From the NCBI GenBank assembly GCA_008080735.1, contig SHMW01000073.1:1-21411 (forward strand): a DNA stretch of 21,411 bases. Direction: 5' to 3'. The notes under the pieces are model-generated. The model saw nothing but the letters and a program-made list of their open reading frames with translations, searched no databases and was not told the origin of the DNA. Position numbers and translations under genes: made by a program. Below are positions 1 to 21,411 of this stretch, in pieces; the first letter of the stretch is position 1; each line of letters starts with the position of its first letter. Source of the DNA: Promethearchaeota archaeon. Lineage in GTDB: Archaea > Asgardarchaeota > Lokiarchaeia > Sigyniarchaeales > SOKP01.

Positions 1-78
1 CTGTTATGCGAGGACCCCCACGAGTCTGACAAGAACGCCTTCATCTCGAGCTATATCGAATACCGCCTCACCCAATAA
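1..78 (+). CDS. 3' end of a truncated GC-rich ORF (…LLCEDPHESDKNAFISSYIEYRLTQ*), possibly a transposase tail
   Basis: Open frame +1 from base 1 to TAA at 76-78. 40 of 78 bases are G+C, against a strongly AT-rich flank. It lies at the window edge and the product cannot be identified. Confidence 0.35.
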   Translation: MLCEDPHESDKNAFISSYIEYRLTQ

Positions 79-206
79 ATTCTCCTTATCTAAGTTTCTC
101 TTTAAATGTAAAGAATAAACTCAAGTATATATTTTTTATATATTTTAAGTTTGCTTGGAATTATTTGTAGTTTTCTCTTATGATTAATAAAAAAAAGAAT
201 GGAAAC

Positions 207-1412
207 TTAAAAGATGGCTCTGTGAGTGAAGACCGCATCCACCATTGCTTTCAACTTTATAGGGTTAAGAAGTAGAAAATAGAAATTCTTGGATAGTTCG
301 CTTTCAAGAACAATTTCATAAGTAAAATCTATTCCTTTATTGGATGGACTTAAAATTCCTATATTTTTCAATCGAATAATCATATTCATAAATTCTTCAA
401 TATTTTCATTAGTTTCCAATGATTCACAAGAGATATCAAATAGCTCTTTTAATTCCTCTAGATTTATATAGTAATTTGACGAATTCGAGGAGAAATGATT
501 TATTAAATTATCAAGAAATACAATCGCTAAAGGGGTTTCTTCTGAAAGATAATTCAACATACTAAATTCATCCTGATTGTTTAGAACATCAAAATGATTC
601 TCGCATATTGTCAATAGACTATTATAGTCAACAGAATCCCTATTTTTGAGTGAGGGATATAAATCTCGAAGGATATTTATCCCCTTTCCCGGAACAGGTA
701 CATAATTTTCACAAATGAGATCTGTTATTATTTCAATTAGATCTCGCTCAATCTTATAAGAAAAACTCAAATCAGTTCTCTGGGTGAAAATTGAAACGAG
801 TTGATCATAGGAGAAGAATTCTAATTTCCTTTTCAGATCATAATCAGAGAGGAGATCTATGGTAGTGGGGCGTAATACTCTATTCACGGTAGAAATCACC
901 GAAATATTGGAATTTTTTCCAAAAGTTAGAAATTTTTTTTGGATTTTAGCCTTAAGATGTTCCGAATTATAAAAGATAAAAATCACATGATTGTCAAGTT
1001 TCTTACACATTAATTTCAAAAGACTCCATAACCGTGGAATATTCGAATTTAGAATCGAGCTCAATTCGAAATTAAGATCGCAATGTTTTGAGAGAATTAC
1101 TATTAAGCTTATTATTAGCTCTTCTATGTTTTTTTCTTTACAATCAATTTGGATTTTTTTGTAAAGATGGAAATAGTCGTTAGTATTAATAAGATCTCCT
1201 AAAACTTTATTAATAATTGATTTTTTACCGATACCTTCTATTCCTTGATATAGAATATTAACAGAAAATTTATCTTGGAGGCTATCGGTTAAGATTGAGA
1301 GAAGTGACGATTCTTCTGTTTCTCTAAAAAGAAGTTCTGGAGGAACATAAAGCGGATCAAAGAGTGCCTTTGGTCCAATAAAATTATCTCTTGCTTTATT
1401 TTTTGAAATCAT
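207..1412 (-). CDS. Cdc6/Orc1-family AAA+ protein, divergent paralog with degenerate ATPase motifs
   Basis: The N-terminal 'LFDPLYVPPELLFRETE' is a typical Cdc6/Orc1 start. P-loop-like GIEGIGKKS, 'FFSYDQLVSIFTQR' lid motif, and a C-terminal winged-helix-like region (LKNIGIL). ATG at 1412 is preferred over TTG at 1445. Confidence 0.75.
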   Translation of the reverse strand: MISKNKARDNFIGPKALFDPLYVPPELLFRETEESSLLSILTDSLQDKFSVNILYQGIEGIGKKSIINKVLGDLINTNDYFHLYKKIQIDCKEKNIEELIISLIVILSKHCDLNFELSSILNSNIPRLWSLLKLMCKKLDNHVIFIFYNSEHLKAKIQKKFLTFGKNSNISVISTVNRVLRPTTIDLLSDYDLKRKLEFFSYDQLVSIFTQRTDLSFSYKIERDLIEIITDLICENYVPVPGKGINILRDLYPSLKNRDSVDYNSLLTICENHFDVLNNQDEFSMLNYLSEETPLAIVFLDNLINHFSSNSSNYYINLEELKELFDISCESLETNENIEEFMNMIIRLKNIGILSPSNKGIDFTYEIVLESELSKNFYFLLLNPIKLKAMVDAVFTHRAIF

Positions 1413-1453
1413 TTTTATAGTATAATATTGTTTAATATTTTTCAAAAAATGAG

Positions 1454-1461
1454 TATTTAAA
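1454..1461 (-). promoter_or_regulatory. Probable TATA box (TTTAAATA) for the Cdc6-like gene
   Basis: TTTAAATA on the minus strand about 45 nt upstream of ATG 1412. The AT-rich background limits specificity. Confidence 0.3.
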
Positions 1462-1518
1462 CCCCTCGGAGAGAGAGGTGATTGGAAGTAAAATTAAAAA
1501 TTTATTTTTTTAAAACTC

Positions 1519-2334
1519 CTATTCGAGCGTCATTACCTTTATTTTTTCTTTATGAATTTTTTCATTTAATCGAATTTTTCTGAGTTTTCTGGGAAAATGT
1601 AAATCTATAACATCAGTAACATATCCGCTCTTGGCTATTGGTCCTTGTATTTGTTTCAATCTGGAAGGTGTCATGGGACCTTCATTAAAGGAGATAATTT
1701 GGCTATTTCCTAGAAAATTTCTATCAAATATGCTTCCAAGAGTATTACTTGCAGCCAATGGAATTCTATTTTCAAGCGCTCGTGCTTGAAGATATATTTT
1801 CCAATTATCCATCCCATCTTCTCTTATTTGTGTAGGAGAGAATAATATATCGGCACCATTTTCCGCCGCAAGTCGCGGAGTTTCATAAAACGCCATATCA
1901 AAACAAATGAGTATCGCAAAATAAAACTCATTATATTTAAATATTTTTAGGGTATCCCCTGGTTCGAAATATTTTGATTCATATGTATAAAGATGAATTT
2001 TCTCTTGCCGACCGATTTCCCTTCCTTTATCGTTAAAATAGTAACATGTAATAAAACGCTGATCTGGTTTATTCTTTCGAAACTCCCATATAGCACCAGA
2101 TATAATATTAATCTTGTACTCCTTTGCTAGAGATTTAACGAAAAGATAATCATCACTTCTCTCTTTTTGGAAATTTTTTTCCATTTGTGAATTAAAAGGA
2201 ACCCATCGTTCTGGTAAAATAACAAAATCCAAGTATGGATGATTGGATATTAGTCCATTCATTAATTCTTTTATATGACTATAACATTTAGATCTATCAT
2301 CTAAAATTCGTGGTTGAAGACACGCTATCTGCAT
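1519..2334 (-). CDS. Carbon-nitrogen hydrolase (nitrilase/amidase superfamily)
   Basis: Catalytic triad motifs VILPE (Glu), QEKIHL (Lys) and LICFD (Cys), plus 'ARALEN'. Confidence 0.9.
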   Translation of the reverse strand: MQIACLQPRILDDRSKCYSHIKELMNGLISNHPYLDFVILPERWVPFNSQMEKNFQKERSDDYLFVKSLAKEYKINIISGAIWEFRKNKPDQRFITCYYFNDKGREIGRQEKIHLYTYESKYFEPGDTLKIFKYNEFYFAILICFDMAFYETPRLAAENGADILFSPTQIREDGMDNWKIYLQARALENRIPLAASNTLGSIFDRNFLGNSQIISFNEGPMTPSRLKQIQGPIAKSGYVTDVIDLHFPRKLRKIRLNEKIHKEKIKVMTLE

Positions 2335-2336
2335 TT

Positions 2337-3098
2337 TTATTCTCTATTTTTGTTTATGGTATCTATTATATTAGATAGTTCATCCAAACTTTCAATTTCA
2401 AAATTAGGGGTTTCATATTTTCTAAGATTATCTCTTTTTGTATATGTATCATATTTCCCTCCTCTATGTATATATACGCTATAAATATGGTTTTTATTGG
2501 CAGGTACAATATCTCTCTCGATTCTGTCTCCAATGTAGATCGCTTCTTCTCCTTTAACTCCCACCTCATTTAAACAAAACTCAAATAGCCATGGATTGGG
2601 TTTTCTAACACCTATTTGGTCTGAGATAATCACTAATCCAATTAGTGGGTCAAGGTCTAATCTCAAGATCTTTTCCCATTGTTTTATGGGAATTCCATCA
2701 GTAATTATTGCAGTTTTTATGTCCTTTTCTTTTAAATCTTTTAATATGGGAATCACATCATCATATAATTTAATAGACTCTATTTTTTCTTTATGATATG
2801 CCATCACTGCTGCAGAGATGAACTTGTATTTCATATTGAAAGAGATATCAAAATCCTCATAGACTTGATTTAATCGACGAATAAAATAATTATAATGCTT
2901 CGAAAAATTTGAACCGTATTCATCAACAATTTCCATTAATATCCTAATCGCTCTTTCTCGGTCGATCTTTAAGCCCAATTTCAACATTGCCTCTATACCC
3001 TTTATTCGGGCTCTCCGTGATAAGCCCGTTGAATCGAATAAACAATCATCAAGATCAAAAGCAACAAGATCGATTTTGTTTCTCGTTTTTTTCATCAT
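2337..3098 (-). CDS. HAD-superfamily hydrolase (subfamily IA, TIGR02253-like)
   Basis: Motif I FDLDDCL, motif II ITDG, motif III KPNP, motif IV IGDRIERDI. ATG start at 3098 is preferred over TTG at 3116. Confidence 0.9.
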   Translation of the reverse strand: MMKKTRNKIDLVAFDLDDCLFDSTGLSRRARIKGIEAMLKLGLKIDRERAIRILMEIVDEYGSNFSKHYNYFIRRLNQVYEDFDISFNMKYKFISAAVMAYHKEKIESIKLYDDVIPILKDLKEKDIKTAIITDGIPIKQWEKILRLDLDPLIGLVIISDQIGVRKPNPWLFEFCLNEVGVKGEEAIYIGDRIERDIVPANKNHIYSVYIHRGGKYDTYTKRDNLRKYETPNFEIESLDELSNIIDTINKNRE

Positions 3099-3301
3099 TT
3101 TATAATTCCCAAACAAGAGGTTTTATAGTTAACTAAAATTGAATTTCAAATATTTATTGGGAAAACCATTATTAAGTTTAATATAGTTGATTGATTAATT
3201 ATCACATAGGGTATTATAAGATAAATTTATTTATTCTTTTCGATATATAATGTTTAAACTTTAATTTTATTGGAACCCTAAGAAAAATAAGAAAAAACCA
3301 A

Positions 3302-4642
3302 GTGGAGAGTAAATATTTGAAAACTATCGCTTCTCTGAGCTATTTCCATCGTAAGATTGGTCCAATTGTATTCTATGCCTATCCAGAAGACTTATTGGAA
3401 GAGCAATTATCAACAAGAATTGCAAATATAATGGATCAACAATTTTCAGAGGGGTTTTTTACACATTCATTTGAAGAAACAATAACTATGAATTATTACT
3501 TTGAGATTCAATCAGATTGGGCACGTGGAAATAATGATATGCTGATGATATCAATTATCTTTGATGAACAAACAGATATAAAAGTAGAAGAAAAGATACA
3601 AGACTTATGTATTGAATTTTCAGACAAATTAAAATCGAATGAAGATATATATACCGCCTTTTATATCAGCGATTTGAATAATTTTAACCGAGAGGAACAG
3701 GAGAAGATAGTCAAGAATAACGAATTAGTTAAGCTATGGGTGCGAGAGTTATATTGGGCATCAGTAGAAGTAACCAGACAGAAAACTGAAGAGGAAAGAT
3801 TAGCTGAATTGCTAAGCGAGAAATATGTCTTTCTTACACTAAGAAAGCTCTCAAAAGGCCCTTTACCACTTGAATGGATGAAAGAATGGTTCCAAGATAA
3901 TTTTCCAAAAAAGAATTTTGACGAGACGATTGAAACATTAGCGGAAAAACAATTAATTTTCATTAATCAAATCGGAATTGTAGAAAAATATATTCTTCTT
4001 TTAAAAGAGGTTAATGCTGAACGTATACCTCCAGATAGCGTTATAGAATATATTGACGAAACTCCAGAGCTAATAGATCTAATTCTCCCAAAGGTACAAA
4101 AATATTTCAGCAAATATGAAACCAAAACTGAAGAAGAATTAGAAGAGGATTCGTTTTTGTTATTTCAAATTATTTCAGACCCCAAAAAATATAATGTATT
4201 ATCTGAATTGAGAAACGGTCTCATTCCGCGAGACAAACTTCCAAAGCTAGTTTCTAAACGAAATTTAGATGCTTTAAGTAAGGTTTTAAACTTTCTTAAA
4301 GAACATGATATAATTGAGGAACTCAAGTTTAAAAATGAGAGATATATTGTGCTAAAAACTAATTTACAAGTTACAACGGCGTTTCCAGAATATCTAAGAA
4401 AATTATTGCCAAAAGAGGCTAAACCCGTCGTAGCGGACAAATATAATCCAAAAACCCCAGAACGAAAAATGCAAAAAGAAATTGCTGAGATTTTAAAAGA
4501 TGTTAGAAATAAAGGAACTAAAAAAACTAAAGAAGAAAAAATAAGTGATTTTCTAGAAGATTTGGCCACGAAAAATCCTGAAAACTCATTATCAAATAAA
4601 TATTCAAATTTAGATAAAAAAGAAAAGAGAATGAATAAATAA
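3302..4642 (+). CDS. Longin/uDENN-like domain protein (NPRL2/folliculin-like N-terminus) with tandem winged-helix-like C-terminal domains
   Basis: N-terminal LSYFHRKIGPIVFYAYP resembles NPRL2-type F-x-x-x-x-GP-x5-P. It has 'WARG' followed by a hydrophobic strand (MLMISIIF), two wHTH-like segments (…LRKLSKGP…LAEKQLI; …LSELRNG…LKEHDII) and a charged tail. Confidence 0.65.
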   Translation: MESKYLKTIASLSYFHRKIGPIVFYAYPEDLLEEQLSTRIANIMDQQFSEGFFTHSFEETITMNYYFEIQSDWARGNNDMLMISIIFDEQTDIKVEEKIQDLCIEFSDKLKSNEDIYTAFYISDLNNFNREEQEKIVKNNELVKLWVRELYWASVEVTRQKTEEERLAELLSEKYVFLTLRKLSKGPLPLEWMKEWFQDNFPKKNFDETIETLAEKQLIFINQIGIVEKYILLLKEVNAERIPPDSVIEYIDETPELIDLILPKVQKYFSKYETKTEEELEEDSFLLFQIISDPKKYNVLSELRNGLIPRDKLPKLVSKRNLDALSKVLNFLKEHDIIEELKFKNERYIVLKTNLQVTTAFPEYLRKLLPKEAKPVVADKYNPKTPERKMQKEIAEILKDVRNKGTKKTKEEKISDFLEDLATKNPENSLSNKYSNLDKKEKRMNK

Positions 4643-4672
4643 ATTTTAATTCTTTTACAAAAATCGATTGGG

Positions 4673-4939
4673 ATGCCGAAAAAAGAGATAAAAAATGATT
4701 TAGAAGAAGATTTAAAATATCTTTTAGGTACCTTGGGGATCGAAATCTTCTATTCTATAGAAAGAGGGGCAAGAAACGATGAAACAATAAAACTATTTTC
4801 GGGAATCCCTATTGTATGTATAAAAGGGAGAATCCCAGTTTTGGTTGGACTTAATCTAATAGAGAAAAAGAACAAGGAGTATTATTTGACTAAGAAAGGT
4901 CAGAGATTTAAAAATTTGTTGGAAAGAGAAGAAAGATAA
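4673..4939 (+). CDS. Small winged-helix protein
   Basis: 88 aa. The C-terminal LVGLNLIEKKNKEYYLTKKG is the classic wHTH wing (YxLTxxG). Confidence 0.7.
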   Translation: MPKKEIKNDLEEDLKYLLGTLGIEIFYSIERGARNDETIKLFSGIPIVCIKGRIPVLVGLNLIEKKNKEYYLTKKGQRFKNLLEREER

Positions 4940-4953
4940 TTAAATTGATTTGG

Positions 4954-5030
4954 AGGCATCAGATTGGGGCAACATTTTCATTGCTATGAGCAATAGCTCT
5001 TTTAAATTGTCACAAGATCATCATCTGCCT
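4954..5030 (-). ncRNA. C/D-box guide sRNA (snoRNA-like), predicted to guide 2'-O-methylation of 23S rRNA G2251 (E. coli numbering)
   Basis: Minus strand reads AGGCA-g-ATGATGA (box C, 5024-5018) … AATGTTGCCCCAAT-CTGA (box D, 4962-4959)-TGCCT. A 5-bp terminal stem AGGCA/TGCCT brackets the boxes. There is an internal hairpin GCTAT/ATAGC and an upstream BRE/TATA-like element. It is intergenic. Confidence 0.75.
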
Positions 5031-5060
5031 TGTTCCTACAAAATCTAATAATGAATCTAT

Positions 5061-5078
5061 CAATATAAAACTATTTCT
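5061..5078 (-). promoter_or_regulatory. Putative BRE-TATA promoter (AGAAATAG-TTTTATA) of the C/D sRNA
   Basis: A purine-rich element followed by TTTTATA, 34-40 nt upstream of the sRNA terminal stem on the same strand. Confidence 0.4.
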
Positions 5079-5148
5079 AAAAAGTTCTATTGGTTTTAGT
5101 AGGAAGAAAGATTAGGAAGAAACGGTTTTTGGAAAAGAAGAGAATTTT

Positions 5149-5625
5149 TTATTTATTATTCTGTTCGGATTTTTGATTATAATAATATTTTCTAATATAA
5201 TAACCGGGTTCTTTAAAACCCCCGCTTTCTTTTATGAGAGTTCTTAGGCCTTCTTTTTTATCCAATTTTCTATTAATGGTCTCATATTCTTGGGGGGTTA
5301 TTTCTCCTCTCCCCAAAAGATAATCTAATATTTCCTTAGCCTCTTTTTTTGTAGAACATCTTCTTATAAAGTGAATCGCTTTAGGGTCAGATAGATCATC
5401 TAATTTAGATTCAGAGCCTTCTTTTTTCTTTTCGTTTTTTTCCGAGCCTTCAACCTCGTAATCAATAGATTCTATTTGAATAGATTTCTTTTTATTTTCT
5501 ATTTCATCCATTAGATGAGGCAAAAACTGGTTCAACTCATCTCTATCATATGAGACATTCAATCCGTCTTCTCTATTGACCTTTGCATCATTAAATTCGT
5601 TATCCTTTTCTGATTTTTCATTCAT
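5149..5625 (-). CDS. DUF2095-like archaeal protein
   Basis: 'FLPHLMDEI', 'P.AIHFIRRCST..EA.EILDYL..RGEIT' and 'KEPGYY' match the archaeal DUF2095 pattern. Confidence 0.75.
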   Translation of the reverse strand: MNEKSEKDNEFNDAKVNREDGLNVSYDRDELNQFLPHLMDEIENKKKSIQIESIDYEVEGSEKNEKKKEGSESKLDDLSDPKAIHFIRRCSTKKEAKEILDYLLGRGEITPQEYETINRKLDKKEGLRTLIKESGGFKEPGYYIRKYYYNQKSEQNNK

Positions 5626-5717
5626 GAATTTCTAATACTGTTCTCCAATTAAGTCTTTAAGCTATTTTTAATTAATAAAAGTATTAAAGAAAATAAAAAG
5701 TTATTATTATAAATTTT

Positions 5718-6644
5718 ATGAAAGCACTTATTTCTGACAAAATACACGAAGATGGAATTAAAATTTTGCAAAAAGGCGGATTTGAGGTGGATCAAAAATT
5801 TTCTCTTAGTCCTGATGAGCTACGGAAAGAAATTGCTAATTATGATGCAATTATAGTACGATCTGGTACAAAGCTGACAGCAGAAATCTTAGAGAATGCA
5901 CGGAAATTAAAAGCAATTGGAAGAGCAGGGGTTGGATTAGATAATATAGATTTGAAAAAGGCAGAAGAATTGGGCATTAAGGTATTTAATACTCCAGAAG
6001 CACCCTCAGTATCTGTGGCAGAACTTACGATGGGGCTTATATTAAGTCTGGTTCGTCATATAGCGAAAGCAGATAAAACTATGCATTGTGGTGAGTGGCT
6101 TAAAAGCAATTATACGGGGTATGTACTAAAGGGAAAGAAGATGGGGATAATTGGGTTTGGAAATATTGGGTCTGAGGTTGCAAGGAAAGCTTCTGCATTC
6201 GAAATGCAAATAGGCATTTATGATGTTGACCAAGATGCCAAGAAAAAGGCAAAATCTTTAGGATACCATATCTATACCTCTGTAGATGAATTGATTCAAG
6301 ATGTTCAGATAGTATCTTTACACATTCCCTCTACCGTCCATACTGAAAATACAATAGACGCAAGAAGATTACAGTTAATGAGTAAAGACACCATTTTGAT
6401 AAATACTGCGAGAGGAAATTTAGTCGATGAGGGTGCTTTAATTAAAGCATTGCAAAAAAAGAAAATTGGTGGTGCTGCCTTAGATGTGTATAGAGAAGAA
6501 CCCCTTAATAATTTGGATTTATGTCAATGCGAAGAAAATTTGATCTTGACACCCCACATTGGAAGCCAAACAGAAGAAACTCAGATTGAAGCAAGTACAG
6601 GGGCTACCAGAAAAATTATAGATTATTTTAAGAGTCTGAAATAA
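5718..6644 (+). CDS. serA: D-isomer-specific 2-hydroxyacid dehydrogenase / D-3-phosphoglycerate dehydrogenase (short form, no ACT domain)
   Basis: IVRSGTK, RAGVGLDNID, GFGNIG (NAD binding), INTARG, LDVYREEP, TPHIG. Confidence 0.8.
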   Translation: MKALISDKIHEDGIKILQKGGFEVDQKFSLSPDELRKEIANYDAIIVRSGTKLTAEILENARKLKAIGRAGVGLDNIDLKKAEELGIKVFNTPEAPSVSVAELTMGLILSLVRHIAKADKTMHCGEWLKSNYTGYVLKGKKMGIIGFGNIGSEVARKASAFEMQIGIYDVDQDAKKKAKSLGYHIYTSVDELIQDVQIVSLHIPSTVHTENTIDARRLQLMSKDTILINTARGNLVDEGALIKALQKKKIGGAALDVYREEPLNNLDLCQCEENLILTPHIGSQTEETQIEASTGATRKIIDYFKSLK

Positions 6645-6702
6645 AAAAATTATAAAATTATTATTTATTATACAAATACACAGTAGAAAAAAGTGATCTC
6701 AA

Positions 6703-7287
6703 GTGAAGTCAGGATATAAATATGTGAAGGAAACATTTGAAAAACATGACAAAACCTATAAAAGTTCGAATTGGAAACGCGCAATAGAATATCGCAAGGG
6801 AAGATCTGTTCAGAGAATTAACAGACCAACAAAGATTCATCGCGCTAGAGATTTAGGATATAAGGCAAAACAAGGATATGTAGTAGCACGAGCACGTATT
6901 CGCAAAGGCGGCATGCATAAGCAGCGTCCTAAACGAGGAAGAAAAAATCGAGCGATGGGTGTTGTAAAATACACAACGGGTAAGAATTTGAGATGGATCG
7001 CAGAAGAGCGGGCACAAAAAAGATTTCCAAACTTAGAAGTACTAAATAGTTATAAGATATCATCTGATGGTAAACATTGGTATTATGAAGTGATCCTAGT
7101 CGATCCTCATCATCCCGTCATTAAATCGGATCCGAAGATCAATTGGATCTGTGATTCATCAAATAAAAAGAGAGTCTACAGAGGTAAAACTTCCGCAGGT
7201 AGAAAAGCGCGAGGACTACATAAAAAAGGATGGGGATCTGAAAAAACTCGTCCGAGTATAAGGGCCAATAAAGGGCGAGGAAATTAA
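6703..7287 (+). CDS. rpl15e: 50S ribosomal protein L15e
   Basis: 'RARDLGYKAKQGYVVARARIRKGG', 'AEERA…NLEVLNSY', 'YEVILVDPHHP', 'RGKTSAGRKARGL'. Confidence 0.97.
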   Translation: MKSGYKYVKETFEKHDKTYKSSNWKRAIEYRKGRSVQRINRPTKIHRARDLGYKAKQGYVVARARIRKGGMHKQRPKRGRKNRAMGVVKYTTGKNLRWIAEERAQKRFPNLEVLNSYKISSDGKHWYYEVILVDPHHPVIKSDPKINWICDSSNKKRVYRGKTSAGRKARGLHKKGWGSEKTRPSIRANKGRGN

Positions 7288-7450
7288 TAATCCTTTTCTT
7301 AACAGTTTCTATTTTTTAATAGTATTAAATTAGTTTTTATATACTTCCAATATTCTCCTTATTTGCTCTCTTTTATGAATAAGGCAAAAATAAGTTTCAT
7401 GAGATATTATTTAATAATATTAAGGTCACATTATAATTAAGTTGATTAAA

Positions 7451-8911
7451 ATGAAAGAATCTGAATTAGAACCAAAAGCCTTAAGTAAGGAAGAATTATC
7501 GAGGATCTCATCTGGAATAAATGGCGAGGAAATTTTGGAGTTCCAAAAACATTCACTTAACAATTTTGTGGAACCACTAACTCCTATAGAGGCAAAAGAG
7601 CCGGGCTCGCCATGGGTCAGAGTCCAAGATGAAGAGGGGAATATGAAAGATATTTTAGATTGTACCTCGATGAATTGGACCCTTGCATTAGGGTTTGCAC
7701 ATCCCGATGTGAATTATGCAGCCTTAGAACAGATGAAACGTCTAACACATGTGAGGTATAATTGTTTGACACCAGCAAGAGCAAAATTAGCGAATAAATT
7801 AGCAGCTATTGCTCCAGGAAAGTTAAAGGGCGGAAGAGTTGCATTTAATTGCGAAGGAGGGGGACTGGCCAATGAAGCAGCGATGAAACTAGCGATGATT
7901 GCCTCAAGAGGTGCAGATCATTTCGGTGCGTTTTGGCATGGATATCATGGATCAAGCTTGGTAACTGCTACGCTTTCCCAGCCGATTCACGCGGTAACGC
8001 GTTTTGATACTTTTGCGACGGGGCATTTCACACGTATGCCGCAACCATATTGTTATAGATGTATGTGGAATTATAAGAATGGAATTAACGGAGAACGGGA
8101 TCCAGAGTGTAATTTAGAATGCTTTAGTGTGGTGGAAAAGTATCTTAAAGGAATGGCACCAAAGCAAATAGCAGGAGTGATTCTGGAGCCCATACAAGGA
8201 GCAGGAGGACATATTCCATTCCCCCCCGATTTTTTAAAAGAATTAAAGCATACCTGCAAAGAAGAGAAAATTTATTTAATCTATGATGAATGTCAAACAT
8301 GTATGTGGAGGACGGGCAAATATTTTACAGTAACAGAGAAATATCAAGAAGAATTAGGGTTGGATGTGTCTCCAGATATGATGACCTTCACGAAGGCTAT
8401 TGGAGGCGGTTTTCCTTTAGGTGTTTTAATTGCCAGCCAGAAAATGAGAAAGACATTTACTCCAACAGAAGAGCATACTACTTTTAGCTCAGATCCAGTC
8501 GCCTTAACTACAGGATTAGCGGCAATAAAAGTCATAGAAAAGGAGAAGTTGGGAGAGAACTGTGAAAAAATGGGAAATATCATTACTAAGAGATTAAAGG
8601 AAATGCAAGAAAAATATGAAGTAATGGGAGATGTTCGAGGTCCAGGATTATTCATTGGTATTGAAATGGTAAAAGATAGAGAAACCAGAGAACCTTATAC
8701 TGAGCTGGTAGAGGAGATGATGCAAATTGCTCCAAAATATAATCTATATTTAGGGGAGAGTATGCCTATTCTCTCAGCGAAAGGAGAACTCTTAATGAGA
8801 AATCTTGTAAAAATTAAACCGCCTCTCGTTATAACTGAAGAAGATACAGAATTCATATTGGAAAACTTTGAAAAAGTATTAAAAGAAGCGTTAAATAAGG
8901 TCAAAGAATAA
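7451..8911 (+). CDS. Class III PLP-dependent aminotransferase (GabT/taurine/omega-amine type)
   Basis: LGFAHP, ANEAAMKLA, YHG, EPIQGAGG, DECQT, the PLP lysine in FTKAIGGG, DVRGPGL, IKPPL. Alternative TTG start at 7442. Confidence 0.9.
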   Translation: MKESELEPKALSKEELSRISSGINGEEILEFQKHSLNNFVEPLTPIEAKEPGSPWVRVQDEEGNMKDILDCTSMNWTLALGFAHPDVNYAALEQMKRLTHVRYNCLTPARAKLANKLAAIAPGKLKGGRVAFNCEGGGLANEAAMKLAMIASRGADHFGAFWHGYHGSSLVTATLSQPIHAVTRFDTFATGHFTRMPQPYCYRCMWNYKNGINGERDPECNLECFSVVEKYLKGMAPKQIAGVILEPIQGAGGHIPFPPDFLKELKHTCKEEKIYLIYDECQTCMWRTGKYFTVTEKYQEELGLDVSPDMMTFTKAIGGGFPLGVLIASQKMRKTFTPTEEHTTFSSDPVALTTGLAAIKVIEKEKLGENCEKMGNIITKRLKEMQEKYEVMGDVRGPGLFIGIEMVKDRETREPYTELVEEMMQIAPKYNLYLGESMPILSAKGELLMRNLVKIKPPLVITEEDTEFILENFEKVLKEALNKVKE

Positions 8912-8949
8912 ATAATTAAAAATTTTGAAAAAATAATTTTTTTACTTTT

Positions 8950-9756
8950 TTATGTTTTATTGATGGATATGGTCATACCGCCGTCTAGTTTTATATTTTC
9001 TCCCGTTATATAATCTGATTTCGGAGATGCTAAAAATTCTGCCACATCAGCAACCCATTCGGGATCCCCAATCTTATCTATGGGTAATTTAACTCCCCTA
9101 CTCTCTAAAAATTGACGAATCAATTTTGGATCGTTATTATAAATGGGGGTTAAAAATACTCCGGGTGAGATTGCGTTAACAGTTATATCGTCAGGTCCTA
9201 ACTCTAAGGCCCAGAGTTTGGTAAAAGCAATAAGGGCTGCCTTACTTGCGCTATATACCCCAATAAACGGATTTAGACCATTATCAGTTCCAGCACAAGA
9301 TGCAATATTAATTATTTTTCCTCGAACGGGTTTAAAATCCCTCTGTCTTTTCATCTTTCTAAAAAAGATTTTGGTCATATTCCACGCACCTTTCACATTG
9401 ACCGCCATGACCTTATCATAGATCTCCTCTTTAGCCTTTAGAGAAGAATAGAGACCACCGTCTATACCTGCGTTATTTACTAAGAGATACACATTATCGA
9501 ATGTATCAAAAACATCATTTTCCATTTGTTTAACTTGATTTAGATCTGTGATATCAGCATGGATGATTTTTATATCCACCTCGAATTCATTCTCAATTAT
9601 CTTTTTGGATTCTTCTAAACCATCTTGGTCAATATCATTTAAAACTAAATCAGCACCTTTCGAGGCAAATCGCTTTGCCATAATGCGCCCAAATCCAGAA
9701 CTCCCTGCTCCAGTTATGACTGCTACCTTTCCTTTCAAATACTTTTCATTTCCCAT
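8950..9756 (-). CDS. Short-chain dehydrogenase/reductase (SDR)
   Basis: TGAGSSGFG, NNAG, YSASK catalytic motif, VNAISPG, YITGE..LDGG. Confidence 0.92.
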   Translation of the reverse strand: MGNEKYLKGKVAVITGAGSSGFGRIMAKRFASKGADLVLNDIDQDGLEESKKIIENEFEVDIKIIHADITDLNQVKQMENDVFDTFDNVYLLVNNAGIDGGLYSSLKAKEEIYDKVMAVNVKGAWNMTKIFFRKMKRQRDFKPVRGKIINIASCAGTDNGLNPFIGVYSASKAALIAFTKLWALELGPDDITVNAISPGVFLTPIYNNDPKLIRQFLESRGVKLPIDKIGDPEWVADVAEFLASPKSDYITGENIKLDGGMTISINKT

Positions 9757-9855
9757 TTTACATTCCTCCTCTCTTAAAATTAATTCTTTGATCCTTTTTA
9801 TATATCAGATAAATATATGATTTTTATGATGAAAATTAATAAGAATTGAAGAACT

Positions 9856-11601
9856 CTAAGGATTTTTAAATAGTCCTTTTGATTTCTTATACAAACCGAC
9901 TATTTTCATTGCTGGAGGTGTTTCAAATGCAATATCTACATCTATTACTGCTGGTTTTCCAGAATCAACTGCTCTTTGAAGTGCGGGTTTAATATCTTCC
10001 GGCTTTTCTACTTTTTCACCATAACATCCGAATCCTTTACCGATTTCAGCATAGTTCGTTGAAGGGAAGTCTACATCACAATATCGCTTACTTAGATTGT
10101 TTCTTTGGTTTGATTTTATCATACCCCAACAGCTATTATTCGCTACAACTACTATTATCGGTAAATTTAAACGAACTGCGGTATCCAAATCTTGAACATT
10201 AAACATGAAACTTCCATCTCCAGTTAAGCAAACCACTAATTTATCTGGTTTTGCCATTTGAGCACCAATCGCATGAGGTATGCCAGTACCTAAATGACCC
10301 ATTGAAATTGGATAATAGGTACATCTCGGCTCTCGCGTCTTATTACTTAACAAACCGAAGGTAAACACCGCAATATCTCCTCCATCGAGAACAAATTGAG
10401 TGTCGGGTTCGATGAAATCTAAAACCTCCCACGCTAATCTCTGGGGTTTCATAGGAAGTTTATCTGATTTTAAGATCTTGTCTATATTTTGTTGATCTGC
10501 ATCCTTCAATTCTCTTAAATAGGTATTCCATTCATCCCACTGCGTTATTTTTGCCTTAGGTAAATCATCCTCCATTTCTGAAAGAAATTGATTTATTACC
10601 GCCTCAACATCTCCGATAATAGGAACTTTTGTAGGTCTATTTTTTCCTATTACTGTAGGATCAATATCAACTTGAACTACCTTTTGATCTTGGTTCCATA
10701 TTGGAGGTGCTCCATAGAGTAATGTATAATCCCATTTTGCTCCAAATGAAATTACAACATCTGCTTGAGATGCGGCAGTTCTGAATGCATTTGCGGTAAG
10801 ATAAGATCCGATGTATGTATCCTTATCATTTGAGATTGCTCCTATACCGTTAATGGTTGTACCTGCGGGGATTCGATATTGTTGTGATAATCTTTTAAAA
10901 TTTTCGGAAGCTTCCGAGGCAATTGTACCTCCTCCGGCGATTAATAAAGGTTTTTCTGCCTCTATTAAAAGTTTTATAGCAGATTTAATTGCATCAGGAT
11001 TCCCAGAAGGTCTGTGAAGGGGTCTATAGTTTTCTGGAGGGACAATATCTTTATAGTATTCTTCTTTTGCCTCTCGAACCAATGCAGTTTCTCTTAATTC
11101 TAAAAAAACTGGACCCCTTCGGCCTGACATTGCTGCTTTCATTGCTCTCTGAACCGCTTTAGGAATCTCGTAAGGCTCCTCAACAGAGATTTGCTCTTTG
11201 GTAATCGGCTCCATTAATTTCATTTGATCTAAGCCTCCTTGTAGTATTCCTGTATCATCAAACATTCTAGCAATCTGAGCCCCTATTACCAGAAGCGGGA
11301 TAGAATCTGCCCATGCTGCCGCAATTGCAGGAACTAAATGAGTTACTCCGGGACCCGCAGTCCCCAAGCAAACACCGATATCCCCAGTAGCTCTGGCCCA
11401 TGCATCAGCAGCATGTCCACCTGCTTGTTCATGACGCATCATAATAGTGTCAATACCTTCTTCTCTTCCCCATCTTTCGACCGCATCATAGATTCGGAGT
11501 AATTCACCACCAACAATTCCGAAGATTTTACTAATACCCTCATTGATTAAGCATTCTACAACTAAATCTCCGCCTTTATTTTTTTGTTTTTTACTTACCA
11601 T
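9856..11601 (-). CDS. Thiamine-diphosphate-dependent enzyme (acetolactate synthase-like / 2-hydroxyacyl-CoA lyase / Xsc superfamily)
   Basis: RHEQ catalytic Glu, AGPG, GPV, and the ThDP motif GDGSF…NN. Confidence 0.88.
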   Translation of the reverse strand: MVSKKQKNKGGDLVVECLINEGISKIFGIVGGELLRIYDAVERWGREEGIDTIMMRHEQAGGHAADAWARATGDIGVCLGTAGPGVTHLVPAIAAAWADSIPLLVIGAQIARMFDDTGILQGGLDQMKLMEPITKEQISVEEPYEIPKAVQRAMKAAMSGRRGPVFLELRETALVREAKEEYYKDIVPPENYRPLHRPSGNPDAIKSAIKLLIEAEKPLLIAGGGTIASEASENFKRLSQQYRIPAGTTINGIGAISNDKDTYIGSYLTANAFRTAASQADVVISFGAKWDYTLLYGAPPIWNQDQKVVQVDIDPTVIGKNRPTKVPIIGDVEAVINQFLSEMEDDLPKAKITQWDEWNTYLRELKDADQQNIDKILKSDKLPMKPQRLAWEVLDFIEPDTQFVLDGGDIAVFTFGLLSNKTREPRCTYYPISMGHLGTGIPHAIGAQMAKPDKLVVCLTGDGSFMFNVQDLDTAVRLNLPIIVVVANNSCWGMIKSNQRNNLSKRYCDVDFPSTNYAEIGKGFGCYGEKVEKPEDIKPALQRAVDSGKPAVIDVDIAFETPPAMKIVGLYKKSKGLFKNP

Positions 11602-11689
11602 ATTTTAAGATTATAGTGAGTTTGATATAAATATTTTTAATTTAAAAGTGTTTAACAATAAAAAGAATAAGAAAATGAATTTTCTGAGA

Positions 11690-12136
11690 TTAAAATTCAA
11701 GTAATTCTATATAATACCCGATTAAATCTTTAGTATCTAAATATGTGAACCTCAATTTACCTACATTTCCAACTTGAGCGATGTCCACATTAAAGTCTTC
11801 CTTAAATTGTGTAATAAATTTATCGGCGTCTTTGACGTAAATTCCGAGATGATGGAGGCCAGTATTCCCTTCTTCAATAAATTCTGAATAAAGATTTGGT
11901 CCGTTGGCTTTAACAACCTCCACAACCTCAAATTGTTTTCCTCCGAAAAACTGCATTATCTTTTTCATCGTAAATTTAACTTCCTTTCCTTTATAGATCA
12001 CGTTTGCATCTTGTTCGAGAATATTAATAGCTCCTTTAAACGCAAAGAGGGCTCGATATAGCTCTGCGGACTTCTCAATATCATTTACCACTATTCCTAC
12101 TTGGTCAAATTTATCAAGCTTAAATTTTTGTGTCAT
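11690..12136 (-). CDS. VOC/glyoxalase family protein (methylmalonyl-CoA epimerase-like)
   Basis: DQVGIVV.DIE, QFEV, GLHHLG, YLDT…IELLE give Q/E/H/E metal ligands. Confidence 0.85.
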   Translation of the reverse strand: MTQKFKLDKFDQVGIVVNDIEKSAELYRALFAFKGAINILEQDANVIYKGKEVKFTMKKIMQFFGGKQFEVVEVVKANGPNLYSEFIEEGNTGLHHLGIYVKDADKFITQFKEDFNVDIAQVGNVGKLRFTYLDTKDLIGYYIELLEF

Positions 12137-12189
12137 AATTAAACTTAGTATTCAAATAATAAATTTTGTATGTTTTAATTTGGAAAAGA

Positions 12190-13488
12190 TTATTTTACCT
12201 TTGGTGCAAACTCTAATTCTCCGGTCGGCTTTTGGAGCGAAAACTCACCCTTTAATATCATTTTTTTTAGCCTTTCTGCGAGTTTTATGGCCCCATTTCT
12301 GTCGGATTGCCTTAAAACAACTGGTATTTCTTTCCTTTCTTTCATTCCCTCGAGTTTCACATTGATTGACTTTAAATCTATATCAAAAGCCTCTTCTGGA
12401 CATACTATGTAACACGTCCCGCAATTAAAACATCGGTTTCTATCTATCCCCTTCTCTAAATCAAAGGCATCCGTGGGACATTTTCCGTCTACTGGACATT
12501 CATCACAATCAATACATTTGTCAGGATAAAATTTGACAACAAAGTTATTATCCCAAACATCTCCATATGTTATTTCTCCCACGCGGAATCTTCCCACAAC
12601 ATTTAATATGGTTAGTGGAACATCATTATCCGATTTAATAATATTGTTCCAGATTTTTTCATTAAGAACAGGCAGAGGTACAGCAATCGAACATATACTC
12701 TCAGGACCATAAGATGTTTTAAATGAACCCATAAATTCTGGATCCATACCTTTCATATCGCAAATTGTTTGAAGATTTGGTTTTAGTCGATCATTTCGTG
12801 TCCCAGGCCCCATAATATACCCAATTTGACCATTAACCAAGATTTTGGTACCTATGCCCATAACGTCCGCATCGGGATCGTTTTGAAAGGGATTCATAGC
12901 ACCGCATCCAGAGAAAGTTAATTGAGAGAAGTTTCCTTTAAGTGGAAGGGCAGAAAAGATAGTCTCCACCACATTTTCTGTTGGATTTACCATCGCAAAA
13001 TAATTCCGGATTGCTTGTCTAGTACCCATTAATCTGGCAAATTGGAAATCTTTTAAAGTTAATGTTTTTTCTATTTCAATTCCTTCTACACTTTTTGCCC
13101 TTATATTCACTTGTTTTCCTTCAACAAGATCCCTAAAGAGCATCCCTCCAGAATAATTTTTTCTCGTCTCACTTTTTGCAGTACCATATAAGATTAGGTC
13201 AATTATCCCTAAAAATTCATTAGGACAAGGCCCTGGAAATCCAGGTATTCCATTAATGCTCACTTCTATAAATTTGCGAACTTCTTTGGGAGGAAATAAT
13301 CTAAAAGAGAAAATACCTGCTATTCCGCTCATAAGAGCCTTAGTAGCAGTGGTTATAACATCTACATCTTCAAATCCGATATTTTCTCCGTCTTCTAATT
13401 TATCTATTAATTCTTGAACGGTGAGGATATTTGCATTTCCTTCCTTAATTTTCGAATTTATCTCTTCGAGAGTTCTTTTTTTTTCCAA
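12190..13488 (-). CDS. Methanogenesis marker 16 metalloprotein (DUF39 + 2x[4Fe-4S]; ComF / coenzyme M synthase-like)
   Basis: 'RTLEEIN.KI', 'DVDVITTAT..LMSG', 'GPCPNE.LG', 'SGCG..NP.QNDP', ferredoxin motifs CIDCDEC…CP and CFNCGTC…CP, and C-terminal RQSDR. TTG start. Confidence 0.8.
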   Translation of the reverse strand: MEKKRTLEEINSKIKEGNANILTVQELIDKLEDGENIGFEDVDVITTATKALMSGIAGIFSFRLFPPKEVRKFIEVSINGIPGFPGPCPNEFLGIIDLILYGTAKSETRKNYSGGMLFRDLVEGKQVNIRAKSVEGIEIEKTLTLKDFQFARLMGTRQAIRNYFAMVNPTENVVETIFSALPLKGNFSQLTFSGCGAMNPFQNDPDADVMGIGTKILVNGQIGYIMGPGTRNDRLKPNLQTICDMKGMDPEFMGSFKTSYGPESICSIAVPLPVLNEKIWNNIIKSDNDVPLTILNVVGRFRVGEITYGDVWDNNFVVKFYPDKCIDCDECPVDGKCPTDAFDLEKGIDRNRCFNCGTCYIVCPEEAFDIDLKSINVKLEGMKERKEIPVVLRQSDRNGAIKLAERLKKMILKGEFSLQKPTGELEFAPKVK

Positions 13489-13620
13489 GGAAAAACACTT
13501 AAATTAAGTTATAAGATGTGAATTTTAATATTTGATGATAATAAAATTTTTTTATTTAATTATGATTTACATTCCTAGATAAGAGTAAATACTGAAGAAA
13601 AAACAGAGGTTTTGAAATAA

Positions 13621-14352
13621 TTGAAATATTTTGAATCCAAATTAAAAATTGAATTAGAAAATTTTGCAGATATCAGAGATAAATTAGAATTTTGTAGGAA
13701 ATTGGATATTAGAGATGTTATATTAGAACCTACAAATTTTCAAGAAAAAATACCTCTGACGGTTAAAAAAAAAATAGAAGATATTGAAGATCTCAATATT
13801 CTTTTTCGTATTAATCTAAAACCCACTACCCTCAAGAATTTAAAAAAAAAAATTTCTTCATTAAATAATGTTTCAGATATAATCTCTGTTGAAACAGCTG
13901 ATCCAAAAATTCAATTATTCGCAGCAAGGGATTCTCGAATTGATTTACTATCCTTTTCAAATTATAGAATTCTAAACAGTTTATCTGAAGGCGTTTTGTC
14001 CCTGGCATATCAAAATCACACTTTCATTGAATTTACACTCAAGCATATAATGAATGATAATATTCGCTTTCAGTCAAAATTTTTTAGATTATTGTATAAA
14101 TCTATTAGAATGGCGATGAAAAAAAGAGTGAAATATATTCTTAGCGGAAATTTCGTAAATAAATATGATTATAGAAATCCAAAAGCACTTATGAGTATTT
14201 TAAATACTCTAATTGGGATCAGTATGCCAAATTTGGAAAGTGCGTTTGGGGAAAACGTGGTTTCTCTGATAAATAGAGCCAAAAATAGAGTGAATCCACA
14301 CATAGTTGAAAAAGGGGTACAATTAATCATGGAAGGTGAAGAGAAAAATTAG
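13621..14352 (+). CDS. rnp3: Ribonuclease P protein subunit Rpp30
   Basis: PHP-like fold with 'AARDSRIDLL', 'IEF', 'ILSG…YDYRNP'. It sits directly upstream of Pop5. Confidence 0.8.
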   Translation: MKYFESKLKIELENFADIRDKLEFCRKLDIRDVILEPTNFQEKIPLTVKKKIEDIEDLNILFRINLKPTTLKNLKKKISSLNNVSDIISVETADPKIQLFAARDSRIDLLSFSNYRILNSLSEGVLSLAYQNHTFIEFTLKHIMNDNIRFQSKFFRLLYKSIRMAMKKRVKYILSGNFVNKYDYRNPKALMSILNTLIGISMPNLESAFGENVVSLINRAKNRVNPHIVEKGVQLIMEGEEKN

Positions 14353-14686
14353 AAAAGAAAGACAGAGATATATATTATTTAGAATAATAAGAAAAACTTC
14401 TTATTCATTTTCCAAGAAGAAATTCTTGAATATTTTGTGGAAAACTATATGGAAATATTATGGGATGAAAACTGCAAACAAAATAGGCCTTTGGCTGATT
14501 GATTTTGATTTGGAAAAGAATTATGGAATAATTAGATGTACTCATCAAACGAAGGAAGTAATGATATCGGCATTGAGCTTGATCAGATCGATTGATGAAT
14601 GCCGAATTATTTTTTCACCTATTAAAACAAGTGGAACGATTAAAAAATTAAAAGAATGGATAATTGAAAAAAAAATTTATAGATAG
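14336..14686 (+). CDS. rnp2: Ribonuclease P protein subunit Pop5/Rpp14
   Basis: 'RERQRYILF'-like start (KERQRYILF), 'GIIRCTH', 'TSGTIKKLK'. The GTG start overlaps the rpp30 end by 17 nt. Confidence 0.9.
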   Translation: MKRKIRKERQRYILFRIIRKTSYSFSKKKFLNILWKTIWKYYGMKTANKIGLWLIDFDLEKNYGIIRCTHQTKEVMISALSLIRSIDECRIIFSPIKTSGTIKKLKEWIIEKKIYR

Positions 14687-14694
14687 GAGATTTC

Positions 14695-15138
14695 ATGACG
14701 GAAGAACTCACAATAGCGCAGGTTTTAGAACTTGAAAATTTAAAAAATTTTAAAATTACTAATTTATTAAAAGAAGAATTGAAATTAATGGATGATTCAA
14801 AATATATACTTGTTATTAAATTACGTGCCCCAAATTGCATAAAATTAACTTTATATCCAGTTAGCAATAAAAAAATTGCTAAACTTACAATATCAGGAGA
14901 AAGATTTACTAGTAAACAAATAAATGAGATTATAAAAATTGTAAAAGATTTAAATATTATTCACACTTCAGGGTTGACTTCTAAAGATGAAAAATTCTTC
15001 TATGAATGCTATTTGGATTTAAATTTAGATAAAGCCGAAGATTTTTATGTAAAAAACTTTAAAAAATCTATAAGGAAGTTAAGAGATTTAAGAAAAAATA
15101 TAAAAATTGAAGAAATAGGTATAATAAAGGGAGATTAA
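14695..15138 (+). CDS. Hypothetical protein, probable C-terminal ACT-like domain
   Basis: Preceded by AGGAG. 'KLTISG…INEIIKIV..LNIIHTSG…FYECYLD' has an ACT-like beta-alpha-beta pattern. Confidence 0.5.
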   Translation: MTEELTIAQVLELENLKNFKITNLLKEELKLMDDSKYILVIKLRAPNCIKLTLYPVSNKKIAKLTISGERFTSKQINEIIKIVKDLNIIHTSGLTSKDEKFFYECYLDLNLDKAEDFYVKNFKKSIRKLRDLRKNIKIEEIGIIKGD

Positions 15139-15143
15139 AAATA

Positions 15144-15608
15144 ATGAAAAAATGGGAAGTCTCTTTGGCTGTAAATAAAGCAATTAAAGAAAAGATTCAA
15201 CTTTTTGATGCCAAACGATATTTTGATGGTTATTTAAAGATTAAACGTAGTTATTTCAATGGTTTACTTAACACCATAGAGACCTCTAAGAATTATACAG
15301 TTGCAAAAGCAATAGAAAAAGTAGAATCAGATGGACAAGATTGGACATTGAATCCGTGGATACTTTTACTTATAAAAGACACCGAAAAATCCAAGTCATT
15401 CTGGTTTTTAATGAAAAGAGAGCAGGATCTGTCTGGATTATTAATTGCGATTGGTCCAAAAGAATTCTCGGACTATAATTATAGTAACTCAGAAAGTAAA
15501 AGGGAAATAATGAGGATTATAAATTACATTGTTGCTTATCTTAATAAGTTCAGATGTATGATTTTATTACCTAATTATCTTTCTCAACTTGTTGGGTCTT
15601 CATATTAG
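15144..15608 (+). CDS. Hypothetical protein
   Basis: 154-aa ORF, ATG start 5 nt after the upstream stop, host-like composition, no recognised motif. Confidence 0.65.
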   Translation: MKKWEVSLAVNKAIKEKIQLFDAKRYFDGYLKIKRSYFNGLLNTIETSKNYTVAKAIEKVESDGQDWTLNPWILLLIKDTEKSKSFWFLMKREQDLSGLLIAIGPKEFSDYNYSNSESKREIMRIINYIVAYLNKFRCMILLPNYLSQLVGSSY

Positions 15609-15748
15609 TGGGAGATTCCTAAAGTATATTTTTTCTCTATACATTCTCAATAATCCTATTGGAATTAATGAAAGAAAAATATTTTAATCAAACTTTTAAT
15701 TACTTAAGATTAAATTATTTAATTGAGAAATTTAAGTGAATTTTCGAT

Positions 15749-16573
15749 TTGAAAAAAAGAGACTTGAAAGGAATATCTATTTTGCTATTAGTAAGTCTAT
15801 TGATCCTCTCAAATGTGATTGAAGTTTCATACGCATCGTCTTTAGTGATTGATCCCGTATTTGGAGATGCTCCAATTATTGATGGAACCATAGATTTATC
15901 TCAGAATGAGTGGGAACAAGCCCAATTTGAAAGAATTTATCTTAAAACAGATGTAAATGAGAGCGGAGGGTTGCCTATAGATTTAAAATGTATTCAAGAT
16001 GAGGAGAATCTGTATCTACTCATTCAATTCGAACTTGAACTTGAAGAGGTCAAAAATCAAGAATTTTTGGCAATATTAGTGTCAAATTCTACAGATGAAA
16101 ATTTTGATAATTTCAAGGATGCAAAAATGGTTAATATTTCAAATATTCAATATTCCTATAATGACCTATATTTAAATGATAGTATCTACTTAAATGATGA
16201 TGTCTATCATGGAAATGGAGCGGGTAGAATAATAGAAGAAGAAGGAAAAGCAATCTTCACGTTTGAATTTATGTTTCCTTTATTTTCAGAAAGTACATCG
16301 GAAAATAGCGAGGATATTAGATTATTATATAACTCTGAGCATGTATTCAATATCACTCATGGAAATAATCCTGTTTTACCTGATGGGATTAAAAGAGGAG
16401 CCACAATTCAAATTAATATTTTAGAAAAACAGCAGAAAGAGGGCGGATTAGATTTAAATATTATAGCGCTCATATTTACCATTATCGTGTTTACTTTTAT
16501 CGGATTATTCTATACCTACTATATTTACCAAATCATTCTATTAAGAAAAAAAATGGAGAGGATTGGATATTAA
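15749..16573 (+). CDS. Secreted, C-terminally membrane-anchored protein with a CBM9/DOMON-like beta-sandwich
   Basis: N-terminal signal peptide (KKR + hydrophobic + YA), 'APIIDG.ID…EW..A', 'DEENLYLLI', 'FEF.FPL', many N-x-S/T sequons, and a C-terminal TM followed by RKK. Confidence 0.65.
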   Translation: MKKRDLKGISILLLVSLLILSNVIEVSYASSLVIDPVFGDAPIIDGTIDLSQNEWEQAQFERIYLKTDVNESGGLPIDLKCIQDEENLYLLIQFELELEEVKNQEFLAILVSNSTDENFDNFKDAKMVNISNIQYSYNDLYLNDSIYLNDDVYHGNGAGRIIEEEGKAIFTFEFMFPLFSESTSENSEDIRLLYNSEHVFNITHGNNPVLPDGIKRGATIQINILEKQQKEGGLDLNIIALIFTIIVFTFIGLFYTYYIYQIILLRKKMERIGY

Positions 16574-16962
16574 TGTCCAAATTTAAAAAAAAGAGAGGTG
16601 GAGAAGAGAAGGAGGATGGAGGGTATAGAACAGTGATTTTCACAGCCATAATAACGGGGGTATTATTTATAGCCTCCTTATTATTCAATGGGGAGATCAT
16701 CTCCTTAACATTTCCTAATAACATAATATTTGAATTAGTGAAAATTGTCATTAGAACAATATTGATCTTGCTTTTCTTCTTGTTTTTTACTATATCTTAT
16801 GCAAATTATCGTGATTTAGTCGGTAAGCCAATAGGATGGAAAGAGTTGCTATTTCTCTTAATCTTATCGATGATTCAGTCTATTCTAAATGTTTATGTAT
16901 TTGTTTTATCCTTATTAGGATTGATTTTAATATTATTGTATCTGTATCTTATACAAGAATAA
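16573..16962 (+). CDS. Small polytopic membrane protein
   Basis: 3-4 hydrophobic segments; TAATG overlap with the upstream gene. Confidence 0.7.
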   Translation: MSKFKKKRGGEEKEDGGYRTVIFTAIITGVLFIASLLFNGEIISLTFPNNIIFELVKIVIRTILILLFFLFFTISYANYRDLVGKPIGWKELLFLLILSMIQSILNVYVFVLSLLGLILILLYLYLIQE

Positions 16963-16990
16963 TCTAAATCTAAAATACTGTATAGGAGAT

Positions 16991-17734
16991 ATGAGTTTTC
17001 TTTTTATTGGTCATAGAGGAACACGAGTCAGTTTTGATGAAAACACAATGGGTGCTTTTAAGGCCGCAATTAAAGCTGGAGCTAATTATATCGAATTTGA
17101 TGTAAGAAAATCACGAGACGGAAAATTAATCATATTTCATGATGACACTCTAGATAGAATGATTAAAAAGTCGGGCAAGATTGAGGAAGTAACCCTTTCA
17201 AGAATTAAGAATCTCAGAACGCATAAACAAAAGGAAAAGATACCTCAATTAAAGGAAATAATAAAGAAATTTAAAAAGCGAGTTAATTTTATGATTGAGT
17301 TAAAATCAAATGGAATCCAACAAAAAGTTATTAGGATTATAAAAAAGGAAAATATAACAACTCAATCAATTATCAGCGGTCGCGATTATAAGAGGTTAAT
17401 ACAATTAAAAGAAGAAAATCCAGAAATACAGATATGTTATAATATTACTAAGGGAGAGGGATTGACCTTACAAGATTTCTTAAGTAATAATAATAGGAGT
17501 ATTGACATTTCCCATTTTGAAATGATTAGTCTAAGATCGTCTCTAATCTCTCAGAAATTCATTGACACATGTCATGGTCTTGGGATCCGTGCTCTTGCAT
17601 GGGATTTTATAGACCTTCGTGAACCTGCAAATAACATCAAAGAAATTATATCAATGGGGATAGATGGAATATTATTTGATAATTATCAAAACATTTCTCT
17701 AATTAAAAGATGGATGGAAGAAAATCTCAACTAG
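16991..17734 (+). CDS. Glycerophosphodiester phosphodiesterase (GDPD/UgpQ family)
   Basis: IGHRG, ENT..AF, IEFDV, IFHD..LDR, IELK, GIDGI. AGGAG upstream. Confidence 0.92.
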   Translation: MSFLFIGHRGTRVSFDENTMGAFKAAIKAGANYIEFDVRKSRDGKLIIFHDDTLDRMIKKSGKIEEVTLSRIKNLRTHKQKEKIPQLKEIIKKFKKRVNFMIELKSNGIQQKVIRIIKKENITTQSIISGRDYKRLIQLKEENPEIQICYNITKGEGLTLQDFLSNNNRSIDISHFEMISLRSSLISQKFIDTCHGLGIRALAWDFIDLREPANNIKEIISMGIDGILFDNYQNISLIKRWMEENLN

Positions 17735-19772
17735 AATTTTTTATTTGAGAATGTCCATTTGGAAGAACTAAAATAATATCATCTAAAGAGAGTAATTCAA
17801 CCCAACGTCTTTTTTCATCAGCTACCTCCTTTAAAAATTTATTTTTTATCTTTTTTGCTAAATCACCCTTAGAAGATCCGGACCTTGAAGGGATAATTCT
17901 AATATATTTAATTGATTGGTTTTTTATCGGTGTTAATGGGGCAGCAATAACTTTTGGATAAAATACATATTCATATTCCTCCACATTGGCTTTCATTTTC
18001 TCAAATATTAAACCTATTGCTAATTCTGTCTTCGCATTTCGAATAAAATTTTTTTTTCCTTCAATCATGAAAGAACCTTTTGGGATATACTCCCCAGAAG
18101 GAGGAGACTTAGAAACTTGATTTGGAGTTACATAAAATACATCAGCAACACCCCAATTTTCTTTCCACGCTTGCGAATAACTTACAACAAAATCAGCTGC
18201 CTCTCTAAGGGTTGGATCAGGGATGCTCTCATCCTCAGGATTTTTAATAACAGCTAATGGAGATCCTGGAAAATTTGTATGCAAAACCAGATCATTAGGT
18301 TCCATATATTTTCTAAAGATTGCCTCATTTGAAGACGCATCTCTTCCTCCAATAACAAGATAATCATCAGATGATTTAAACCATCGATATTTTTCATACC
18401 ATTTTTTCTCTGGTTTCTTGACGAGGAAATCTATTTTCTTTTCGAAAGCATCTCGCTCATCTTGTAGCTTCTTAATTTTTGTTTGAGTCTTTTCGATAGC
18501 TTTTTTTGTACCTTCAATTTTATCCTTGGATTTCTTTCCTCTTGAATATATCATACTTGCATTATCTCCGATACTCTTGTAGATATCTAAATATATTTCA
18601 CTGCCATTAACTTTTAGTACAACCTGTTTTGTTGAGGGAACAATACGATCAAAATTCTCTGTACCACTCATTCCCTCTATTTTCGCTTTTTGAAGCTTCT
18701 CGTCTATTTGTTCCCAAGAATATCCCTTTGCTTTAGCATCTCTAATCACATTTAATAACTTTTCCAGAGATTGAAAATGAGCATAGATAAAATCCCCATA
18801 AGAATAATATTCTTTACTCTTTTCCTTTAATTCTTCTAAATACTCTGTTTGATTTTTTAGAATCTTCTCTTGAGAAGCTATTTTTTCTTTAAAATTACCA
18901 TCAGAACTTTCAATTACCCTTTCAGAATCAATTTTTGAAAAATAATCATCAACAGCTCTGTTAAAAGAGGGATAATCTTTTTTATTAAAGTTATCATAAA
19001 GTTTTAGTTCAAATGGGAGAACAGAAATTTGATTCCCCTTATCATCAATAACAATATGAGCATGTATTTCTGAAAACATGAGATCATTTCTAAGATCACG
19101 AAATGCTTGGTATAAATCATTCTTTTGAGTTTCAGATAATTGTGATCCTATTAAATCCTTCTCTAGATCCGACCTATGGCATATCTCTTCACTATATGTG
19201 CCCGCAATATTAACTTTTCTTGCAAGGATTCTTACAATTTCAGTTTCATCATTAATTATTTCATTAAACTGGTCACGATTAATCTCCAAAAAGTTTTCAC
19301 CATAGGATTCTGGAAAGTCATATTTCTTCTTAGGTAAAATATTTCTATTTCTTAGTTTGAGATATCTTTTAGCAACTATCGTGATATCTCTATCATCAAC
19401 TAAAATATAATTCCCCTTACTGAATAATTCAATGATAAATTTCCAGGGTTCTCCATTTTCATTATTTAGCTCAAAAATTATTATTCTATCCAAATTAAAT
19501 TGGCGGATACTCAGGATCCGTCTATTTCGTAATTGAGTTCTCAGAGACCGAATATATTGGCTGGGATATTTTGGAATAGGATAATCATAATGCGTTAAAT
19601 TGATCCTTGAATCTTTTTTGATTATTAAATTTCGGTTCCCATCAGATGTATTTATTTTGAATATTAAGAGATCCTCCACTTCATAAATATTAGAGATACT
19701 CCCCCCTGATAAAAATTGATCTAGCTCTCTAGTTATAGCATAGCAGTCGATATTACTGAATGTTCGCTTCAT
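17727..19772 (-). CDS. rqcH: Ribosome quality-control factor RqcH/Rqc2 (NEMF homolog, NFACT domains)
   Basis: NFACT-N 'QFNLDRII' and 'IELFSKGN', a coiled coil, and NFACT-R 'WYEKYRWF.SSD..LVIGGRDA..NE' and 'QVSKSPPSGEY.PKGSFMI.GKKN'. Confidence 0.93.
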   Translation of the reverse strand: MKRTFSNIDCYAITRELDQFLSGGSISNIYEVEDLLIFKINTSDGNRNLIIKKDSRINLTHYDYPIPKYPSQYIRSLRTQLRNRRILSIRQFNLDRIIIFELNNENGEPWKFIIELFSKGNYILVDDRDITIVAKRYLKLRNRNILPKKKYDFPESYGENFLEINRDQFNEIINDETEIVRILARKVNIAGTYSEEICHRSDLEKDLIGSQLSETQKNDLYQAFRDLRNDLMFSEIHAHIVIDDKGNQISVLPFELKLYDNFNKKDYPSFNRAVDDYFSKIDSERVIESSDGNFKEKIASQEKILKNQTEYLEELKEKSKEYYSYGDFIYAHFQSLEKLLNVIRDAKAKGYSWEQIDEKLQKAKIEGMSGTENFDRIVPSTKQVVLKVNGSEIYLDIYKSIGDNASMIYSRGKKSKDKIEGTKKAIEKTQTKIKKLQDERDAFEKKIDFLVKKPEKKWYEKYRWFKSSDDYLVIGGRDASSNEAIFRKYMEPNDLVLHTNFPGSPLAVIKNPEDESIPDPTLREAADFVVSYSQAWKENWGVADVFYVTPNQVSKSPPSGEYIPKGSFMIEGKKNFIRNAKTELAIGLIFEKMKANVEEYEYVFYPKVIAAPLTPIKNQSIKYIRIIPSRSGSSKGDLAKKIKNKFLKEVADEKRRWVELLSLDDIILVLPNGHSQIKNSS

Positions 19773-19846
19773 TATTTTTTAACAAATTTTAAAGTTTAGG
19801 AGATATAATTATAATTATAATAATTTATGATGAGAAAAAAATAATT

Positions 19847-20296
19847 ATGCCAAAAAAAGAGAAACTGGAAAAAATTGATATCAAGAAGAAACGAAAAAGA
19901 TTAATGGAATTACGAAGAAAAAAATTAGACGTGGAAAAAAAAAAAGAAGCAAAGGGGAAACAAAAGAAAATTGATATCAGATTAGAACAAGAAACAAAAC
20001 TTTATTGGACCCGGGCAATTACGGGTGTCACTTGTGGTCTATTTGGACGCCTAATAGGTCTGGTTGGCTGGTTATTATTTTTCTGGATGCTATTTTTCTG
20101 GCTCCTATTCCCATTCTTTGCCAGTTTTATAATCTTTAAATTTGAATATGATAGGGAAGATTGGACTTGGAAGAACATTTTAATGCCGGGCATCGGTATG
20201 TTCTTTTTCATGTTTATGATTACGAGCACCATATTACATACACTCTTGGTAATGATTGATTATCCGCTTACAATAACGATTTTAGGGCCGATCTAA
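19847..20296 (+). CDS. EMC6/OPTI(RAB5IF)-like three-TM membrane protein with a basic N-terminal extension
   Basis: 'LYWTRAITGVTCGLFG.LIGL.G' (TM1), TM2, an acidic loop 'EYDREDWTW', and 'GIGMFFFMFMITSTILHT' (TM3) follow the Rab5ip/EMC6 family pattern. Confidence 0.65.
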   Translation: MPKKEKLEKIDIKKKRKRLMELRRKKLDVEKKKEAKGKQKKIDIRLEQETKLYWTRAITGVTCGLFGRLIGLVGWLLFFWMLFFWLLFPFFASFIIFKFEYDREDWTWKNILMPGIGMFFFMFMITSTILHTLLVMIDYPLTITILGPI

Positions 20297-20377
20297 AATA
20301 TAATCTAAAAATAGAACATTCTATTGTATTATTATAATAGTTATACATATTTTATAAAGAGGAGAATCTGAAATATC

Positions 20378-20884
20378 TTATAATTGAATCATTTGCTTAA
20401 CTCGCTTTCCTTTTTTTCGCCGTGGTTTGAATTTTATCTCATTCAATTTATAGATTCGATCGCAATATACACATTGAATTTTTAGTGGTTTTTCTTCTAA
20501 AACTTTGAACTCTGTATCAATTGGTTCCTTATTAGAATTACTAATACAGGTTTTCGTCTCACAAACAATCAATTTTTTAATTATCCTGGGCATCTCTACC
20601 TTCTTTTTTTCTATTACTTCATAATTTTCAATCAAGGAAATTGTCGCATTCGGACTCAAAATAGAAATTTGTGCCATTTGGACCTCATCTAAAAATACAT
20701 TCTCAATTTTAACTATATCTTTTTTTCCGTACTTTTGTGAAGAAACATTTACACCGATTGTCATAAGATTTGAGGCCTCATCAAGTCCGGTTAGATTTAA
20801 AATGGTTAAAGCATATCCAGCATCGATATGATCGATTACGGTACCTTTCTGAATTCTATCTATTCGGAGATTTTTTTGGGACAT
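20378..20884 (-). CDS. pyrI: Aspartate carbamoyltransferase regulatory subunit
   Basis: 'I..GTVIDHI.AG', 'KKDIVKIE', 'P.ATI..I..Y.V.EK', and Zn ligands CETKTCIS…CVYCD. Confidence 0.95.
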   Translation of the reverse strand: MSQKNLRIDRIQKGTVIDHIDAGYALTILNLTGLDEASNLMTIGVNVSSQKYGKKDIVKIENVFLDEVQMAQISILSPNATISLIENYEVIEKKKVEMPRIIKKLIVCETKTCISNSNKEPIDTEFKVLEEKPLKIQCVYCDRIYKLNEIKFKPRRKKGKRVKQMIQL

Positions 20885-21022
20885 GGGTTTATTCTTATTA
20901 AGTGATCCTCCTTTTTATAATTTCAAATTCATAAGTTAATAACTTATTTAAAAATTCTCTATTATATTTTGTACAAGTATAGATTTAACAATAGAAAGCT
21001 GTTTAATCAGAGTGAACTACAA

Positions 21023-21038
21023 ACCCCCTCAAGGGGGT
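21023..21038. repeat. Subterminal hairpin ACCCCC-TCAA-GGGGGT of the IS right end
   Basis: Perfect 6-bp inverted repeat with a 4-nt loop, 11 nt from the TTCAC end. Confidence 0.8.
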
Positions 21039-21054
21039 GGCTTCAACCATTCGG

Positions 21055-21407
21055 CTAGGCCTTTGCGACGCTAACTTCATTCGGTTGTTCGGGGCATTCA
21101 CGGGTCCCCCATCCCAGCGAACTCGTTATCCGCTGAGCTATGTTGATGGCAGCATTCACGTCTCTATCGTAGGTGAGCCCGCACCGAGAACACTCATAAT
21201 TGCGATGAAAGCCCACCTTATGGAGTAAGCGGTCTTGTCTTTATGGAGCCTTCCCCGTGAAAGCGGCTTGAAAGCGAGATACCACCGTACGCACTTTACA
21301 TACAGGTCTAAATCCCGGTTAAGCTTCAAGAGCTTTCCCTTATTCGGGTTGAAAACCTTTCCTATGACCGTAAGCTGTAATGTAGAGTGCATTTGGTAGG
21401 ATCTCAT
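21055..21407 (-). pseudogene. tnpB: tnpB pseudogene: N-terminal ~56 codons joined out of frame to the C-terminal Zn-finger/RuvC-III segment
   Basis: The frame from 21407 gives MRSYQ…TVIGKVFNPNKGK…LHKD. A second frame, 21240-21055, gives RQDRLLHKVGFHRNYECSRCGLTYDRDVNAAINIAQRITS…AKA*, which contains CxxCG and DRDxNAAxNI. Confidence 0.85.
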
Positions 21408-21411
21408 TTAA

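Follow-up and report, generated by a model that had tools for sequence, protein, structure and literature searches.

A conserved box C/D guide RNA gene of Loki-type Asgard archaea with predicted 2'-O-methylation targets in the P-loop and helix 89 of 23S rRNA

We analyzed a stretch of 21,411 nucleotides of Asgard archaeal DNA (contig SHMW01000073.1; here called the window) and found a box C/D element of about 77 nt on the minus strand at positions 5030-4954, inside a gap free of open reading frames. The element is a real, so far unannotated C/D guide RNA gene of a Loki-type Asgard archaeon. The initial annotation, made from the letters of the window alone, had proposed an unannotated C/D-box sRNA here, and conserved boxes and guides together with covarying stems show that this call was correct. 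Judging by its two guides, the RNA probably directs 2'-O-methylation of G2251 in the P-loop and of U2460 in helix 89 of 23S rRNA (Escherichia coli numbering), both next to the catalytic center of the ribosome, acting through L7Ae, Nop5, and fibrillarin. The gene is conserved among relatives, its stems covary, its guides covary with their targets, and the genes for the protein partners are present in the host. The RNA is of a known kind, and its job is already known in other archaea and in eukaryotes; its layout is unusual, though not unprecedented.

The minus-strand letters between 5030 and 4954 confirmed the claim of perfect boxes C and D closed by a 5-bp stem. Read 5' to 3' on the minus strand, the element and the region directly upstream contain the following features.

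5062..5070, minus strand: TATA-like element UUUUAUAUU, upstream of the stem by 32-40 nt; the closest relative (G006) retains it
5026..5030, minus strand: 5' arm of the terminal stem, AGGCA, pairing with 4958-4954
5018..5024, minus strand: box C, AUGAUGA, invariant in the 15-sequence alignment
5006..5017, minus strand: D' guide, UCUUGUGACAAU, pairing with the 5' strand of 23S helix 89 (E. coli 2456-2466)
5002..5005, minus strand: 4-nt insert UUAA separating the D' guide from the D' box, bringing the spacer to 16 nt
4998..5001, minus strand: D' box, AAGA, immediately 5' of the internal hairpin
4983..4997, minus strand: internal hairpin, GCUAU-UGCUC-AUAGC, closing the putative C'/D' K-turn
4975..4981, minus strand: C' box, AUGAAAA, with its AUGA invariant in 15 orthologs
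4963..4974, minus strand: D guide, UGUUGCCCCAAU, pairing with the 23S P-loop (E. coli 2249-2257)
4959..4962, minus strand: box D, CUGA, invariant
4954..4958, minus strand: 3' arm of the terminal stem, UGCCU, covarying with 5030-5026

The interior between box C and box D measures 55 nt. When G5025 and box C are set opposite box D, the letters can be read as a 3-nt bulge followed by tandem G.A pairs, which would give the geometry of a K-turn. The internal motif appears to be built in a similar way: directly 3' of the hairpin, A4982, A4981, and U4980 (AAU) make a 3-nt bulge that is followed by GA, and the D' column pair is GA (NNGA) in 14 of the 15 orthologs. Tandem sheared pairs would be formed between the GA of the D' box and that of C'. 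The usual archaeal form of the C'/D' motif is a K-loop; here it would be replaced by a K-turn that has the hairpin as its canonical stem. The spacer from C' to D is exactly 12 nt long, the canonical length and the one typical of archaeal sRNPs. The spacer from C to D' is 16 nt long in the window, compared with 11-14 nt in most other lineages; the UUAA insert is found in the window's genus, in g3, and in part of g2 and is missing from most other lineages.

The thermodynamic fold alone was unremarkable (z = -1.3), as is normal for C/D RNAs. We considered, by eye, an alternative internal fold (GAGC/GCUC) and rejected it, since the changes seen in genome G016 compensate each other in the GCUAU/AUAGC hairpin and not in the alternative. 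The hairpin loop itself, UGCUC (4988-4992, minus strand), with the core GCUC, hardly varies within family f1 even though it is a loop. Compared by eye with the rRNA near both targets, it offered at most 4 bp, which is not meaningful.

To see how far the element extends among relatives, we used the whole 209-nt gap as a blastn query against 60 genomes. Beyond the closest relative, only query positions 122-192, that is, window positions 5027-4957, were conserved. In an alignment of 15 orthologs from ten genera, box C, box D, the AUGA of C', and both guide cores were invariant. Across the terminal stem and the internal hairpin, 97.3% of cells were paired and 8 of 10 pairs had changes on both sides; none of 500 shuffles scored as high, and slid controls were 29-53% paired. 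In the terminal stem, compensatory changes were observed at all five pairs (15 orthologs), and at least four of the five pairs were kept in 48 of 53 distinct orthologs. The internal hairpin had compensatory changes at three of its five pairs (G-C to A-U, C-G to U-A, and U-A to C-G), with 98.7% of cells paired, and was reduced to 2-3 bp in family f2.

Building a covariance model had been suggested in the initial annotation, and the model that we built found exactly one match per genome in 61 of 101 relatives, identifying single-copy orthologs. By family, it matched 49 of 60 genomes in f1, 10 of 14 in f2, and the one genome in f3, with no match in families f4-f19. A strict pattern (box C, helix 89 guide, P-loop guide, and box D, in that order) was tried on 400 genomes of the phylum and matched 121, exclusively in f1-f3, which are three families of one order; the reversed control pattern had 0 matches. 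As judged by these searches, the sRNA gene is single-copy and conserved in one Promethearchaeia order. Boxes and guide alike are conserved in relatives, which is what the initial annotation had made its call depend on.

We searched the host metagenome-assembled genome (MAG; 93% complete) for 23S and 16S rRNA and found neither. Pairing was consequently computed on the 23S of relatives only, using fragments from three same-genus genomes and sequences from many family members, with full rRNA sets from G030 (f1) and G044 (f2). The P-loop of the same genus reads GCUGGGGCGGCU, and nucleotides 3 to 11 of the D guide (nt3-nt11) pair with its GCUGGGGCGGC in 9 contiguous pairs (7 Watson-Crick and 2 G.U), with an additional G.U at nt1. 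The P-loop assignment thus withstands the check set in the initial annotation, which had counted fewer than ~9 bp against it. The guide nucleotide nt4 lies opposite G2250 and nt5 opposite G2251; nt5 is C4967, and position 4967 is indeed the fifth nucleotide upstream of box D, as claimed. In G003, a genome of the same genus, nt8 is mismatched.

Ranked on single sequences, the P-loop was not the unique best match for the D guide: 23S positions 2445-2453 also form 9 bp in the window's lineage, and 23S ~287 and 16S ~670 and ~952 scored as well in single genomes. On the full rRNA set of G044, the P-loop was the top-ranked site. We accepted the P-loop reading on the basis of the comparison across lineages. 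At nt9, 38 of 53 distinct orthologs have C and 13 have U, and either nucleotide pairs with G2255. In three orthologs nt6 is U, and a G.U pair with G2252 is retained. At nt2 the guide has A or G in f1 (target C2248) and C in f2 (target G2248). The nucleotide opposite G2251 is nt5 in nearly all orthologs, and the D side keeps its exact 12-nt spacer. The sites at 23S ~287 (G030) and at 16S ~670 and ~952 (G044) were rejected because they are unconserved in lineages that keep the guide. The proposal that the D guide points to G2251 in the P-loop is therefore supported, with guide variation tracking the P-loop across three families.

The remaining site, 2445-2453 (GGGGUAACA), deserves a closer comparison. 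In the window's lineage the D guide might target G2446 in the peptidyl-transferase ring, besides or in place of G2251, although we consider this unlikely. With same-genus 23S, the G2446 site forms 9 bp (8 Watson-Crick and 1 G.U) at -15.4 kcal/mol, against -17.4 kcal/mol for the P-loop. Only 2 nt separate its end from the D' target, which follows on its 3' side, so that one sRNA would cover one continuous rRNA stretch; we put the probability of such proximity arising by chance at about 1%, as a post hoc estimate. By our own calculation with an offset of +369, the yeast equivalent of G2446 is Gm2815, a target of snR38 (PMC5699541). However, the match exists only when nt9 of the guide is U, as in 13 of the 53 distinct orthologs. 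In most of f1 and in every sampled member of f2 and f3, nt9 is a C, which clashes with the universally conserved A2450 of the site, and the energies then become -19.4 kcal/mol for the P-loop and -11.6 kcal/mol for 2445-2453. Restricted in this way to nt9 = U, the G2446 match seems to have arisen secondarily, as a side effect of a C-to-U change without consequence for P-loop pairing. The initial annotation had asked whether another RNA would match the guide better than the P-loop does: none does so compatibly across lineages, but G2446 is nearly as good in this lineage. That in the window's genus one guide serves two sites of the catalytic center, G2251 and G2446, seems rather unlikely; eukaryotes carry Gm at both.

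We consider it highly improbable that the guides act on a target other than rRNA (tRNA or mRNA) or that the box motifs arose by chance in a nonfunctional spacer. The host rRNA is absent from the MAG, and short guides always match something by chance, which leaves some room for both ideas. Against the first, the D guide formed no uninterrupted run of at least 8 pairs with any host tRNA within the set predicted by aragorn, which is incomplete (only 12-26 tRNAs), and the rival rRNA sites are unconserved in other lineages. As for the second, order-wide conservation combined with the covariation of the stems and of guide and target excludes a chance motif.

Three observations made along the way concern the rRNA sequences and one group of orthologs. 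The partial "16S" L037 (G006:C106:3345-4170) starts like a bacterial 16S (GAGTTTGATCCTGGCTCAG...). Its contig is, by its sequence, probably a contaminant in the bin of the same-genus genome G006, and L037 was left out of the target calls. Nearly all sampled Promethearchaeia 23S sequences (L039-L061) have GGGGGUAACAG in place of the GGGGAUAACAG found in E. coli and most archaea, which places a G at the position of E. coli A2448 in the peptidyl-transferase ring; Nanoarchaeum has the same G at this position in the alignment of Dennis et al. (PMC4644070). Finally, the g9 orthologs (G014/G024; L104-L105) have an extra A before box D as well as a 2-nt insert. In their D guide, nt5 has moved from G2251 to G2250 and pairing is down to 7 bp, and the g9 copy may be drifting or retargeted.

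On the D' side, the guide pairs with the 5' strand of same-genus helix 89 (GUUGUCACGAG; 2456-2466) over 11 bp at -14.2 kcal/mol, and helix 89 was the top-ranked D'-guide site on the nearest full rRNA set. Changes in the target are mirrored in the guide: in f3, U2458C in the target is matched by A to G in the guide, and in f2, A2465G is matched by U to C. If 12-nt spacing is assumed, U2460 faces nt5 (A5010) in every lineage. The 16-nt spacer in the window makes the exact D' target nucleotide uncertain, and measuring from the K-turn would put G2456 at nt5. In the window's genus, methylation from the D' guide may fall on G2456 instead, may work inefficiently, or may have given way to a purely chaperone-like pairing.

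A chaperone role has been proposed for dual-guide sRNAs in general. Applied here, the C/D RNP would mainly aid rRNA folding by holding the strands of the P-loop and helix 89 while the ribosome is assembled, and methylation would play a minor part or none, at least on the D' side. Orthologs differ in their D' spacer (11 to 16 nt), and the D' duplex requires a bulge of 1-2 nt in several lineages, both of which would fit selection on pairing rather than on a fixed methylation register. The D side, in contrast, keeps its exact spacer and its nt5 on G2251 in nearly all orthologs, and methylation at G2251 is conserved across all domains (PMC11542601). We therefore hold a predominantly chaperone function to be improbable and prefer guided methylation as the main role of the RNA.

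Under guided methylation, L7Ae would bind two K-turns, the terminal C/D motif and the internal C'/D' motif closed by the 5-bp hairpin, and the resulting complex of RNA and L7Ae would recruit Nop5 and fibrillarin. The D guide (4974-4963) would then pair with the P-loop, where fibrillarin would 2'-O-methylate G2251, and the D' guide (5017-5006) would pair with the 5' strand of helix 89, placing U2460 at the fifth position. We infer that the gene is transcribed, that the RNP is assembled, and that the methylations are made. In the host, the fibrillarin and nop5 genes are adjacent on contig C1 (PF01269 and PF01798), and an L7Ae gene is present on C9 (PF01248). A methylase of the SpoU/RlmB type (PF00588) had no match in the 93%-complete host MAG, while 14 of 14 control genomes were matched.

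The genomic neighborhood of the sRNA is conserved as well. In the window, the gap lies between the stop of a DUF2095 ORF (5625..5149, minus strand; Pfam E = 1.4e-11) and a convergent 88-aa HTH ORF (4673..4939, plus strand). The latter is winged-helix-like and adjoins the sRNA throughout the order. In f1, the gene order ORF446, HTH, sRNA, and DUF2095 was found in 28 of 30 loci, and the synteny downstream of DUF2095 that the initial annotation had suggested looking for thus holds within the family. In f2 and f3, the sRNA still lies beside the HTH gene, on the same strand and downstream of it, and is inverted relative to its orientation in f1. This inversion suggests that the sRNA gene is an independent unit with a promoter of its own. 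The TATA-like element upstream of the stem is a possible candidate for this promoter, in a region that is AT-rich; a scan for sigma-70 promoters and terminators was uninformative for an archaeon.

The 446-aa ORF next to the sRNA locus (3302-4642, plus strand) had no Pfam match. It is 52-83% identical in almost all family members and ~38-43% identical in f2/f3, and it is a conserved Asgard protein without assigned function. A crude genome-wide scan of the host for C/D RNAs returned 4 candidates versus 0 in a reversed control, with settings too strict for a census. The three further C/D-like candidates in the host genome (G000) are located at C3:83447-83501 (minus strand), C6:34240-34291 (plus strand), and C50:8326-8396 (plus strand). 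Two of them are compact (52-55 nt), as in the archaeal layout, and one is 71 nt long with a long interior.

Gm2251 is among the few rRNA modifications common to the three domains, and it is made by a protein enzyme in bacteria and with a snoRNA in eukaryotes. For Asgard archaea, the predicted route is a conserved single-copy sRNA in a MAG without a detectable RlmB-type enzyme. The known mechanism is left unchanged by this finding. In the literature that we searched, we found no catalogue of Asgard C/D RNAs, and the alignment and covariance model obtained here provide a well-supported seed for annotating them. In E. coli, RlmB, a stand-alone methyltransferase of the SpoU family, makes Gm2251 (PMC11542601). 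RlmB introduces the same modification at the same nucleotide as proposed here, but as a protein-only enzyme.

The initial annotation had further described the RNA as a counterpart, possibly a homolog, of yeast snR67 and human U31. We take human SNORD31 (U31) to be the guide for the P-loop Gm (28S Gm4196). As a functional counterpart the RNA stands: snR67/SNORD31 and the Asgard sRNA share the same target nucleotide and the enzyme system of a fibrillarin/Nop1 RNP. Homology, on the other hand, is without support from Rfam. At gathering thresholds, Rfam had no match in the window. With relaxed thresholds, 19 of 21 weak matches fell in families of C/D snoRNAs, over the full length and with the strand correct, and all were below threshold. 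The best were to unrelated plant and yeast C/D families (snoR72 with 26 bits versus a threshold of 43 and snR60/Z15 with 25 versus 41), and neither SNORD31 nor snR67 was matched up to E = 10.

The equivalents of G2251 are Gm2619 in yeast 25S and Gm4196 in human 28S rRNA (PMC11542601). Yeast snR67 guides both Gm2619 and Um2724, and yeast has no Nm at the equivalent of U2460 (PMC5699541). The second targets thus differ, being Um2724 for snR67 and the helix 89 site for the Asgard sRNA. The size of the Asgard sRNA (~77 nt) and the stem inside its C'/D' region are nevertheless eukaryote-like.

A closer parallel for the pair of targets is found in Sulfolobus acidocaldarius. Sac-sR110 is a C/D sRNA identified by RNA-seq in this species and published without a predicted target ("NP NP") (Dennis et al. 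2015, PMC4644070). We computed that its D' guide pairs with the P-loop of S. acidocaldarius over 11 bp, with nt5 on G2251 (-23.0 kcal/mol), and that its D guide pairs with the helix 89 strand over 8 bp, with nt5 on U2460 (-15.4 kcal/mol). Predicted targets can now be assigned to Sac-sR110, which had been published without any. Like the Asgard sRNA, Sac-sR110 combines in one RNA a guide for the P-loop and another for helix 89, each setting nt5 on the nucleotide that its Asgard counterpart also addresses. The two guides have exchanged places, however, with the P-loop at D' and helix 89 at D, and Sac-sR110 measures 56 nt, has a short linker in its C'/D' region, and lacks the internal hairpin of the Asgard sRNA. 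The likeness may reflect common descent or convergence, between which guides of 12 nt cannot decide.

We consider it rather unlikely, though worth stating, that the pair of guides for G2251 and U2460 is ancestral to Asgard archaea and Thermoproteota (Sac-sR110) and that snR67/SNORD31 descend from it. If true, this would be one of very few guide RNA lineages that can be traced across the boundary between archaea and eukaryotes, and the stem-closed internal K-turn and relaxed spacer would be intermediate steps toward snoRNA architecture. Independently of descent, the hairpin-closed K-turn, the variable D' spacing, and the inversion of the gene offer comparative material on a loosening toward snoRNA-like forms.

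Guides to the two sites have also been reported or predicted in other archaea. For 3 of 7 archaea, an sRNA is predicted to target the equivalent of G2251, consensus G2520 (PMC4644070), and in Haloarcula marismortui the corresponding Gm1950 is attributed to aFIB plus an sRNA (PMC11542601, Table 1). Consensus U2734, which by our own reading of the offset in the supplementary alignment equals E. coli U2460, is the predicted target of sR17 and sR132 in two other archaea (PMC4644070). These guides have different second targets, G2520 being combined, for example, with U2544 and U2734 with G2768. The other archaeal P-loop and helix 89 sRNAs also have a compact layout of 50-60 nt, in contrast to the ~77 nt of the Asgard sRNA.

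Follow-up and report, generated by a model that had tools for sequence, protein, structure and literature searches.

What would a marker-16 protein of the type that synthesises coenzyme M (CoM) be doing at the head of a gene cluster in a Promethearchaeota archaeon, when CoM is regarded as a hallmark of methane and alkane metabolism and of a few alkene-oxidising bacteria? The window analysed here is a stretch of 21,411 nucleotides from the genome of this archaeon. Its minus strand features a run of four genes that starts with an MMP16/ComF-type aldehyde sulfurtransferase (12190–13488; TIGR03287, HcyBio and Fer4 matches), followed by a VOC protein of the Glyoxalase_4, methylmalonyl-CoA-epimerase-like type (11690–12136; PF13669, E = 1.3e-10), an ALS-like three-domain ThDP enzyme (9856–11601; TPP_enzyme_N/M/C domains), and, last in the run, a classical SDR oxidoreductase (8950–9756; adh_short_C2, E = 4.8e-52). 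The gaps between these genes are 53, 88, and 99 bp. A class III aminotransferase-fold PLP enzyme (7442–8911, plus strand; PF00202, E = 4e-75) is convergent with the run, and the two stop codons are separated by a 38 bp A/T-rich spacer that contains a T7 run. An earlier, sequence-only reading had described a co-oriented run converging on a class III aminotransferase, and all five genes are where it placed them.

The window MMP16 scores 482.1 bits against TIGR03287, which has a curated equivalog cutoff of 363.95, and 287.6 bits against HcyBio over residues 19–418, with Fer4 at residues 348–368. The protein consists of a COG1900d domain into which a 2x[4Fe-4S] ferredoxin is inserted; eight of the eight ferredoxin cysteines are kept, and there is no CBS pair. 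Cys88 and Cys195 align with Cys95 and Cys202 of the Methanosarcina enzyme (M. acetivorans numbering, PMC12068725), and Ser193 occupies the position of the non-conserved Cys200. There is no solved MMP16 structure for comparison. Sequence identity is 46–49% to Methanosarcina and ANME enzymes, with 46% to a Methanosarcina orthologue. In a tree rooted on the aspartate-semialdehyde sulfurtransferase (L-ASST) of the same genome, the protein falls inside the MMP16 clade, with Helarchaeota copies as its sister and the methanogen/ANME clade next. The stem branch of the window lineage (0.36) is unremarkable and no long branch is seen. The Helarchaeota sister copy in genome G128 is located in a cysteate synthase-ComDE-HdrCBA-MMP16 locus. 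The score, the tree, the cysteines, and the ferredoxin insert all agree with the claim that this is a ComF/MMP16 protein rather than an L-ASST, and it is predicted to be an orthodox member of the CoM synthase family. The two types do have the COG1900 fold in common, and L-ASST and MMP16 are partly interchangeable in Methanosarcina (PMC12068725), so that a second homocysteine-forming L-ASST could be envisaged; however, the genome already encodes a separate canonical L-ASST on another contig, which carries a CBS pair and has a ferredoxin next to it, and homocysteine synthesis is covered by this protein. Together with the MMP16 architecture of the window protein and its place in the MMP16 clade, this makes a second L-ASST extremely improbable.

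Conservation of the cluster was determined in species-representative loci of relatives that extend at least 3.4 kb (n = 55) or at least 6 kb (n = 44) downstream of MMP16. The ThDP and SDR genes accompany MMP16 in 50 of the 55 loci and VOC is present in 35 of them, and the cluster slot is constant, located between L15e and RNase P p30 (Rpp30). The aminotransferase adjoins the run in 8 of the 44 longer loci. MMP16 scores over the cutoff in 117 of the 154 genomes of the order, which is about three quarters, and an SDR-ThDP-MMP16 trio with a different gene order is found in a Helarchaeota genome. The arrangement is far beyond chance. Conservation of the clustering holds for the four-gene core and does not hold for the aminotransferase. 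Judged by these gene neighbourhoods, MMP16-(VOC)-ThDP-SDR is predicted to be an operon that is conserved in a single large Lokiarchaeial (Promethearchaeota) family, which is apparently uncultured. Recent horizontal transfer was considered as the cause of the rise in GC over the cluster and was rejected because the cluster occurs in the same slot across the family. A literature search on MMP16, COG1900, or ComDE in Asgard archaea or Lokiarchaeia found no paper describing such a cluster.

There are some relatives in which the cluster is incomplete. Genome G228 keeps VOC-ThDP-SDR with a clean deletion of MMP16, and genus g5 has MMP16 alone, without the trio. These cases would suit a reading in which VOC-ThDP-SDR is an independent carbon module, used in acyloin, alcohol, or 2-hydroxyacyl chemistry, that only shares a stable slot with MMP16, as would the ThDP subfamily itself, which features many paralogues and tandem arrays beside Zn-ADHs or acyl-CoA enzymes. 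However, co-orientation and short spacers are found in 50 of the 55 species and the link recurs in other settings, namely as SDR>ThDP>MMP16 in G129, as a relocated cluster in G149, and in G144, where a ThDP homologue is located 2.4 kb downstream from MMP16. In addition, VOC lies 3' of MMP16 in two different arrangements, including one in family f3 in which it comes after MMP16 and an aminotransferase. An independent module is considered quite unlikely on this evidence. The location of the ThDP paralogues next to alcohol dehydrogenases also fits aldehyde-level chemistry.

The three partner enzymes were compared with characterised families. The ThDP enzyme is a protein of 581 amino acids with three domains, and it does not reach the cutoff of the models for biosynthetic acetolactate synthase (TIGR00118; 387 bits, cutoff 538), Xsc (NF005713; 286 bits, cutoff 620), 2-hydroxyacyl-CoA lyase (HACL, NF058623; 291 bits, cutoff 600), or Gcl (300 bits, cutoff 791), nor does it reach that of any other curated family. 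It is also not a ComDE protein, given that the two-domain architecture is absent and that the only TIGR03845/TIGR03846 match in the genome is on contig C90, outside the window. An exhaustive search returned 3–4 close clusters followed by a drop to 40% identity or less, and none of the nearest outgroups in this search could be assigned to a characterised function; a word-based homologue search returned Lokiarchaeial orthologues only. The enzyme is predicted to belong to an uncharacterised clade that is mostly Lokiarchaeial among the nearest matches. The contexts of two close paralogues in the same genome (contigs C23 and C69) were uninformative. The best curated match of the SDR (209.7 bits) is just below its cutoff of 215, and the best 60 PDB neighbours are FabG-like proteins, glucose dehydrogenases, and butanediol dehydrogenases. 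The VOC protein, which is the sole copy in its genome, has 3gm5 and methylmalonyl-CoA epimerases as its best PDB matches, and a protein-atlas search with it returned generic VOC clusters only.

These comparisons bear on the proposal that sulfoacetaldehyde is formed by the aminotransferase from taurine or a related amine and is then converted directly to CoM by MMP16, while an IsfD-like SDR and an Xsc-like ThDP enzyme handle the same aldehyde. The proposal draws on the class III fold of the aminotransferase. Searches for known sulfonate-forming enzymes found neither ComA nor cysteate synthase in the six genomes searched, which leaves room for imported sulfonates. The matches listed for the individual enzymes do not support these assignments. 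No taurine transaminase (Tpa or Toa) occurs among the 25 best curated families of the aminotransferase or among its PDB matches at E ≤ 1e-30; the protein is below every curated family cutoff, and its best PDB matches are 7vno, from Pyrococcus horikoshii, and amino-acid racemases. For the SDR, which also falls below every curated cutoff, neither IsfD nor hydroxypropyl-CoM dehydrogenase is named in the best 60 PDB matches, and the ThDP enzyme reaches less than half of the Xsc cutoff. The Xsc assignment is further weakened because no acetate kinase was found and acetyl phosphate could be used only by the product of a weak Pta-like match.

Orthologues of the aminotransferase lie elsewhere in many genomes, are also present in genomes without MMP16, and are absent from five genomes that carry MMP16. 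As a neighbour, the aminotransferase is optional and movable, and its link to the run is loose. A second, independent adjacency of MMP16 and an aminotransferase is found in the sister family f3, in which MMP16>aminotransferase>VOC are co-oriented beside a GPH-type symporter and an NADP-glutamate dehydrogenase. The f3 aminotransferase is 45% identical to the window protein, which places it at the orthologue level because the best paralogue of the window aminotransferase is only 29% identical. This arrangement makes an amine feed conceivable; however, the infrequent adjacency and the lack of likeness to Tpa/Toa, Xsc, or IsfD among the matches listed make the taurine route as a whole improbable. 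Of the CoM route put forward in the sequence-only reading, the product, CoM or a close analogue, is still likely and the taurine feed is not.

Another source of sulfoacetaldehyde is suggested by ComDE-like genes, which are found in 92 of 134 genomes of the family and are unlinked to the cluster. The ComDE-like gene of the window genome (contig C90) is fused, divergent, and below the cutoffs. ComDE is canonical and split in genus g12, and the G189 proteins score 199 bits for ComD (cutoff 148) and 244 bits for ComE (cutoff 221.5). Some MMP16-bearing genera have no detectable ComDE. On the strength of these matches, a ComDE-type sulfopyruvate decarboxylase would be a more orthodox source of sulfoacetaldehyde than taurine transamination. 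The neighbours of the g12 ComDE genes are unrelated and consist of a JAB protease, a radical SAM protein, and a Zn-ribbon protein. A phosphonate role for the C90 decarboxylase was also considered and is weakened by the lack of a PEP mutase in the genome. An Ldh_2 protein of the same genome, which has a sulfolactate dehydrogenase model as its best match, is far under the cutoff (264 bits versus 500) and was therefore not used as evidence.

The expectation that this archaeon is not a methanogen is supported, as the lineage has no detectable MCR/ACR and none of the 154 genomes of the order gave a match to MCR alpha. MtrA was also not found, and with neither MCR nor MtrA no known CoM-dependent enzyme was detected. 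This Loki-type family, which has no detectable methane or alkane enzyme, probably makes the MMP16 thiol for another purpose. The thiol could also be a different one, if a non-sulfonate aldehyde, e.g. an omega-oxo acid, came from the SDR and the ThDP enzyme (as a 2-oxoacid decarboxylase or a lyase that releases an aldehyde) and was turned into a mercapto compound by MMP16. The missing CoM-using enzymes are in keeping with this, the partners are unlike any described CoM locus, and some of the MMP16-bearing genera without ComDE carry the ThDP gene; possible broader roles of COG1900 proteins, e.g. in CoB synthesis, were raised by Chadwick et al. (PMC12068725). However, the MMP16 protein is not divergent, being over the equivalog cutoff with its conserved residues kept and no long branch, and canonical ComDE co-occurs with MMP16 in g12 and also in g5, where there is no ThDP gene. 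A different thiol is considered unlikely.

The preferred reading is that of a conserved Lokiarchaeial operon headed by MMP16, in which CoM would be fed by ComDE, the partners would act on the same aldehyde pool, and the thiol would have a non-methane use; as a whole it is given an even chance of being correct. Weighing against it are the relatives in which MMP16 and the trio occur apart, the failure to find a known CoM-dependent or sulfonate-forming enzyme, the MMP16-bearing genera in which ComDE was not detected, and partner enzymes to which no substrate can be assigned. MMP16 would combine an aldehyde, reduced sulfur, and electrons from its own ferredoxin domain to form a primary thiol. Family membership suggests that the substrate is most likely sulfoacetaldehyde and the product CoM. 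The most likely source of sulfoacetaldehyde is a sulfopyruvate decarboxylase of the ComDE type, encoded at another locus. The VOC, ThDP, and SDR proteins, which are putatively co-transcribed, may act on the same aldehyde-level pool; as a best guess, the ThDP enzyme would make or cleave the aldehyde and the SDR would oxidise a hydroxy compound, which would provide a second feed or a branch. The aminotransferase would be an optional extra outside the core steps. The thiol may serve a role unrelated to methane or alkanes; these genomes encode many Hdr-like and MtaA-like proteins, which are candidate users. In a bolder version, which is given a low probability, VOC, ThDP, and SDR would make up a previously undescribed pathway leading to sulfoacetaldehyde or sulfopyruvate that could include the missing C-S bond-forming step in place of ComA/cysteate synthase, and more than 100 Lokiarchaeial species would then make CoM de novo and employ it as the thiol of their Hdr/Mvh and MtaA-like systems.

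The published MMP16 survey was confined to MCR-bearing archaea (PMC12068725), and the present data place a predicted orthodox CoM synthase in about three quarters of a Lokiarchaeial order without detected MCR, in a conserved operon with new partners. The abundant HdrABC/Mvh complexes are linked to an "unidentified heterodisulfide" in papers on Asgard energy metabolism (PMC11291895), and a lineage-wide CoM gene set would be a concrete candidate for one half of it. In addition, the cluster features three uncharacterised enzymes with a possible place in organosulfur metabolism.

Bacterial taurine/isethionate clusters (Tpa or Toa, Xsc, IsfD) resemble the window in having a class III aminotransferase, an ALS-like ThDP enzyme, and an SDR side by side; however, the window ThDP enzyme is under the Xsc cutoff, no taurine transaminase or IsfD is named among the best matches listed, and no acetate kinase was found. 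To our knowledge, these bacterial clusters contain no thiol-forming enzyme. L-ASST (MA1821-MA1822) shares the COG1900 catalytic domain and an aldehyde-to-thiol chemistry with a ferredoxin partner, but it features a CBS pair and a separate ferredoxin, which the window protein does not. The type-2 CoM locus of Methanosarcina acetivorans consists of cysteate synthase MA3297, fused ComDE MA3298, and MMP16/ComF MA3299 (Chadwick et al. 2025, PMC12068725). It has the same final enzyme, as judged by architecture, cysteines, and identity, and a ComDE-type decarboxylase is present in the window genome or family; however, on the window side a search for cysteate synthase found none, ComDE is not linked to MMP16, MCR is undetected, and MMP16 instead shares its orientation with the genes for VOC, the ALS-like ThDP enzyme, and the SDR. 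The Helarchaeales-type CoM locus (cysteate synthase-ComDE-HdrCBA-MMP16), which is present in loci L050, L053, and L054, comes from the same host class and its MMP16 forms the sister clade of the window protein. In this locus the upstream genes are the orthodox ones and there is a private Hdr, whereas the window family has replaced all of these neighbours.

The marker-16 protein (MMP16/ComF, the final enzyme of coenzyme M (CoM) synthesis; 12190-13488) heads a run of four minus-strand genes, followed by a VOC protein (11690-12136), a three-domain ALS-like ThDP enzyme (9856-11601) and a classical SDR (8950-9756), with gaps of 53, 88 and 99 bp. A class III aminotransferase (7442-8911, plus strand) converges on this run. 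The sequence-only reading had joined these five genes, all of which proved to be real, into a module leading from taurine or sulfoacetaldehyde to CoM. The stop codons of the SDR and aminotransferase genes are 38 bp apart, and the A/T-rich spacer, which contains a T7 run, could be an archaeal terminator serving both strands. The run is flanked by the genes of ribosomal protein L15e and of the RNase P subunits p30 (Rpp30) and Pop5. The G+C content is 0.35-0.38 over L15e and the five genes (6001-13000) versus 0.27-0.31 on either side; this rise probably reflects the composition of conserved enzymes and not recent transfer, because the cluster keeps the same genomic slot throughout the family. The MAG carrying the window's contig, C73, is 4.1 Mb in size, 93% complete and 7% contaminated, and its close relatives are titled Promethearchaeota or Promethearchaeia (Lokiarchaeia) MAGs.

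Judged by its sequence, the marker-16 protein qualifies as an orthodox MMP16/ComF, with a TIGR03287 score of 482 bits (cutoff 364). It features a ferredoxin inserted in the COG1900 domain with all 8 ferredoxin cysteines kept, and has no CBS pair. Alignment with one Methanosarcina orthologue places Cys88 and Cys195 at Cys95 and Cys202, the two conserved MMP16 cysteines described by Chadwick et al. 2025 (PMC12068725). Identity to Methanosarcina and ANME proteins is 46-49%, and other Asgard copies are equally distant. A likelihood tree rooted on the aspartate-semialdehyde sulfurtransferase (L-ASST) of the same genome places the protein in the ComF/MMP16 clade, as the module proposal expected. The MMP16 proteins of the Lokiarchaeial order form a single clade (support 100) with an unremarkable stem of 0.36 changes per column; it adjoins the copies of family f3 and Helarchaeota, and the methanogen/ANME clade is the next sister. 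That the protein, which shares its COG1900 domain with L-ASST, is a second homocysteine synthase is very improbable, and homocysteine synthesis is already covered because a canonical L-ASST (HcyBio and CBS) and its ferredoxin partner are encoded elsewhere in the genome. These two genes (contig C19, 2649-6137) lie back to back with HdrC-like (Fer4_8) and HdrB-like (CCG) genes; Hdr-type genes likewise stand beside the COG1900 enzyme in Helarchaeales-type CoM loci, and the pairing may be functional.

MMP16 scores over the TIGR03287 cutoff in 131 of 400 Asgard genomes, including 107/135 in the window's family and 117/154 in its order. The premise of a non-methanogenic host is supported, in that no genome among the order's 154, the window's own included, yielded MCR alpha, and MtrA was not found in the window's genome.

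Synteny was examined in wide MMP16 regions from 40 diverse genomes and in another 80 loci collected by scanning species genomes independently. The window's family features a fixed order, Rpp30, MMP16, VOC (in some), ThDP, SDR, L15e. Among the 55 loci with enough downstream sequence, the ThDP and SDR genes follow MMP16 in 50, which bears out the expectation that the clustering is conserved; VOC is present in 35, and MMP16 stands alone in 4. The Helarchaeota genome G129 carries the arrangement SDR, ThDP, MMP16, the cluster is relocated in G149, and an intact ThDP homologue (45% identity) lies 2.4 kb downstream of MMP16 in G144. Since the order is fixed in the family and the association recurs in other arrangements, a functional link between MMP16 and the ThDP/SDR pair is well supported. 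The slot of G228 (99% complete) holds VOC, ThDP and SDR intact with MMP16 cleanly missing, and in genus g5 MMP16 is alone in the slot, with ComDE (the sulfoacetaldehyde-forming sulfopyruvate decarboxylase) present and the ThDP orthologue absent. Thus MMP16 and the trio each persist alone, so MMP16 does not strictly require the trio for its reaction. Mere co-location, to which such separations might point, is a doubtful explanation given the recurrent arrangements. Genus g6 has neither MMP16, ThDP orthologue nor ComDE. The natural deletion in G228 (locus L178, contig C1, 676000-695500) is located at 8486-8734, with ~250 bp left from Rpp30 to VOC; this genome still carries ComDE-like genes.

The partner enzymes match broad families, and none could be assigned to a characterised one. 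The window ThDP enzyme scores under every curated cutoff compared: ALS (387/538 bits), Xsc (286/620), HACL (291/600) and glyoxylate carboligase (300/791); the earlier Xsc-like reading is not supported. PDB neighbours form a flat list at ~220 bits of carboligases, AHAS, benzaldehyde lyase and HACL. When 1.8 billion representatives were searched exhaustively, the enzyme's clade proved small, comprising three or four clusters (identities of 44-70%); beyond it identity drops to 40% or below, and its nearest outgroups match no assigned enzyme either. The genome encodes two further paralogues of this subfamily. In other genomes, two or three paralogues stand in tandem arrays (L180, 7012-12350; L181, 7690-11262); the G228 array adjoins acyl-CoA dehydrogenase, enoyl-CoA hydratase and HMGL-like genes, and one in a Helarchaeota genome adjoins three Zn-alcohol dehydrogenases. 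These contexts fit aldehyde- or alcohol-level chemistry without naming a substrate. The SDR is FabG-like, and the VOC protein is similar to those of the methylmalonyl-CoA epimerase type. We favour, with middling confidence, a CoM-synthase operon in which the VOC, ThDP and SDR proteins would work on an aldehyde pool shared with MMP16.

The aminotransferase is not supported as a core member of the module. It adjoins the cluster in only 8 of 44 loci, and in eight genomes that were examined its orthologues (60-73% identical) sit on separate contigs. Some genomes lacking MMP16 carry it too, namely G228, G216 and three single-contig f3 genomes, and five MMP16-bearing genomes yielded no copy. Among its listed structural-database matches, which are led by Pyrococcus enzymes and amino-acid racemases, there is no taurine transaminase. 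Two genomes of the sister family f3 (G131 and G132) carry MMP16, an aminotransferase orthologue (45%) and VOC as a co-oriented run. The order in loci L066 and L046 is glmS, MMP16, aminotransferase, VOC, then a convergent GPH-type symporter and NADP-glutamate dehydrogenase. The run's position beside these last two genes keeps the amine idea alive, and a taurine route to CoM is a minor possibility.

Candidate thiol users are possible as a lead only: the genome holds many Hdr-like genes and 12 MtaA/CmuA-like (URO-D family) paralogues (for example contig C4, 63308-64195), all under cutoff (best 182 versus 235 bits). One paralogue lies ~3 kb from an Ldh_2 gene on contig C3, and one such gene lies close to the relocated MMP16 cluster in G149. 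In published work, what Hdr acts on in other Asgard archaea has been termed an unidentified heterodisulfide (PMC11291895), and CoM has been assumed in Sifarchaeia and Jordarchaeia, in passages of PMC9723677 that leave its synthesis unaddressed.

ComDE-like genes are present in 92/134 genomes of the window's family. They are split (ComD and ComE) in genera g12 and g5, and part of g13 and the window's genus have them fused into a single gene of ~400 aa; the loci compared were L168 (8921-9993) and L077 (9497-10687). The split g12 proteins exceed the curated cutoffs (ComD 199 versus 148 bits, ComE 244 versus 221.5), and the fused gene of the window's genome, on contig C90, is under them. PEP mutase was not found in this genome, which gives no support for a phosphonate role of the C90 gene. 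Neither of the upstream sulfonate-forming enzymes, ComA and cysteate synthase, was detected in this genome or in five representative relatives. A different thiol product of the MMP16 operon is rather unlikely. Loci of families f5 and f7 (L050, titled Helarchaeota, L053 and L054) feature cysteate synthase, ComDE, HdrC, HdrB, HdrA and MMP16 in a row, and one family f33 genome features cysteate synthase, ComDE and MMP16. On its gene content the window's family is predicted to have kept the capacity to make sulfoacetaldehyde despite the loss of such neighbours: the f5, f7 and f33 loci are of the classic kind among type-2 CoM loci, whereas the window's family has lost the genes that accompany MMP16 there.
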